Assembly (NCBI GenBank): GCA_047947115.1
Contig: CP170459.1
Location: 2,848,001 to 2,912,000 of the forward strand
DNA from: Verrucomicrobiota bacterium
GTDB taxonomy: Bacteria > Verrucomicrobiota > Verrucomicrobiia > Limisphaerales > AAA164-E04
Direction of reading: 5' to 3'
Length of the DNA stretch: 64,000 bases
Shown: positions 1-64,000 of the stretch, piece by piece
How the letters are laid out: every line of letters starts with the position of its first letter
Numbering within the stretch: position 1 is the first letter of the stretch
Translations under genes and position numbers: made by a program
The notes under the pieces: generated by a model
The model's database searches: none
What the model saw: only the letters and a program-made list of their open reading frames with translations
What the model was told of the DNA's origin: nothing

Positions 1-584
1 CCAATGGCGTTTCTGAACCGATCAAGACCGACCCTGACAGTCCGGTTGCTCCGGCGGATGCCCCGGATCTGGACACGGGAATTTCAAGCGATTGGGTCTT
101 GAAGGATCAAACAGGCGGACCGATCGACAACAACAGCATCCCTGAAAAAACGATTGCGACTGACCTGACGTCCACTCCCAAGACCGAGGAAGTGAAACGA
201 GGACTGATCGAGCACGAAATCAAGTCCGGAGATTTGCTGTCCAGATTGGCCAGCAAATACAACACGACCCTCAAGGACATTCTGGCCAAAAATCCCGGTG
301 TGGATCCTCGAAAACTTCGCATTGGATATAAATTGTTCATTCCTCAAAACTCCGCCCTTGATTCAGGCGTTTCCGTTCAAACTGCCTCTAGCGCCACGTC
401 GACTCCGGTGACCAACGGCCAGAAGGTATATACCGTCAAAGCAGGAGATTATCTGACCACCATTGCCAAGAACAACGGGGTGAGTCTGGAGGCGTTGAGA
501 AAGGCCAACAATATCAACACCCACATTATCCATCCCGGTCAGAAACTGGTCATTCCGGTGAAGACGGTCGCTTCGGGACGGTAA
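1..584 (+). CDS. LysM peptidoglycan-binding protein (two LysM domains), 5'-partial
   Basis: Frame is open from position 3. Two LysM repeats (HEIKSGDLLSRLASKYNTT...LRIGYKLFIP; YTVKAGDYLTTIAKNNGVS...IHPGQKLVIP). Lies just upstream of ftsW. Confidence 0.9.
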   Translation, partial: NGVSEPIKTDPDSPVAPADAPDLDTGISSDWVLKDQTGGPIDNNSIPEKTIATDLTSTPKTEEVKRGLIEHEIKSGDLLSRLASKYNTTLKDILAKNPGVDPRKLRIGYKLFIPQNSALDSGVSVQTASSATSTPVTNGQKVYTVKAGDYLTTIAKNNGVSLEALRKANNINTHIIHPGQKLVIPVKTVASGR

Positions 585-637
585 CATCGAAGTGGATAGG
601 GTTTTCCGGCAAAGATCAACCTTTGGAAACAACAGGA

Positions 638-1789
638 ATGAGTGGAGTGGAAAGCAAATGTCAGGGTGTGCGGCAGGCCACCTACTTGTTGATCTTGTGT
701 GTGGCGTTTCTGCTCACCTTTGGTTCTGTGGTGATCTATAGTGCCAGCATGCATGAGGAGGGGTCGTCCCTGTTGGTCAGACATGTGATGTATGTCGGTC
801 TGGGGTTATGCGGCGCTTTGTTTCTCGCATGGAAGGATTACGCGTGGATTCAGAAAAACGCGCTTTGGTTTTTTACGGTGGCTGTGGTGTTGTTGGCATT
901 GATCTTTGTCGCGGGTGAGGTGCGGAACCATGCTCGTCGGTGGTTTGTCTTCAGGAACTCCATCAGTTTTCAACCCTCGGAGTTTGCCAAACTGGCATTG
1001 ATCGTTTTCCTTGCATGGTATGGCGAAAAATACAGCGAGCAAATGAAGAGCTGGAGCAAGGGTTTTATCTATCCTCTGTTGCCCATTGGTTTGCTGTTGG
1101 GTTTGATATTTGCCGAGCCTGACCGGGGAACCACGATTTTGCTGGGTGCTCTTACAGCCATGGTGCTTTTGTTGGCCGGTTCGCGTTGGACCGGTTTTGC
1201 AGCGTTGTTTACCGCGGGGATCAGTGGTTTGATTTACATTTTCAGTACCCAGAGTATGCCGCGACAACGCTTGATGGCATGGTTGTATCCGGAGAAGTTC
1301 AAGGAGGATCAGGCTTACCAAATTTGGCAGTCATTGCTTGCATTTGGTTCGGGAGGTCTGGAGGGAATGGGGCTTGGTAATGGCAGGATCAAGATCAAGT
1401 TTCTGCCGGAGCAACAGACGGATTTTATTTTCGCCGTTGTGGGTGAAGAGTTGGGCTTGTTTGTATCCATCGGATTGGTTTTGATGTTTGCTTTGCTGGT
1501 GCTTTGTGGTCTGTTTATTGCCTGGAATGCCAGAGATCGATTTGGCTTTCTCACCGCTTCCGGGATCACGTTCCTGATCGGGATGCAGGCACTGATCAAT
1601 GTGGCGGTGGTTACCAATACCCTTCCCAACAAAGGATTATCATTACCGTTTATCAGTTACGGAGGATCCAATCTCATGTTTATGATGGCCGGAGTCGGAA
1701 TTCTGGTGAGCATCGCTCATCATTCCGTCAAATCCATTGGTCAAATCGGCCCTTTACCCGTCGAGCCGGAAGAATTGCTGCGCGCATGA
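638..1789 (+). CDS. ftsW: SEDS family peptidoglycan polymerase FtsW
   Basis: About 10 TM helices; motifs ARRW, FQPSEFAKL, EPDRGT, LPEQQTDFIFAVVGEELG, LPFISYGGS. Directly upstream of murG. ATG 638 chosen over TTG 623. Confidence 0.93.
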   Translation: MSGVESKCQGVRQATYLLILCVAFLLTFGSVVIYSASMHEEGSSLLVRHVMYVGLGLCGALFLAWKDYAWIQKNALWFFTVAVVLLALIFVAGEVRNHARRWFVFRNSISFQPSEFAKLALIVFLAWYGEKYSEQMKSWSKGFIYPLLPIGLLLGLIFAEPDRGTTILLGALTAMVLLLAGSRWTGFAALFTAGISGLIYIFSTQSMPRQRLMAWLYPEKFKEDQAYQIWQSLLAFGSGGLEGMGLGNGRIKIKFLPEQQTDFIFAVVGEELGLFVSIGLVLMFALLVLCGLFIAWNARDRFGFLTASGITFLIGMQALINVAVVTNTLPNKGLSLPFISYGGSNLMFMMAGVGILVSIAHHSVKSIGQIGPLPVEPEELLRA

Positions 1790-3003
1790 ATGACTCTGAT
1801 GACACAACTCCTCGATCTTTCAAAGTAGCCCTTGCCTGCGGAGGCACAGGAGGACACCTCTTCCCCGGAGTGGCCATCGCCGATGTGTTGAAGCAAAACG
1901 GGCATGAAGTTTTATTGATTTTATCTGACAAGAAAGTGGATCAAGCCGCCTCCTCATCGATCCATCATCCCCATATCACTTTGCCCAGCGTGGCTTGGCA
2001 GAAAGGAAAGCGTCTGCGTTTTCTGACCAGTTTCCCCAAAGTCCTTCACCGGTGTCGCACGGTTTTCAAGGATCATTGCCCGGATGCCGTACTTGCGATG
2101 GGTGGTTTTACCAGTCTTGCCCCGGTATTGACCGCTCGTCGTTGGAAAAAACCTGTGTTCCTGCATGAAAGTAACGCTTTTCCCGGTCGAGCCATTCGGT
2201 TGCTGGCCCGGTGGGCTGACACTGGGTTTGTGGGATTCGAAAAGACCATCAGCAGGATTCCGGGTGTCCCATGTCATGTTACAGGAACTCCAGTTCGTAA
2301 ATCCTTGCGTCAATTGGACAGGGAAGCTTGTGTTCGTGCTCTGGGGTTAAAAGTCGATCGTCCGGTGTTGTTGGTTACCGGAGGCAGTCAGGGAGCTGTT
2401 GCCATCAATCGCTTGATCTTATCCAATCTCGACAGGATTAAGTCAACGTTTCCCACTCTTCAGATCATGCACTTGTGTGGTTTGCATGAAGACCTGCCGG
2501 GTGTGTGCCGACAATATGCTAACCATGGAATCGACGCACAAGTCCACGCATTTTTCGATCGGATGGATCTCGCCCTTGGAGCTGCGACAGCCGCCATCGG
2601 AAGATCCGGCGCTTCGTTCATGGCTGAACTCGTTGCGGTCGGTCTGCCCTCTATGTTGATTCCATTTCCTCATGCGGCTGATAATCATCAGTTGGAAAAC
2701 GCGTTGAGCCTGAGTGAACTGGGCGCTGCCATTCATTTTGATGAGCAAACCGCTGACGCAGGCATTTTCATCAAGAAATTGGAAATTCTTCTGAAAGATG
2801 ATGCCCAACGATCCAGGATGCGGGCGGTCATGTCGGGGTTGGATCGTCCGGATTCGGCGCAGGTTATTGTTTCACACATGTCCACGCTTGTCGGCAGCCG
2901 CCGTTTCAATGAAAAAGGATCGGAAAAGTCGCGGCAATCAACCAACGCACAGGGCAGATCCGGTCAATCGCATTCAAGCCATCAGGTATCGACGGTGTCA
3001 TGA
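1786..3003 (+). CDS. murG: Undecaprenyl-PP-MurNAc-pentapeptide GlcNAc transferase MurG
   Basis: GGTGGHLFPG, MGGF, HESN, TGTPVR, GGSQGA, GRSGAS, NHQLENA. ATGA overlap with the ftsW stop. Confidence 0.95.
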   Translation: MNDSDDTTPRSFKVALACGGTGGHLFPGVAIADVLKQNGHEVLLILSDKKVDQAASSSIHHPHITLPSVAWQKGKRLRFLTSFPKVLHRCRTVFKDHCPDAVLAMGGFTSLAPVLTARRWKKPVFLHESNAFPGRAIRLLARWADTGFVGFEKTISRIPGVPCHVTGTPVRKSLRQLDREACVRALGLKVDRPVLLVTGGSQGAVAINRLILSNLDRIKSTFPTLQIMHLCGLHEDLPGVCRQYANHGIDAQVHAFFDRMDLALGAATAAIGRSGASFMAELVAVGLPSMLIPFPHAADNHQLENALSLSELGAAIHFDEQTADAGIFIKKLEILLKDDAQRSRMRAVMSGLDRPDSAQVIVSHMSTLVGSRRFNEKGSEKSRQSTNAQGRSGQSHSSHQVSTVS

Positions 3004-5363
3004 TCACAGAAAATCCATTTGCATTGAACGACTGGTTGAAGGAGCACCCGGGGGCGGGACTCTATTTTGTTGGAATTGGTGGTTGTGGTATGAGTGGTCT
3101 GGCTCATTTGGCGGTGGATGCCGGATTTCGTGTGGCCGGTTCCGACTTGAGTCACAAGGAATATCTGGAATCACTCAAAGGTCGGGGAGTGGCCATTGAA
3201 TTGGGACACTCTGTCGATCATCTGGAAGGATTCAAACCTGATTTGCTGGTTGTGTCGTCGGCCATTCCAGAAAGCAATCCCCAGTTCGAAGCGGCCAGAC
3301 AGTGGAATGTTCCCATGGTGCATCGGGCTGCATTGTTGGGTGCCTTGAGCCGTACCAAACGTTCGCTTTGTGTCGCGGGCATGCACGGGAAGACCACCAC
3401 ATCGGGCTTGCTTGCTTATGCGCTGCAGAATTTGAATGCTCCCATGTCGCACGCCATCGGAGGTCGGGTGCCTCAACTGGTGCGGCATGGAAATCATATC
3501 GCCCCGGTGCCCCTATCCGCACAGTCCGAGGGGATACCTCCTTACATGGTGGTGGAAACGGATGAAAGCGACGGGAGTCTCCTGGAGTTTGAGCCCGATC
3601 ATGCGATTTGCCTGAACATCGATCGTGAACACATGGACTATTACCGGTCCATCGATGACATTGTTCAGGTATTTGAACGGTTTCGGGATCGGGTTCGCGG
3701 CAAGACGCTGTATTGTGTGGACGACGCACGTCTCCGGGAGGTGTTTATGGGGCACGAGCAGGCGGTCTCCTTCGGCTTTTCACCTTTGGCTGTCTATCAG
3801 ATTGAAAACCATCAACCGGCCTCACACTTGAATCCCTACCACCGATTCAGTCTGCGCCATGGACGCCGTTCTCACGATGATTTTGAAATCAGCATCCACG
3901 GTCGGGACAATGTTTCCAATGCGGCTGCCGTGTTGGTGATGTTGCTCGAACTGGGGTATGCGGTGGGTGATATCCGATATGCCATTCGTGATTTTCGGGG
4001 AGTTGATCGTCGGCAGCAGGTGTTGTTTCAGGACACCGATCACACCGTGATTGATGATTACGGGCATCACCCTACGGAAATTGCCAGCACCTTGAGTTCC
4101 CTCCGATCCCGTGCTGAAGGTCGGTTGCTGGTTGCTTTTGAGCCGCATCGTTACTCGCGTACGGCGAGTTTGATGGATGAATTTGGGAAATGTTTCAAGC
4201 AGGCCGATCGGCTTTGGTTGTTGGATATTTATGCGGCTCACGAGAACCCATTGCCCGGAGTGTCCAGCGAATCTTTGGCTCATCAACTGGCAAAGCAAGG
4301 TGTGCCGGTCGTTCATCATTCGGATGCATCCACTCTGCCGGCAGCCATTCGATCTGAATTGAATCCCGGAGATTGGGTGGTGTTTCTGGGGGCTGGCACC
4401 ATCACCAGGTCGGCTCAGGCTTTCGCCGACATATTGAAAGGAGAACATCATATGGATCTGAATAACCTGTCTCAGTCTCTCAGCCGTTGCTTGAGCCAGG
4501 TGAGCACCATTAAAACCAACGAACTTCTCGGGCCGAAAACGACTCTTAAAGTCGGTGGACCCGCCGATATGTTTGTTGTTCCCGGGCATTGCGACGATTT
4601 GGCGGCGACCTTGAAGTGGGCCAAAGCACATCACGTGCCGCTGACTCTGTTGGGTAGGGGATCCAATTTATTGATCAAGGATAAAGGCATCCGAGGGTTG
4701 GTGGTTTCTTTGTCTCATGAGACGTTTTCCGAGATCAGTGTTGAGGGAGATCGACTCGTTTGCGGCGCGGGAACCCGTCTCAAGCAGTTGACCGAGGTTG
4801 CCCGCAAGAATGGGCTGGCCGGATTGGAGTTTTTGGAGGGGATTCCCGGTTGTGTGGGAGGGGCTTTACGGATGAACGCCGGCGCGATGGGGCGCGAGAC
4901 TTTTGGTGTGGTGGAGCAAATGACCACCATGGATCGCGACGGAAATCTCCATGTCTGGAAGGCATCTGAAGTTGCCACGCATTACCGACGGTGTCCATTG
5001 CTGACAAAACACATCGCTCTTTCCGCTGTTTTCAAAGGAACCCCATCGGAACCTGAAACGGTGAAGCGTACCATGGATGATTACTGCCAGCGTCGGAAAG
5101 GTTCCCAACCGATCGCCTCCAGCGCGGGATGCATGTTTAAGAATCCGGAGAACATTCCTGCGGGGAAATTGATTGATGAACTGGGATTGAAAGGAACGCG
5201 TATCGGAGATGCCATGATTTCCGAGGTGCACGGTAACTTTATTGTCAACTTGGGGGATGCCCGGTCCAGTGATGTGATTACTCTGATCGAGCTGGTCAAG
5301 GATCGGGCTAAATCAAATCGGGGCATCGATTTGGAAGTGGAAGTTCAGGTGGTGGGAGAATGA
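3000..5363 (+). CDS. murC/murB: MurC-MurB fusion (UDP-MurNAc-Ala ligase + UDP-N-acetylenolpyruvylglucosamine reductase)
   Basis: N-half: GIGGCGMSGLA, GMHGKTTT, ETDESDGS, DDYGHHPTEI. C-half: KVGGPA, LGRGSNLL, GIPGCVGGALRMNAGA, SAGCMFKNP, HGNFIVN. One continuous ORF. Confidence 0.95.
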   Translation: MITENPFALNDWLKEHPGAGLYFVGIGGCGMSGLAHLAVDAGFRVAGSDLSHKEYLESLKGRGVAIELGHSVDHLEGFKPDLLVVSSAIPESNPQFEAARQWNVPMVHRAALLGALSRTKRSLCVAGMHGKTTTSGLLAYALQNLNAPMSHAIGGRVPQLVRHGNHIAPVPLSAQSEGIPPYMVVETDESDGSLLEFEPDHAICLNIDREHMDYYRSIDDIVQVFERFRDRVRGKTLYCVDDARLREVFMGHEQAVSFGFSPLAVYQIENHQPASHLNPYHRFSLRHGRRSHDDFEISIHGRDNVSNAAAVLVMLLELGYAVGDIRYAIRDFRGVDRRQQVLFQDTDHTVIDDYGHHPTEIASTLSSLRSRAEGRLLVAFEPHRYSRTASLMDEFGKCFKQADRLWLLDIYAAHENPLPGVSSESLAHQLAKQGVPVVHHSDASTLPAAIRSELNPGDWVVFLGAGTITRSAQAFADILKGEHHMDLNNLSQSLSRCLSQVSTIKTNELLGPKTTLKVGGPADMFVVPGHCDDLAATLKWAKAHHVPLTLLGRGSNLLIKDKGIRGLVVSLSHETFSEISVEGDRLVCGAGTRLKQLTEVARKNGLAGLEFLEGIPGCVGGALRMNAGAMGRETFGVVEQMTTMDRDGNLHVWKASEVATHYRRCPLLTKHIALSAVFKGTPSEPETVKRTMDDYCQRRKGSQPIASSAGCMFKNPENIPAGKLIDELGLKGTRIGDAMISEVHGNFIVNLGDARSSDVITLIELVKDRAKSNRGIDLEVEVQVVGE

Positions 5364-6289
5364 GTCATAACCTCAATATTGCAGTCTTGATGGGCGGACC
5401 TTCGGCGGAACGCGAGGTCTCGCTGAAATCCGGTGCCGCCGTTGCCAAAGCGCTTGAAAGTTGTGGGCACCGGGTGACGAGGGTGGACCCGCAGGATGGC
5501 GTGCTACAGCTGCCGCCGGGAATGGATGTGGTCTTTCTGGCTTTGCACGGGACCTATGGTGAGGATGGTTCCGTCCAGCAGGAACTCGAAGCCATCGGTA
5601 TGCCTTACACTGGCAGCAGGCCGACCGCCAGCCGGCTTGCTTTTGACAAATTGGCTTCGAAACGTGTGTTTTGGGAACAAGGTCTGGCCACACCGAGGTT
5701 CTGCTCGGTGTCCCAGTCGGATGCCACCATTCCGTCGGATCTGGGAATGCCGTTGGTGGTGAAACCTGTCAGGCAAGGGTCCAGCGTTGGTTTGAGTTTT
5801 ATTCGCGAAACCGGACAATGGGTGAGTGCCCTTGAGGAGGTTTTGAAATTTGGTGGGGAAGCATTGGTGGAAGAATTCATTACAGGCCGCGAACTGACCG
5901 TTGGCATACTTGGGGAGGAAGCTTGTCCCATAGTGGAAATTCGTCCCAATGACGAGGCAGCCTATGATTATGAACACAAATACACCGTGGGGGCGACGCG
6001 CTACTTCTGCCCTGCTGATTTGGATGAAGAAGTGACGCGTCAATGTCAGTTGCTGGCTTTGAACGCTTTCAAGGCTCTGGGCTGTGAGGGGTATGGGCGT
6101 GTGGACATCATGCTGGATGGGGATCAGGCCTATTTGTTGGAAGTGAACACACTGCCCGGCATGACCGAAACCAGCTTGTTGCCCATGTCGGCGGGCGCGA
6201 GGGATATGGGGTTTGCCGAATTATGTGAGTGGATGATTCAGGACGCTCTGGATCGCCACGCAAAAAACAACAAAGGGAACCCTGCTTGA
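5360..6289 (+). CDS. ddl: D-alanine-D-alanine ligase
   Basis: GGPSAEREVSLKSG, LHGTYGEDG, KPVRQGSSVG, YDYEHKY, LEVNTLPGMT. Confidence 0.96.
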   Translation: MSHNLNIAVLMGGPSAEREVSLKSGAAVAKALESCGHRVTRVDPQDGVLQLPPGMDVVFLALHGTYGEDGSVQQELEAIGMPYTGSRPTASRLAFDKLASKRVFWEQGLATPRFCSVSQSDATIPSDLGMPLVVKPVRQGSSVGLSFIRETGQWVSALEEVLKFGGEALVEEFITGRELTVGILGEEACPIVEIRPNDEAAYDYEHKYTVGATRYFCPADLDEEVTRQCQLLALNAFKALGCEGYGRVDIMLDGDQAYLLEVNTLPGMTETSLLPMSAGARDMGFAELCEWMIQDALDRHAKNNKGNPA

Positions 6290-6293
6290 TAGA

Positions 6294-7277
6294 TTGAATC
6301 GAACCATGTTTTTCTTTTCCCAAAAATCACCTTTCAGCGCCGAGTCCACTTCGGAGGACATCGGGCTGGGACGTCAGCGTCGCGAGAAAAGAAAAAGGCG
6401 GGTGCGGCGAGTGCTGCGTGTGGGAAGTTGGCTGAGCGCCGTCCTGTTTGCCGCCTGGACATTGCACAGCGGGATCCACATTTTTCTTCAGAAGTATGTT
6501 TATACGAATGATACCCTCTCCTTGAAACGATTCACAGTCCGCTCCCAAGGTGTCATTCCACAGCGATTACTGGTGCAATGGACGGGGTTGAAGCCTGGTG
6601 ACAACCTGCTGGGGTTTGAACTGGCCGAAATCAAGCGCAACCTGGAACTGTCTCCGTTCATCGCCGAAGCATCGGTGGAACGTGTCTTTCCCGAAACACT
6701 GAGCATTCATGTGCGTGAACGCAAACCCAAAGCCCGCATACAATTGTTGCAGTTGGACGGGACCCCGAATGGGTCCATCAGGCTGGTTCCATTGATGCTG
6801 GATGAAAAGGGGGTGGTCATGTCACGGCCCACTCAGGGTGAAATACCTATTTCCATGCGATTGAAATGGGATCAACTTCCGGAAATCACGGGTGTCAATG
6901 GCATTCCCATTCACATAGGGCGCGCGGTGGACGATCCTCGCTTGAAAGCCGCCATTCATTGGGTGATGACATTTCAGGAGTCGCTGGTGCACTCTATGGT
7001 GACCGTCACCGAAGTCAACGTATCCGAGCCTGATGTGATCCAAGTGAAAACAGAGGATGGCCAAAAGGTTTTATTTGGTTTTGACGATACCTTGGCTCAA
7101 CTGGCCAAGTGGATGCAGGTGATTGATTTCGGTCGTGAAATCGGTCGCCGACTGTCCTTTTTGAATTTAACCATTCCAAACAACATGCCGTTCGAATGGA
7201 TGCCTGAAGAAGCGCTTCAGGCGGACGAACGGAGAAACAGAACCCAATTGCCTACGTTGAATCATGTGGATGTTTAA
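6294..7277 (+). CDS. ftsQ: Cell division protein FtsQ/DivIB
   Basis: Basic N-tail, single TM, POTRA-like segment ending ASVERVFPETLSIHVRERKP. Lies between ddl and ftsA. Start uncertain. Confidence 0.85.
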   Translation: MNRTMFFFSQKSPFSAESTSEDIGLGRQRREKRKRRVRRVLRVGSWLSAVLFAAWTLHSGIHIFLQKYVYTNDTLSLKRFTVRSQGVIPQRLLVQWTGLKPGDNLLGFELAEIKRNLELSPFIAEASVERVFPETLSIHVRERKPKARIQLLQLDGTPNGSIRLVPLMLDEKGVVMSRPTQGEIPISMRLKWDQLPEITGVNGIPIHIGRAVDDPRLKAAIHWVMTFQESLVHSMVTVTEVNVSEPDVIQVKTEDGQKVLFGFDDTLAQLAKWMQVIDFGREIGRRLSFLNLTIPNNMPFEWMPEEALQADERRNRTQLPTLNHVDV

Positions 7278-8493
7278 GCAGGATTCCTTTGTGACCGCAC
7301 TTGAAATTGGCACTTCGAAAGTCGTTGCCATCATAGCCGAAGTCAATGAGTCGGAAGCCATCAATATTGTCGGTTTTGGAGAGGCCAAATCGCATGGTGT
7401 GCTCAAAGGCGAAATCATCGATTCCAAAGTGGCTTACGAGGATATTCGAAAGGCCATCCGGGAAGCCGAAGACAGAGCTGACCGAGAGGTGCATCAAGTG
7501 TATCTGGGAGTGACCGGACAACATATCACTTCCAACAACTACACGGGCTCCCACGCCATTGCCTCAAGCGACCGTTTTATTTCCGAAGAAGACGTGGATG
7601 ATGTCATGAGCAATGCCCGACGATTCAACCTGAATCATGGGCAGCACATGATTCATGTCATCCGCCAGCAGTTTAAGGTTGATGGTCGGACGGTACATCA
7701 ATCTCCCATCGGTATGGCCGGATCCGATCTGGCTGTCGTGCTGCATGCAGTTCAGGGGTACAAAGAGCCATTGCAGCGGCCGGTTCAGTTATTGCGTAAA
7801 ATGAAATTGGAAGCCGAGAATCTAGTTTTCAATGGATTGGCTTCCGCACTCTCGGTGTTAAGTCCTGCCCAGAAAGCGGAGGGAGCCTTGGTCATCGATC
7901 TTGGGGCAGGGACCACCGAGTATGCCGCTTGTTCCAAGGGAGTGGTCTGTCATTCAGGTGTGCTGGCCGTGGGGGGGGATCATGTGACGGAAGATTTGTC
8001 GATCGGTTTGGAATGTCCCTTTACTCGCGCCGAAGATTTGAAGATCAAATTTGGATCCGCTGTGGTGTCCGAGTCGGCTCGTGGCCAGGTGAGAGAATTG
8101 GTGAACGAGGTTGGATTGACGGACCGACGTGTCAATGTGGAAAGTTTGAGGCGGATCATGTCTGAACGGTTGAAGGAAATATTCGCAATCATCGCTGCCG
8201 AGCTGGATCGCTGTGACATGACGGACATGGTCCACAGCGTGGTATTGTGTGGCGGTGGTTCATCCACGCCCGAGATTTGCACACTGGCTTCCAAGGTGCT
8301 CGAGTTGCCCGTTCAAATAGGTGCGGGAGTCAATCTGCACGGACCGAGTTCCATCATCGAACGACCTGAATATGCAACCGCGCTTGGTTTACTGAAATTT
8401 GGATCCTTTGACCTGGCGCGCCAGCGCGAATCGGCCGCCTCGCGTATACCGCTCAAGGATCGCATCAAGAGCCTGCTTCGTATCGAATCTTAA
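7264..8493 (+). CDS. ftsA: Cell division protein FtsA
   Basis: Actin-like motifs LEIGTSKV, IDLGAGTT, VGGDHVT, LCGGGS, YATALGL. Amphipathic C-tail LKDRIKSLLR. Start may be ATG 7270. Confidence 0.93.
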   Translation: MWMFKQDSFVTALEIGTSKVVAIIAEVNESEAINIVGFGEAKSHGVLKGEIIDSKVAYEDIRKAIREAEDRADREVHQVYLGVTGQHITSNNYTGSHAIASSDRFISEEDVDDVMSNARRFNLNHGQHMIHVIRQQFKVDGRTVHQSPIGMAGSDLAVVLHAVQGYKEPLQRPVQLLRKMKLEAENLVFNGLASALSVLSPAQKAEGALVIDLGAGTTEYAACSKGVVCHSGVLAVGGDHVTEDLSIGLECPFTRAEDLKIKFGSAVVSESARGQVRELVNEVGLTDRRVNVESLRRIMSERLKEIFAIIAAELDRCDMTDMVHSVVLCGGGSSTPEICTLASKVLELPVQIGAGVNLHGPSSIIERPEYATALGLLKFGSFDLARQRESAASRIPLKDRIKSLLRIES

Positions 8494-8509
8494 CGACATT
8501 TCCATAGTT

Positions 8510-9802
8510 ATGACTGTCAGCAAAAGTAAGGAAAGTGGCGCTGCACCGGTTTACAAAGACCGGCTGATCGGTGTCGGGCAGATGGGCGGTAAGGTGGCAT
8601 CCATGATCCTACAGCGTGGCGAACTGCCCGCCCGGGGCGTGGCACTCGACATCGATGCATCCCATCTGGAAGACCTCCAACAAGAAGGCCTCATGAAAAT
8701 TCTCTGCGACGGAGAAGGGAACATGCGTGAGGTTGGCGATCAGGAGGGGGATACATTTTCAGGAACATCCGAAAATCATTACTGTCCGGAAGCACTGGGA
8801 GGCCATTCCGACTGGGCCATGTTGGTGGCGGGGTTGGGGGATGATTGTTCAGATCCCATCCTTCGTCAGACCGTTTCGACCGTCAAAAAACAAGGAAGCC
8901 TCGCTCTTGTCATATGTTCGCTTCCTTTCGACATGGAAGGAGAAGAGAAAAAGGAGTTGGCTGAAAAAACGTTGGAAGACCTCCTTCAGATGGCGGATGC
9001 GGTGATTGCACTTCCCAACCAGAGTTATCTGAAAAATCGTAATCAACCTGTTAAAATGAAGGAGGCTTTTGAAATGAGCCGCCTCGCATTGAGCAAGGCC
9101 ACTGAGGGTGTGTGGGAAATGCTGCATGCCGATGGGTTGACAAAGATCAAGCTTTCTCACCTCCGGGAACTGTTCCGCGGTCAACATGTGGAAGGGCTGT
9201 TCGCATCCTCCGAAGCGGAAGGGGAGGACCGTGCCAAAGAGGCGGTGGAAGATCTGCTCCGACACCCACAAATGGAAGCTGGACAGGCATTGCGGCTGGC
9301 GGATGCATGTTTGCTGCAGGTTACCGGGGATGAAAGCCTGACCTTCAAGGAAGTGGACCGCATCAAACGCCACGTTCGCCGGTTTTTACCCGAGGACAAA
9401 TCTCTGGTGGTTGGGACGTCCGTGGGTGGCACCCGGGCGGGTGTTCTTTCCATTCGCTTAATCAGTGCTCATGTTTCCCATACCTTGCCCCCACTGAAGC
9501 AGTCGGACCAAAAGGCGGAACAAGTGAAAATCGCTCCGGATTATTTTCCCGTCCCCATTGAGAAAGTGTCACAGCCCGCCCCATTGGATCTTCAAGAACC
9601 GGCTCAACAAGAAGAAGTGGTCATTCAGAACAGTGGCAAAGAGCTGCCTATTGACACCCCTCATCCGATGGCGCCTCCACCGTCTGCCAAGCGCCGCAAG
9701 GGGGTTGGTAAAAAGTACGGGTCTTCTCAAAAAAGAGTGGGTAAATTGAGCACGTCGGGATGCCCTATCGCTCTGTTCCAGTCCAGTAAAACATCAGCAT
9801 AA
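8510..9802 (+). CDS. ftsZ: FtsZ-like protein with degenerate GTPase motifs, truncated by ISL3 (native sequence to 9718, then 27 IS-derived residues)
   Basis: Follows ftsA. FtsZ-fold landmarks IGVG, LDID, VAGLG, PFDMEG, DAVIALPN, EGEDRAKEAV, LQVTG, VVGTS. Signature GGGTG(S/T)G is replaced by GDDCSDP. Confidence 0.88.
   Translation: MTVSKSKESGAAPVYKDRLIGVGQMGGKVASMILQRGELPARGVALDIDASHLEDLQQEGLMKILCDGEGNMREVGDQEGDTFSGTSENHYCPEALGGHSDWAMLVAGLGDDCSDPILRQTVSTVKKQGSLALVICSLPFDMEGEEKKELAEKTLEDLLQMADAVIALPNQSYLKNRNQPVKMKEAFEMSRLALSKATEGVWEMLHADGLTKIKLSHLRELFRGQHVEGLFASSEAEGEDRAKEAVEDLLRHPQMEAGQALRLADACLLQVTGDESLTFKEVDRIKRHVRRFLPEDKSLVVGTSVGGTRAGVLSIRLISAHVSHTLPPLKQSDQKAEQVKIAPDYFPVPIEKVSQPAPLDLQEPAQQEEVVIQNSGKELPIDTPHPMAPPPSAKRRKGVGKKYGSSQKRVGKLSTSGCPIALFQSSKTSA
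9711..9718. repeat. Left target-site duplication AAAAGTAC
   Basis: Identical copy at 11251-11258. Confidence 0.93.
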
Positions 9803-11250
9803 CTCCCCCGCTGACGCGGAGTCGGCCTTCGGCACTTATATGATGTTTTCCTGGACTTCCACGACGCGAGAGGGCCTACGGGTGGTGTGGTTTTTCTCCA
9901 AGAAAAACCCAGAGGATTTTTATTCGAAAAGCATCGGCAATCTCCTCAACATGGCGTCGCCAAAACAAACCTCGTCAAAGAGTGCCGATGCTGTTGAAAA
10001 CCTTGCTCAATCGTTGCCATAAATTCAAATCCTTTGTCTATCGCCAAGCATGCTTCCAGGAAGTTGAAGGAGTCGAAGCTATTGTCGTAAGCGTTGAACC
10101 ACGGCAAAACAGCCGCCCAGTATGTTCAAAGTGCAATCGTAGTGCTTCCACCTATGACCATCGTCCTGGAAAACGAAAGTTTCGATTCATCCCCTTATGG
10201 GGGTGGCCGGTGTTTCTTGAATACCGGATGCGAAGAGTTAACTGCCCCAATGACGGTGTTGTCATCGAATCGGTTCCTTGGGCCAAAGGAAAAAGCCGGA
10301 TAACCTGTGTCATGGAACACTTCCTTGCACAGTGGGCTCGGAAACTTTCATGGAAAGAAGTTGCCCAGACCTTTGAAGTCAGTTGGCAATCGGTGTATCG
10401 GTCCGTTGCTTCCATTGTTGAATACGGCTTGAAGCACAGGAGTTTGGACGATATTAATGCCATCGGAGTTGATGAGGTGCATTTTGGAAAGGGGCAAAAG
10501 TATCTGACGGTGGTTTACCAGATAGATCAAGGCACGCGCCGATTGTTAAGCGTCACCAAGGAGAGAACCGAGCAATCCCTTCGGGATTTTTTTAAGATCC
10601 TCACTCAAAAGCAACTTGAGTCCATTCAATTTGTTTGTTCGGACATGTGGAAACCTTATCTCAATGTGATTAAGGAAAAACTCGAACACGCCCTCCACGT
10701 GTTGGATCGCTTCCATATCGTAGCCAATCTGAACAAAGCAATCAATGAAGTCAGGGCGGTCGAAGCGCGTAAGATGCGTCAGGACGGATACCAGGAAGTG
10801 CTTAAACACACCAAATACTGCTTTCTCAAACGTCGTGAGAACCTCACGCCCAATCAAAAGATTAAGCTGGAGGAAGTCCTCCAGTATGATCTGAAAAGTG
10901 TTCGGGCATTTTTGCTCAAAGAAGCATTTGAGTTCTTTTGGAATTACACTAGCCCATATTGGGCTGAGTGGTATTTGAACAAGTGGTGCACCAGAGCTAT
11001 GCGCTCACGTCTGGAACCCATCAAGAAATTTGCCAGCAGCCTACGAAAACATCAGCCGCTGATCCTGAATTGGTTCAGGGCCAAAAAGACTATTTCGTCG
11101 GGAGTTGTTGAGGGTTTGAACCGCAAAATAAATCTGACTACCAGAAAAGCCTACGGCTATCGTAGCTTTGAAGTGCTTAAAATAGCCCTTTTTCACACAA
11201 TGGGTGAACTACCCGAACCTAAATTTACCCACAGATTCTGAAGAAGAGGC
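9719..11250 (+). mobile_element. ISL3-family insertion sequence (1532 bp)
   Basis: 29-bp imperfect terminal IRs (9719-9747 and 11222-11250, 21/29 identical), 8-bp direct repeat AAAAGTAC on both sides, one transposase. Confidence 0.95.
9982..11241 (+). CDS. ISL3-family transposase
   Basis: Zn-ribbon CSKC...RRVNCPNDG; DDE core IGVDE, CSDMWKPY, LDRFHIV, SGVVEGLNRKI, AYGYRS. Confidence 0.95.
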   Translation: MPMLLKTLLNRCHKFKSFVYRQACFQEVEGVEAIVVSVEPRQNSRPVCSKCNRSASTYDHRPGKRKFRFIPLWGWPVFLEYRMRRVNCPNDGVVIESVPWAKGKSRITCVMEHFLAQWARKLSWKEVAQTFEVSWQSVYRSVASIVEYGLKHRSLDDINAIGVDEVHFGKGQKYLTVVYQIDQGTRRLLSVTKERTEQSLRDFFKILTQKQLESIQFVCSDMWKPYLNVIKEKLEHALHVLDRFHIVANLNKAINEVRAVEARKMRQDGYQEVLKHTKYCFLKRRENLTPNQKIKLEEVLQYDLKSVRAFLLKEAFEFFWNYTSPYWAEWYLNKWCTRAMRSRLEPIKKFASSLRKHQPLILNWFRAKKTISSGVVEGLNRKINLTTRKAYGYRSFEVLKIALFHTMGELPEPKFTHRF

Positions 11251-11258
11251 AAAAGTAC
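11251..11258. repeat. Right target-site duplication AAAAGTAC
   Basis: Identical copy at 9711-9718. Confidence 0.93.
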
Positions 11259-11384
11259 TTTCAAACGTTTCTTAACCTGAGCGGGCAAAAGAAGGGACGT
11301 TTTGCGAAATGTGAACCGACCTACTACAACTCCATCAATCTGGACGAACCTACGTTCCAGCGGAAAAAAGTATTGTTTAATTGA
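11259..11384 (+). pseudogene. ftsZ: Severed 3' end of ftsZ (41 codons + TGA)
   Basis: In frame with 8510-9718 once the IS and one TSD are removed: FQTFLNLSGQKKGRFAKCEPTYYNSINLDEPTFQRKKVLFN*. LDEPTFQR matches the FtsZ C-terminal LDIPxFLR core. Confidence 0.88.
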
Positions 11385-11388
11385 TTGG

Positions 11389-11411
11389 AAACGACGAGTT
11401 CCGTGTCGTTT
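11389..11411 (+). terminator. Possible terminator hairpin after the ftsZ remnant
   Basis: AAACGAC-N9-GTCGTTT just after the native stop. Confidence 0.4.
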
Positions 11412-11514
11412 GCTCTTGGACGGGTGTTTTCTCTGGCCTTGATGGCAACATAGGTGGAGGGAAAAATAGGCTTGATGTTTTTCCGATTGGGGCAAAGTAT
11501 ACTTCCCAATTACT

Positions 11515-12276
11515 ATGAAAGAGAGCGTTTTTCCGTTTTGGAGGGGTGCGTTTTCGCATCGTCTTGTTTCCACACGAGCGTTTACCTTGATAGAATTGCT
11601 GGTGGTGATTGCCATCATCGCCATTCTGGCGAGCATGTTATTGCCGGCATTGAGCAAGGCGAAGGAAAAGGCTCATCGGACCAAGTGTCTCAGTAACCTC
11701 AAGCAGATGTTGTTGGCCACGCACATGTATGTGACGGACAACGAAGATTATCTTCCTTACAGTTCCTGGAGTTCCGGTACCTACGATGTTGCCAATTGGC
11801 TCTACACGCGGAAGCGAGGTCAGAATCCGGAACACGATGTTACCCTCGGTCAGCTTTGGAATTATGTTCCCACCGGCCAGATATATTGGTGTCCACTGGA
11901 TCGCACGAACACGGCGCTTTTCAAACAACGCGAAATGCAGGTATCCAGTTATGTGATGAATGGGGCTGTGACGGCTTACGGCACATCTCCCAACGGGGTG
12001 CAGTGGGGAAGTTTCAAGATGGACCAGTTTAATGCGGGGAATTTGCTTTATTGGGAAGCGGATGAGCGCCTGCCTTCCAATTATGACAATGTGGCCAGCC
12101 GTCCGAATGAAGGTGTCACAGAAAGGCACAACAGCGGCACTAATCTGGGTATGTTCGGAGGTCATGTGGAGTATTGGAAGTTTACCGACTATTATGAAGA
12201 AGCCGGTATTGGTGGATTTTCCGGCAAGCGCCCCGGTTTGTTCTGGTGCAATCCGTCATCAGTGAATGGCGATTGA
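11515..12276 (+). CDS. Prepilin-type N-terminal cleavage/methylation protein with H-X9-DG-like C-terminal motif (DUF1559-like)
   Basis: [37 protein letters not shown]-terminal [14 protein letters not shown]. Confidence 0.88.
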
Positions 12277-12319
12277 CGGATGGCTCATTACAAAAAAGAT
12301 CACTTATGTTCAATGGGTT

Positions 12320-12718
12320 ATGAAATATCAGTTTCAAAAATGGGTGGGTTGGTTTGCTGCAGTCATTTTATGTCTATGGGGCGTTGGTTGTGGCGACAGC
12401 GATGATGGAAAGCTTCATTCCAGTAAATCGGTCGATGAAGCGGCCGATTATTTGAGTGATGCATTTTCGGGGTCGAATGCAAAGCTACAGGGGCATGCAA
12501 AGGAAGCTTCAGAGCACATGAAGAAGAAACGTTATCGCAAGGCCTTGATCTCCATTCAGGAAATCAAGCTTTCCGGTGAAGTGTCTACCATGAAGGAAGG
12601 GGCTGCTGTGAGGGATTCACTGATCAATTTGGAGGAGGAATTGATTTACGCCATTCAAAGTGGGGACAAAAATGCCCAGCAAGCTTATGACCTTTTGAAG
12701 CGAGTCAATCGGAACTGA
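12320..12718 (+). CDS. Hypothetical lipoprotein
   Basis: Signal peptide ending GVG-C-GDS; helical mature part. Confidence 0.7.
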   Translation: MKYQFQKWVGWFAAVILCLWGVGCGDSDDGKLHSSKSVDEAADYLSDAFSGSNAKLQGHAKEASEHMKKKRYRKALISIQEIKLSGEVSTMKEGAAVRDSLINLEEELIYAIQSGDKNAQQAYDLLKRVNRN

Positions 12719-12789
12719 TTGATTTGAGCTGGCAGCTCCTTTGAGGATAGCGCTTGTTATCTTTATGGGCGCGATCTTTCCAAAATAAA

Positions 12790-12821
12790 AAAACCCCGCA
12801 CCTGAAAAGGTTTGGGGTTTT
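12790..12821. terminator. Bidirectional rho-independent terminator
   Basis: AAAACCCC..ACCT-GAAA-AGGT..GGGGTTTT between convergent genes, with an A-run upstream. Confidence 0.75.
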
Positions 12822-12845
12822 GAAAGTTTGGATGAGATGAATCAG

Positions 12846-13079
12846 TTATTCACCGTCTTCGCCGATAGCTTCGACGGGGCAGCCTTCCATGGCTTCCTGG
12901 CACTGGGTGGCTTCATCATCGTTCTCGGGTTGCTTGTAGACGAATGAGTATCCCCCATCTTCCTGGCGCTTGAAGTTGTCAGGGGCGGTTTCACGGCACA
13001 AATCACAGTCGATGCATTGGTCATCGACATAGTATGTGCCGCCTACGTTTTCAGGATGTTTGTTTGCTGCGTCTGCCAT
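12846..13079 (-). CDS. Monocluster ferredoxin
   Basis: YYVDDQCIDCDLC...CPVEAIG; acidic, 77 aa. Confidence 0.92.
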   Translation of the reverse strand: MADAANKHPENVGGTYYVDDQCIDCDLCRETAPDNFKRQEDGGYSFVYKQPENDDEATQCQEAMEGCPVEAIGEDGE

Positions 13080-13245
13080 AATTTTATCTTGTTCCTATGT
13101 TCCTAGCTGTTGCGGGACTTTTTTGATCGAATCCCACGTTCTTATTGTTTGTGCGCTGTCCGGGCTTTGCTTTCGCCACTCTCGTCGTTTTGGGAGGGGC
13201 AAGGGAGGGCCAAGGGCGTGCTCACTGGAAGAAAATAATGAAGAA

Positions 13246-14622
13246 TCATTCGTAGCGCAAGGCCTGAATTGGATGTAAACCTGCCGCCTTGTAAGCGGGG
13301 AACAGTCCAGCAACAATTCCCACCATGGCGCTGAAAGCCACTGCCAGAAGCATGGGGGTAGTGGTGATGATGGGGGAATTTTGAGCGGGAGAGGCCATTT
13401 CGATCAGTTCCACCAGAACAAACGAAAATCCCAGCCCCACCACTGCGCCCAGCATGGCGACCGCGATGCTTTCCACGATGATCTGGGTGAAAATGGCTTC
13501 ACTGCTGGCTCCCACTGCTTTGCACGTCCCGATTTCGCGGATGCGTTCGTTGATGCTGGCCAACATGATGTTCATGATGCCGATGCCTCCCACCAGCAGG
13601 CTCAATCCCGCAATCACTCCCTGACTGATGCGCATGTTGCGAATTCGGGTGCGAATGTCGTTGATCTGGTTTTCCTGGGTGTCGAACTCAAAGTCGTTGA
13701 TGCCATTGTGGGAGATCAACATCACGTTGCGTGCCTGTTGCAAGGCTTGTTCGATCAGGTCGAGGTCGGCAATTTTTATGTCGATGTCCGTGAGAATAGG
13801 GTCCGGGGTTCCGTCCTCGTTGGAAGCGGCACGGAATTTGATCCAGGCTGTGTTAAGCGGCATGTAGATGACGTTGTTTTTCCGCCAGAAAGCGTCACCC
13901 CATTTCTTTGCTCCACTCCATCCGCGTTCGCGTTTGACTCCGCCCTTTTTCTCCCCTGCTTCCGCTGCCTGTTTCTTGGCAAGTTCCTTCAGTTTGCGTT
14001 CCTGCTCGCTTTCGTAGTGCTTGAACATGCCCACAATGGTGAAGGGTTGCCCTCCGATGTTGATGATCTCACCGATTGGAACGAAGTTCTCGCCTGTTTC
14101 GTCCGGACTGCCGAAGAGCTGATCGCGCACTCCGGTTCCGATCACACACACGCTGTTGGCAAACTCTTCATCCAGATCACAGAAAAAGCGCCCATGCTCC
14201 ACTTCGTAAAGATTCATTTCGAGCACGGCGGGCCAGACCCCGACGATTTCGGAAGTAGAAGCGGATTTACCCTTGTGAGTGACACGCGTGCCGCGCCAGT
14301 CCAGGCGCATTTCGGGTGAGATTTCGGTGATGAGAGGGGCGCTGGCTTGCAGGGCATAGACATCCTTGATGCGGCGCCCTGGACTTTGGTTTTTCAGATG
14401 GTCCTGCCAGGTGGGCACGTCTTCGTCGTCGATGCGGACCTTGTCCAGACCGCCCATGGCAATCATGGATTCTTTCATGCCCTTTTCCATCCCGGTGATG
14501 ACTGCCGCCATGGCCACCAGACTGGACACACCCAATACGATGCCAAACATGGTCAGCAGGGTTCGAAACTTGTGCGACCAGATATCCTTCAGTCCTATTA
14601 AAACGGCGTTGTAGAGATTCAT
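13246..14622 (-). CDS. MacB/FtsX-type ABC transporter permease
   Basis: LLTMFGIVLGV, large periplasmic domain, GGIGIMNIMLASINERIREIG, HPIQALRYE. Confidence 0.92.
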   Translation of the reverse strand: MNLYNAVLIGLKDIWSHKFRTLLTMFGIVLGVSSLVAMAAVITGMEKGMKESMIAMGGLDKVRIDDEDVPTWQDHLKNQSPGRRIKDVYALQASAPLITEISPEMRLDWRGTRVTHKGKSASTSEIVGVWPAVLEMNLYEVEHGRFFCDLDEEFANSVCVIGTGVRDQLFGSPDETGENFVPIGEIINIGGQPFTIVGMFKHYESEQERKLKELAKKQAAEAGEKKGGVKRERGWSGAKKWGDAFWRKNNVIYMPLNTAWIKFRAASNEDGTPDPILTDIDIKIADLDLIEQALQQARNVMLISHNGINDFEFDTQENQINDIRTRIRNMRISQGVIAGLSLLVGGIGIMNIMLASINERIREIGTCKAVGASSEAIFTQIIVESIAVAMLGAVVGLGFSFVLVELIEMASPAQNSPIITTTPMLLAVAFSAMVGIVAGLFPAYKAAGLHPIQALRYE

Positions 14623-14637
14623 GACAGTGCGCTCGGA

Positions 14638-16023
14638 TTAATCGTATTTCAGGGCCTGGATGGGGTGGAGTTTGGATGCCTTGAAGGCTGGGATCGTGCC
14701 GGCGACGATACCGACCATCGCCGAGCAGGCAAACGCGAACATCATGGCCTGCGTAGTGATTTCCGGGTTGTTCTCACTCGGGGTAAAGATGGTGATGGAG
14801 TGAACCAATCCCACGGAAACGGCCAGTCCCATGACACCGCCCACCAGGGCGATGACCACGCTTTCGATGATGATCTGGATGAAGATGTCTGCGGTGGTCG
14901 CGCCGACCGCCTTGCGAATACCGATTTCACGGACACGTTCCGAAATGCTGGCCAACATGATGTTCATGATGCCGATGCCTCCGACCACCAAGGCGATGGC
15001 TGCAATGATGACACCGCTCATGCGGAAATTCTGAATTGTTACCTGTATCCCATCCGCCAGGTCTTCTTCCGTTCGGAATGACCAGTCCTCGATTCCGTTG
15101 TGGGAAACCTGCAAGACGTTTCGTATCTGCTGCAGTGCAGTTTCGAGCAAGCCAATATCTTTGACCTTCATGTAGATCCCTGAAAGCCTTGGGTCGGCGG
15201 TCTCGTTGAGGCCCGCTGCCGAGCGAAACTGGATCATCATGGTCTGCAGCGGAATGAAGACTGAATTGTTTTTGAGCCGGAATACGTAACCACTCGGGCC
15301 GCTTCCACTGCGGCCTTTGTCTCGGACCACACCTGTCTGCTGCTGGGGTTCTTGCAGGGCGCGTAGTCGTTCCAATTCCTTTTCCTTGCGTTCCTTTTCG
15401 GTCATGTAGTGCTCGAACATGCCGACAATGGTAAAGGGTTGGCCGTTGATGCGGATGACTTCGCCGATGGGGACGATTTCTTCGCCCGTTTTTTCGGGGT
15501 CGCCGAACAAGTCATTGCGAATGTCCACACCGATGACGCAGACGCTGCGCGCCGTTTCGTTGTCGATTTCATTGAACATGCGTCCGTGTTCGATGCGGTG
15601 GTCTTCCAGGTCAAGGATGCCGGGCCACGTTCCGTATATACGCCATGGGCGTGCTCTTTTGCCCCGGTAGGTGATGTTGATGCGGGAACGATAGCCGTGT
15701 TGTTCCACCACCGGGGTAACGTTTTCCACCAGCGGAGCACCAGCCTGCAGAGCAAAGACGTCTTTCATCCGCAGGCCCGGGGCCTGATCGGTCAGATGTT
15801 TTTGATAGGACGGCAGGTCGTCCTGAAATTCCACCCGAACTTTTTCCAATCCTCCCATGGCCACCAGGGCTTCTTTCATCCCGTTTTCCATCCCTTTCAC
15901 CAATGCGGACATGGCGACCAGGCTTGAAACCCCCAGGATGATTCCCAGCATGGTCAACATGGATCTGAACTTGTTTGCCCAGATCTCTTTGAGTCCAACC
16001 AGAATGGTGTCCAGAAGGTTCAT
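14638..16023 (-). CDS. MacB/FtsX-type ABC transporter permease (paralog)
   Basis: GGIGIMNIMLASISERVREIGIRKAVGA, HPIQALKYD. Confidence 0.92.
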   Translation of the reverse strand: MNLLDTILVGLKEIWANKFRSMLTMLGIILGVSSLVAMSALVKGMENGMKEALVAMGGLEKVRVEFQDDLPSYQKHLTDQAPGLRMKDVFALQAGAPLVENVTPVVEQHGYRSRINITYRGKRARPWRIYGTWPGILDLEDHRIEHGRMFNEIDNETARSVCVIGVDIRNDLFGDPEKTGEEIVPIGEVIRINGQPFTIVGMFEHYMTEKERKEKELERLRALQEPQQQTGVVRDKGRSGSGPSGYVFRLKNNSVFIPLQTMMIQFRSAAGLNETADPRLSGIYMKVKDIGLLETALQQIRNVLQVSHNGIEDWSFRTEEDLADGIQVTIQNFRMSGVIIAAIALVVGGIGIMNIMLASISERVREIGIRKAVGATTADIFIQIIIESVVIALVGGVMGLAVSVGLVHSITIFTPSENNPEITTQAMMFAFACSAMVGIVAGTIPAFKASKLHPIQALKYD

Positions 16024-16757
16024 GACGAGGGGGAGGGAGTTCGATTGATCTGAAAGCGAGAGGTCTGGCCGGAAAGTTTTGCGTCCACTTCCGACGCGAT
16101 TTTGCCATCCCGAATCTCGATTTTCTGAGGTGTCAGGGCGGCAATCTCCGGATCGTGGGTTACCAGCATGATCGTGCGGCCTTCGTTATGCAGTTTGCAG
16201 AAGGTTTCAAGGATCATTTCCCCGGTGTGGGAATCGAGATTTCCGGTTGGTTCATCGGCGAAAATGATGCGGGGATCATTCACCAGTGCTCGGGCAATGG
16301 CGACGCGCTGCTGTTGTCCGCCGGAGAGTTGAGAAGGTCGGTGTTTGGAGCGGTCCTGGAGCCCGACGAGTTCGAGGGCATGCATGGCGCGTTTGTGACG
16401 TTCCCGGCCGGAAGTACCCCGGTAGATCAGGGGGAGCTCGACATTTTGGGCAACATTCAATTTGGGGAGCAAATTGAAAAACTGAAAGACAAAGCCTATT
16501 TTTTCACCGCGTATCTTTGCCAATTGGCGTGCCGAGGCGTTGTGAATGTCGGTGCCATCCAATTTCATCGAGCCTGATGTCGGAGAGTCGAGGCAACCGA
16601 GGATGTGCATCAGTGTGGATTTACCCGATCCGGATGGACCGATGATGGAGGTGAAATCACCTTGTTGGACATCCAGATCGACCCCATCCAGCGCATGGAT
16701 GGTTTCGCCACCCAGGTGGTAGGTTTTTCGGATTTCCCTTAATTCGACGAGCGCCAT
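16020..16757 (-). CDS. ABC transporter ATP-binding protein (MacB/LolD type)
   Basis: GPSGSGKST, LSGGQQQRVAIARAL, ADEPTGNLD, VTHD. Confidence 0.95.
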   Translation of the reverse strand: MALVELREIRKTYHLGGETIHALDGVDLDVQQGDFTSIIGPSGSGKSTLMHILGCLDSPTSGSMKLDGTDIHNASARQLAKIRGEKIGFVFQFFNLLPKLNVAQNVELPLIYRGTSGRERHKRAMHALELVGLQDRSKHRPSQLSGGQQQRVAIARALVNDPRIIFADEPTGNLDSHTGEMILETFCKLHNEGRTIMLVTHDPEIAALTPQKIEIRDGKIASEVDAKLSGQTSRFQINRTPSPSS

Positions 16758-16765
16758 GGATCAGT

Positions 16766-17911
16766 TCAGCTTGGATTCGATGCGAGATTGCCTGGTGCAT
16801 TGCCGCTTTCCACGATGGATTCGAGTGGGGGTTGCTCCAGAGAAACGGTTTCGCCCGAGTTCAAGCCGGACAGGATTTCCGCGAAAAAGTAGTCCGCCAC
16901 ACCGATTTGCACCACACGGCGTTCGAATGTGTTTCCGTTTTGAACATAAACGAATCGTTCCTGTTTTTTGAGTTGCTCGTTGTATTCAGTGAATACAGCC
17001 CCTAATGGCACCGCGGTGACTCCGGCAGCGGATTGGACGGGGATCTTGATGTTGGCTGTCATGCCGGGTTGAATGCGGGGATCAATCTTATTCAGCAGGA
17101 TGCGAGCTGAAAATCCCTTGATGCCGTTGACGATGGTGGCTTGAGGTGCGATGCGTTCGACGGTTCCCTCCACGACCAATCCGGCGATCGCCTCAACTTG
17201 GATATCCACCTTCAATCCGACGCTCAGCCGGCTGACATCAGCCTGGTTGACGTGGGCGTTAATAATCATGCGGTTCAGGTCCGCGATCGTGAGCACCTCG
17301 GTGCCGCTGTTGAATCCGCCCGAACCTGAGACGGCTTGTCCTGCGGAAACAGGGCGGGTGAGGATGGTGCAATCGAAAGGTGCCAGGATCTGGGTTTTAT
17401 CCAAACGTTCCATCGCTAGGTCGAGGTCTTTTTGGGCACGCTCGATGTTGTTTTTAGCGAGGCTGAATTCGGTTTCCGTGTTTTCAAAGGCCTCCTTGGA
17501 TACCAGGTTTTCCTGGTATAGCTTCCTGTCACGCTCAAAATTGCGCCGGGCTTTCTCCAACTGAAGGTTTGCAGCATCGATCTGGGTTTGCCGCTGCTCG
17601 ATTTCAATGCGGATGTTCTTGTCATCCAAGGCGAAGAGGAGCTGATCCTTTTTGACCTTGTCTCCGATGTCGACGGGTAGTTCCAGAATCAACCCATTGA
17701 CTTCCGGGCGGACCGATACCTGTTTTTCGGGCGTGATTTCTCCTGAAACCGTCACCACGAAATTAATGTCCTTGGTTTCCACCTTGGCGGTGGTCTCCCG
17801 GTTATTTAGCGCTTCGTTCGCTGCCGAAGCGGCTTCTTTGGATTTCTTGAGGTAGGTGAAACCAAAAGCGGCGGCTGCGACAATGACTATGGCTAAAACG
17901 ATGTTCTTCAT
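16766..17911 (-). CDS. Periplasmic adaptor (MacA/HlyD-type membrane fusion protein)
   Basis: N-terminal anchor, VDIGDKVKKDQLL, alpha-hairpin, ILAPFD, IQPGMTA. Confidence 0.92.
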   Translation of the reverse strand: MKNIVLAIVIVAAAAFGFTYLKKSKEAASAANEALNNRETTAKVETKDINFVVTVSGEITPEKQVSVRPEVNGLILELPVDIGDKVKKDQLLFALDDKNIRIEIEQRQTQIDAANLQLEKARRNFERDRKLYQENLVSKEAFENTETEFSLAKNNIERAQKDLDLAMERLDKTQILAPFDCTILTRPVSAGQAVSGSGGFNSGTEVLTIADLNRMIINAHVNQADVSRLSVGLKVDIQVEAIAGLVVEGTVERIAPQATIVNGIKGFSARILLNKIDPRIQPGMTANIKIPVQSAAGVTAVPLGAVFTEYNEQLKKQERFVYVQNGNTFERRVVQIGVADYFFAEILSGLNSGETVSLEQPPLESIVESGNAPGNLASNPS

Positions 17912-18009
17912 TTCTTATTATGTGGCTATGACCTGTTCAAATAGCTCTATGTTACAATTTTTTTAAGGCCTGCTTCTACCTCATTCCACAATGGGTGCTG
18001 CGAGTAAAG

Positions 18010-18040
18010 TGGTAAAGTGACATTCTTTGTCACTTTACCA
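18010..18040. repeat. Perfect 13-bp inverted repeat (operator or terminator)
   Basis: TGGTAAAGTGACA-TTCTT-TGTCACTTTACCA. Confidence 0.7.
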
Positions 18041-18182
18041 TGAGCCGTCCTGCAAATTGATTTATCGGGCAGCCCAGGGCCGAAGCAGGTATCTTTACCA
18101 CTCCGACAGCACTATTGGAAGTTCTTTGAATGGAAACTATTCAAATTCTTGTTAGTTGGAGTATCGGGGAATGCGGATCTAT

Positions 18183-19595
18183 TTAACCCAGAATGGGCTT
18201 GAGGATTTCTCCATGCACGTCCGTCAGACGTCGATCCAGGCCATTGTGACGAAAGGTCAGTTTTGTGTGATCAATACCGAGAAGGTGTAACACTGTGGCA
18301 TGTAAATCATAACACCAGATGGGGGTTTCAGCTTTCCATGCCCATCGATCACTTTGGCCCATACTGGTTCCCGCTTGAACGCCGCCGCCCGCCAGCCAGG
18401 TGACGAAGGTGCCTCCATTGTGATCGCGTCCGGATTCGCCCTGTGTGAAGGGCATTCGGCCAAATTCTGTGGTCCAGATGACCAGTGTGTCCTCCAGAAG
18501 TCCGGTGGCCTTCAGGTCCTTCAGAAATCCGGCGATCGGAAGATCCACCTGGCGGGCGATCCAGGGAAGTTCTTTGTGAATGTTGGAGTGGTTGTCCCAA
18601 TTGTTGGAGGGACCACCGGCACCGCTCCAGATCTGGATGAACCGTACATCCCTTTCCAGCATGCGACGAGCCATCAGGCAGCGCGTGCCGAAATCCTTTG
18701 TTTCTTCCGCGTCCAGACCGTACAGCGTCTTAACCGCGCTCGTTTCCTTTGTAAGATCGAATAATTCCGGCGCCAACAACTGCAAGCGGGCGGCGTCTTC
18801 GTAGGATTGCATTCTGGATTCAAGGAGTTGATCTCCACCCAGGGATTGCAAATGGGCCGCGTTGAGTTTTTGCAGCAGGTTTAATCCATCCGATTCCCCT
18901 TCGGCCGTGATGCCCGATGCCGTTTCCGGCGGATGCAGGAACGGTATGGGAGTCTGGCTGGATGGTTGAATGACTGTACCTTGATGTTTGGCAGGGAGAA
19001 ATCCCGATGAAAAGTTGGCCAGGTTGTTGTAGGGCAGCCCTCGGGGATCAGGCATCACAACAAACTCCGGCAAGTTGCGATTGATCTTGCCCAAGGCATA
19101 ACTGACCCATGCGCCGACACAGGGGAATCCCGGCAGTGTGAACCCGGTGTTTTGCATGTAACTGGCGATGCCATGTACATTGCTGGGTGAATGCATGGAC
19201 ATGAGAAAAGCGAGTTCGTCCACCATGCTTCCTATGTGTGGAAACACTTCGCTGACCCATTGACCGCACTGGCCCCGTCGTTGGAATTCAAAGGGGCTGG
19301 CCATAACTTTGAATCCGGGGGAATTGGTCACGGACTCCACCAACTGACCTTCGCCCGGATCAAAACGTTCACCGTGTTGCGCTTTCAAGGTTGGCTTGTA
19401 ATCGAAGGTGTCCATCGGGCTGGTACCACCGTTCATGAACAGCTGGACCACACGTTTGGCTAGTGGTTTGTGGTGGGGGAATCGTGCGTGCGATGGTGTC
19501 GTATCCGCAAGTAATCCCTGCAGAGCCAAAGCTCCGAATCCGCCTCCTGTTTTCCAGAGGAACTCACGTCGATTGATCGAAAGGTTCTGTTTCAT
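18183..19595 (-). CDS. DUF1501 domain protein with twin-arginine-like leader
   Basis: INRREFL, LFMNGGTSPMDTFDYKP, WDNHSN, TEFGRMP, GRDHN, DLHATVLHLLGIDH. Confidence 0.9.
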   Translation of the reverse strand: MKQNLSINRREFLWKTGGGFGALALQGLLADTTPSHARFPHHKPLAKRVVQLFMNGGTSPMDTFDYKPTLKAQHGERFDPGEGQLVESVTNSPGFKVMASPFEFQRRGQCGQWVSEVFPHIGSMVDELAFLMSMHSPSNVHGIASYMQNTGFTLPGFPCVGAWVSYALGKINRNLPEFVVMPDPRGLPYNNLANFSSGFLPAKHQGTVIQPSSQTPIPFLHPPETASGITAEGESDGLNLLQKLNAAHLQSLGGDQLLESRMQSYEDAARLQLLAPELFDLTKETSAVKTLYGLDAEETKDFGTRCLMARRMLERDVRFIQIWSGAGGPSNNWDNHSNIHKELPWIARQVDLPIAGFLKDLKATGLLEDTLVIWTTEFGRMPFTQGESGRDHNGGTFVTWLAGGGVQAGTSMGQSDRWAWKAETPIWCYDLHATVLHLLGIDHTKLTFRHNGLDRRLTDVHGEILKPILG

Positions 19596-22315
19596 TCCAC
19601 AAACATGAAGGCATTGCTGTTGAAGAGAAACCGGCAGGCGTTGGCCAGTCCGTGTTTTTGTGCGTAACCAGTCACCGCATCGAGTTCTTCGGGTGTGGGC
19701 GTCCGTAACAGGGATAGTCGAAACCATGCGGTGATTTGTTCTTCGAGTTCTTGGCCGAAGTGCCTCATTTTTTGCGCCATACGTTGGGATCGGTGAATGA
19801 CCAGATCGTCATTCATGAGTGCCAAAGCCTGCAATGGTCCGACTGAAACTGCCCGTTTGGGTGTCCAGTTGGATGCATCCGGGCAATCCATGGATTGCAT
19901 GAAGGGGTCCGGCAGGGTTCTGAACAGAAAACGATAAATGCTGCGTCGGGCCAGGGACGGTGCGTCCGGCTTAATCCCCTCATAATCGATGATCGGCGTG
20001 ACATGAATTCCCGGTTCCATGGAGAACTGTTTGACGGACGGTCCTCCCATCAGGGGATCGAGATCATCCGAAAGAGCCAGTAAGGAATCCCGAAAGGCCT
20101 CGGCGTCGAGTCTTCTGGGGGACATGCGCCAATAGAGCTGATTCAAGGCGTCGATTTGAGCTGCATTGGTTCGGTAAGTGGCGCTTTGGCGGTAGGTGCG
20201 ACTGTTTAAAATGATCCGGTGCAGGTGCTTCAAGGATCCTCCGGAATCCCGAAGTTCGCACGCCAACCAATCCAGAAGATCCGGATGTGTCGGAGATTGA
20301 CCGCTGTTGCCGAGATCATTGGGAGTGCCCGCCAGAGGGGATCCAAAGTGGTGCTGCCAGACTCGGTTGGCCATGGTGCGCCAGAACAATCCATTTTCCC
20401 GATGGCTGATCCATTCTCCCAAAACCAACCGCCTTTGACTTTCATTGTTGAGGTCGCGGTTGTTTGGATTCCATGGAACGTGGGTGAACTGAGTCAGTGC
20501 GCCCGGTGCCATGATTTCCTTCGGGGAATGGATGCTGCCGCGGGCCAAGCGATGGATGTTACGCGGACCAAGCGCGGGTTTGAAATTGCCTGCCTGCTGA
20601 AAAAAACTGGTGGCGGCATACACCTGGCGGGCAGGGGGAAGAGACTCCAACTGCCGGTCCCAATGTTCCATGGTGGCATGGCGCGACAAGGTCAGTTGTT
20701 GTTCGGACGTTCGTTCGATTGCGGCTGTTTCAAAGGCTGATTGCAAAGATGCTTCCAAAAAGGGGTGCGTGTCCTTGGGGGAAACATCGGTAACCGATAC
20801 GCGGCAGCGTCCCACCCATTGATGGTCCCCGTGTTGATGAATCAATTCCATTCGGATTAGGTCATTTTTCCTGATGGATGTTTCGGGGGGCAATTCGAAA
20901 TAACACCGATGAGTTTGCCCCGTTTGCGGAAGGATACCCCAGGTGGTTTGTTCATCATCATCAATGAGGTACCGCACCGAGGTTGTGTGTTCACTGAAAT
21001 CGTTTTGTGGATTGGAAAGTTTGACGGGCGTCCATGATTCGCCGTCATCAGACCGTTTGAAGACCTTGAATTCACTCAAGCGAAAATTGCCATCCGTTGC
21101 CCAGCCGGGACCGGATGCCGGCAGGCGGTCGTCGGGAAATACTTCCAATTGAATGGCGGTTGGATGGTTGTATGGGGATGCGAATGTCCAGGCTTGTTTC
21201 CCGTTGGGTGAGGCAGGTTTTGGGAAAAAGATGGATCGATCCGACCTCTGGAATTCTCCGACGCTGGCTGAATCGCCTTCGAACTCGGGTTGGCCCGCTT
21301 GCCAGGAGTCGAGCACTCTTTGGCGTGAGGACGTCCAGGACGTGACACGCTGAAGCGAGGTTTCATTGAGTAGTTCGGAGTCGGGATAACGGCCTGCCAG
21401 GAGTTCGGTTTTCAAGTGCAGCAATCGCTGGCGTTTTTGGTGGGTGTCAGCGTTTTGATCGTAAGGACGGTTGTTGCGGTCCACCCCGGCAAAGACCGCC
21501 TGCAGGGAGTAATAGTCGGATGCGCTGATCGGATCAAATTTGTGGTCATGACATCGCGCGCAGTGAACGGTCAGGCCCAGAAAACTCGACATGGTCGTGG
21601 TGATCATGTCATCCCGGTCAAGGTATTGGGCGACCAGCTTGTCGATGGTGCCATCCAGAATCCCCATCTGTGAACTTTCATCCCATGGACCCGCCGCCAG
21701 AAAACCGGTTCCCACCAAGGCGTCGGGATGGGCGGGTTGAATTGCGTCTCCTGCAATTTGTTCAATGGCAAACGTGGCATAAGGCTTGTCCTCATTGAAT
21801 GAACGAATGAGGTAGTCCCGATAAGGCCAGGCATGTTCGCGTGGGGCATCTTCGTCGTGACCGTGAGTTTCGGCAAAATGGATCAGGTCCATCCAATGAC
21901 GCGCCCAGCGTTCGCCGTAGTGCGGGCTCGATAAAAGCCGATCCACGAGGAGGGGCCATTCTTTTTCGAATTGAGTGCTTTTTATGGATTCCAGATCCTC
22001 GAGGTTTGGTGGGAGCCCCCACACGTCGATGAAGACACGGCGCAGGAGTTGGGATTTGCTGGCCGATGGGGATGGTTCGAGGTTGTTTTCAATCAGTTTA
22101 CGTGTGACGAAGCGATCCACAGGATTGATTTCCCAACCCGGTAAGATCGGCGCCGGCAGTTCGGGAGGAACCAACGGCCGCATTGCCCATGACAACGGGG
22201 GCGTTTCTTCCGTCCTGACTTTGCTTGCCGGCAAAAAACCGAAAGAGAGCAACAGAGCGATCAAAGGGCATATGGATCGACCAAATTTCATTTGTTGGAT
22301 GTGGGATAGTATCAT
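19592..22315 (-). CDS. DUF1549/DUF1553 (PSD1) domain protein with an inserted beta-sandwich region
   Basis: YGERWARHWMDL, CARCHDHKFDPI, ANRVWQHHFG, PTHPDLLDWLA, RRLDAEAFRD. Confidence 0.9.
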   Translation of the reverse strand: MILSHIQQMKFGRSICPLIALLLSFGFLPASKVRTEETPPLSWAMRPLVPPELPAPILPGWEINPVDRFVTRKLIENNLEPSPSASKSQLLRRVFIDVWGLPPNLEDLESIKSTQFEKEWPLLVDRLLSSPHYGERWARHWMDLIHFAETHGHDEDAPREHAWPYRDYLIRSFNEDKPYATFAIEQIAGDAIQPAHPDALVGTGFLAAGPWDESSQMGILDGTIDKLVAQYLDRDDMITTTMSSFLGLTVHCARCHDHKFDPISASDYYSLQAVFAGVDRNNRPYDQNADTHQKRQRLLHLKTELLAGRYPDSELLNETSLQRVTSWTSSRQRVLDSWQAGQPEFEGDSASVGEFQRSDRSIFFPKPASPNGKQAWTFASPYNHPTAIQLEVFPDDRLPASGPGWATDGNFRLSEFKVFKRSDDGESWTPVKLSNPQNDFSEHTTSVRYLIDDDEQTTWGILPQTGQTHRCYFELPPETSIRKNDLIRMELIHQHGDHQWVGRCRVSVTDVSPKDTHPFLEASLQSAFETAAIERTSEQQLTLSRHATMEHWDRQLESLPPARQVYAATSFFQQAGNFKPALGPRNIHRLARGSIHSPKEIMAPGALTQFTHVPWNPNNRDLNNESQRRLVLGEWISHRENGLFWRTMANRVWQHHFGSPLAGTPNDLGNSGQSPTHPDLLDWLACELRDSGGSLKHLHRIILNSRTYRQSATYRTNAAQIDALNQLYWRMSPRRLDAEAFRDSLLALSDDLDPLMGGPSVKQFSMEPGIHVTPIIDYEGIKPDAPSLARRSIYRFLFRTLPDPFMQSMDCPDASNWTPKRAVSVGPLQALALMNDDLVIHRSQRMAQKMRHFGQELEEQITAWFRLSLLRTPTPEELDAVTGYAQKHGLANACRFLFNSNAFMFVE

Positions 22316-22698
22316 TCATGGAGGTTTCAAAGGCAAGATCAGAAGACTTGTTCGAAAGGGGGGGATTTGGGGGATCAAAGTGTCTGTGACACTTTCGCTA
22401 TCAAGAAAACAGCGACAGCCGCTGACCTTCGCCATAGATTCCCTGTGATTTCACATTGGTTCATTGCTGCTGTGGAAGTGACGATTACCAAAAGGGGGAA
22501 ACCATTTGCAACGACCTGGACTGCACTGGGAGTTGGGTGCGACCATTTCCGACTGACCCTAAGCGGCCGGCTTTTTTGGTATCCAGCCTTGGTTTGAAAA
22601 CACGAATCTCCCGGGCTCCCGTGTTTCTGATCCTGATTTATGTTGCAAGGCTATGGCTTTGTGACAGAACTTATCTACAAGATATTTTTAAAAGAGCA

Positions 22699-23922
22699 AT
22701 GACGGATCCAACGACAGTGCAGAATGACTCCGTGTTCGATTCCATTGATTCCATTCTTGAATCCATTCGGGAAGGAAAGATGGTCATCGTGGTGGATGAT
22801 GAGAGTCGCGAAAACGAGGGTGACCTCATCATGGCCGGCCAATGGGTGACACCTGAGGCGGTCACTTTCATGGCCAAACTGGGCGGTGGCCTGATTTGTG
22901 TGCCGACGACCGAGGAGCGTCTGCGGCAGCTGGGGATATCGGAGATGGTCCCGGACAACCGGGATTCCTTCCGGACAGATTTTCAGGTCAGCGTGGATGC
23001 AGCGGAAGGCATCACGACCGGAATCAGTGGAGCCGATCGCGCCAAAACAGTCCGAATCATGTCCGATCCTCGCAGCACGGCCAGTGATCTTGTCCAGCCC
23101 GGGCATATTTTCCCTCTTCGAGCGAAATGTGGTGGGGTGCTGCAGCGTGCGGGGCATACCGAGGCGGCGGTTGATTTGGCCAGGATGGCAGGATGCCGGC
23201 CGATCGCCATGATTTGTGAGATCATGAATGATGACGGGACCATGGCACGATTGCCGGACCTGCTCAAGTTTGCGAAAAAGCACGAGCTCAGGATTTGTAG
23301 TATTGCGGGGCTGATCGAGCATCGGCGGCGGCGCGAGAAATTGGTGGAACATCAGGAAGTTATTCAGATGCCGACCGATTACGGAGATTTTCAATTGCAT
23401 TTATATCAATCCAAGACGGATGGACAACATCATGTTGCTCTGGTTAAAGGAGACGTTGCCAAGCAGGAAAGAGTCTTGGTACGCGTGCACAGCGAGTGTT
23501 TGACAGGGGATGTGTTTGGTTCTCGGCGTTGTGACTGCGGTCCACAGTTGCAAAAGGCCATGCAAAGGATCGATGAGGAAGGCTGCGGCGTGGTTTTGTA
23601 TATGCGACAAGAGGGGAGAGGAATTGGGTTGGCACCCAAGATCAAGGCATACAAACTTCAGGAAGATGGATTGGATACCGTTGAGGCGAATTTGAAGCTC
23701 GGATTCGGGATGGATTTGCGTGAGTATGGGATTGGGGCCCAGATCCTGGCCGATTTGGGGTTGAAAAGCATTCGGTTATTGACGAATAACCCCAAGAAAA
23801 TTGTTGGATTGGAAGGGTATGGGCTGGAAGTGGTGGAGCAGCTACCCATTGCGGTCGAGCCCAATCCGCATAATCAGAATTATCTCGAGACCAAGAAATC
23901 CAAAATGGGGCATTTGCTGTAG
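22699..23922 (+). CDS. ribBA: Bifunctional DHBP synthase / GTP cyclohydrolase II
   Basis: [55 protein letters not shown]. Confidence 0.96.
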
Positions 23923-23986
23923 CCGAAATCTGCCGATAAGAAGAATGAAAGAGAGACTCAGCCGAGTTGTTAAATGATCAAATCGC

Positions 23987-24475
23987 ATGCTAAAAGAGAT
24001 TAAAATCCACAACGTGATCGCATCCAAGCTGCCGATTGCAGTCGTGGCGGCCAAATACAATGGCACATTTGTTCAGGGCTTGCTGGATGGGGTGGCGGAA
24101 ACCTTTAATCGCGTGGGGATGGAGGAAGATGAAATCGTGACGATTCGTGTTCCCGGCGCGTTTGAAATTCCCGTCATGGCCGCCAAGTTGGCCAAAAGCC
24201 ACACCAGGAATTTCGGAGCCATTATTTGTCTTGGGGTGGTGGTGCAGGGACAGACCGAGCACGCCCGCTTGATCACCGAAGCCGTCACCTATGAGCTGGC
24301 TCGTTTGCAAACCGAACATGGTGTGCCGATTGTACATGAAGTGTTGCTGGTTCAAAACGAGGAGCAAGCACGGGCCAGATGCCTGGAAGCCAGGCACAAT
24401 CGGGGGAGTGAAGCGGCTCAGACTGCCTTGGAAATGGCTGAGTTGGTTCAGGAGTTTGATAAACGTTATGCATAA
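23987..24475 (+). CDS. ribH: 6,7-dimethyl-8-ribityllumazine synthase
   Basis: VPGAFEIP, ICLGVVVQGQTEH, NRGSEAA. Follows ribBA. Confidence 0.93.
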   Translation: MLKEIKIHNVIASKLPIAVVAAKYNGTFVQGLLDGVAETFNRVGMEEDEIVTIRVPGAFEIPVMAAKLAKSHTRNFGAIICLGVVVQGQTEHARLITEAVTYELARLQTEHGVPIVHEVLLVQNEEQARARCLEARHNRGSEAAQTALEMAELVQEFDKRYA

Positions 24476-24563
24476 GTAAATTTAATGCATAACAAGCTTG
24501 TCTTCTTTTTTACTTATTGAATAATGGTAAGGTCGACACAGTCAAATGGCTTGTGTGGGTGCT

Positions 24564-24581
24564 TTGTGAAAAATTTCACAA
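24564..24581. promoter_or_regulatory. Rex-type operator
   Basis: TTGTGAA-AAAT-TTCACAA is an exact match to the Rex consensus TTGTGAANNNNTTCACAA, 76 bp upstream of the oxidase cluster. Confidence 0.75.
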
Positions 24582-24586
24582 ATGGC

Positions 24587-24614
24587 TTGCACCTGCATTT
24601 GACAGTGATAAAGT
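24587..24614 (+). promoter_or_regulatory. Candidate sigma70 promoter
   Basis: TTGCAC-N16-TAAAGT with a TG extended -10, immediately downstream of the palindrome. Confidence 0.4.
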
Positions 24615-24657
24615 CTGTCGCAACTGGAAATAAATCTTAACGAAGATACGTCTACTT

Positions 24658-25368
24658 ATGATCAATAAAGTTACTGTGTTCGCCAGTCTGGCGTTGGTAT
24701 TGGGACTTCATTCTGCCTTGGGTGGAGACATTACCGGAAAAGTCACCCTCAAGGGAGCGCCTCCCGCTGAGGTCAACCTGCCTTTTGATGCGCTTTGCAA
24801 AAGGACTGTCAAACCAGGAGTTACCCCTACAACCCGTTTTTATGCTGCCGATGCTAGCGGTGGTCTTGCAGATGTGTTTGTTTACCTGAAGAAGGCACCC
24901 GCTACACCGACTCCTTCGGAAGCTGCTGTTCTGGATCAGGTTTCCTGTGAATATTCTCCTTATGTGGTCGGTGCACAGGTGGGGCAGACCATTTTGGTTA
25001 AGAACTCCGACCCAGTGCTCCACAATGTTCACCCGACCCCCAAAGTGTCTGGGAACAAGGAGCACAACAAAGCCCAACTGCCCAAGGGGCCTGCTCTGAG
25101 CTTTTCCTGGGATAATCCTGAATTATTCCTTCGCTTCAAGTGCGACGTTCATCCATGGATGTTTGCTTATGTTGGACTGGTTGAGCACTCCTACTTTGCT
25201 GTGACCAAGGAAGATGGAACGTTTACCATCAAGAATGTTCCTGCTGGTGATTATGAAATCGAAGCTGTGCACCGCAAAACCCACACCAATGGCAAGGGTA
25301 TTGTGTCCAAAGTCACCGTTGGCGCCGATGGCGGACAAGCTGATTTTGTAGTCGATATCAGCAAATAA
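24658..25368 (+). CDS. Secreted cupredoxin-like protein with carboxypeptidase-regulatory-like domain
   Basis: Signal peptide, ITGKV, LHNVH...CDVHPWM putative type-1 Cu ligands, DGTFTIKNVPAGDY. Confidence 0.75.
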   Translation: MINKVTVFASLALVLGLHSALGGDITGKVTLKGAPPAEVNLPFDALCKRTVKPGVTPTTRFYAADASGGLADVFVYLKKAPATPTPSEAAVLDQVSCEYSPYVVGAQVGQTILVKNSDPVLHNVHPTPKVSGNKEHNKAQLPKGPALSFSWDNPELFLRFKCDVHPWMFAYVGLVEHSYFAVTKEDGTFTIKNVPAGDYEIEAVHRKTHTNGKGIVSKVTVGADGGQADFVVDISK

Positions 25369-25389
25369 TTCAAATTTCGATCGAAAGTA

Positions 25390-25417
25390 TCCGCTGGCAG
25401 GCCCGCTTGTCAGCGGA
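25390..25417 (+). terminator. Intercistronic hairpin (partial terminator or mRNA stabiliser)
   Basis: TCCGCTGGCAGG-CCCG-CTTGTCAGCGGA followed by CTTCCTTTT. Confidence 0.5.
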
Positions 25418-25453
25418 CTTCCTTTTCAGTCACTCCCTTTTTGATACATCGAA

Positions 25454-26695
25454 TTGAACCATCCACTTCCATCAACGAGTTTTCGCCTGTTTGCGTTTGC
25501 CACATGCCTGCTGACTTGGTTTCTAATCGGGGTGGGGGGAGTGGTGACGAGTCATGGAGTGGGTATGGCCGTGCCTGATTGGCCCAATACCTACGGTTAC
25601 AACATGTTTTATTTCCCTTTTTCCCAATGGGTCGGGGGAATATTCTGGGAACATTCCCACAGACTTGTTGCTTCTCTTGTAGGATTGATGACTCTGATTC
25701 TGACCATTTGGTCACAAGGGGTGGGGGGGCGAAAGTTGTTGCGTTATGTTCTTTTTCCTTTGGCTCTGTTGGTCAGCTGTTTGATCATGGTTCGAGTTGA
25801 GCAGAATGCGATGCAGCATATTTCAATCACAGGTGGCGTGGCAATGGTCTCTTTGGTTTGCTCTTTTTTCTGGCCACGCATGCCGGCTGCCAGTCCCCTT
25901 GTGAGAAGATTGTGTTGGCTGGCTTTGTTGTTGGTGATTGTGCAGGGATTGCTGGGCGGGTTGAGGGTGACTCTCTACAAGGATGAGATCGGAATTTTTC
26001 ACGCCACACTTGCTCAGTTGTTTCTGGTATTGATGGTGGTATTGGCTTTTTCCAGCAGTCGTGCCTGGTCAAATTGGAAGCAGGTTTCCAATGAAGCACT
26101 CGCACCAGCCAGGTTGTTTTCATGGTTGATGTGCTTTTGTTGTGTGCTCACGGTCGCCCAGTTGGCATTGGGGGCTTTTATGCGTCATGAGCATGCCGGG
26201 TTGGCTGTGACCGGGTTTCCGCTGGCTTATGATTCGCATTTGTGGCCTCCCATCAGCGCTGAATTTGTGGATCAATTGAACGTCCAGCGTATTGATCACC
26301 GAGAATTTGATCCGATCACTGTTTTGCACGTGAAGGTTCATATGTTTCACCGGCTGATGGCCCTGATTTTGTTCCTGAGTGGTGTTTCGATGGTCATTTG
26401 GTCTTATAAGCGTTTTGGTAGTCGGCATCCATTGTCGAAACTCTGTACTGTTTGGTTTGGTTTGTTGTGTTTGCAGGTGCTCTTGGGGGCGGCAACGGTC
26501 TGGAGCAACAAGGCCGCTGACATTGCTACCGTACATGTGCTCATCGGGGCATTGACCCTGGCGCACGGTTCTTTTATGGTCCTCGCCGCTCGAAGGTCTG
26601 TTTACCTGGCTGTGCAAGCAGCTGAGAGGGACACTTTGGACCGGGTGTCGCATGAAGGATTGAATCAAGTTGGAATATCCTCGGCGAGTTTATGA
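25454..26695 (+). CDS. ctaA: Heme A synthase (COX15/CtaA)
   Basis: GGVVTSHGVGMAVPDWP, WEHSHR, QGLLGG, IFHA, HMFHR, TVHV. Start uncertain. Confidence 0.9.
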   Translation: MNHPLPSTSFRLFAFATCLLTWFLIGVGGVVTSHGVGMAVPDWPNTYGYNMFYFPFSQWVGGIFWEHSHRLVASLVGLMTLILTIWSQGVGGRKLLRYVLFPLALLVSCLIMVRVEQNAMQHISITGGVAMVSLVCSFFWPRMPAASPLVRRLCWLALLLVIVQGLLGGLRVTLYKDEIGIFHATLAQLFLVLMVVLAFSSSRAWSNWKQVSNEALAPARLFSWLMCFCCVLTVAQLALGAFMRHEHAGLAVTGFPLAYDSHLWPPISAEFVDQLNVQRIDHREFDPITVLHVKVHMFHRLMALILFLSGVSMVIWSYKRFGSRHPLSKLCTVWFGLLCLQVLLGAATVWSNKAADIATVHVLIGALTLAHGSFMVLAARRSVYLAVQAAERDTLDRVSHEGLNQVGISSASL

Positions 26696-27597
26696 AAACC
26701 AACACAGAAACCATGGAAACTGAGTCATTGCCCATACGGTCGGCCTGGAACGTGTTTGCCGATCTGGTGAAGGCGAGGTTAACGGCGTTGGTGCTTTTAA
26801 CCACCTTGGCGGGTTTCTATCTGGCATCTCCGCAGGGAATGCATTTGACATTGTTGGTGAACACCCTGATAGGCACCGGCTTGCTGGCCTGTGGTGCTTC
26901 GGTCTTGAATCAATATCTTGAGCGGGGTCATGACGCCAACATGCCGCGTACCGAACGCAGGCCACTACCCGCCGGTCTGATCCAGCCCGAAAGGGCTTTA
27001 TGGTTTGGGGTGGCACTTTCGCTGGCCGGGGGGCTTTACACCTTTTTTTGTGTGAATGTTTTGACCAGTGTGCTGGGTGTGCTGACGACCGGACTTTACA
27101 TCTTTGTTTACACGCCGCTCAAGCGGATGACTAGTTGGAACACACTGGTGGGTGCTATTCCCGGTGCCCTGCCGCCTCTGATGGGGTGGACGGCGGCGAG
27201 AAGTTCGCTGGATACGGGTGGATGGGCTTTGTTTTTGATTTTGTTTCTGTGGCAGCTACCGCATTTCCTGGCGATCGCCTGGATGTATAAGGACGAATAT
27301 GAAGCTGCTGGTTATGTGATGTTGCCGAGTGTGGATCGATCGGGCAAGAAGACGGCAAATCACGCCCTGTTTTATTCAGTGATTCTGGTTCCAGTCAGTT
27401 TGGCACCTATGATTTATAACGTCTCTGGGAACCTTTATGCGGTCGGTGCGACCCTGCTTGGATTTGGGTTTGTTTGGCAGGCTTTGAAATTTTCCTGGGC
27501 TTTGGATCGATCTAGGGCTCGACAATTGTTTTTTTATTCGATTATTTATTTGCCTCTGCTTTTGCTGCTGATGACGTTTGACAAGGCTGGCGGATAA
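26692..27597 (+). CDS. ctaB: Protoheme IX farnesyltransferase (heme O synthase)
   Basis: NQYLERGHDANMPRTERRPLPAG, YTPLKR, GALPPLMGW, WQLPHF. Confidence 0.95.
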   Translation: MKTNTETMETESLPIRSAWNVFADLVKARLTALVLLTTLAGFYLASPQGMHLTLLVNTLIGTGLLACGASVLNQYLERGHDANMPRTERRPLPAGLIQPERALWFGVALSLAGGLYTFFCVNVLTSVLGVLTTGLYIFVYTPLKRMTSWNTLVGAIPGALPPLMGWTAARSSLDTGGWALFLILFLWQLPHFLAIAWMYKDEYEAAGYVMLPSVDRSGKKTANHALFYSVILVPVSLAPMIYNVSGNLYAVGATLLGFGFVWQALKFSWALDRSRARQLFFYSIIYLPLLLLLMTFDKAGG

Positions 27598-27706
27598 TTC
27601 CAAAGCGGATAAACGACTTAAGGGCTGCCTCCAGACTGCTTGTCTGTGCTAGAGCTAAGGGGAAGTCCCATTGAATTTAACCAAAAAGATTAAAACTAAA
27701 ACGAAT

Positions 27707-29554
27707 ATGGATTCGACGGAAGCGAAAGAACACCATGGCGCCGAGCATGACGCTGGCCATGGCCATGATCACCATGATCCCGGTTTCATGCGCAAATATA
27801 TCTTCTCCACCGATCATAAAATCATCGGTATTCAGTATGGGCTAACTTCTCTGCTGTTCATGCTAGCGGGATTCTTTCTGATCGCGGTCATGCGCTGGTC
27901 CATTGCATTCCCTGGCGAGCCATTACCGGTAATTGGGTCACTCCTGAACACGTTCATGGCCGGCATGACTTCCCCCGTTTTGGATCCAGAGACCAACGAA
28001 CTGATTGGTTACGCCATTTCGAATGACCTTTACAACTCGTTCGGGGCGATGCACGGAACGATCATGGTCTTCCTGGCTGTCGTTCCTCTGGCATTCGCCG
28101 CATTCGGAAATTATGTGGTGCCCCTGCAGATTGGAGCGATTGACATGGCCTTCCCGAGGTTGAACATGGCCAGTTATCACCTGTTCCTGCTCGGTGGGTT
28201 GGTGATGCTTGGCAGTTTTTTCATTCCCGGTGGTCCGGCGCAGGCTGGGTGGACATCTTACTCGCCGCTGGCCACGTCCATTCCGACAGACGGTCAGTTA
28301 TATTGGCTGATAGCCATGGTGATCATCATTACTTCATCTCTCCTGGGAGCGGTCAACTTCATTGCCACCATCATTCAGTTGCGTGCCCCGGGCATGACTT
28401 GGATGCGGCTACCGTTCTTCTGCTGGGCGCAGTTTGTGACCGCCTTCCTGTTGTTGCTGGCCTTCCCTCCGCTGGAGGTCGGTGCTCTATTGCAGCTGAT
28501 GGACCGCGTTGCCGGTACGAGTTTTTATCTTCCGACAGGTTTAGCGATCTCATCCATGCAAGATGTCAGCGGGGGGGGGAGTCCCTTGCTTTATCAGCAT
28601 TTGTTCTGGTTCTTGGGGCATCCGGAAGTGTACGTCTTGATTCTACCTGCCATGGGGGTTGTTTCAGAGATTATCGCCAACAACACACGTAAGCCCATAT
28701 GGGGTTACAAATCATTGGTTTACTCCACTCTGGTGCTGGGATTTCTTTCCTTCATCGTCTGGGCCCACCATATGTATTTGACGGGTATGGGAACCAAGAT
28801 CTCCACCTTCTTTCAGACCACCACGATGATCATCTCCATTCCATCGGTGATTATTCTGACATGCTTGTTCATATCGCTGTGGGGGGGATCCATCAGGTTC
28901 AACACCCCTATGCTTTTTGCCCTCGCGTTTCTTCCAATGTTTGGTATAGGCGGGCTGACTGGTTTACCACTGGGCTTCAATTACAGTGATATCCACCTGC
29001 ACGACACATACTACGTCATTGGCCACTTTCATTACGTGGTTGCTCCAGGAACCATTTTCGCTCTCATAGCGGGTATCTATTTTTGGTATCCTAAGTTAAC
29101 CGGCCGATACATGAGCGAGTTCTGGGGCAAGGTCCATTTCTGGTGTTCATTTGTGTTCATGAACCTTACCTTCCAGCCCATGTTTGCGCAGGGAATGGCA
29201 GGAATGGAGCGTCGTATGGCTGACGGTGGAGCAGGTTACTCAGTTGCCAACAATCCAGATGCCATCGGTGCTTTGGCGGATCAGTTTCTTAAGCTCAACG
29301 TCAACATCACCTTTGCGGCATATGCCTTGGGTCTATCGCAAATTCCTTTCATCATCAATTTGTTCTACAGCATCTCCAAAGGAAGGAGTGTTGAATCGGA
29401 CAACCCTTGGCAGTCCACCACTTTGGAATGGCAAACTCCAACACCTCCTCCGCATGGTAATTTTACGACGCCTCCGAAAGTTTTTGCTGGTCCATATGAA
29501 TACAGCGTCCCAGGAGCAGCTCAGGATTACAACCCCCAGAATCAGAAATCCTAA
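27707..29554 (+). CDS. ctaD: Heme-copper oxidase subunit I, type A1
   Basis: STDHKIIG, MHGTIM, WFLGHPEVY, WAHHM, HDTYYVIGHFHY, GMERR. Confidence 0.96.
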   Translation: MDSTEAKEHHGAEHDAGHGHDHHDPGFMRKYIFSTDHKIIGIQYGLTSLLFMLAGFFLIAVMRWSIAFPGEPLPVIGSLLNTFMAGMTSPVLDPETNELIGYAISNDLYNSFGAMHGTIMVFLAVVPLAFAAFGNYVVPLQIGAIDMAFPRLNMASYHLFLLGGLVMLGSFFIPGGPAQAGWTSYSPLATSIPTDGQLYWLIAMVIIITSSLLGAVNFIATIIQLRAPGMTWMRLPFFCWAQFVTAFLLLLAFPPLEVGALLQLMDRVAGTSFYLPTGLAISSMQDVSGGGSPLLYQHLFWFLGHPEVYVLILPAMGVVSEIIANNTRKPIWGYKSLVYSTLVLGFLSFIVWAHHMYLTGMGTKISTFFQTTTMIISIPSVIILTCLFISLWGGSIRFNTPMLFALAFLPMFGIGGLTGLPLGFNYSDIHLHDTYYVIGHFHYVVAPGTIFALIAGIYFWYPKLTGRYMSEFWGKVHFWCSFVFMNLTFQPMFAQGMAGMERRMADGGAGYSVANNPDAIGALADQFLKLNVNITFAAYALGLSQIPFIINLFYSISKGRSVESDNPWQSTTLEWQTPTPPPHGNFTTPPKVFAGPYEYSVPGAAQDYNPQNQKS

Positions 29555-29581
29555 CATCAACCAGAGACATTTTCAAAATTC

Positions 29582-30397
29582 ATGGAAGTTCCATACACAG
29601 TTAAGAATCGACCGGACACCGGCCTTTACAATGCCAAGATTGGCATCTGGCTGTTCCTTGCTTCGGAAGTCATGTTATTCGGGGCTCTGTTTTCCTCCTA
29701 CATTTTGTTGCGCGTGACAGCACAGGAAGGAGAGTGGCCAACAGAACTGCTGAATGTTCCCATTGGAACCGTCAACACCCTTGTGCTCATTCTCTCCAGT
29801 GTAACCGTCGTTATGGCCTGGGCATCACTGAAGCTGAACAATTTCAAGAAATTCAAATTTTATCAGGGTCTCACAGTGATATGCGCCATGATATTCGTTA
29901 TGATCAAGTCATACGAGTATCGGGACAAGTTCACACACCATGATGTGTTATTGACTAATGGCATGCGAGTGGATGGACATCTCGTTGAGGAAACGAGTGA
30001 ATACATCGTTTTGAGTCATCCCTTGGAATACCCGGCTGAAAAGGGGATCGGTTATCGTCCCACCGCGCTTCATGAAGCCAAGGAAGAAGCCAATGCTCAC
30101 GGCGGAGGACATCACCACACGGAAGACCGGAAGATCATGTTGTCGGACATTGAAAAACGAACCAATTGGGGGCCTTGGGCAAATACTTATTTTGCTATTT
30201 ACTTCACCTTGACAGGATTGCACGCGCTCCACGTTATCGGCGGAGCTTTGGTGATGGCCTATTTCTGGGGGCCCGGAAGTCGTATGTGGAAGAAAAACCC
30301 CGAACAGTTTACGAATCGTATCGAGGTATCCGGTTTGTTCTGGCATTTCGTCGATCTGGTTTGGATCTTCCTCTTCCCGATCCTTTATTTGTTGTAA
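29582..30397 (+). CDS. ctaE: Cytochrome c oxidase subunit III
   Basis: [30 protein letters not shown]. Confidence 0.93.
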
Positions 30398-30430
30398 ACG
30401 TGACAAACCCTTAAACATCTCAATTCTATT

Positions 30431-30748
30431 ATGAGCGGACACGGTCCTGAAGAAATCAAGAAAGCGATGAAGAAATACCTTATGGTATTTGGTATCTTGA
30501 TCGTTGGAACCATATTTACAGTCTTGGCGAGTTATATTCATTTTGACAACTTCGCCTTGACGGTTGGGCTGGCCTTGCTGATAGCCACTGTGAAAGCAAG
30601 TTTTGTTGCGTTGTATTTCATGCACTTGATTGAGGAGCGTCAGTCCATCTATCTGGTCCTTGGGTTCACGACCTTCTTTTTTGCAGGATTGATGATCCTG
30701 ACCCTATGGGCATCGGGTGACAAGCCTCTGTATTCGGTGATGCCTTAA
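30431..30748 (+). CDS. Cytochrome c oxidase subunit IV
   Basis: Three TMs; IATVKASFVALYFMHL. Confidence 0.88.
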   Translation: MSGHGPEEIKKAMKKYLMVFGILIVGTIFTVLASYIHFDNFALTVGLALLIATVKASFVALYFMHLIEERQSIYLVLGFTTFFFAGLMILTLWASGDKPLYSVMP

Positions 30749-30777
30749 CGTCCATAGCGGAGGAAATCTACACACTC

Positions 30778-30987
30778 ATGTCACTTAAAGCTTTTCACAT
30801 TATATTTGTCGCCGTTTCGACTTTGTTATTTGTTTTTTTCGGAACCTGGAGTCTAAATCAATACAGGACAGTTGACTCTAGTGAAATGAACCTCGCATAT
30901 ATTATTATTTCCTTGGCAGGACTTTGTGTATTGCCGGTGTATGGTTGGTATTTTTTGAAGAAACTCAAACACGTCAGTTTTTTATGA
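30778..30987 (+). CDS. Small two-TM hypothetical protein
   Basis: MSLKAFHIIF...YGWYFLKKLK; fills the operon gap; GGAGG upstream. Confidence 0.75.
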   Translation: MSLKAFHIIFVAVSTLLFVFFGTWSLNQYRTVDSSEMNLAYIIISLAGLCVLPVYGWYFLKKLKHVSFL

Positions 30988-31253
30988 AGCAACGTATTAA
31001 GATCGCATTATTATTGGGCCTTTTTGGTTTGGTGGCGCGTCCCGAAATATTTGCATGTGCCACCTGCTATGGAGAGAGCGATACCAATATGGCAGCCGGT
31101 ATGAGTTGGGGGATTCTCACCTTGATGGTTGTGGCTTACGGCGTGCTGCTCGGTATCCTAAGCTTCTTCGGATACTTGATATATCGAAGTCAACGTATGG
31201 CTTCCTTGATGGATCAGGAGACGACCCATCCATCCGACTCCGTGCACCCCTAA
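30984..31253 (+). CDS. Small CxxC membrane protein
   Basis: Signal-like N-terminus, ACATCYG, one TM. ATGA overlap with the upstream gene. Confidence 0.75.
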   Translation: MKQRIKIALLLGLFGLVARPEIFACATCYGESDTNMAAGMSWGILTLMVVAYGVLLGILSFFGYLIYRSQRMASLMDQETTHPSDSVHP

Positions 31254-31283
31254 TTTAATCACTGATATCATCATAAGAGACCT

Positions 31284-32072
31284 ATGTTACAAGAACTGTT
31301 CAATCTGCCAGCAAATCTGCCCGTTGTTGCCTCCGAGCACGGAGCGGATGTGGACAATTTTATCATTTATATCCATTGGTTGATGGCCGCTCTCTTTATT
31401 GGGTGGAGTAGTTACTACATTTACGTCCTCTGGAGGTTTAATGGTAAAAAGAACAAAAAAGCCGATTATCATGGAGCCCGAACACATGTTTCTTCCTACC
31501 TTGAAGTTGCTGTGGCGATCGTGGAAGTAGTCTTGTTGACAGCCTTCGCTATTCCGATGTGGGCCAAAGTGGTTGAAGAGGTGCCCAAACCGGAAGAATC
31601 AACCCAGATTCGTGTCATGGCCCAACAATTTGCATGGAACTTCATGCACCCTGGAGCCGACGACAAATTTGGTAAACAGGCCTTTGACCTAGTCTCCGAG
31701 GAAAATAAATTCGGACGAGACCTGGAAGATGAAAACGGCAAAGATGACATTTTCACCTTGAATGAGATTCATTTACCTGTGGACAAGAAAGTGGTTTTTC
31801 ACACCTCATCTCTTGATGTTATTCATTCTTTCAAAGTCATCGCAATGCGCATTTGTCAGGACACCATTCCGGGAATGAGTATCCCTGTTTGGTGTGAGCC
31901 TCAGAAAGTAGGTCGTTATCAAATTAATTGTGCTCAGCTTTGTGGGAATGGTCATACCGCAATGACCGGAGGATTCCTCAATGTTGATTCTCAGGAAGAT
32001 TACGACGCGTGGTTGGCTCAGAATACTCCTGCGGATGGAGAGGAAGGCGCGGGCGCGCTCAGTTTTGAGTAA
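31284..32072 (+). CDS. ctaC: Cytochrome c oxidase subunit II (CuA), no fused cytochrome c
   Basis: Two TMs, QQFAW, DVIHSF, DTIPG, CAQLCGNGHTAM. Confidence 0.93.
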   Translation: MLQELFNLPANLPVVASEHGADVDNFIIYIHWLMAALFIGWSSYYIYVLWRFNGKKNKKADYHGARTHVSSYLEVAVAIVEVVLLTAFAIPMWAKVVEEVPKPEESTQIRVMAQQFAWNFMHPGADDKFGKQAFDLVSEENKFGRDLEDENGKDDIFTLNEIHLPVDKKVVFHTSSLDVIHSFKVIAMRICQDTIPGMSIPVWCEPQKVGRYQINCAQLCGNGHTAMTGGFLNVDSQEDYDAWLAQNTPADGEEGAGALSFE

Positions 32073-32130
32073 CCGATTAAGCATTGGATTTTACACAGTG
32101 CATGCCATGCTGATTATCGGCTGAGATGTT

Positions 32131-32811
32131 ATGGATTCCTTAGCCGAACAACGATCAAAGGCGTATCGGAGATTGGCAGGATCAGGGTTGGTCCTGCTTA
32201 TTCTTTTTGGGGTTTATTCTCTTTCATTGAAGGTCCTGAAATCAGGAAGCCAGCGGGAACTTTCTGTTGAATCAGGTGAATCTTCAACATTGCCGGTGCT
32301 GCACACCCTGGGGTCTCTGTCTCTGACAAATCATTTGGGTGAGGCGATTGGGCTGGATGCGTTCAGGGGATCTCCCTGGTTTGCCAACATTATTTTCACT
32401 CGTTGTCCCGGGCCTTGCGCTCGCATGACCAAGCAGATGCAGACTCTGCAGTCCAAACTCTCCACGGAGCAGCAAGCAAAGTTTGCATCTATTTCAACCG
32501 ATCCTGAATTTGATACCCCTGAGGTGCTCACTCAATACGCCCGCAAATTCCATGCCGACACCTCGAGCTGGAGTTTCCTGACCGGAACCAAAGAAGAAAT
32601 TTTTCGTGTGTCGACCGAAGAATTGCTCTTGGTCCTCCTGGAAAAAGACGAGTCGGAAAGGGAATCTCCCAATGACATTTTTCTACACAGTACGTTGACT
32701 GTTTTGGTGGATCCGTTAGGGAGGATTCGGGGCAGTTATGAAATGCTTGAGGAGGGTGAGCTTGAACAGGCGATCGAGGACTTGCGCTTGCTTGAATCAG
32801 AGGTATTTTGA
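32131..32811 (+). CDS. SCO1/SenC copper chaperone
   Basis: FTRCPGPC, STDPEFDTP, LHST. Confidence 0.92.
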   Translation: MDSLAEQRSKAYRRLAGSGLVLLILFGVYSLSLKVLKSGSQRELSVESGESSTLPVLHTLGSLSLTNHLGEAIGLDAFRGSPWFANIIFTRCPGPCARMTKQMQTLQSKLSTEQQAKFASISTDPEFDTPEVLTQYARKFHADTSSWSFLTGTKEEIFRVSTEELLLVLLEKDESERESPNDIFLHSTLTVLVDPLGRIRGSYEMLEEGELEQAIEDLRLLESEVF

Positions 32812-32819
32812 GCGAAATT

Positions 32820-33269
32820 ATGGAACTACAAGATTTGCCACTAATCAATGCCGTTTTGAATTTCTGCAGCGCGATACTCCTGGCGTGCGGGTTTGTTGCC
32901 ATCAAGCGGGAGAACAAAGACCTCCACAAAAAGTGTATGGTGTGCGCCTTGATTACCTCGTCTTTATTTCTTACGTGTTATTTGATCTACCATGTCGGTA
33001 TGCAACGGGTGCATGGATCCGCTCATACCAATTTTGTGGATCCTGCCTGGTTTCGCCCTTATTATCTGGCTATCCTGGCTACGCATCTGCTGCTCGCTAT
33101 TGCGATTGTTCCTATGGTCATTCTTACAGTGCTTCACGCCGTCAAACAAAATTGGGAAAAGCATAAGCGAATCGCCAGATGGACATGGCCCTGCTGGATG
33201 TATGTGTCCGTGACCGGTGTGGTGATATATTTGCTGCTTTACCAGATTTTTCCGCAAGTGCCGGGGTGA
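32820..33269 (+). CDS. DUF420 membrane protein (oxidase assembly)
   Basis: LPLINAVLN, HKKCM, HKRIARWTWPCWMYVSVTGV. Confidence 0.88.
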   Translation: MELQDLPLINAVLNFCSAILLACGFVAIKRENKDLHKKCMVCALITSSLFLTCYLIYHVGMQRVHGSAHTNFVDPAWFRPYYLAILATHLLLAIAIVPMVILTVLHAVKQNWEKHKRIARWTWPCWMYVSVTGVVIYLLLYQIFPQVPG

Positions 33270-33355
33270 AGTTTTTCAGAGAGAATTGCCAGGATGATTC
33301 CTATGTAGCATAAGGATTCTGTCAGATCCAGAACCTCTCCTTAGGCGGCGATCCT

Positions 33356-34777
33356 CTATCCCCTCATGGGCATGATGACTGATGCGAGTAACGTGAGTGT
33401 CAAGCCTGTGATGGATATCACTGCGAGGCTGAGTGTCCAGGTTTTGAGGGTTTCTTTTTCGGTCATGCCGCTGAGTTTGCAGACTACCCAGAAACCGCTG
33501 TCGTTCATCCAAGATATCATGCCTGATCCGCTCCCAATTGCCAGGTAGATGTAGATGGGGTGGTAGGGTAGTGTGGTGCCGTCTCCGATGACGGAAGCCA
33601 TCATGCCGGTTGTGGTGATCATAGATACTGTGCCGGACCCTTGGGCTGTTTTCATCAGAGCAGCGATGAAGTAAGCCAGCAGGATGTGGCTTACGCCGAA
33701 TCGAGAGGAAAGACCCCCAATGGCGTCTCCGATGCCCACCAGTTTGATTATGGCTCCGAATGCTCCTCCTGCCGCCGTAATCATAATGATCAACCCAGCT
33801 GTTTCGAGAGGTGTTCCCATTATTGACGCAAACTGGGAACGGGTCATGGGGCGTTGTTGAATCAAGATCATCATCGCAATCAAGGTGGCTAAAAGCATAG
33901 CGATGTATTTGTTTCCGAGAAACAGGAAGAGATTGGCCCAAAGCCCCATGCCAGCAGTCAGATGGAAGGCGTCGATGATGGATGCGGTTCCAATCAGGAT
34001 TACAGGCAAGGCCACAGGAATCAGGCTTGCAGTAAAGGTTGGGAGCTGAGATTCGTTCTTCTCGTTCTCTATTTGGTGCTGTCCGTTACGCAGAGGGATG
34101 AAAGTGTGTCGGTCCACTTTTTTGGCTACCCAAAGCGCCACAACGGCAACCGCCGCTCCCAGCAAAATCCCCCCCCACATGCCGGTGGCCAGGTGGATAC
34201 TTAGTTTCTCCGCCATAAACAACGGTCCAGGTGTGGGGGGGACCAAGGTGTGTGTGATGACGGCCCCGCTGCAGATTGCCATGACATACAGGGCGTAGTG
34301 GTGTCCGGTTCGGAGGCTGAGTCCTCTGGCGAGCGGAATCAGTAGGAAGAATACGGTGTCAAAAAAGACCGGGATGCCCAGGATGAAACCGCAGATCAGG
34401 AGCGCCCAGGCTGCATGCGCTTCTCCCAGGCGGCGGATCAGGACGCGGACGATTTTGTCTGCTGCACCGCTTTCCATCATGCAGACACCTATCAGGGAGG
34501 CCAGGGCAATGACCCAGGCGATTTTCCCTGCGGTGGCACCGAATTCAGTCATCGGCTGTTCCACCGCGGTGATCCATGCATTGACATCAGATCCGTTTTC
34601 CGTTCCGAACAAGGCAAGAATGCCCACCAGCATCGCGGCCATCATCAAGGCGAGGAAGGCGTGAATGCGAAGCCATGCGATTGAAAGGACCACGGTGATG
34701 ATGCCTGCCAACAGGCACACGAATGGCCAGGTTTCCAAAGGGGGCGGAGCATTTGATTGGGCAATGATCCAGTTCAT
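33356..34777 (-). CDS. GntP family permease
   Basis: ESGAADKI, IPVFFD, HTLVPPTPGP, AQGSGTVSM, NDSGFW. Confidence 0.92.
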   Translation of the reverse strand: MNWIIAQSNAPPPLETWPFVCLLAGIITVVLSIAWLRIHAFLALMMAAMLVGILALFGTENGSDVNAWITAVEQPMTEFGATAGKIAWVIALASLIGVCMMESGAADKIVRVLIRRLGEAHAAWALLICGFILGIPVFFDTVFFLLIPLARGLSLRTGHHYALYVMAICSGAVITHTLVPPTPGPLFMAEKLSIHLATGMWGGILLGAAVAVVALWVAKKVDRHTFIPLRNGQHQIENEKNESQLPTFTASLIPVALPVILIGTASIIDAFHLTAGMGLWANLFLFLGNKYIAMLLATLIAMMILIQQRPMTRSQFASIMGTPLETAGLIIMITAAGGAFGAIIKLVGIGDAIGGLSSRFGVSHILLAYFIAALMKTAQGSGTVSMITTTGMMASVIGDGTTLPYHPIYIYLAIGSGSGMISWMNDSGFWVVCKLSGMTEKETLKTWTLSLAVISITGLTLTLLASVIMPMRG

Positions 34778-34830
34778 CAGTCCTCAGGGGATGGTGTGAG
34801 CATAGAAAATCGATCCTGCCAATCCAAGAC

Positions 34831-34860
34831 AAAAGGCCTCACCTTACGGTGACGCCTTTT
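34831..34860 (-). terminator. Rho-independent terminator downstream of the prepilin pseudogene
   Basis: Minus strand AAAAGGCGTCACC-GTAA-GGTGAGGCCTTTT. Confidence 0.65.
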
Positions 34861-34887
34861 GCGGAGAGGAATGATGTTGATCAAAGA

Positions 34888-35477
34888 TTAATTTCCCAAC
34901 CAGGCCGGGAAGTTTTTGGTGCGTTCTTGGCCGAGGCGTTGATAGGATCGATGCCAATTCATGGCCCAGATTTGTGTGGGAAAAGTTGTGGAACGTACCG
35001 AGTGATCAAAGTATGCCACGTTGGTACCCCTTCCATGACGGGCAATGGCAAAATGCATGGATTCAGCGCCGGCACCCGACCATTGACTGTTGAACGACGA
35101 AGCCTGGTCTTTGGTGGAATTTCGATGATCCGGCCCACCTCCGTGCCACATGGAATCCAGCAATAAAGGGATTTCAAAGACCGAATCCGACGCGTCAAGC
35201 GAGCCCAACCGATATTCCCGTCGCTGAACTTGCCTTCATTGTCGTCTACTTACTAATTGCCAGATGATTCCCCATTGCTTCAGGTTGGAAACAAAGTGGA
35301 TACCTTTGGCTTTGGATTTTGCCTTGGAAAGGGCTGGCAGCAGCATGCCCGCCGTGATGGCGATGATGTCAATGACCACCAACAGCTCAATCAAGGTAAA
35401 ACCGCTTCTCTAACAATTGGCTGTACGCGTGTTCCCAGCCGTTCGCTTTGTCAATACTCTGGAGTAATCAGGGTCAT
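34888..35477 (-). pseudogene. Degraded prepilin-type / H-X9-DG family gene
   Basis: Minus strand [45 protein letters not shown], with an in-frame TAG just upstream, then a frameshift and stop. Remnants [11 protein letters not shown] and RHGRGTNVAYFDHSV...W follow. Confidence 0.85.
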
Positions 35478-35585
35478 AGGCAACCGGCTCTGCATGGAAA
35501 GTAAAATTTACTCAACAATTTCATCGCAATTCCCCTTGCGCCTGTCGGGTGTCCTCAGGTATGCATGGACTGTTTATAGGAAACG

Positions 35586-36761
35586 ATGAATTATCATATC
35601 TCAGAACGTGCGGCATCTCTGGCTCCATCACTCACATTAGCCATCAGCGCCAAGGCAAAGCAGCTTAAGGCGGCAGGGCAGGATGTGATCGGGTTTGGGG
35701 CCGGGGAACCTGATTTTGACACGCCTCAGCACATCAAGGATGCAGCCATCAAGGCGCTCAATGATGGCTTCACCAAATACACCGCAGCCAGCGGGATTCC
35801 TGAGCTGAAGGATGCCATTGTTGAGAAATTTCAGCGAGACAACGGTCTGGATTACAAACCATCCCAGATTGTTGTGAGTTGCGGCGGAAAGCATTCGTGC
35901 TACAACATCATGATGGCCATCTGCAATTCGGGCGATGAAGTCATTATCCCGGCCCCGTATTGGTTGAGCTATCCGGAAATGGTGAAGTTAGCCGGAGGCA
36001 TTCCTGTGATTCTGGATACGACCGATGTCACCCAGTTCAAGGTGACTCCCGAGCAATTGCGTGATGCCATCACCGATCGCACCCGACTTTTTATTCTGAA
36101 TACCCCCAGCAATCCGACTGGATCGGTTTACACTCCCGAGGAGATCAAGGCGTTGGGCGATGTCTGTGTAGAAAAGGGAGTCATGATTTTAAGCGACGAA
36201 ATTTATGAACAATTGATCTATGGCGACGCGGTTCACAAAAGTGTGGCCTCGTTTTCTGCGGAGCATCAGGCCCACACCATTATCACTCACGGACTGGCCA
36301 AAGCCTGGTCGATGACTGGCTGGCGAATCGGTTTCCTGGCCGCGCCCGAACCCATCGCCAAGGCCATCAGTGCGCTTCAGAGTCACAGCACCAGCAATCC
36401 GACTTCGTTCGCCCAGGTTGGCGGAGTGGAAGCATTGCGTGGTTCTCAGGATCATTTGAAGGAATGGTTGCCTGAGTTCGATCGCCGCCGCCGTTATGCT
36501 CATGAGCGGTTGGAAGCCATGCCGGGTATTTCCTGTGTCAATGCTGAGGGTGCTTTTTATCTGTTTCCCAACATTTCGGGGACCGGCATGAAGTCTACCG
36601 ATTTCTGCGACAAATTGTTGGAGCAATCTCAGGTGGCAGCTGTTCCGGGGATTGCATTCGGTTCTGATGATTACATTCGCATCAGTTATGCCACGGGCAT
36701 GAGTCAGATCGAAAAGGGCATGGAGCGTATGGACGCGTTCGCACGTTCTTTGCAATCCTGA
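35586..36761 (+). CDS. PLP-dependent class I aminotransferase (aspartate aminotransferase-like)
   Basis: GAGEPDF, PSNPTG, SDEIY, AKAWSMTGWRIG, IRISYA. Confidence 0.93.
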   Translation: MNYHISERAASLAPSLTLAISAKAKQLKAAGQDVIGFGAGEPDFDTPQHIKDAAIKALNDGFTKYTAASGIPELKDAIVEKFQRDNGLDYKPSQIVVSCGGKHSCYNIMMAICNSGDEVIIPAPYWLSYPEMVKLAGGIPVILDTTDVTQFKVTPEQLRDAITDRTRLFILNTPSNPTGSVYTPEEIKALGDVCVEKGVMILSDEIYEQLIYGDAVHKSVASFSAEHQAHTIITHGLAKAWSMTGWRIGFLAAPEPIAKAISALQSHSTSNPTSFAQVGGVEALRGSQDHLKEWLPEFDRRRRYAHERLEAMPGISCVNAEGAFYLFPNISGTGMKSTDFCDKLLEQSQVAAVPGIAFGSDDYIRISYATGMSQIEKGMERMDAFARSLQS

Positions 36762-36789
36762 TCGGCATCGATTCTGCTTTTCCCCGGGC

Positions 36790-37536
36790 ATGGATGTTTC
36801 ACGACGCTTGTTTGTACGGACATTTTTGTTGAACACCGCCTGGATGGCTGGATTGGGTGGCACCCAACGGTTGCGTCTTGCGGGTGAACTGGTTCCAAGT
36901 CCGGATGATAACCGTGGTGTGTTGAATATTCATCCTGAGGATTATCCTGCTCTGGCAGAATCAGGCGGGTCCGTGAGGCTTGGATTTAATCCGGTTCGAT
37001 CCAATCACCTTCCGGACGGAACCTTGCACCCCATCCTGATCAACCGGCTTGAAAGCGGGGGACTCATCGTGCTGAATGCCGAATGCCCTCATGCATCTTG
37101 TGCGGTCCGGACGCTTAGTCAATCGTCCAACACGCACACATGTCCTTGTCATGCTTCCCGGTTTGGGGTGGATGGCAGGCGAATCAGTGGACCGGCGCCC
37201 TTTGGACTGGAGGTGTTGGAGTCTGAGATTTGTCCGGATGGATCTCTGGACATACTGGTGCCCCGGCTTAAGTTTTCGATTGCCAGCAAGGTGTTGGATC
37301 TTGGGATTTTCAAACGGATCAAGATTGATTTTCCGGCGCGTCGGAAAGTTTCCTATCAGGTGGTTTTCAAATCCGAGACGGCTGATGACTGGCAAATTGT
37401 TCCCTTTGCCACAAGTGAAGGGGCGGCGCTTTCTCAGTCCGTGTTTCCTGGAGAGGGCCTTTTAACATCCTTGTTTGTCGATGTTCCAAAAGATCAGGGG
37501 ATTTTTGCCGTGCAAATCCTCCAGGAAGAGGTTTAG
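36790..37536 (+). CDS. Tat-exported Rieske [2Fe-2S] protein
   Basis: SRRLFV leader; CPHASC and CPCHASRF; GPAP. Confidence 0.88.
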   Translation: MDVSRRLFVRTFLLNTAWMAGLGGTQRLRLAGELVPSPDDNRGVLNIHPEDYPALAESGGSVRLGFNPVRSNHLPDGTLHPILINRLESGGLIVLNAECPHASCAVRTLSQSSNTHTCPCHASRFGVDGRRISGPAPFGLEVLESEICPDGSLDILVPRLKFSIASKVLDLGIFKRIKIDFPARRKVSYQVVFKSETADDWQIVPFATSEGAALSQSVFPGEGLLTSLFVDVPKDQGIFAVQILQEEV

Positions 37537-37644
37537 TAAGGTTTGTTGCCTTAAATGCCTTCAGTATTTGATTCGCTTTTCATTTCTCGTGCCTGTCGGG
37601 ATTGCTTGAATCAGGAATTGGGGTAGCCGGAGGGGAAGTGTTGT

Positions 37645-39087
37645 TTAATACAATCGTTCAGGGATGGCTGTGGGGGTTATCATGTCGTAGGGAAGTTTCC
37701 AAAGACCTGTTCCATCCTTATTGGTGAAATAGAGGTGGGAGGCTGTCAGGGTGTCGGGATTTCCATCTGCCCAAAAGGCGTAAAAATCTGGATGAGCATT
37801 CACCGGGCGTCGTGCATAACCGTGGTTACGGGGGCTTTCGACCGTGATGGTTCGAAGGAGATTCCATGCCAGGATCTCTGCGGGGCGTATCCACATCATC
37901 ATTTCTCCTCCGGTGCCGTGACGCTGTGGTCCGGGGTGAGTGGGGGCAATCAACCGCCAGCGCTTGTCGGGTTCGATGTAAATGGAGCCCATGTCGTAGT
38001 TGTGAAACGCGCGGGTGATGCTTTGAAATATCCATTCACCGTTTTGCCAATGCGCAATGGTCCATTCACGAGGGCGATGGTGAGGGCCGGGCTGGTGTTT
38101 GTCGCTGGTGATGTGCAGGATGACCGGATTGCCTTCCCCATCGACCGTGATGTCCTTCAGGTAAACCAATCGATCTTCAGCCTGATAATCTTTTACCAGT
38201 GCAGGGTTGTCAGTTTCAGTCAATGGAGGCAGGACTTGGTCACCAGAAACGGTTTGCCAGGTTTCGCCAAGATCGGATGTTTGAAGAAAATAGAGATTGG
38301 TGCGGTAGTCAACGTTTCCGTTTGGGTGGTAATTGAACGCTGTCATCACACGTGAACCGATGCGACGACTGATTTGGTAATGTCCTCCCATGCCGGCCAA
38401 TTTTTGATCCTCGGTCCAGCCGAGACCATGCTGGCTTCGGTTCCAGTAAAGCTCACGACCTTTCGTGTATTTGGTAAACAGATGTAGACATCCTTTTTCT
38501 TCGATCCACCAAGGTTGAGGGTAGGTGAATTCTTCTTCACTGATCTGATCGAATGCCCCGATGTCATAAGGCTTTCTGCTTCGGTATTTGTAGCCCGGTC
38601 GGTGTCGGCCTCGCCCGCTCACAAAAACCCACAGGTGACCTTTGGGATCCATGGCGATGGATGGGTTGTCGTGGGGATCATTTACCTTCAATTTGTCGTG
38701 GACCACGGTGGGTTGGGGCACTTGTCCTGTGGTATGATCATAATACCCGATCATGGCCAGGAGATGGGTTTCATTTGCTTGAGTCGTGCCGCCGAATACA
38801 AAAAAAGTCTTGTTCGCATCCTCGTCGTAGATTGCCAGTGGGCAGTGCTTGGCTGTGTAGGTGCCAAGTCCGCCTGAGTACTTGGAACCGTATTCGGATT
38901 TTTGTCCAAGATCGAACCAGATACCCCGGTAGCCTGCGATCTTTCCGGTGACGTGGGAAGGGGGACTGTTGTCGATCGTATCGGCTGCATGCATGGCGGC
39001 GGTCATCTGCCACAGGAGGGCTCCGAACGCAGCTCCAAGCATCAACCAGCATTGATGTTTCAATCGAGATTTCAGTGGAAAAAGCAT
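37645..39087 (-). CDS. Secreted BNR-4-type beta-propeller protein
   Basis: Signal peptide, DPHDNPSI, TYPQP, Asp-box TSDLGETW, HNYDMG. Confidence 0.75.
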   Translation of the reverse strand: MLFPLKSRLKHQCWLMLGAAFGALLWQMTAAMHAADTIDNSPPSHVTGKIAGYRGIWFDLGQKSEYGSKYSGGLGTYTAKHCPLAIYDEDANKTFFVFGGTTQANETHLLAMIGYYDHTTGQVPQPTVVHDKLKVNDPHDNPSIAMDPKGHLWVFVSGRGRHRPGYKYRSRKPYDIGAFDQISEEEFTYPQPWWIEEKGCLHLFTKYTKGRELYWNRSQHGLGWTEDQKLAGMGGHYQISRRIGSRVMTAFNYHPNGNVDYRTNLYFLQTSDLGETWQTVSGDQVLPPLTETDNPALVKDYQAEDRLVYLKDITVDGEGNPVILHITSDKHQPGPHHRPREWTIAHWQNGEWIFQSITRAFHNYDMGSIYIEPDKRWRLIAPTHPGPQRHGTGGEMMMWIRPAEILAWNLLRTITVESPRNHGYARRPVNAHPDFYAFWADGNPDTLTASHLYFTNKDGTGLWKLPYDMITPTAIPERLY

Positions 39088-39182
39088 GCCACATGATGGA
39101 ATTGTTCGAGCATACTTTCAATGGCGGATTCATCTGATGCTTCTCCCTTGACCCTGATGGGCAGGCGGTCTAGTTTGGTTTG

Positions 39183-39297
39183 ATCTGGGGAGCATTCCGA
39201 GGCGGCTTTTATGTTGCCTGAAAGGCGCTGAGAGTTTCGCTCGGGAGAGCGAATGACCCATTGAACCTGTACGGATAATGCCGACGAAGGGAAAGCC
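39183..39297 (+). promoter_or_regulatory. TPP riboswitch
   Basis: GGGGAGC...GCTGAGA...GACCC.TTGAACCTG...GGATAATGCC..CGAAGGGA directly upstream of thiC. Confidence 0.92.
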
Positions 39298-39347
39298 TGC
39301 CCATGCTTCCTGATTGTTGGTTTTCCATGTGATTTGACATTAATTAG

Positions 39348-41276
<1,929 letters not shown>

Positions 41277-41295
41277 TGAGATCACTGGTTCTGTC

Positions 41296-43323
41296 ATGGT
41301 GAGGGGAGATGCATTAAAAGCAGGTTTCTTATTGAGGAGCATCATCCTCTTCGGCTTGCTTTTGATGTTGTTGGAAGGGATGCTGGCAGATGAAACAGGA
41401 ATCCGATCCAAGCTACCATGGTCGTTTCAGCCGGTCTTGCCGCAGGATGCATTCAAGTTCAGAGACATTGATGATTATATCGATGATTCGATGGAGTCGC
41501 ACGGGATTGTTCCCAATCCCCTGGCAGATCGGTGGACATTGATTCGGCGCGCAACCTTTGATCTTCTGGGGCTTCCTCCCTCACCAGATGAAGTGTTGGC
41601 ATTTGTGGAGGATTCATCACCGGATGCCTATGAAAAGTTGGTGGATCGATTGCTGGCTTCTCCCAGGTATGGTGAACGCTGGGGGCGTTACTGGCTGGAT
41701 CTTGCCAGATACGCCGATACAAACGGAGCCGATGAAAACATGGCATTTCCCAACGCCTGGAGGTATCGCAATTATGTGATCCGATCCTTCAATCAGGACA
41801 AACCTTACGACCGGTTCATTCGGGAACAGATTGCGGGAGACCTTTTACCCGAAACGGATGATGTTGATTTGCAGGTGGATCGATTGGTTGCCACCGGTTT
41901 TCTGGTGTTGGGACCAAAAATGCTCGCCGAGCAGGACAAGGAAAAACTGCTCATGGATGTGGTCGATGAACAGATCGATGTGGTGACTCGCACATTTCTC
42001 GGGATCAGCGTTGCTTGCGCCCGTTGTCATGACCACAAGTTTGATCCTGTTGACCAGGAGGATTATTACGCCCTTGCCGGTATATTTCGAAGCACGCGGA
42101 CCATGGCCAACACCGATCATGTTTCGCGCTGGACCGAGCGGGTGGTGCCTCATCCTGAAAATGCTGATTTGCAGGCTGCGTTTGAACTCCAAAAATCAGA
42201 TCTGGAAAGACGTATCCAGGAGTTGGAACGTTCTGCCGGATCAGAGGAAAGCAAGCAGAAGCTCGATGCATTCAAGGACCAGTTGAAGCAGTTGGAAGCA
42301 AACGGAGCGGGGTTGCCACGGGCCATGTCCGTGATGGATGGTGATATTCAGAATCTCCCCGTTCATCTGCGCGGCAATCATCTCACATTGGCGAAACATT
42401 CCGTGAACCGGCAGTCGGTCTCCTTTTTGGATCACCTGTTAGCGATGGGGGAAATCGCTTCGTCGGATTCCGGTCGATTGACTCTGTCGGACTGGTTGTG
42501 TGATCCGGAGCATCCTCTTGTAGCAAGAGTCATGGTCAACCGGATTTGGAAAGGACATTTTGGGGAGGGGCTTGTATCGACTCCCTCCAATTTTGGTCAT
42601 ACGGGTGATTATCCAACTCATTCTGAATTGTTGGACTGGTTGGCCCGGAGGTTTGTCCAGGACGGGTATTCCATCAAATCCATGCACCGTCGCATGATGC
42701 TTTCCAATGCCTACAGACGTTCATCGGAACATTCCTCCGTGGCTGGTGCTATAGATCCTGATAATCGATGGCTATGGAGGCAGAATCGTCGCAGGTTGGA
42801 GGCAGAACCCCTGCGGGATGCGCTGCTTTACATTTCGGGACGGCTGGATACTGAATGGGGGGATTCCCTGGGGAGTATGAAAGATAATTCATCTTACTAT
42901 CGCGAGGAGGGTGAAGCCTTCAAAGCTCCGGTTCGGGCGGTGTATCTGCCTGTTTTACGCAGTCGTGTTTATGACATGTTTGCCACCTTTGACTTTCCAG
43001 ATGCTTCGGCTCACTTGGAGAAAAGATCCCAAACCATCATGCCCCAGCAGGCTCTGTTTTACCTCAACGGAGAGTTGACAAGCCAATGTGCCGACGGTCT
43101 GGCTGATTCCATTCAGGCATCCGGCCCGGGTGAAAACGAGCGTAATTTGAAGCGCCTTTACCTGACGCTTTTCTCCCGATACCCTTCCATTGAGGAAATG
43201 CGTTTGTTTGAGGCGTACTCGCGTCAGTCATCCTTTGTCGGTACGGAGGAAGCCAAGCGTTCAGGGCTTGTACGCTGGATTCGGATTCTAATGGCGTCTA
43301 ATGAGTTCAGTTACATCCGATAG
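41296..43323 (+). CDS. DUF1549/DUF1553 (PSD1) domain protein
   Basis: YGERWGRYWLDLARY, CARCHDHKFDP, VNRIWKGHFG, PTHSELLDWLA. Confidence 0.9.
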   Translation: MVRGDALKAGFLLRSIILFGLLLMLLEGMLADETGIRSKLPWSFQPVLPQDAFKFRDIDDYIDDSMESHGIVPNPLADRWTLIRRATFDLLGLPPSPDEVLAFVEDSSPDAYEKLVDRLLASPRYGERWGRYWLDLARYADTNGADENMAFPNAWRYRNYVIRSFNQDKPYDRFIREQIAGDLLPETDDVDLQVDRLVATGFLVLGPKMLAEQDKEKLLMDVVDEQIDVVTRTFLGISVACARCHDHKFDPVDQEDYYALAGIFRSTRTMANTDHVSRWTERVVPHPENADLQAAFELQKSDLERRIQELERSAGSEESKQKLDAFKDQLKQLEANGAGLPRAMSVMDGDIQNLPVHLRGNHLTLAKHSVNRQSVSFLDHLLAMGEIASSDSGRLTLSDWLCDPEHPLVARVMVNRIWKGHFGEGLVSTPSNFGHTGDYPTHSELLDWLARRFVQDGYSIKSMHRRMMLSNAYRRSSEHSSVAGAIDPDNRWLWRQNRRRLEAEPLRDALLYISGRLDTEWGDSLGSMKDNSSYYREEGEAFKAPVRAVYLPVLRSRVYDMFATFDFPDASAHLEKRSQTIMPQQALFYLNGELTSQCADGLADSIQASGPGENERNLKRLYLTLFSRYPSIEEMRLFEAYSRQSSFVGTEEAKRSGLVRWIRILMASNEFSYIR

Positions 43324-43333
43324 ACATCGAAGC

Positions 43334-44746
43334 ATGAACAAGACAACATTATGCGAGCATCGCCAGGGGCCGGAGCTGAGCCGGCGCCAATGGCTGGAGC
43401 GTTCGACTGCCGGATTTGGCGTCCTGGCCATGCGCTCGTTGTTGGCTGAGGGTGCGATGATGGACAAGCCCAAAAGCGGCATGCCCCACTTTCCTGCTCG
43501 GGCAAAGAGGGTGATCTTTCTTTTCATGCATGGAGGACCTTCCCACATCGATACCTTTGACTACAAACCTTTGCTCAAAAGGGATCACGGCAAACCACTG
43601 CCCTTTGCGAAACCCAGAGTGCAGTTTGCTGAGACGGGTAATTTATTGGCCAGTCCGTGGGAGTTCAAACAATATGGACAGAGTGGTCGTTGGGTTAGTG
43701 AATTGTTTCCGCAGGTGGCTAGGCATTCTGATCAATTGTGTGTGATCAAGTCCATACACGGGTCCAATGAAGCGCACGGTGGGGCGTTGCTCAAAATGCA
43801 CACCGGCTCGGATACCTTTGTGCGGCCCAGTATGGGGGCCTGGGTCAGTTATGGATTGGGGACCGAGAACAGAAACCTGCCAGCATTTATAACCATTCAT
43901 CCCACCCTAGGGCATGGGGGTGTTCAGAACTTTGGAGCCGCCTTTCTTCCAGCCCAACATCAGGGTGTGCGTATCGGGCATCGGGGGGCCGACATCAGGG
44001 ATGTGGGGATCACTAACCTCAAGCCGGCGCTTCCTGATGCCGATGAACAGGCATCGGATCTGGCGTATCTCGATCAGTTAAACCGCTTGGAACTTAAAGA
44101 GAATGGGCCCAATACGGACCTTGAGGCCCGTATTGAATCATTTGAATTGGCCTTTCGTATGCAGATGGAGGCGCCTCCACTTTTTGATGTGTCCAAAGAA
44201 ACCGAGGCAACGCGGAAACTTTATGGCATTGATCAAGAGGGAACCGATGGTTTTGGAAGGCAATGCTTGCTGGCAGCGCGCATGTCCGAGGCGGGAGTTC
44301 GTTTTGTCCAATGTTCACATGGTTACTGGGATCAACACAGCAATCTTGAGAAAGATCATGCTCGGCTTGCCAGAGAGGTCGATCAGCCCATAGCGGGCTT
44401 GTTGAAAGATCTGGCCGGCCGGGGTTTGCTGGAGGATACTCTGGTCATGTGGGGCGGAGAGTTTGGGCGAACCCCGACGGCACAAGGAAAAGATGGTCGG
44501 GATCACAATCCTCATGCATTCACCTGGTGGTTCGCAGGGGGAGGGGTGCGTCCTGGTTTTGAGTATGGTCTCACCGATGACTACGGCTATTACACAGCTG
44601 ACCAAAGAGTGCATGTTCATGATCTACATGCCACACTTCTGCATTTACTGGGCATGGATCATGAAAGGTTGACATATCGCTATGGAGGGAGGGATTTCCG
44701 GTTGACCGACATTGCCGGCGAAATCGTCCACCCTATTCTGGGGTGA
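43334..44746 (+). CDS. DUF1501 domain protein
   Basis: SRRQWL, LFMHGGPSHIDTFDYKP, WDQH, GEFGRTP, GRDHN. Confidence 0.9.
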   Translation: MNKTTLCEHRQGPELSRRQWLERSTAGFGVLAMRSLLAEGAMMDKPKSGMPHFPARAKRVIFLFMHGGPSHIDTFDYKPLLKRDHGKPLPFAKPRVQFAETGNLLASPWEFKQYGQSGRWVSELFPQVARHSDQLCVIKSIHGSNEAHGGALLKMHTGSDTFVRPSMGAWVSYGLGTENRNLPAFITIHPTLGHGGVQNFGAAFLPAQHQGVRIGHRGADIRDVGITNLKPALPDADEQASDLAYLDQLNRLELKENGPNTDLEARIESFELAFRMQMEAPPLFDVSKETEATRKLYGIDQEGTDGFGRQCLLAARMSEAGVRFVQCSHGYWDQHSNLEKDHARLAREVDQPIAGLLKDLAGRGLLEDTLVMWGGEFGRTPTAQGKDGRDHNPHAFTWWFAGGGVRPGFEYGLTDDYGYYTADQRVHVHDLHATLLHLLGMDHERLTYRYGGRDFRLTDIAGEIVHPILG

Positions 44747-44844
44747 ATGTCATGATCATGTCATTTTTTAAATTATCTCATTTTTCCCGCTAAACCCGAC
44801 CACCTTTCTTCCGATTTACTAGGTAGTTCACCCTGTGGATCGCC

Positions 44845-46062
44845 ATGATTTTAAACAGTTCTAAACAAGTTCGGCTTGCTTTTGTCGACAAGCACTCAGA
44901 AGTGCTCGATGGATTCAAGCATTCGTTGGTGGAGGAAAGACCGGATTGGTCAGTACGCTTCTTTGATGATGGACAGCATTTATTGTCGGATATGGAACGT
45001 AGGAAATATGATCTGGTCGTTTCAGATATTCATTTGCCAGGGTTATCCGGAGGGGACTTTCTTCGGACCGTGGCACAAAAAGCTCCGGAGACAGTGCGTG
45101 TGGTTTCTTATGAATTGGAGCGCCAGGAAGATGTGATGACCCATGTTGATGTCTGGAACCAATTTATCACCAAACCATGTGAACCGGATATGCTGATTTC
45201 GGTTGTTGAAGAATCATTATCAATCAAAGAAAAACCACCCGGATTATCTGCTGTGGAAGTTATTAAAAACCTGAAACGTCTGCCTACCATCCCAGCCATT
45301 TATCTGGAGTTGAACCGGTTGTTAAGTGATCCCAACTCGCAACCTGACGATATCGGCGACGTGGTTGCTCGGGATATTGCTTTGACGAGTAGTCTTCTGC
45401 GCATCGGTAACTCCGCTCAGATCGGCCTCCGGCGAAATGTTTCGACGCCGCACGAAGCAGTCAGTTTTCTGGGGGTGGACATCGTCAAGACCCTGGCATT
45501 GGGAGCTAAGTTATTCACCATGTGTGATGATCAAATCCTTCGCCTGCCCTACTTGAGAAATTTGTGGGATCATAGCATGTGCGTAAGCGGTGCCGCGCGC
45601 AAGATCATGAAGGTGCAGGGGGGAAATCGGAAAATGGTGGATGAGGCTATGGTGGCCGGATTGCTACATGATGCCGGAAAGTTGGTTCTCGCGACGAATG
45701 ATCCTCAAAAAACGATGGAAGTCATGAGTTTATGTCGTGAGAAAGAAATCTCGCTCATGAAAGCCGAGGATCTTGTTTTTGGATTCAATCACGGCGATGT
45801 AGGCGGGGTGTTGTTTCGGTTATGGGGTTTGTCGGGCAAAGTGGTTGAAGCGGTTAAATTTCATCATGTTCCGGGTCGCAGTTTGAACAAGGACATGAGT
45901 GTGCTGGCCGCCCTGCACGTGGCTGAAATGGTGAGTCAACCATTAGGTGAGGGGAGTTACGGCCAATGGAGTCAGGAAGATATCAATCTTGAATATATGC
46001 AATCGGTTGGAATGGAAGGGGATTTGGTTGATTGGAAACGTCGTGTGGATGATTTTGAATGA
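44845..46062 (+). CDS. Response regulator with REC + HDOD domains
   Basis: REC (DLVVSDIHLPG, KP); HDOD (LPTIP, LWDHS, GLLHDAGK, HGDVG...LW, FHH). Confidence 0.88.
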   Translation: MILNSSKQVRLAFVDKHSEVLDGFKHSLVEERPDWSVRFFDDGQHLLSDMERRKYDLVVSDIHLPGLSGGDFLRTVAQKAPETVRVVSYELERQEDVMTHVDVWNQFITKPCEPDMLISVVEESLSIKEKPPGLSAVEVIKNLKRLPTIPAIYLELNRLLSDPNSQPDDIGDVVARDIALTSSLLRIGNSAQIGLRRNVSTPHEAVSFLGVDIVKTLALGAKLFTMCDDQILRLPYLRNLWDHSMCVSGAARKIMKVQGGNRKMVDEAMVAGLLHDAGKLVLATNDPQKTMEVMSLCREKEISLMKAEDLVFGFNHGDVGGVLFRLWGLSGKVVEAVKFHHVPGRSLNKDMSVLAALHVAEMVSQPLGEGSYGQWSQEDINLEYMQSVGMEGDLVDWKRRVDDFE

Positions 46063-46109
46063 TCCCGTTTGCTCGAGATGAAATTTTTACCCAATAAGGA
46101 GAATCCCAA

Positions 46110-46874
46110 ATGATTATGAAATCAAACGAACATCGTGTCGATGCATTGTCCTGGCCTCATCAAGTTGCCTCCATGGGGCATCGCCACTTCGATGATGTGT
46201 CCCAAACATGTCTCGATCTAGGAACCAAATACATGCAGATGCCATACGGTGTGATCAGCAGCATTCATCGGAATGTTTATCGCATTGACAAGGTGTTTGG
46301 CCGGCCTCCGGGACTAGAAGTGGATGATGAATGGTCGGTTGAAGAGACTCCATGTTTTCGAGTGCTCGCTGCAGAATGCATTTTTTCCTGTCCGGATTTA
46401 TTGGAGGATAAGGGAGCGGATTTTGCCATATTTGCTCAAAAGCATGGAATACGTGGTTTCATCTCTGCTCCTATCTGGGTCAACCAATCGGTGCAGGGAA
46501 CCTTGAGTTTTTTTTCCAATGAAGTGCAGGAAACGGTTGATCCGAAAATAGCCCAGGCACTCGAACTTGCGGCATTTGGACTTTATCGATTCCTGGAATT
46601 TGAGCATTTCAAGAATATCCGTGAACTGATGAACATTCAGTTGAAGGAAGCCCTTGAGGATGTCAAGGCACTCCACGGATTGCTCCCCATATGTGCCAGT
46701 TGCAAGAAAATCAGAGATGTGGATGGTCTATGGGGCAAATTCGAAGAATATGTAGCCAAGCATTCTCTGGCACAGCTTTCGCACGGCTTGTGCAAGCCGT
46801 GCGTGAAGGATCTGTATGGATTTGATCCGGACGAAATGGATTCTGAAGAGGAAGAATGTTCGTGTGGAGGCTGA
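46110..46874 (+). CDS. GAF domain protein with C-terminal Cys-motif module
   Basis: GAF (TPC, GFISAPI...GTLSF), coiled coil, LLPICASCKKIRD...SHGLCKPC. Confidence 0.8.
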   Translation: MIMKSNEHRVDALSWPHQVASMGHRHFDDVSQTCLDLGTKYMQMPYGVISSIHRNVYRIDKVFGRPPGLEVDDEWSVEETPCFRVLAAECIFSCPDLLEDKGADFAIFAQKHGIRGFISAPIWVNQSVQGTLSFFSNEVQETVDPKIAQALELAAFGLYRFLEFEHFKNIRELMNIQLKEALEDVKALHGLLPICASCKKIRDVDGLWGKFEEYVAKHSLAQLSHGLCKPCVKDLYGFDPDEMDSEEEECSCGG

Positions 46875-47996
46875 TCAGTCTTCCAGTGTGAAGTCTTCGG
46901 GAAAGGCTGCAATGGTTTCCTGAATGGTGTTCTCATCTTCTATGACCGTATCATTCAGGATAATTCGATAGAAGCGGCGTTTTTTGCCGATGGCTTTGTC
47001 ATCTTGAATGGTGATTGGTCGTGTTTGAAACGAAAAAGAGAAGACGTCAGACCAGTTTTCGAAATCATCGGAAGCCTGAGCCTTGAAGGGCAAACCTCTT
47101 GGTCCAGTGATAGACATGCGTGATTTGGAGTCGGGTAGGACTTGAACGTTCTCCATTCTTATGGGAGTGCTGTTAATGAGGGATGTGCGATAATACCTCG
47201 GGCCGGTTGGTGCCGCTTCCTCGTCAACAAGGGTCAAGTCCCGTCCTTTCAACGTTTCCAGAGCAATCGGTTGCCATACTTTTTTATCATTGGAAGCGTA
47301 AACGATGATGGTTTGATCGCGTGGACCTCGAACGGTGATGACCGGTGCCTGGCCTGCTTTGCGTTTCAGGGTCTTAAATTTAACCGAGAAATCGATTTCA
47401 GCTGTGATTCTGCAGGAAAAATTGGCGATTGGATCCCCGTTGAACCGCCAAGGCGTCCAGCCATTGCCTTGTTTTACCCAGATATCATCAAAGCTTTTTC
47501 CAACGAGAACGGGGTCTCTCAGCAACAAGCTCGCACGGTCGGTGCTCCGACCGCTCAAACCAACAAATTCAACCGTGAAAGTAAAGCTGTCCGGCACATC
47601 GACCGCAATGTCGTCAATGATTGCCGTATTATAGTCAGGGAAGATGGTAAAGGGTGCGCTTTCGAACAGAAGGGTGCCGGGGCTCGATGCCTCGAAGGTT
47701 TCCTCTCCGTCGTTGGCGTAAAATCGAACGATGCAGGTCTCATCTCCTTCAGGTTCGAATTGACCCAGATATTCAAATTCAAACTTGGTGACTTTTCGTC
47801 CGTCTCCAGCGAGTAAAATTTCGTCGCCATATTCGATTGTCCTGGGGTATTGCCCCGTGATTTTGCCCAAGATGTTGTCATAGACGACTTCCTCTGAGAC
47901 GAATTGAGCATTAACGAGCGTGATGAAACCGGCGCATCCGAAGGCGATCATGCCTGCGTATGCTCTTTTGATAACGGATGATGGTGCGTTAAACAT
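46875..47996 (-). CDS. Secreted hypothetical protein with two C-terminal S-x-D/N-x3-W...R(F/Y)YR modules
   Basis: Signal peptide; repeats ASNDKKVW...RYYR and ASDDFENW...RFYR. Confidence 0.75.
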   Translation of the reverse strand: MFNAPSSVIKRAYAGMIAFGCAGFITLVNAQFVSEEVVYDNILGKITGQYPRTIEYGDEILLAGDGRKVTKFEFEYLGQFEPEGDETCIVRFYANDGEETFEASSPGTLLFESAPFTIFPDYNTAIIDDIAVDVPDSFTFTVEFVGLSGRSTDRASLLLRDPVLVGKSFDDIWVKQGNGWTPWRFNGDPIANFSCRITAEIDFSVKFKTLKRKAGQAPVITVRGPRDQTIIVYASNDKKVWQPIALETLKGRDLTLVDEEAAPTGPRYYRTSLINSTPIRMENVQVLPDSKSRMSITGPRGLPFKAQASDDFENWSDVFSFSFQTRPITIQDDKAIGKKRRFYRIILNDTVIEDENTIQETIAAFPEDFTLED

Positions 47997-48069
47997 ACCT
48001 GCCTTTCTTGGAAAAAACGAATGCCGAACCAATTATCCGCCTAGGAAGTCAGTCGTTTACGGATTGAAT

Positions 48070-48145
<76 letters not shown>

Positions 48146-48238
48146 ATGGCGCTTAATTTCGATGCAATCATTCGATTTGTCAAATGGTAAGCACAAAAAA
48201 TGCCAAAATCATTTTTGAGAATGAAACTTTTCGCATTT

Positions 48239-49477
48239 TTAGAGCTGCGAGGGGTGAGTCATGAGTTCGCTAATGCGCGTTAAAAGACGCCCGGCAGCGC
48301 CCCCATCCAGCACCCGGTGATCGAAGCTCAAAGTGAGTTGGGATTCTGTCACCGGCACAAAACTTGACGTGGATTCATCCCAGAAAGGAACCTTTCGTCC
48401 CGCTCCCATGCCCAACACCAAGGTTTGTTCGGGAAGGGGAATGGGCGTGGCCCAGGTCAGGCCGAACGTCCCGAAATTGGTGACCGTGGCGATGGAACTG
48501 CCTGTTGCGTTGGGTGGCAGTTTCCTGAGTCGCGCCGATGTTACCAGGTTGTTATAGGTTTCCACCATGTTGGTGACAGACGTTTTATCGGCATGACGAA
48601 TGACTGGAACCAGCACTCCGTCCTCGGCTTCCACGGCAAACCCAATGTCAATCGATGTTGGATGCGCGATTTTGTTGCCGATCAATCTGCCTGCAGTGGC
48701 ACTGTTTTCCGAAAGAGCGATGGCCAGTGCCCGGATCGCAAAAAGTGCGGGCCCGGGTTTTGGATTGAGCTTGGCGCGGTGGGACAATAGTGCATCCATT
48801 CTGACCGGAGTACCCACGGTGGCCAGCGGACGTGTCCAACTGCGGCGCATGGCGTCCGCTACCGCCACTCTCATTGAAGAGGCTTGTGTGAGTCGAGTCT
48901 GCTCCAGTTGGGTGAGAAATTTTTCAAAGTCCTGAATAGTCAGCCGTCCCCCGGCACCACTTCCGGCAATTCCCGCCAGATCCGCTTCTCTCAATCCCAA
49001 TTCATACATGCGCGCCTTCATTCGGGGAGACATGTATTGCGCCCCTACAAAGTGAGCCGGTACTGGCAGACCTTTGATGGTGGGCTTCACCACCGAGAAC
49101 GAACTTTCACCGCCCGTCGGCGTCGATGCGGCCTGGTTTGAAACGGATTGTTCCGTGTGTTGTGCGGATGAAAATACTTTCGATGTCTCTGGAGTTATGG
49201 AATTTTCAGGCTTGGAGGATGTCTGTTCGGGCGAGGCCTCACTTCGTACCTGGCCAAGAACATCGCCGACCGCGTAACTTTCCCCGATTTCAACGGTGTA
49301 CGCGTCAATGAATCCATCGCAGGGAGCGGTGACATTCATCGTGGCTTTCTGGGTTTCCACCTCGATGATGTCCTGACCTGCGGTAACGCTTTCGCCCTGG
49401 TGGACCAGCAGGTCGATGATCGTCGCTTCCGCGATGGACTCTCCCAGTTGAGGCATGATGATGGGGGTTAAAGACAT
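48239..49477 (-). CDS. 2-oxoacid dehydrogenase E2 (dihydrolipoamide acyltransferase)
   Basis: Lipoyl MPQLGESI...VETQKA; E3-binding GSGAGGRLT; catalytic FDHRVLDG. Confidence 0.92.
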   Translation of the reverse strand: MSLTPIIMPQLGESIAEATIIDLLVHQGESVTAGQDIIEVETQKATMNVTAPCDGFIDAYTVEIGESYAVGDVLGQVRSEASPEQTSSKPENSITPETSKVFSSAQHTEQSVSNQAASTPTGGESSFSVVKPTIKGLPVPAHFVGAQYMSPRMKARMYELGLREADLAGIAGSGAGGRLTIQDFEKFLTQLEQTRLTQASSMRVAVADAMRRSWTRPLATVGTPVRMDALLSHRAKLNPKPGPALFAIRALAIALSENSATAGRLIGNKIAHPTSIDIGFAVEAEDGVLVPVIRHADKTSVTNMVETYNNLVTSARLRKLPPNATGSSIATVTNFGTFGLTWATPIPLPEQTLVLGMGAGRKVPFWDESTSSFVPVTESQLTLSFDHRVLDGGAAGRLLTRISELMTHPSQL

Positions 49478-49511
49478 AGGCTTTCGATGATTGATGAGAT
49501 GTCGTTCAAAG

Positions 49512-50477
49512 TTAAATTCTGAGCAGGTGACGTGAAGCTGCAACGATGCTCTGTGCTGTGGGGCGATGGACCGACCATAGCCTTGGATGATAAGGGATCG
49601 GGGTATCTTTGGCGTTGATCCGCTGGGGGGGGGCATCCAGCAGATTGAATCCTTCCGCCACCACTCGGCTGATAACCTCCGCATTGACACCTCCCCAGGG
49701 CCATTCCTCCGCCACACACAACAATCTTCCCGTGCGTGCCACGGATGCAATGATGGTGTCGGTGTCGATGGGTTTGACAGTCCGCAAATCGACCACTTCG
49801 ATCTGAATGCCGTCCTGCGCCATCTCTTTGGCGGCTTCGAGACACTCATGCACCATGGCGCTATAAGTGACAATGGTCATGTCCCTGCCTTCGCGCGCAA
49901 TACGTGCCTTGCCGATTGGCAGAGCTTCCTGTGGCAGGGATTTTGCCTTGAGATGGAAATAAAGATACTTGTGCTCGCAGAAAACTACCGGATCGTCCAG
50001 CGTCACTGATTCAATTAACATGCTGTAGGCATCTTCAACCGTCGCAGGTGTGCAGACAATGAGTCCGGGGAAATGGGCGTATATGGATTCGAGACACTGG
50101 CTGTGAAAGGGGCCGCCTCCTGAAGTGCCTCCGCTGGGCAACCTTAATGTGATCGGGCATGGCACTTCGGTTCGCCAGAACAAGGTGGCAGCCTGGTTGA
50201 CCATTTGATTGAACCCAACTGTTGAAAAATCTGCGAATTGAACCTCGATGATGGGGCGAAGCCCCTCGATGGCTGCCCCGACGGCGGAACCAATCATGGC
50301 GTCTTCGCTGATGGGAGCGTCGATGACCCGGCCTGGAAATTCGGTTGCCAGGTTTTTCGTCGCCTTGAACGCTCCGCCGAATGCTCCCACATCCTGACCG
50401 TAAATATAAACTCTGGGGTCGTTCTTCAGCAGGTAGGCTTGCGCTTCCCGGATGGCTTCTAAGTAGGTGATGCTCAT
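49512..50477 (-). CDS. 2-oxoacid dehydrogenase E1 beta
   Basis: GQDVGAFGGAF, DAPISE, EVQFADF, GPFHSQ, EHKYLY. Confidence 0.93.
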   Translation of the reverse strand: MSITYLEAIREAQAYLLKNDPRVYIYGQDVGAFGGAFKATKNLATEFPGRVIDAPISEDAMIGSAVGAAIEGLRPIIEVQFADFSTVGFNQMVNQAATLFWRTEVPCPITLRLPSGGTSGGGPFHSQCLESIYAHFPGLIVCTPATVEDAYSMLIESVTLDDPVVFCEHKYLYFHLKAKSLPQEALPIGKARIAREGRDMTIVTYSAMVHECLEAAKEMAQDGIQIEVVDLRTVKPIDTDTIIASVARTGRLLCVAEEWPWGGVNAEVISRVVAEGFNLLDAPPQRINAKDTPIPYHPRLWSVHRPTAQSIVAASRHLLRI

Positions 50478-50508
50478 TGGATGATCTTGATGGAACCGCT
50501 CAGGGCCT

Positions 50509-51516
50509 TCATTTGGCGATCCCGTTGGCCTGTTCGTTCAGTTCGCGTGTTGCCAGAGGGTTCCAGCTGTGGGTGTAAGGATCCGGACCACCTTCCTGTT
50601 TGACAATGGAGATGGAATGATTGATGTCTTTCTGGGTGGAGGTTTCCCACTCCTGTAGTTCCTGATCCGAAAATCCGTGTTGGGAAGTCATCAGCGTTCG
50701 AGCCAGTTCCATGCAGTCCTTTCCAACGTTTGATTGCTTCATGTCATCGGTGACATAATGGGCGTCATCATGTTCTCCATGGCCGCACAAGCGAAGGAGT
50801 TCGGCCACGATCAACTGAGGTCCTTCTCCTTCTCGTGCCTTTCGAGCGGCTGATTGCAGTGTGTTCCAGCAACTCTCGAGATCCGTTCCATCCACTTCAT
50901 GAGCGGTGACCCCGTATCCGACAGCTTTGTCGGTCAGCTTCTTGCAGGCAAACTGCATCGTAGTGGGGGTGGAATAGGCATATTGATTATTGACAACCAC
51001 CAGCAACAGGGGAAGTTTTTCGATGGCAGCCTGATTCAATGCTTCATGAAATGCGCCGGTGGATGTTGCGCCTTCACCGATGCAAGCAGCACCCATAAAG
51101 CCGGATTCACCTTTCATGCGTTTGGCCATCAGGGCTCCGTTGACCACGGAAATGGAGGCTCCCAGATGACTGATCATGGCCATGCATCCTTCCCTTGGGC
51201 GCCCTCTATGGACATTGCCGTCCCTGGCACGCATGGGGCCCAGGGGCGAGCCAAGGCAGTTTCGCAAGGCATCCAGAACCGTTTCGCCGAACGCCAGACG
51301 TCCGGCCCCGTCGCGAATCAACGGGGCATAGATGTCCCCTTTACGAAGGGCCATGCCGACCGACACGCTGAGAGCTTCCTGTCCTTTTCCTAAAAATACG
51401 CCCCCAAATATGTCTCCCGCACGATAGAGTTGGGCGAGTCTTTCGTCCAACTTTCTTGCTGTCAACATGTAGCGATAAGCTTGCTCGATTGTTTCCCTGT
51501 TTAGTTCCTGATTCAT
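50509..51516 (-). CDS. 2-oxoacid dehydrogenase E1 alpha
   Basis: GQEA, TPP motif GEGATSTG...NN, RLCGHGEHD. Confidence 0.92.
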   Translation of the reverse strand: MNQELNRETIEQAYRYMLTARKLDERLAQLYRAGDIFGGVFLGKGQEALSVSVGMALRKGDIYAPLIRDGAGRLAFGETVLDALRNCLGSPLGPMRARDGNVHRGRPREGCMAMISHLGASISVVNGALMAKRMKGESGFMGAACIGEGATSTGAFHEALNQAAIEKLPLLLVVVNNQYAYSTPTTMQFACKKLTDKAVGYGVTAHEVDGTDLESCWNTLQSAARKAREGEGPQLIVAELLRLCGHGEHDDAHYVTDDMKQSNVGKDCMELARTLMTSQHGFSDQELQEWETSTQKDINHSISIVKQEGGPDPYTHSWNPLATRELNEQANGIAK

Positions 51517-51763
51517 TCGAGATATCCCGTGCTCGTAAAGCACGCTATTTCCCTGATACTAATTGCCCGAGTCTGCCGGTGGCAATGGTTTATATTTTTC
51601 CATGGCCTGGCAAAAAAGTTGCATCGTTTTTCATTTTTGCGAGAAATCTCCAAAAAAATTGAACCAAATCCTCTTTGCGGGCGTCCACATGCATATCGCC
51701 GGGAGCTTGGCCGTGTGATTAAATGCGACTTGCCTCCCGATCATCGCAACGTAGACTGAAGCC

Positions 51764-52696
51764 ATGTTGAAAAGAATTGGAATCATTGGTGCACTCGTTC
51801 TGGGAGCTGTTTTCGGTCTCCAGGCACAAGTTGAGGTGTCACTGGAGTTCAAAAAGGATTTCTTCCTCGCTCATGAGGAAATGATCGCCGAAGTTAAAAT
51901 TGTCAATTTCTCCGGTAGAACACTAACCTTCGGTCAGGATCAGGACTGGCTCCAATTCACCGTGGAATCACGCAACGAGTTTCCAGTAGAAAAAAGCGGC
52001 GATCTGGATATCGTTGAAACTTTTGAAGTCCCGAATGCCAGCCGTGGTATTCGGCGTGTGCATCTTGTTCCAACCTATAAAATTGACAAGCCGGGGCGTT
52101 ACCGGATTACTGCGTTTGTCAGCGTTCCCGAATTGAACATGACCAAGGCAACGCCTCCGGTGGAAATCGGATTGCTCTCAGCCTCTGTGATTTGGGAGCG
52201 ACCTGTGGGGGTGGTCATCAATGAAGCAGACCCTTCAGCCCCTATTTCCGTCCGTAAATATTTTCTCATGCGGGCGGTAAATGAAAAAAGCATCGATCTT
52301 TATGTCAAAGTCACCGATCAGTACGAAAAGGACATCTTCGGAGTGTATACTTTGGGAAACATTGTCAGTTTTGGGGAACCGGAGCGTCAGGTCGATCGAT
52401 TCAGCAATCTGCATGTGCTCATGCAAAACGGCGCCCGCACCTTTCGCTATACGATTGTCAAGCCGGATGGAAAAGTATTGCTCCGGCAGAAGTGGGCCTA
52501 TTCCAACACGCGTCCGCAACTTTCCCTGGGGAACGATGGTTTGATTCAGGTGAAGGGAGGGGTCCGCCAAGCCAGTTTTGAAGATATTCCCACTCCCGAA
52601 CAGATTAATGAAGTGCGGGAACGCAACGCAGACCCTGTCGCTGCGCCTCAATCCGGCTCCGCGGAATTAACCCAGAACAATCCGGATAAGGAATAA
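51764..52696 (+). CDS. Secreted hypothetical protein
   Basis: Signal peptide ending LQA-Q; 310-aa beta-rich ORF. Confidence 0.75.
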   Translation: MLKRIGIIGALVLGAVFGLQAQVEVSLEFKKDFFLAHEEMIAEVKIVNFSGRTLTFGQDQDWLQFTVESRNEFPVEKSGDLDIVETFEVPNASRGIRRVHLVPTYKIDKPGRYRITAFVSVPELNMTKATPPVEIGLLSASVIWERPVGVVINEADPSAPISVRKYFLMRAVNEKSIDLYVKVTDQYEKDIFGVYTLGNIVSFGEPERQVDRFSNLHVLMQNGARTFRYTIVKPDGKVLLRQKWAYSNTRPQLSLGNDGLIQVKGGVRQASFEDIPTPEQINEVRERNADPVAAPQSGSAELTQNNPDKE

Positions 52697-52801
52697 TCCG
52701 CCCTTGTGGGGTAAAAAAGAACTCACCTTTCCGCAGAGGGGGTGATGCTGAAAGGGCTCCAGGGGGTAAAGGACCTTGCTCTTGAGTGTGGCACTCGATC
52801 A

Positions 52802-53350
52802 CTATCCCACCATCATCACCGTCTGATTCTGATGGAGGAAGCAGATCTTGTCCGCGATGTCATCCAAAGTCGCCATCAGGTAATCCCGATGACCATTTCC
52901 AATCCAGGGTGAATTTAACATCAGAGAGACGCACCCCATCGAATGAGCGGCAGCCGCGTCCTGCCACTTGTCACTGACCACATAGGAGTGATCCATATCG
53001 ATGCGGTATTGATGTTCCAACTCTTTGAAAAGTCCGGTGTTAGGTTTTGCACAGGGGCAGGGATCCGAGGTTTCGTGAGGGCATATCAGCACATCGTCAA
53101 TCTTCAACCTGGCTCGCATGATTTGATGCATGCGCTCCAATTCTCTCCGATCCAAGTCACCTGTCGCCAGCATGGGTTGATGGGTGGTGACAAAAATTTT
53201 GAGGTTCAACGACCTCAGTTTTGAGATGAATGGAATGACCTCCGGATTGATCTGAAACTCCTCAACACATGTCGGAGGCACGGGCTTGCTTTGCCCCAAC
53301 GGATATCGATTGACAATACCATCCCTTTCTAAGAAGATCGCCGGTTTCAT
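52802..53350 (-). CDS. GmhB/HisB-N-like HAD (subfamily III) protein with altered motif I
   Basis: AIFLERDGIVN, VTTHQ, CPHETSDPCPCAKP, VSDKWQD. Confidence 0.8.
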   Translation of the reverse strand: MKPAIFLERDGIVNRYPLGQSKPVPPTCVEEFQINPEVIPFISKLRSLNLKIFVTTHQPMLATGDLDRRELERMHQIMRARLKIDDVLICPHETSDPCPCAKPNTGLFKELEHQYRIDMDHSYVVSDKWQDAAAAHSMGCVSLMLNSPWIGNGHRDYLMATLDDIADKICFLHQNQTVMMVG

Positions 53351-53483
53351 ACAAGATAACAACTTAGCAGGATAATTGCCGTTTTTCAAAAATAAGAATC
53401 ATATTTCTTCGTTAACATGTAAGCGGAATCACACTGATGTTGAATTGTTTCGAAATTTATTCCTTAACGTTACAATTTGACGC

Positions 53484-53518
53484 AAAGAAAAGCCCGGATT
53501 CAACGGAATCTGGGCTTT
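53484..53518 (-). terminator. Rho-independent terminator
   Basis: Minus strand AAAGCCCAGATTC-CGTT-GAATCCGGGCTTTTCTTT, downstream of the oxidoreductase. Confidence 0.7.
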
Positions 53519-53568
53519 ACATGTCCAAAGGTAGGCTGATACAGCCGTTCGTTTGCGATTATTTCTGC

Positions 53569-54915
53569 TTATGCAAATGGATGCTCCCAAGGGGCTCGAT
53601 ATACGCGTGCCAGACGCTTGTTCGCTTCCGCATCGTTGAGAATGGTTCCGGTTTTCGGATCCCATTTCAATTGTCTGCCCAGTTCCATGGACAGATTGGC
53701 CAGTATACAGGCCGTTGTGGAAATGTAACCTTGTTCAATATCCGCGACAGGTTTGCCGCGTGTGGCAATGGCGTTGAGGAAGTCCAGCATGTGACCGCGC
53801 ACCGCCGGTGCGACATGGCGTTCGAGATCTTTCTCGGTTCGATCTTCCGGGTATTCATCCAACTCCATGACTACATTCTGATGAACAGGTGATGCACCGC
53901 GTGCACTCGGAATGAAATCGTAGCTGTTTACGCTCATTTTCAGCGTTCCCTTGTCGCCATACAGGAAAGCTGCCCAAGGATAAGCCGGGTCTGGTGCATG
54001 TCCCCAGGTGCGGTGTTGCCAGACGACCTGGAGATCCTTGAAATCAAACGTTGCGGTCTGGGTGTCCGAGATGTTGGCTTTTGCCTGTTTGCCCACAAGA
54101 ATGCCGCCGGATGAATTCACCGTCTCGGGCCAACCTAGATCGAGCATCCAGCGGACCGTATCCAACATGTGGATACACATATCTCCGATGATGCCGTTGC
54201 CGTATTCCATGAACGACCTCCAACCGCGCTGGTGCACGATGTTGTTGTAGGGACGCATCGGGGCGGGTCCCGTCCACATTTCGTAATCCAGGTTGGCCGG
54301 CGGCGCCATGTCGGGAGGGTTGGAACCGTTGCGCATATGATAATAGCAACAGATCTCGGCATGGGCGATGTTGCCCAGCATGCCGGTGTCGACAAATTTT
54401 TTCTTTGCCTCGATCAAATGGGGCGTGCTGCGGCGTTGTGTTCCCACCTGCACCACTCGACCATACTGTCTTGCGGCTTTGAGCATGGCCTGACCTTCGC
54501 GAACATCGACGCTGATGGGTTTCTGGACATAGACATCCGCTCCGGCTTTGACGGCTTCAATCATGTTGAGCGCATGCCAATGATCCGGAGTTCCGATCAG
54601 GACAATGTCGAGATCCTTCTCCGCCAGCATCTCCCGATAATCGGCAAAGAGTCGTGGCTTTTTACCGGATTTTTGGCGCTCGGCAACAATGTCCGCAGCG
54701 CCCGCCAACAGATCTTTGTCCACGTCACACAAGGATACCACTTCAACCGGCGCTACCTGAATCAGGCGCAACAGGTCGACTTTTCCGTACCATCCGGTGC
54801 CAATGAGGCCGACTCGTTTGGGTTTTCCGTTGACGAGTTCCGCCAACGCATCCTGGTTGAGCGCAGTGGCTGCGAGCCCAGCGCTTCCTGTTTTGATAAA
54901 TTCTCGTCGATTCAT
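53569..54915 (-). CDS. Tat-exported Gfo/Idh/MocA oxidoreductase
   Basis: MNRREFIK, GLIGTG, TPDHWH, VQKP, QVGTQRRS. Confidence 0.92.
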   Translation of the reverse strand: MNRREFIKTGSAGLAATALNQDALAELVNGKPKRVGLIGTGWYGKVDLLRLIQVAPVEVVSLCDVDKDLLAGAADIVAERQKSGKKPRLFADYREMLAEKDLDIVLIGTPDHWHALNMIEAVKAGADVYVQKPISVDVREGQAMLKAARQYGRVVQVGTQRRSTPHLIEAKKKFVDTGMLGNIAHAEICCYYHMRNGSNPPDMAPPANLDYEMWTGPAPMRPYNNIVHQRGWRSFMEYGNGIIGDMCIHMLDTVRWMLDLGWPETVNSSGGILVGKQAKANISDTQTATFDFKDLQVVWQHRTWGHAPDPAYPWAAFLYGDKGTLKMSVNSYDFIPSARGASPVHQNVVMELDEYPEDRTEKDLERHVAPAVRGHMLDFLNAIATRGKPVADIEQGYISTTACILANLSMELGRQLKWDPKTGTILNDAEANKRLARVYRAPWEHPFA

Positions 54916-55107
54916 ATGTATCTCCTGAAATTGACCTGGTTTTGAAACACAAGTAGCCTGTGTTGGCTGTATCCAATCCGGATCCTTTGAAAGATCCAAT
55001 TATCTCTGCATCCATAAGAATTGTCCAACTCAGAATGGAATGAATGAATTTATCCAAGCATATCACTTGATGTTCCTTGAATCCGCAGGCATCTATTCCT
55101 ACCTGTC

Positions 55108-56958
55108 ATGACCGAACACATTCTGGCCCAAATCACTTCGATCCTCTTTCTGGGGATCGGTTCCCAATGGGTGGCTTGGCGAATGCGTCTGCCCTCCATC
55201 CTCATGTTGCTGGTTGCCGGATTCGTGGCGGGACCGGTGACGCATCATCAGTGGATCGATCCTGATGCCATGTTTGGAGATGTGTTGATGCCGTTTGTTT
55301 CGGTGAGTGTGGGATTGATCATGTTTGAAGGAGGCTTGACCCTGAAATTTCGCGAGCTGGATGACATCGGTCCCGTGGTGTTGCGTTTGGTCAGTCTGGG
55401 GGCTGCTGTCACCTGGGGGATGACCATTCTGCTGGCGCGTTTGTGTCTTGGCTGGGATTGGGCCTTGTGTGCTTTGCTGGGGGCAATTCTGGTTGTGACC
55501 GGTCCGACGGTGATCATGCCCTTGCTGCGTTTTCTACAGCCGAATCGTCAGGTGGCTTCGGCTCTCAAGTGGGAAGGCATCATGATTGATCCCGTCGGAG
55601 CCTTGCTCGCGTTGCTGGTCTTTGAATCCATTCATCATGGGATGGGGGAGCATGGTGTAACGTGGCACCACTTCCCGTTGGCGGCGGCCTGGGGTTTTGG
55701 TAAGACATTGCTGGCTGGGGGGCTGACCGGCGGGGTGGGAGCGCTTTGGATTTATCATTTCTACAAACGACATTGGGTGCCGGAATACCTCCAGAGTCCC
55801 TTTGCCTTGATGGTGGCAGTGTTGGCTTTTGCCGGCGCCAACTTTTTTCAGCATGAAGCGGGATTGCTCGCCACAACGGTCATGGGTTTGATCCTCGCGA
55901 ATCAGAAGCACGTTGACATTCGGCACATATTGGAATTCAAGGAAAATCTGAGAGTGCTCCTGATATCCGTCTTGTTCATCGTTCTTTCGGCGCGCTTGCA
56001 CCTTGAGGATTTTTCCGCTTTGCCTCTGGGGGGCGTGCTGTTGTTTTTGCTGGGACTTCTCCTGGTTGTTCGGCCAGCCACCGTTTGGTTGTCCTGTGCC
56101 GGTTCCAGCCTCAAAACGAGTGAGCGTTGGTTTCTATCATGGATGGCTCCGCGTGGGATCGTGGCTGCGGCGGTGGCTTCCGTGTTTTCCATGCGCCTGG
56201 TGGAGGATGGTATGGCGGGGGCTGAACTGCTGACTCCGGTCATTTTCGTGGTAATCGTCGGAACGGTGCTTGTATATGGTTTGACTGCCCCTGCGGTTGC
56301 AAGGCGTTTGAATGTATCCAGTCCCGATCCGCAGGGAGTGTTGATCGCCGGTGCCCATGATTTGGGCCGGGGACTGGGGATGGCGCTTCAGAAGGAAGGA
56401 TTCAAGGTGCTGATGGTGGACAACAATCGCCAACACATCAATCAGGCACGCATGGATGGATTGCCGGTTCACTACGGCAGTATTTTGTCGGAGGACGCCT
56501 TTGATGAGTTGGATCTGGCGGGGATTGGTCGGTTTATTGCATTGACTCCCAACCATCGTGTCAATTCGCTCGCAGCCATCCATTTTTCTGAAATGTTTGG
56601 TCGGACGGGAGTTTTTCAACTGCCGGATCATCCAGGGAAATCACAGCGCACCGAAAGTTTTTCCGAGGGGCTTCAGGGGCGAACCCTGTTCAGCAAGGAA
56701 ACCACTTACGAATGGTTTAACGAACGGCTCGGGGCGGGTTACGTGATCAAACGAACGGCCATGACGGAGAATTTCGATTTCGAAGATTTTCGATCAGAGT
56801 ATCAATCCGATGTCTGTCCGATGTTTTTGGTCACTGAAAACAAGAAACTTCACATCATCACAACGGGCCAAGCCATCAAGCCGGGCAAAGGGCAAGTTTT
56901 GATCAGTCTGGTACCGGTGCTGAGTGATAAACAGCCTTCGAAGATCGATCAGGAATAG
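55108..56958 (+). CDS. Cation:proton antiporter (CPA1) with C-terminal RCK/TrkA-N domain
   Basis: IMFEGGL, VTGPTVI, WEGIMIDP, APRGIVAAA, LIAGAH...VDNN. Confidence 0.9.
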   Translation: MTEHILAQITSILFLGIGSQWVAWRMRLPSILMLLVAGFVAGPVTHHQWIDPDAMFGDVLMPFVSVSVGLIMFEGGLTLKFRELDDIGPVVLRLVSLGAAVTWGMTILLARLCLGWDWALCALLGAILVVTGPTVIMPLLRFLQPNRQVASALKWEGIMIDPVGALLALLVFESIHHGMGEHGVTWHHFPLAAAWGFGKTLLAGGLTGGVGALWIYHFYKRHWVPEYLQSPFALMVAVLAFAGANFFQHEAGLLATTVMGLILANQKHVDIRHILEFKENLRVLLISVLFIVLSARLHLEDFSALPLGGVLLFLLGLLLVVRPATVWLSCAGSSLKTSERWFLSWMAPRGIVAAAVASVFSMRLVEDGMAGAELLTPVIFVVIVGTVLVYGLTAPAVARRLNVSSPDPQGVLIAGAHDLGRGLGMALQKEGFKVLMVDNNRQHINQARMDGLPVHYGSILSEDAFDELDLAGIGRFIALTPNHRVNSLAAIHFSEMFGRTGVFQLPDHPGKSQRTESFSEGLQGRTLFSKETTYEWFNERLGAGYVIKRTAMTENFDFEDFRSEYQSDVCPMFLVTENKKLHIITTGQAIKPGKGQVLISLVPVLSDKQPSKIDQE

Positions 56959-57632
56959 TTCAGCGCCTTCGTCAGCAATTTTTTATTTTTGGCAACGTGG
57001 TGTTGGACGGATGATGTTGATTTTGCATTGCTGCCAAGGTATGGGAGTTCCAGGACGGTACACTCATTGATCCAGGATCTGAGAAGTTTGGCGTTGGATT
57101 TTACGGAAAGATCCGTGTTTTTTCTTCCCATCAAAACCACATGGATGTTTTTGGTAGGCATGAACGATTGCAGGTAGGTGACGTTCAGCAAGACCTGATT
57201 GAGGACGCCCAATTTGTTTGGTGCAGTTAAAACGACATGGGGTCGGAGTGCTTCGGTCACATGACCCAGATGATAATCCGCCCCCAAGGGGGACATCAGC
57301 CCGCCTGCGCCTTCGACCAACAATAAGTCACACTGTTTGCGGGTTTCCTGTATGTGTTCCATGAGTGCCTGTTTGGAAACCTGAATCTTTTCAGGCATGG
57401 CTCCCGGGGCCAGAGGCGGTTCAAAATACCAGGGGTTGATTTCCTGCAACGGTAGGTCCCGGTGGCTGTGAGTTCGGATATGACGTGCATCGGACCTGGA
57501 GCCGGAACAAAACGGTTTGAGGCCCAATGCCTCAACCCCGAGTGATCGAAGGTGGGACAATGCCATGCAGGTGAACAAAGTCTTGCCTGCTCCCGTATCG
57601 GTGCCTGTGATGAATATCAGTTTTCCTTGCAT
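56949..57632 (-). CDS. bioD: Dethiobiotin synthetase
   Basis: FITGTDTGAGKT, LKP, VEGAGGLMSP, LGVLNQ. Confidence 0.92.
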   Translation of the reverse strand: MQGKLIFITGTDTGAGKTLFTCMALSHLRSLGVEALGLKPFCSGSRSDARHIRTHSHRDLPLQEINPWYFEPPLAPGAMPEKIQVSKQALMEHIQETRKQCDLLLVEGAGGLMSPLGADYHLGHVTEALRPHVVLTAPNKLGVLNQVLLNVTYLQSFMPTKNIHVVLMGRKNTDLSVKSNAKLLRSWINECTVLELPYLGSNAKSTSSVQHHVAKNKKLLTKALNYS

Positions 57633-57639
57633 GAGGTGG

Positions 57640-58728
57640 CTAGTCCCATCGCATGTTGAGCACGGCGAATTGATTTCTTCCCATTCGAATGATCAGGGCC
57701 CGAAAGACGCGTGTGTATTGATCGATGTGCGCTTCGACGAAAACCTCGAAGGTGTTGCTGCGGTTGGTGACGTAGCGTTGCAGTGATTGTAACACATCTG
57801 GAGTGATGCTGGGGACCATGGATAGTTCCTGTATTCGAGTGAACGGAATGTCGTCTTCCGTTCCATCCATACCGTCGAACCCCGCGCGCGTCATCACAAT
57901 GTCAAACGCCATGTTTTCATCCATTCCAGGAATTAATTGCAGCACTTCGGCCGATGCCGTGTTGATATTCACCTGCGCCCCGCCAATGGTTGTGAAAATG
58001 TCGACCAATCCAAAGGAACCTGCTCCCATACCCGTAGGCATGCCCAAGGGACCCACTGCAGGGCTGGCAGCTCCCAATCCAAAGTAAATTTCGGGAGTGA
58101 TGCCTCGGATGAACAACAATTCGGAAAGGTCATCAATGGGACCGTTCTTCACCAGATAGGGGGGGAATGGGGGATTTGGTTCGGTCAAATAATCCTCTTC
58201 ATCGGCTCCGTTGAGACGAACTGCGACATCCGCGTCCACCCAGTCCATCAGTGAATCCATGATCACGGCCGATTGGAACGAATCGACTCCCATATAAAGG
58301 AGCGCCTGTGCCATGATCGTGGGGCCATGCACATTGATGTTGAACCGTCTTTCAAGATCTTCGATGCGGACATTGATGATGCCGTCTCCCAAGGGAACTC
58401 CTTCCAGTGAAATGGCCGATAACACATCATTGGTACCAAAGGGGCCGCCCGCCCACATCTGGTTCAGTGCGTCAAACTGGTTCTCGATGGGGATGTTCAT
58501 CTTTTCGGCCAATACATATTTGGCAAGTTCCACTCCGGAACGTCCCATCCATTCCATGTCAGGATCCCGTGTTGTGTTCATGGCCAGACGAGTTTCGATC
58601 TTCATCGAAAAACTGAAATGCGCCGCCATGATTCCCAGCGCCAGCACCACCACCATGACCATCACCAGGGCGATACCTGATTGCCGGGCATGACGCATTG
58701 ATTCATGGTTGGATGTGGTGATGAACAT
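57640..58728 (-). CDS. gspK: T2SS minor pseudopilin GspK-like
   Basis: G-IALVMV (no Glu5), RFNIN, DWVDAD, KNGPIDDLSEL, VNINTAS. Confidence 0.85.
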   Translation of the reverse strand: MFITTSNHESMRHARQSGIALVMVMVVVLALGIMAAHFSFSMKIETRLAMNTTRDPDMEWMGRSGVELAKYVLAEKMNIPIENQFDALNQMWAGGPFGTNDVLSAISLEGVPLGDGIINVRIEDLERRFNINVHGPTIMAQALLYMGVDSFQSAVIMDSLMDWVDADVAVRLNGADEEDYLTEPNPPFPPYLVKNGPIDDLSELLFIRGITPEIYFGLGAASPAVGPLGMPTGMGAGSFGLVDIFTTIGGAQVNINTASAEVLQLIPGMDENMAFDIVMTRAGFDGMDGTEDDIPFTRIQELSMVPSITPDVLQSLQRYVTNRSNTFEVFVEAHIDQYTRVFRALIIRMGRNQFAVLNMRWD

Positions 58729-58744
58729 GATGTTTCTAACAAAC

Positions 58745-59548
58745 TTATTGTTGAATCGGGACGGCTTGGATGGGTTGATTGATTGGAGCGCCGCCAACCG
58801 GACCGGTGGGCCGTTGGAAATTGGCGCCCACGGTTTGGGAAGGAATCTGCACGATGCGTTTGATGAGTCGGTTTTCATCGACTTTGCCGCTTTCAGGCGA
58901 AACAAAACCAAGGGAAAAACGCATCATGGCTGGCAATTGGTTGGTATAGATCCATTCCGGCAGCCACTCACCCGTTCTGACATCCAGAAATTCCAATGTG
59001 AACTGCCCCACATTTTTTGCCAACACCATGGGATAAGGTTCTTTCCCGTTTTCAAGGGGGGCCAGGATGGGGTTTTGTCGCATGATGAGCTGGTGGACAT
59101 TGTTGGTGGGTTCCACGCTGAATGTCACACGTCGAACGGGTTGATCGTAGAACAGACCGCTTCCCGGAAACGACGACGGCAGTCGGGACACCAAACTGAA
59201 CGCAGCGTAGTTTTCAGTGGTGTCCGTCAGAAATGCGTAGTATGGGAGATTTGCTTCGTAGATGACGGCAGAGGTCATTGCATCGGTCAAGGCACGGACG
59301 GATACGCGATTGCGGTGCGCTTCCACTGCTGCCGTGATTCCGATCTGGGAGCTTTGCACAATGGCCTGCCAGGATGCAAAAATTGCCACCATCAAACCTC
59401 CCAACACACCAATCGCGACCATGATTTCAATCAGTGTGAAGGCGCCCAGACGTGGTGCTTTTTTCAAACCCTGCAGATCAGTCGTCTGAGGTGTTGCGGA
59501 TTTGTTGAAGGGGACTTGCAGCCCTATGTTTCTTGGTGGGATGTTCAT
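58745..59548 (-). CDS. gspJ: T2SS minor pseudopilin GspJ-like
   Basis: AFTLIEIMVA; C-terminal W..EW..TNQLP; gene order. Confidence 0.75.
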   Translation of the reverse strand: MNIPPRNIGLQVPFNKSATPQTTDLQGLKKAPRLGAFTLIEIMVAIGVLGGLMVAIFASWQAIVQSSQIGITAAVEAHRNRVSVRALTDAMTSAVIYEANLPYYAFLTDTTENYAAFSLVSRLPSSFPGSGLFYDQPVRRVTFSVEPTNNVHQLIMRQNPILAPLENGKEPYPMVLAKNVGQFTLEFLDVRTGEWLPEWIYTNQLPAMMRFSLGFVSPESGKVDENRLIKRIVQIPSQTVGANFQRPTGPVGGAPINQPIQAVPIQQ

Positions 59549-59979
59549 CGTGGCAATACTCCTCTTTGAACTCCCATGTTGGGACGCCAGAGCAGGATGC
59601 TGTTGCGGGACTGGCGCATGCTGTTCTCGGACATCCAGTGAATATTGTAATCGACGCGGAACAATCCATTTGTGGCGACCTCATCAATAAACCCGTCCAC
59701 CGTCACGCCCGGATGCGCATCTTCATAAGCAATTTTGACATCAATGGGCAGTGGTCCTATCTCCAGAAAATTGGTCATTGACAGCAGGGACGGAAGGCTG
59801 GTGCGATCCACATCCAGTGTCTGCAGGATGCGGGCGGTGCGCAGGTGCTGACTGGTCAGTTCCAGAATCGCAAACACCGAAGTGAAGAAGATCGCAATGG
59901 CGATCATGACTTCCAACAGGCTGAATGCTTCCTTGAAGCAGGAAGAACCGTTTTTCTGGTTGGTGAGGGTGATCTTCAT
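59545..59979 (-). CDS. gspI: T2SS minor pseudopilin GspI-like
   Basis: AFSLLEVMIAIAIF; short; gene order. Confidence 0.7.
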   Translation of the reverse strand: MKITLTNQKNGSSCFKEAFSLLEVMIAIAIFFTSVFAILELTSQHLRTARILQTLDVDRTSLPSLLSMTNFLEIGPLPIDVKIAYEDAHPGVTVDGFIDEVATNGLFRVDYNIHWMSENSMRQSRNSILLWRPNMGVQRGVLPR

Positions 59980-59991
59980 TGGATTAAAGGA

Positions 59992-60597
59992 TTAATAATC
60001 CATGTACTTTGGATCCGATAAACTGGGAAGCCCGGTGATGGGATCAAGCATGATGATGCGGCGGTCCTCATTCAGCAGGACCGTCACCATGAACTCATCA
60101 GAAGTCCCATTGGGGTAAAAGCGAATTCGAGCTTCTCCGGCTCCTCCATCAATCAGATCCACAAAATTAACCCAAATTTCCTCCAAAGCGATGTTGTAAT
60201 CCAGAGTGCGTCGGAATCCGTCCAGTTCTTCAAAATGAGTCCTGGACTTGCGGGAGTTGTTGCCGGAAATGGGGTCTGGATTGAGCATGTCCTCGGGCAG
60301 ACCGGGATTCTCAGGTCCAAGCAGCCGAGGATTGACCGCCTGGCGCACGTACAGGGCGTAGGAATCGTTGTCGGTGTTGATGACCAGTTCCGCCACCGTC
60401 CCTTTCAGGATGGCCAGGGCTCGGGCTTGTTTACATCCGTCCATGATATCCATGGTCGCTTTGGCGATGCCGTGTTTTTCCAGCGCGCGCAGCATATTGG
60501 GAACACCCCAGCCAAGCATCAGCAAGACAATGCCGGTGACCAGCATCACTTCGATGAGGGTAAAAGCATGTTGCTTGCTGTGGTGTTTGAGCTTCAT
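59992..60597 (-). CDS. gspH: T2SS minor pseudopilin GspH/FimT-like
   Basis: AFTLIEVM, ARALAI, IRFYPNGT. Confidence 0.78.
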   Translation of the reverse strand: MKLKHHSKQHAFTLIEVMLVTGIVLLMLGWGVPNMLRALEKHGIAKATMDIMDGCKQARALAILKGTVAELVINTDNDSYALYVRQAVNPRLLGPENPGLPEDMLNPDPISGNNSRKSRTHFEELDGFRRTLDYNIALEEIWVNFVDLIDGGAGEARIRFYPNGTSDEFMVTVLLNEDRRIIMLDPITGLPSLSDPKYMDY

Positions 60598-61886
60598 CGG
60601 CTGCCAATGGAGGAGGTGATCTGGAACATGGCGGAAAGGATGCTGAACAGCAATCCTCCGACCCCGATCGCCATCAGGATGATCATGGCCGGTTCGACCA
60701 GATTTGTCATGACACGCAAGGCGATGGTCAGTTCGTTTTCATACGTTTCCGCCACGCTTTGCAGGGAGCCGGGAACGTCGCCGGTTTCCTCACCAATTTT
60801 GATCAGGTCGATCATCAATTGAGGAAACACCTTGCTGCGGGCCAGTGGCTGGGAAATGGTTTTACCGTCAGTCACATCCTCGCGCGTTTTGGCGATTGCT
60901 TCTGCCAGGACCACGTTCGGAATGACTTTTTCCGTGATTTTCAAAGCTGTCAGGACGGGGACGCCGTTTTTCAACAGCGTCGCCAGAGTGCGGGCGAACT
61001 GGCTGAACAAGTTCAATTTAAATACCTTACCAATGACTGGAAGTGTCAGTTTCCAACGGTCGATGGCTTGCCGGCCTGACGGGTTTGAGCGGAATCGTTG
61101 GTAAAAGATCATGAACACCACCAACACCAACGGAGCCAGCCACCAGTAGGTCGCGGAAATCCGACTGATCGTGATCAAAGCCTGCGTTGAGGCGGGCAGG
61201 GGAACTTTCATGTCGGTGAAAATCTGCGTGAATTTCGGAAGGATCACCGTCATGAACAACGCGATGATCCCCACGCCCACCGAGCCCACGATAACCGGAT
61301 AGATCAAGGCCGAGACAAACTTTTGCCGCACTTCAGCAAATCGTTCGAAATGATCCGCCAGTCGTTGCAGAACCTCTTCCAGAGCGCCGCTTTGTTCCCC
61401 GGCACGGATCATGTTGATGTAGAGGTCGGTAAAGATATGGGGCTGCTTGGCCATGGCGTCGGAAAGGCCTTTTCCTTCCATGACGTCCTGACGCAATTGT
61501 TGGCTGACTTCCTGCGGAATGCCTTTGGATTCCAGATGGCTCATGCTGTTGAGCGCTACGGTCAGGGGCATGCCGGAATGGAGGAGATTGGCCAATTGCT
61601 GGGTATATGTTGCAAGTTCCTGTAGTTTTGGTTTGCGTTTGCGGCTGAATATCTCGCGCAGGATCGGGGGAGCGGAACCTTCGTTGGCGGCCGCTGTAGC
61701 GCGACCACGTGGCGAACGCACCTGTTTTGCTGCTTTGGCGCCCTTGCCCTTCACGGCGTCCAACGCTATGGGCAACAAGCCTTCACGCTCGATCTGCGAC
61801 AAGGCCGCCGACCGATCCGGGACATCAATCACTCCCTGAACCAGTTCGCCGCTTCGCTTGCGCGCTTTGTAGGAAAATTGTGGCAT
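60594..61886 (-). CDS. gspF: T2SS/T4P inner-membrane platform protein GspF/PilC
   Basis: MPQFSYKA, QLANLLHSGMPL, AGEQSGAL, ALIYP, GEETG, LVEP. Confidence 0.9.
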   Translation of the reverse strand: MPQFSYKARKRSGELVQGVIDVPDRSAALSQIEREGLLPIALDAVKGKGAKAAKQVRSPRGRATAAANEGSAPPILREIFSRKRKPKLQELATYTQQLANLLHSGMPLTVALNSMSHLESKGIPQEVSQQLRQDVMEGKGLSDAMAKQPHIFTDLYINMIRAGEQSGALEEVLQRLADHFERFAEVRQKFVSALIYPVIVGSVGVGIIALFMTVILPKFTQIFTDMKVPLPASTQALITISRISATYWWLAPLVLVVFMIFYQRFRSNPSGRQAIDRWKLTLPVIGKVFKLNLFSQFARTLATLLKNGVPVLTALKITEKVIPNVVLAEAIAKTREDVTDGKTISQPLARSKVFPQLMIDLIKIGEETGDVPGSLQSVAETYENELTIALRVMTNLVEPAMIILMAIGVGGLLFSILSAMFQITSSIGSR

Positions 61887-62019
61887 AAACCTTTAATCTA
61901 ATGAACACGCGACGCATGCAAAGTTGCGCCCGAGCCCACTTTAAGCCGGCCAGCAGGCAGGTCAAGATGTTCCAAGTGCTTCAAATCGTGACTTGCACCA
62001 CAACAGCCCGACCTTTTTC

Positions 62020-63408
62020 TCACTTGCCGAGGCAGAATTGGCTGAAGATGGAGTCCAGAAGATCTTCAGTGGTGGTTTCTCCAACAATTTCCCCAATGGC
62101 CCCGACCGCAATGCGCAGGTCCATCGCTATGAGTTCCAGCTCCAAATCGTTTTCCAGTCCGGTCCGGACGGTTTCAAGTGCCGTCTTGGATCGGCTGAGC
62201 GCGTCCTGATGTCGGCTGTTGATCATCACCTCCAACATCTCAGCCGATATTTCTCCGGACCATACCATGTCTCGAATGGCGTCTTTGAGGGGCTCCAGTC
62301 CGGCCCCGGTTTCACAGGAAACCTCAATCCAGGCATGTTTTTTTTCTTCACGGAGTGAGGGGTGGCTTTCCAGATCCGATTTATTAAGGATGTGAAGGCA
62401 GGCTTTCAGATGCTGCTTGTCCAGAAAGGCCAGGTCCTCTTCATGCAATGCGGCAATACCGTCCACAACGTGGAGTACGAGTTCGGCCTGCTCGATGCTT
62501 TTTCGGCTGCGACGGATACCTTCCTGTTCGATCACATCACTGGATTCGCGCAGACCTGCCGTATCAATAAAAATAATCGGTATCCCTCGAATGCTGGCGG
62601 TTTCTTCAATGGTGTCTCGAGTGGTGCCTTCGACATGGGACACGATTGCTCGATCGTGCCCGAGGAGCTGGTTCAGCAGGCTGGATTTACCGGCGTTGGG
62701 CCGGCCCACGATGGCTGCCCGGATGCCCCGTCTCAGGATGCGCCCCTCACGGGCGGTTGCCAACAGACGTGACATGAAATCCAGTGAGAACTGGAGTCGA
62801 TCCACCATTTGAGTGCGTGTATCCGGCGAAATATCTTCATCGGGAAAGTCGATGTGTGCCTCAATGTGAGCAAGCAGGGACATCAACTGGTTGCGCAGTT
62901 CCCTGATTCGTTGACTTAATTTACCTGCGAGTTGTTCGTTGGCGGCGGTGAGGGCGAGTTCGGTGCGGGAATGGATCACATCCGCGACCGCTTCGGCTTG
63001 GGTCAGGTCGATGCGACCGTTCAGAAAGGCTCTGAGGGTGAATTCACCCGGTTCCGCCAGTCGCGCTCCCTTTTCAAGGAGTGTATCCAGAACCATCTTT
63101 GCCGGCAGAGTGCCTCCGTGTGTGGATATTTCCACCACGTCTTCACGTGTAAACGTGCGAGGCGCCTTGAAAACACTGACCATGACTTCGTCCACGGTTT
63201 TGCCATCCTGTTCAATTCTTCCGTATTGGATGGTGTGTGTGGAGGCCAGTGATGGCTTGAGGGATGACTTGCCGATGGGGGCGAACACGGCATCCACGAT
63301 GTGCAAGGCTTGTTTTCCTGATACACGGATGACCGCCAACCCTGCTTCACCCATGGGGGTGGCGATGGCGGCGATGGTGTCGTTGATCGTCTGATGGGGG
63401 CGGTCCAT
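62020..63408 (-). CDS. mnmE: tRNA modification GTPase MnmE
   Basis: DTIAAIATP, GEFTLRAFLNGRIDL, GRPNAGKSS, GTTRD, DTAG, NKSD, FCLGK. Confidence 0.96.
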   Translation of the reverse strand: MDRPHQTINDTIAAIATPMGEAGLAVIRVSGKQALHIVDAVFAPIGKSSLKPSLASTHTIQYGRIEQDGKTVDEVMVSVFKAPRTFTREDVVEISTHGGTLPAKMVLDTLLEKGARLAEPGEFTLRAFLNGRIDLTQAEAVADVIHSRTELALTAANEQLAGKLSQRIRELRNQLMSLLAHIEAHIDFPDEDISPDTRTQMVDRLQFSLDFMSRLLATAREGRILRRGIRAAIVGRPNAGKSSLLNQLLGHDRAIVSHVEGTTRDTIEETASIRGIPIIFIDTAGLRESSDVIEQEGIRRSRKSIEQAELVLHVVDGIAALHEEDLAFLDKQHLKACLHILNKSDLESHPSLREEKKHAWIEVSCETGAGLEPLKDAIRDMVWSGEISAEMLEVMINSRHQDALSRSKTALETVRTGLENDLELELIAMDLRIAVGAIGEIVGETTTEDLLDSIFSQFCLGK

Positions 63409-63423
63409 ATGGAAACGAAGGAA

Positions 63424-63684
63424 TTAGTGCCGATGTCCGTGGCAGTTTCCTTGTGCGTTCTCCGCATCGCGTCCCATCAGGAACAATCGGGCTTTTTCGT
63501 AACTTTTTTTGTGCAGGTAGTGGAGCAGGGATGGATCGGTGTCACGTGGAAGCATGGCGGTTTGCTGATCGATTTTTTCGAAAATGCCCATCAGGTTTGG
63601 TTGCCCCTGTTTCGATGCCAGTTGGGCCACGGCCTCTTCGAGTTCGTTCAGGCTTTCCAGAATGTCGGTTTCCAATGTCGTCAT
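63424..63684 (-). CDS. Small hypothetical protein
   Basis: Helical 86-aa ORF with LLHYLHKKSYEKA, 15 bp upstream of mnmE. Confidence 0.65.
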   Translation of the reverse strand: MTTLETDILESLNELEEAVAQLASKQGQPNLMGIFEKIDQQTAMLPRDTDPSLLHYLHKKSYEKARLFLMGRDAENAQGNCHGHRH

Positions 63685-63781
63685 GATGGTTAATGGTATT
63701 CCTTCAATACCCGGATTAATCAATGGCGAAATGTGTCCTTTTTGTGTCCATCTTGGATGAAATTCCTGGTAGCTTGCGCTC

Positions 63782-64000
63782 ATGTGGCTGCGTTTAATTG
63801 CTTTTTTAATGAGTTTCATCGTTTCAGGTTCGATCCATGCCCAGGATACGATTCCATCCATGGCTGAGGCAGGATTGCCTGTTTTTTTGCCTGCAGGTTT
63901 GTCAAATGAAAGGTCGCGTCAGATTTGGGAGTCAACCTGTCGGGAGCAGGTTCTCGCGGCTTTTGAAACCTACGTTTATGGAAAGGCCCCTGAAGGCGGC
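63782..64000 (+). CDS. Secreted protein, 3'-partial; possibly CE15/acetylxylan-esterase-like
   Basis: MWLRLIAFLM...IHA-Q signal; W...REQVLAAFETYVYGKAP resembles the N-terminal motif of that family; open to the window end. Confidence 0.55.
   Translation, partial: MWLRLIAFLMSFIVSGSIHAQDTIPSMAEAGLPVFLPAGLSNERSRQIWESTCREQVLAAFETYVYGKAPEGG

Follow-up and report, generated by a model that had tools for sequence, protein, structure and literature searches.

The window, a 64,000-nucleotide stretch of a Limisphaerales genome (Verrucomicrobiota), contains the sole ftsZ of that genome, a vertically inherited gene that we take, with a probability of roughly 55%, to encode a likely nucleotide-free, non-treadmilling adaptor or static scaffold, the tail of which is predicted to attach to FtsA where the cell divides. 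In the textbook view, FtsZ works by GTP-driven treadmilling. Its descent, fold, position and tail identify the window gene as an FtsZ; no phosphate-binding or catalytic loop can be recognised in it and it does not pass the tests for GTPase motifs, and the "GTPase-dead" status proposed for its product in a sequence-only reading of this DNA is a prediction from the residues present. In the proposed mechanism, the conserved tail would bind FtsA. In the genus of the window genome (g1), the globular part would still use its conserved T5-H5-T6 and C-domain surfaces to self-associate or to bind a partner; in the sister genus (g2), it would do hardly more than carry the tail. Septal wall synthesis would owe its dynamics to FtsA (ATP) and to the FtsQ/FtsW/FtsI synthase with FtsK instead of FtsZ treadmilling. 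What is retained by selection is the tail, and in g1 these surfaces as well. A further related genus, used for comparison, is denoted g3.

The ftsZ gene, its neighbours and its altered loops

The following features are located in and around the gene:

623..1789, + strand: ftsW (domain and profile matches)
1504..3003, + strand: murG, true start probably near 1786 (domain match)
3000..5363, + strand: murC-murB fusion (domain match)
5360..6289, + strand: ddl (domain match)
6294..7277, + strand: ftsQ (POTRA_1, FtsQ_DivIB_C)
7264..8493, + strand: ftsA, with ATP-site motifs and a basic, amphipathic-looking end intact (TIGR01174, 303 bits, cut-off 176)
8510..9718, + strand: ftsZ-derived gene, codons 1-403, globular domains and linker (profile and structure matches; TIGR00065, 88 bits)
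8567..8593, + strand: T1 loop, IGVGQMGGK (G20>Q, G21>M, N24>K in K. pneumoniae numbering; alignment to 9isk)
8723..8788, + strand: position of the T3 loop (GLGAG), replaced and differing between species
8828..8857, + strand: position of the T4 tubulin signature, AGLGDDCSDP (alignment, genus comparison)
8924..9019, + strand: T5 loop, helix H5 and T6, with PFxxEG and PN kept and R142>K; near-invariant in the genus
9134..9163, + strand: position of the T7 loop, GLTKIKLSHL (N207>K, D209>K, D212>H; alignment)

The dcw cluster is complete through ftsA, with mraW, ftsI, three Mur ligases and mraY lying upstream of the window, and at each of the 94 loci where ftsA is complete, ftsZ comes after it and shares its strand. 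The phosphate-1, phosphate-2 and adenine motifs of FtsA are retained. The sequence-only reading had described the dcw cluster as otherwise intact, and ftsW, murG, murC-murB, ddl, ftsQ and ftsA are so; the altered motifs that it had read were located at GVGQMGGK (from 8570), AGLGDDCSDP (8828-8857) and GLTKIKLSHL (9134-9163), and its retained landmarks at PFDMEG (8924), DAVIALPN (8996), GEDRAKEA (9221), VTG (9320) and VVGT (9407). ZapA was found in none of five genomes and SepF in none of the five above the cut-off; their absence was rejected as a cause of the change in FtsZ, since g3 and Limisphaera are without both too. Two frames in the positions of mraZ (L171:7908-8462, 184 aa) and ftsL (L171:9569-9988, 139 aa) have no Pfam match at E 0.01, and one g2 locus (L040:6678-8881, G010) has murG followed by murB alone, as against the murC-murB fusion of the window.

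The closest solved structures to the window protein are FtsZs (K. pneumoniae FtsZ 9isk, E 7e-21), and in the alignment to 9isk the altered segments fall on T1, T4 and T7, and the kept ones on T5, T6 and the C-domain. The FtsZ C-domain is present (PF12327, 44 bits, cut-off 27), PF00091 (Tubulin) scores 31.5 bits, slightly below its cut-off of 33, and the TIGR00065 score of 88.3 is below the cut-off of 295.2, as it is in 103 of 111 genomes of the phylum. Tubulin_C (PF03953), the domain that would mark a tubulin or BtubA/B, had no match on the window protein and none in five genomes, yet the control matched nowhere either. Among the GTPase motifs, the tubulin signature GGGTG[ST]G is missing, G105-G111 being GDDCSDP here and the signature occurring in 0/7 sequences of the genus. 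T7 (NxDxxD) reads KIKLSH, with D209 and D212 in none of the seven. The T1 (GGGGxN) and T3 (GLGAG) loops both fail the motif test, GLGAG being absent from the window FtsZ in the alignment to 9isk, and R142 is K and N186 is R.

Compared with canonical FtsZ (TIGR00065; PF00091 and PF12327; K. pneumoniae 9isk/8h1o, E. coli 6ll6), the window protein shares the position after ftsQ-ftsA, the status of sole copy, a modelled two-domain fold, T5 PFxxEG, T6 PN, and a linker with a C-terminal core peptide. It differs in the replaced residues of T1, T3, T4 and T7 and in its score of 88 versus 295 bits. In the canonical protein, as described in the accessible part of PMC8456036, T1-T4 contact the phosphates, hydrolysis depends on T7 from the neighbouring subunit, and FtsA is bound through the tail; the same part states that tail deletion in E. 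coli FtsZ blocks division. Since both halves of the site, T1-T4 and T7, are replaced, GTP hydrolysis by the window-type FtsZ would very probably not occur, and triphosphate binding is probably lost as well. Residues P134, E138, N165, F182 and D45 are kept in all seven g1 sequences, so some guanine nucleotide may still be bound.

The loss is shared throughout the genus. None of the seven g1 sequences keeps G20, G21, N24, T44, G69, A72, G73, G107-G111, R142, N186, D209, F210 or D212. G22, D45, G105, P134, E138, N165 and F182 are kept in every one; of the ribose and base contacts, P134, E138, N165 and F182 are kept and N186 is R in 7/7. The replacements vary (G107 to D, E or V; T108 to C or F; G111 to P, E, D or Q), and the T3 loop differs in both sequence and length. 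A set of 59 near-canonical sequences has 48 positions conserved at 85% or above; g1 retains 23 of these and departs at 25, which cluster in T3, T4 and the next helix, and 128 of 322 positions are invariant within the genus. These patterns bear on a reading that we consider unlikely, in which the protein is rewired and live, still binding guanine nucleotide (GDP, or GTP in a non-standard manner) and possibly hydrolysing it slowly through lineage-specific basic residues. The seven universally kept residues, the invariant K147, R191 and H217 at or near the old site, and the survival elsewhere in the order of GGGxxxG in 62/75 families, with T7 complete in 26/75, suggesting that slow GTP-binding forms probably exist nearby, speak for it. 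The replacement of G107, T108 and G111, the variable T3, the uniform change of N186, and the near-complete disappearance of the kept residues in g2 speak against it.

Pairwise dN/dS (Nei-Gojobori) of ftsZ is 0.143, 0.101 and 0.127 in three close, unsaturated pairs and 0.062 in one near-saturated pair, whole-gene values being saturated in four of eight pairs; ftsA gives 0.023-0.042, so ftsZ (0.10-0.14 in the unsaturated pairs) is the less constrained of the two. The frame is intact in the six other g1 genomes with a match (of seven) and in both matched g2 genomes. The sequence-only reading had called for relatives to be compared for motif loss and dN/dS, and with the loss common to 7/7 and dN/dS of 0.06-0.14, g1 ftsZ is, as judged from these substitution patterns, under purifying selection and not in simple decay. 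Pseudogene decay, or an artefact of assembly or sequencing, is already largely refuted and is highly improbable: the gene is split by an insertion sequence here and base 8781 is unlike all eight public runs examined, but the frames are intact in relatives, dN/dS lies far below 1, ten 444-aa proteins occur among 15 listed cluster members, and perfect 8-bp duplications flank 11 copies of the insertion sequence.

Structure prediction, another check proposed in the sequence-only reading, agrees with retention of the FtsZ fold in the model. The AlphaFold2 model of the intact G001 orthologue (79% identical), the input alignment of which contains canonical-like sequences, has an FtsZ fold with pLDDT 72.8 and pTM 0.65, pLDDT being below 50 in residues 79-93, the linker and part of the tail, and every listed Foldseek match to this model is an FtsZ (TM by target 0.71-0.81).

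The six-frame and profile searches found no canonical copy elsewhere in the genome. The genome is a single contig of 6,080,780 bp (95.8% complete) in which PF00091 finds one locus, and near-canonical and order-wide FtsZ profiles match only two pieces of the window gene among 142,084 six-frame segments; a hidden canonical ftsZ was rejected, the next-best match (E 0.035) being an HlyD-family protein. In the family, 20 of 22 genomes match at one locus each, the two misses being 86% and 52% complete, and all 13 genomes at least 90% complete have ftsZ. In the order, 259 of 261 genomes match, a tally that includes the unpublished G213.

The ISL3 insertion and the severed tail

The end of the gene is interrupted by an insertion sequence (IS), with these features:

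9711..9718, + strand: 8-bp target-site duplication, left copy
9719..11250, + strand: ISL3-family IS, 1532 bp, with terminal inverted repeats
9982..11241, + strand: ISL3 transposase (NF033550, 304 bits, cut-off 180; PF01610)
11251..11258, + strand: 8-bp target-site duplication, right copy
11259..11384, + strand: severed ftsZ end, codons 404-444 and stop, with the conserved C-terminal core LDxPT[YF]

The IS enters after codon 403, so the assembled frame (8510-9802, stop at 9800-9802) continues into it and has 430 codons, the last 27 of which are IS sequence. Without the IS the frame has 444 codons, the last 41 of which the IS removes, and no in-frame ATG, GTG or TTG was read ahead of the severed tail. 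The sequence-only reading had credited the gene with an open frame of 444 codons including its tail core, without mention of the IS; this is right for the IS-free allele only. The conserved C-terminal peptide is thus present in that allele and in every matched relative, and is severed in the assembly. A gene of the prepilin-type N-methylation/DUF1559 kind (window 11515-12276) lies directly after the severed tail.

This IS is one of 11 copies in the genome, which are 99.9-100% identical and carry perfect 8-bp duplications at 11/11, and the ISL3 copies are a recent burst of one element. Elsewhere the element disrupts an IS630-type transposase, a beta-helix protein, a UDP-GlcNAc 2-epimerase and two frames that lack a Pfam match, and the genome holds 74 repeat intervals of at least 700 bp at an identity of at least 97%. 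A contig joining 9710 to 11251, that is, the IS-free allele, was present in all eight public runs examined (five DNA and three RNA, from eight studies, out of 24 runs listed), which derive from estuary, seawater, marsh and similar metagenomes; the RNA runs contain the gene as contigs, and contig presence does not demonstrate transcription. Among the 15 listed cluster members, ten have 444 aa, one has 430 aa (this contig) and four are fragments. The IS-free runs and the 444-aa members indicate that the insertion is recent and so far private to this assembly, its absence elsewhere being unproven because contigs drop rare variants; the IS allele would accordingly represent, under the proposed mechanism, a recent and private tail loss in this genome. 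Window base 8781 differs from 8/8 runs and base 8804 from 7/8, both differences being amino-acid changes, located within the eroded T3 region or immediately behind it.

A tail-less allele in a closed genome fits an essential tether poorly, if the strain was growing, and it is one of the observations behind a third reading, which is rather unlikely in our estimation. Here FtsZ would be an accessory relic in the course of being lost: the cell has ceased to need an FtsZ scaffold and divides by means of FtsA, FtsK or MreB, as has been suggested for Chlamydia, and the FtsZ tail merely tunes FtsA, so that its loss costs little. In keeping with this, genes for MreB, PBP2, FtsI, FtsK and a RodA-like protein are present, MreB is 97% identical between g1 and g2, and the globular part in g2 is only 18-25% identical within the genus and has no Pfam match. 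However, ftsZ is found in every family genome that is at least 90% complete (13/13) and in nearly all of the order, the IS allele is absent from the eight runs, and the g1 globular part is under purifying selection. In addition, ftsZ is reported as essential in Verrucomicrobium spinosum in the text seen of PMC12283558, though that protein is canonical. Taken as sequence evidence, the universal retention and the IS-free populations would count for an essential tether.

The sister genus, the conserved tail and FtsA

In g2, neither TIGR00065 (at E <=1) nor Pfam matches the gene that follows ftsA. It aligns to near-canonical FtsZ by hhalign profile at 97.8%, a value partly driven by the tail; loss of ftsZ in g2 was rejected, for the diverged gene sits after ftsA. 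Between g1 and g2 the identity is about 15% in the globular part versus 71% in the last 44 residues, and within g2 it is 18-25% versus 82% for the tail. Residues of the P134/E138/N165/F182 type are almost entirely lost. The g2 fold model is of low confidence (pLDDT 44.8), and its FtsZ matches (E 4e-11, TM about 0.3) weigh little, g1 rows having been contained in the alignment. To judge from these comparisons, g2 looks like a later stage of erosion, in which the tail alone is conserved. The C-terminal core motif occurs in 150 of 159 sequences, the nine misses including the IS allele and loci cut by contig ends.

The window-genus FtsZ is about 26% identical to the near-canonical FtsZs of its own order. 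In quick trees, the g1+g2 clade has a support of 100 (FtsA) and 99 (FtsZ) and is nested inside the FtsZs of the order (95), and g3 is sister to it when the FtsA tree is reduced (90), a placement that the larger tree does not show. Identities to four outgroup genomes, with 11 or 12 genomes per gene, were as follows for g1/g2/g3: RecA 76/76/75%, MreB 92/91/86%, FtsK 70/66/64%, FtsI 42/44/46%, FtsA 45/42/55%, FtsZ tail 40/36/58% and FtsZ globular part 27/14/44%. The identities of FtsA and the tail drop, and those of RecA, MreB, FtsK and FtsI drop little or not at all, which indicates that FtsA and the tail changed jointly on the stem and were conserved from then on; the compared genomes being kin, this co-shift is one event and not a statistical test. 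Residues R302 and E305 of FtsA, which we take to be those that bind the FtsZ tail, are invariant in 46 sequences.

Erosion of FtsZ in the order and comparison with known systems

In the survey of the order, every other family was represented by its first genome; 75 of 77 were used, G038 giving no match and G049 being truncated at a contig end. T7 was found in full in 26/75 families and GGGxxxG in 62/75, and a 17-residue phosphate-site score was at least 13 in 67/75 and 6 or less in only 3/75 (f10, f53 and f74), the score of g1 being 4-5 of 17. T7 loss is thus common and P-loop loss rare, and T7 erosion is, on these motif counts, widespread in both order and phylum and not special to the window gene. 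The FtsA tree needs at least three state changes for P-loop loss, and independent losses are suggested only, because an AU test did not reject the grouping of f74 with g1+g2 (p 0.1). The TIGR00065 cut-off was passed by 8/111 genomes of the phylum versus 13/14 controls. Limisphaera ngatamarikiensis has one FtsZ copy that was found (WP_165106333.1, annotated as hypothetical; identical to the G037 FtsZ, L027:1468-2775), with a T7 of GLIPVPLEHL without the catalytic residues, an altered T2 and the signature GGGAGSG. Limisphaera cells are cocci that divide by binary fission, according to the portion of PMC13608581 available. As a cultured organism with an FtsZ without T7 residues and with binary fission, L. 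ngatamarikiensis makes part of the question testable now.

The fast-evolving FtsZs of V. spinosum, M. infernorum and Prosthecobacter belong to the same phylum and show the same acceleration as the window FtsZ. In the sections of the sources seen, V. spinosum FtsZ has GGGTGSG (PMC1845146), verrucomicrobial FtsZs are among the most divergent (PMC9871819), and ftsZ is accelerated in M. infernorum and Prosthecobacter (PMC2474590); what these sections of the three papers describe is divergence or acceleration, not a gene under purifying selection that has lost its phosphate loops and conserved its tail. A Lentisphaera ftsZ homologue was called non-functional in a reviewer's comment in PMC2474590, as excerpted. 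It is likewise a degenerate ftsZ of the PVC group, compared here by description only; in contrast to its treatment as non-functional, the selection and tail conservation of the window FtsZ point to a kept function. None of the papers listed in the literature search describes such a loss of motifs for the FtsZ of Limisphaerales, and an earlier mention, for example in a supplement, is possible.

Chlamydiota and Planctomycetota divide without FtsZ, as stated in the parts seen of PMC5147048 and PMC12283558. The window clade would have in common with them a division that probably proceeds without FtsZ treadmilling, with MreB and FtsK present; unlike them, it keeps ftsZ, ftsA, the full mur pathway, ftsW, ftsI and ftsQ. 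The window clade bears on how these two phyla came to divide without FtsZ: it combines a full divisome with a single, conserved and apparently nucleotide-free FtsZ, and so tests in nature which of the functions of FtsZ cannot be dispensed with. The data point to the tail. A bolder version of the preferred reading, possible but with the odds against it, is that division in free-living, walled Limisphaerales uses an FtsZ to which no nucleotide binds at all, and that the order is a living series of FtsZ surrender in which FtsA becomes the organising filament. Equally tentatively, the steps would be loss of T7, loss of the P-loop, reduction of the globular part to a carrier for a 44-residue FtsA-binding tail, and cutting of the tail by an IS in a viable strain. 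If true, the series shows how PVC bacteria could give up FtsZ. Surveys based on HMMs will call such genomes ftsZ-less, as the g2 result with TIGR00065 illustrates.

Further low-scoring genomes were hand-picked and are not a random sample. In other families of the order, the P-loop is largely lost and the tail kept in L136:2022-3239 (G074, no Pfam match), L071:1456-2781 (G095) and L047:1462-2940 (G030). Short FtsZ-like frames of 264 and 296 aa occur at L155:1674-2465 (G354) and L135:290-1177 (G156), in which the N-domain and tail are apparently kept and the C-domain is missing, and four genomes of family f109 have frames of 250-264 aa together with a second, weak match of about 370 aa.

Follow-up and report, generated by a model that had tools for sequence, protein, structure and literature searches.

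An ISL3 element inside ftsZ

The analysed window, a stretch of 64,000 nt from a Verrucomicrobiota genome (GCA_047947115.1, contig CP170459.1, positions 2,848,001 to 2,912,000), carries ftsZ after ftsQ and ftsA in the dcw cluster. This ftsZ is the sole tubulin-family gene of the source genome, and its frame is interrupted by an insertion sequence (IS). The features of the locus, in window coordinates, are as follows.

6294–7277, + strand: ftsQ, POTRA and FtsQ C domain, intact
7264–8493, + strand: ftsA, intact (TIGR01174, 303 bits against a cut-off of 176)
8510–9718, + strand: ftsZ codons 1–403, tubulin-fold core without the T3, T4 (GGGTG), R142 and T7 (N207/D209/D212) residues, plus linker
9711–9718, no strand: left target-site duplication, AAAAGTAC (sequence and comparison of 11 copies)
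9719–9802, + strand: 27 IS-encoded codons and the stop that now close the ftsZ frame
9719–11250, + strand: ISL3 element of 1,532 bp, present in 11 copies
9762–9875, + strand: long hairpin in the left end of the IS (z-score against shuffles)
9982–11241, + strand: ISL3 transposase, 419 aa, intact (Pfam, NF033550)
11238–11241, + strand: CTGA, weak candidate start for a free peptide of 48 aa that would carry the tail; no Shine-Dalgarno sequence seen (sequence)
11251–11258, no strand: right target-site duplication
11259–11384, + strand: orphaned ftsZ codons 404–444 and stop, conserved 41-aa tail

The terminal inverted repeats of the element are imperfect (29-nt arms at 9722–9750 and 11219–11247, 76% complementary), and its only gene encodes a transposase that scored 304 bits with NF033550 (cut-off 180) and also matched PF01610 (247 bits), PF14690 and PF13542, namely DDE_Tnp_ISL3, a zinc ribbon and an HTH. 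Members of the ISL3 family generate AT-rich target duplications of 8 bp. In all features examined, including one DDE transposase that carries a zinc ribbon and an HTH, the imperfect repeats, the 8-bp AT-rich duplication and the length of about 1.5 kb, the element is an ordinary member of this family (PF01610, NF033550), and its target alone is unusual. Eleven copies at 99.9–100% identity were found in the source genome, indicating recent IS activity. All 11 are flanked by a perfect 8-bp duplication, and the one in ftsZ therefore points to transposition rather than a misjoin. These near-identical copies with their duplications, together with the natural empty alleles described below, argue that the insertion is not a product of chance.

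With the element excised, the frame from the ATG at 8510 encodes 444 aa and ends with the 41-aa tail; with the element present, the ftsZ product has 430 aa, the last 27 being IS-encoded, and stops at 9800–9802. The insertion point lies in the linker and separates the last 41 codons from the rest of ftsZ, such that the conserved C-terminal peptide is joined to the core in the empty allele and not in the source assembly. The initial annotation had described the 1,532-bp element, its repeats and duplication, the restored frame and the replacement of 41 residues by 27, and the sequence bears it out; the core motif of the tail, given there as LDIPxFLR, is in fact LDEPTF. The view that ftsZ is single also held, with one match genome-wide for both the PF00091 profile and the tail search, and thus no second ftsZ or second tail in the source genome. 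The ftsI, pbp2, ftsW, rodA, mreB, ftsK and mur genes are uninterrupted.

The initial annotation had found no ATG, GTG or TTG ahead of the orphan tail. Between the in-frame TAA at 11220–11222 and the tail there is indeed no such codon in frame, but it had overlooked two non-standard ones, ATT at 11223 and CTG at 11238, the latter sharing bases with the stop codon of the transposase in the string CTGA. CTG is a weak start codon. No X XXY YYZ site for a programmed −1 frameshift from the transposase into the tail occurs in the six available codons, outward promoters in the IS were not above chance (3 sites against 1.9 expected), and an Rfam search gave no credible match. The left-end hairpin (z = −3.1 relative to shuffled sequences) would form in transcripts that read through from the dcw operon.

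Empty and filled alleles in the species

Of eight runs examined, five, from five studies, show the empty site, and the insertion was seen in none; of the other three runs, X18 bridges neither allele, and X21 and X22 contain none of the stretch. The single metagenome match to the site is also empty. In a cluster of 17 proteins, 13 of the 15 listed members end in the tail and one is a short N-terminal fragment; apart from this fragment, the tail is absent only from the product of the source genome. A 41-aa cluster member (P0027) was considered as a separately made tail and rejected, being an N-terminal fragment that ends in LSLIHI, which we take to be an adapter artefact. Among the data sets of the species examined, the insertion was found only in the source assembly. 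Dominance of the empty allele, which the initial annotation regarded as counting against its interpretation, is therefore established for the species at large, with the source genome itself represented by its assembly.

The orphan tail differs from same-species contigs at two synonymous sites only, which supports the earlier proposal that the insertion is young. FtsA is identical in amino acids to that of three same-species runs (0 differences) and hence carries no compensating change. Six flanking motifs were obtained from loose IS ends in other runs; four are absent from the source genome and two are present at sites without the element, so that the insertion sites are private to strains.

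Motifs, fold and selection of FtsZ in Limisphaerales

G025 served as the bridge for placing motif positions on K. pneumoniae FtsZ (9isk), and the loss of GTPase motifs reported in the initial annotation was recovered. The FtsZ of the source genome has GLGDDCSD at T4, K at R142 and KIKLSH at T7 (canonical N207, D209 and D212), and T3 is replaced, in a region of low confidence in the predicted model. All seven genomes examined from the genus to which SCGC AAA164-E04 belongs lack T3, GGGTG, R142, D209 and D212, and both genomes examined from its sister genus lack all motifs; the two genera are referred to here as the marine clade. Scores against TIGR00065 (cut-off 295.2) were 314 in G025, 254 in G020 and 88.3 in the source genome, with none in the sister genus, and the PF00091 scores were the weakest in the order, where 193 of 201 genomes match. 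Between the source genome and the sister genus, identity is 22–28% in the core, 71–73% in the tail and 63–64% in FtsA. Tree distances for the core and FtsA, respectively, were 0.40 and 0.48 (G025–G039), 0.86 and 0.34 (source genome–G007) and 3.12 and 0.50 (G010–G008). Pfam and NCBIfam do not detect the sister-genus core, and the protein is annotated as hypothetical, in clusters of 88 and 223 sequences. As read from these sequences, the motif loss is old and common to the clade; two other Limisphaerales families show the same pattern independently.

Loss of ftsZ from the sister genus (0 of 3 matches, no PF12327 match) was considered and rejected, as G008 and G010 carry an open frame of 422–432 aa with the tail after ftsA; of the other genomes of this genus, G012 is 52% complete and the G003 assembly is without the dcw region. 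Sister-genus cores stripped of the tail scored 17.8 and 6.2 bits on the core profile of the first genus, against 4.3 for the best of 120 shuffles, and their predicted model was of low confidence (pLDDT 48.5), was built partly from first-genus rows and lends weak support. The predicted model of the intact allele (P0002) matched solved FtsZ (Foldseek E 3e-25, TM 0.79 of the target), with a core pLDDT mostly of 80–92 from an alignment that includes canonical FtsZ. The core is thus predicted to fold still as a two-domain tubulin/FtsZ.

Between the source genome and a congener (G001), dN/dS was 0.062 and 0.034 in the two core domains, 0.010 in the tail and 0.021 in ftsA, at dS values of 1.2–2.7 that are near saturation; over genus pairs, it was 0.03–0.15 in the core and about 0.01–0.13 in the tail. 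The gene is under purifying selection and is not decaying: neither the dN/dS near 1 nor the accumulating lesions of a decaying pseudogene were found, and no stop or frameshift occurs in other family genomes or listed cluster members, contig-end fragments excepted. The tail is the best-conserved part of FtsZ, with 0 variant residues in nine same-cluster proteins. It is retained in 198 of 201 order genomes, is in frame in all 19 other family genomes where it was seen, and is preceded by a protein of 380–450 aa in every relative. The tail profile had no match among PDB sequences.

Among 150 listed tail matches of the order (52 more are unlisted), seven besides the source genome have frames below 400 codons. 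Candidate split tails were rejected in G049, G128 and G216 (contig ends), in G158 and G167 (frameshift inside the core, tail still joined) and in G041 (frameshift beside an N); G148, G176 and an additional match in G191 sit close to contig starts and fall outside this inspection.

Interpretation and comparison with known systems

The clade-wide motif loss with a kept tail is a larger finding than the insertion. Judging from sequence, the FtsZ of the clade is likely a GTPase-dead docking adaptor and not the motor of division. A core without GTP-binding and catalytic residues would not turn over GTP and would not treadmill; the tail, by analogy with other bacteria, would dock FtsZ on FtsA; and the septum would be placed and driven mainly by FtsA, FtsK, FtsQ/W/I and MreB. 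In our preferred reading, with a probability of roughly 50%, a young ISL3 element cut the tail from this adaptor, a costly but survivable loss in one lineage. The tail would be the selected part of the adaptor and the insertion would remove exactly that part, in cells that are presumably viable; the locus is a possible natural ftsZ knock-out. Against this stand the lack of the insertion in any data set besides the source assembly, the tail kept in relatives, the unchanged FtsA and the need of V. spinosum for its ftsZ, C-terminal extension included (PMC12283558).

Because the insertion removes the selected tail, it is either such a tolerated, costly knock-out or a minority allele. The latter, which we consider unlikely but in need of serious weighing, holds that a minority or dead-end allele, present in a few cells only in a mixed population where the IS is active, was kept by the assembler, while the tail is essential and the growing cells are intact. 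The empty site in all informative same-species data sets, the invariant tail and the FtsA without compensating change speak for it, as do about 74 near-identical element copies that mark high IS activity in the source genome, and the essentiality of ftsZ and its extension in V. spinosum in passages of PMC12283558. An unselected mosaic, however, should strike other core genes, whereas none of 17 scanned IS-adjacent frames besides ftsZ (17 of 49 spanning frames, element family C excluded) is a core gene; the survey is small, and the elements prefer AT-rich sites that often lie between genes. No interruption was found in the division, elongation and mur genes checked. The absence of core genes among the scanned frames is as expected if selection filtered insertions and the one in ftsZ passed. 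In the clade, moreover, the FtsZ core has already departed from the canonical form, which V. spinosum retains.

It is improbable that the insertion is fixed but rescued by ribosomes restarting at the CTG after the transposase, which would yield a free 48-aa peptide with the whole tail as the working unit. The CTGA overlap in the tail frame has the geometry of ATGA coupling, the IS and ftsZ share one orientation, and the sister-genus core drifts almost unconstrained with its tail kept; yet the start is weak, with neither a Shine-Dalgarno sequence nor an outward promoter above chance, transposases are poorly expressed, and a strong hairpin lies in the left end of the IS. Moreover, the protein kept ahead of the tail in every relative and the purifying selection on the genus core suggest that the tether matters. 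Still less credible is the strong form of the initial annotation, in which ftsZ is a dispensable relic heading to a pseudogene and the insertion is neutral. The loss of all catalytic motifs, the weakest PF00091 scores and the very existence of an insertion would suit it, but the age and clade-wide extent of the motif loss, the tail conservation and the frames free of lesions oppose it, and the selection data already contradict it. Finally, we give very little credence to the 27 IS-encoded residues serving as a replacement membrane anchor, basic or amphipathic, that keeps the truncated protein working: the linker basic patch is retained and their best 11-residue hydrophobic moment (0.52) exceeds that of the native tail (0.43), but this segment contains two glycines, is poor in large hydrophobic residues and falls below the FtsA C-terminal helix (0.65), and a conserved module of 41 residues is unlikely to be matched by a sequence that arose by chance.

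Building on the adaptor reading, we tentatively suggest, with rather less confidence than in the costly knock-out, that Limisphaerales form a living series in FtsZ loss. It would lead from partial motif loss (a third genus, g3), through a GTPase-dead yet selected core (the AAA164-E04 genus), to a core drifted beyond recognition with the FtsA-docking tail kept (the sister genus and, independently, the two other families), and may end in the source genome as a natural FtsZ-null Verrucomicrobium, viable and walled, with a full dcw cluster but no tail and with division by FtsA, FtsK and MreB. Were it fixed in growing cells, the insertion would offer a ready-made knock-out; as a minority allele it would be trivial, with the clade-wide pattern unaffected.

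Compared with canonical FtsZ (TIGR00065; PF00091 and PF12327; K. pneumoniae 8gzv/9isk, E. coli 6ll6), the intact allele is likewise the last dcw gene after ftsQ and ftsA, with a predicted two-domain tubulin fold, a disordered linker and a terminal LDxPTF/Y peptide. It differs in its score of 88 bits (cut-off 295), in the replaced T3, T4, R142 and T7 residues, in a tail module of about 41 aa instead of a short core peptide, in the tail severed by an IS in the source genome and in a sister-genus core that escapes Pfam and NCBIfam. Passages of PMC12283558 treat Verrucomicrobiota as the canonical FtsZ-dependent branch and describe V. spinosum FtsZ as canonical and essential, C-terminal extension included. 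This species of the same phylum, the phylum's genetic model, shares the ftsQAZ cluster, a murC-murB fusion and a C-terminal extension (PMC12283558), whereas the clade protein is without the canonical motifs. FtsZ-less Chlamydiota and Planctomycetota, of the same superphylum, keep ftsK, mreB and SEDS/PBP genes, as the clade does, and their division is thought to rest on these (passages of PMC5147048 and PMC12283558); the shift from FtsZ-based fission to FtsZ-less division in PVC bacteria is stated as an open question in a passage of PMC5147048. Those bacteria have lost ftsZ and mostly ftsA, whereas the marine clade keeps ftsA, ftsQ and a selected ftsZ frame within a whole dcw cluster, its FtsZ emptied of GTPase residues and selection concentrated on the tail. 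The clade is possibly a half-way stage towards division without FtsZ and, if the series is true, would supply the intermediate so far lacking in accounts of the way FtsZ was given up by Chlamydiae and Planctomycetes.

Erosion of the FtsZ core and retention of its tail

Motif positions were mapped via G025, a member of the order with canonical FtsZ, onto K. pneumoniae FtsZ. Of the 12 further families in the sample, most retained T3 and GGGTG, often with NxDFAD, and another genus of the same family (g3, 11 genomes) retained T3 and most of T4, with N24 and D209 replaced. All seven genomes examined from g1, the genus of the window-bearing genome G000, were without T3, GGGTG, R142, D209 and D212, and N207 was additionally missing in G000 and its congener G001. 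In the sister genus g2, both genomes having the region carried an open frame of 422–432 aa after ftsA:

L051:12031-13329 (G010), protein in the ftsZ slot, annotated hypothetical, 432 aa, cluster of 223 sequences
L052:1639-2907 (G008), protein in the ftsZ slot, annotated hypothetical, 422 aa, cluster of 88 sequences

No FtsZ match to the g2 frames was found in Pfam or NCBIfam, and the TIGR00065 scores fell from 314 (G025) through 254 (G020, g3) and 88 (G000) to none (g2). Structure modelling predicted the FtsZ fold for the g1 core; the g2 model was poor, with FtsZ as its best structural matches. Loss of the FtsZ motifs with retention of the tail (the last 41 codons) is very probably a clade-wide sequence pattern, whichever explanation of the insertion holds, and it carries the main weight of this analysis. 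Judged from the motifs, GTPase activity has probably been lost in the FtsZ of this clade.

Across the order, the tail profile matched in 198 of 201 genomes and PF00091 in 193 of 201, both tallies counting one unpublished genome (G213) that enters no other result; among the PF00091 matches, the weakest scores were those of the three g1 genomes. Families f10 and f53 kept the tail on a motif-less core that PF00091 missed:

L133 (G102, f10), tail-bearing decayed FtsZ core
L134 (G030, f10), tail-bearing decayed FtsZ core
L135 (G074, f53), tail-bearing decayed FtsZ core

The tails in f10 and f53 follow the general type, and the genomes fall outside the family of g1 and g2, so these core decays are probably independent.

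Identity between G000 and g2 was 22–28% in the core (the tubulin-fold domains), 63–64% in FtsA and 71–73% in the tail; the two g2 genomes shared 27%, 70% and 82%, respectively. Core/FtsA tree distances (FastTree, partial G029 excluded from the FtsA tree) were 0.40/0.48 for G025–G039, 0.86/0.34 for G000–G007, and 3.12/0.50 for G010–G008. The dN/dS between G000 and G001, with dS near saturation, was 0.062 in the N domain, 0.034 in the C domain, 0.010 in the tail and 0.021 in ftsA, and three closer pairs of the genus gave 0.09–0.15 for the core versus 0.02–0.04 for ftsA. These ratios indicate that selection is still acting on the g1 core. FtsA and the tail were both altered on the branch leading to g1 and g2, which fits co-evolution but does not show it.

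The insertion and its occurrence in wild populations

G000 is a single 6.08-Mb contig (completeness 95.8%), in which ftsW-murG-murCB-ddl-ftsQ-ftsA lie ahead of the interrupted ftsZ. The initial annotation had described an ISL3 insertion with a target-site duplication, and the window sequence bore this out: the 8-bp AAAAGTAC at 9711-9718 and 11251-11258 flanks an element of 1,532 bp, whose terminal inverted repeats are imperfect and which encodes, by profile search, an intact ISL3-family transposase. The genome-wide copy count proposed there came to 11 copies at 99.9–100% identity, all 11 with a perfect 8-bp duplication, and the inserted element is an ordinary member of its family. A second ftsZ was also sought, but PF00091 matched nothing in the genome apart from the interrupted gene. 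Upstream of the transposase, a long imperfect hairpin at the left end of the element (window 9762-9875, -50.8 kcal/mol, z = -3.1) may shield the transposase from read-through. A further copy of this ISL3 (G000:C1:1395608-1397139) interrupts a UDP-N-acetylglucosamine 2-epimerase gene, and others break up a beta-helix gene of 700 codons (239598) and an IS630-like transposase (115562).

This ftsZ region was present in 20 of 24 listed public runs, chiefly from estuary and seawater. Eight runs were compared through contigs, from which rare variants get dropped: an unbroken contig crossed the empty site in five (X1, X6, X15, X3 and X19, from five studies; three DNA, two RNA), X18 bridged neither allele, X21 and X22 lacked this stretch, and the filled junction was bridged by no contig in the eight. 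A single metagenome contig matched the left flank, and it had the empty site. Among the 15 listed of 17 members in the 90% protein cluster, ten were of 444 aa, three were partial yet tail-ending, one was a short N-terminal fragment, and the G000 product was the only member without the tail. The ISL3 element was found in the same populations at sites other than ftsZ. The orphan tail differed from same-species contigs at two synonymous sites only, and FtsA differed from three of four runs solely by a third-position change; the tail has not decayed so far, and nothing compensating has arisen. The ftsZ insertion is private to the G000 assembly and very young.

About 74 near-identical element copies were recovered in G000 from 15 seed repeats, with five families of 9–11 copies each and clustering in the first 2.9 Mb. 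A spanning frame existed in 49 copies, usable halves in 29 (one mis-bounded family excluded), and 17 were scanned, comprising M56 peptidases, a beta-helix protein, spondin, RtcB, an intron RT, a UDP-GlcNAc epimerase, a kinase, a response regulator, transposases and five unknowns. The only core gene hit among those examined was ftsZ, which modestly favours an assembly that represents a selection-filtered genome. The putative tail knock-out comes from this one assembly, and a minority allele that was retained during assembly, with which the empty sites agree, is a less probable explanation.

The mraW-ftsI-murE-murF-mraY-murD block, ftsW, rodA, pbp2, mreB and ftsK were uninterrupted in G000, as in G007, in G008 and G010 (g2) and in G020 (g3). 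Beyond FtsI/FtsW and PBP2/RodA, these five genomes also share one more transpeptidase and one more SEDS gene, each the third of its kind (G000:C1:2694370 and 4644904). A group II intron reverse transcriptase/maturase adjoins an IS copy (L119, G000:C1:1378048-1379358).

Proposed working of the eroded FtsZ

In FtsZ, GTP is bound by loops T4 and T1–T3 and hydrolysed by acidic T7 residues from the neighbouring subunit; treadmilling is powered by this hydrolysis, and FtsA is contacted through the terminal peptide. Motif loss would make GTP turnover impossible in g1 and g2, so that their FtsZ would not form a treadmilling ring. The selected part would be the folded body with a long tail docking on FtsA, acting as an adaptor or FtsA regulator. 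We favour, at a probability of about 0.5, a GTPase-dead accessory FtsZ that docks on FtsA, with the insertion persisting in this lineage. Such a role would explain the persistence of an insertion that would kill V. spinosum, and strong selection on the tail would explain its absence from wild populations.

The empty allele encodes 444 aa and the filled allele 430 aa, the last 27 IS-encoded. ATG, GTG and TTG are absent ahead of the orphan tail, as the initial annotation had stated, though ATT and CTG are present, the CTG overlapping the transposase stop. Translation of a free tail from this CTG is improbable. The earlier interpretation was right on a recent insertion and lost GTPase motifs, but a neutral relic is slightly more doubtful still, the g1 core being under selection. 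The IS-encoded residues are least likely to serve as a substitute anchor.

Under the favoured accessory role, septum placement would rest on FtsA, FtsK and MreB, a parallel to what PMC12283558, in treating FtsK, proposes for Chlamydia.

Comparison with known systems

FtsZ loss in PVC bacteria is posed as an open question in PMC5147048. A literature search covering few subscription journals, on AAA164-E04, on FtsZ in Pedosphaerales or Limisphaerales and on degenerate or GTPase-less FtsZ, yielded no paper on the pattern reported here; the dcw distribution in the PMC12283558 supplements may include members of this family. In V. spinosum, the dcw genes, including ftsZ, and the C-terminal extension of FtsZ are essential, according to PMC12283558. 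The murC-murB fusion known in V. spinosum is present in G000 too (window 3000-5363). Between murG and ddl, G010 (L051:7976-8878) and G006 (L055:6321-7178) have only the murB part, and murC was not found in these 18–20-kb loci. The G000 protein resembles canonical FtsZ in gene position and predicted fold, but neither its motifs nor its profile score are those of a canonical FtsZ.
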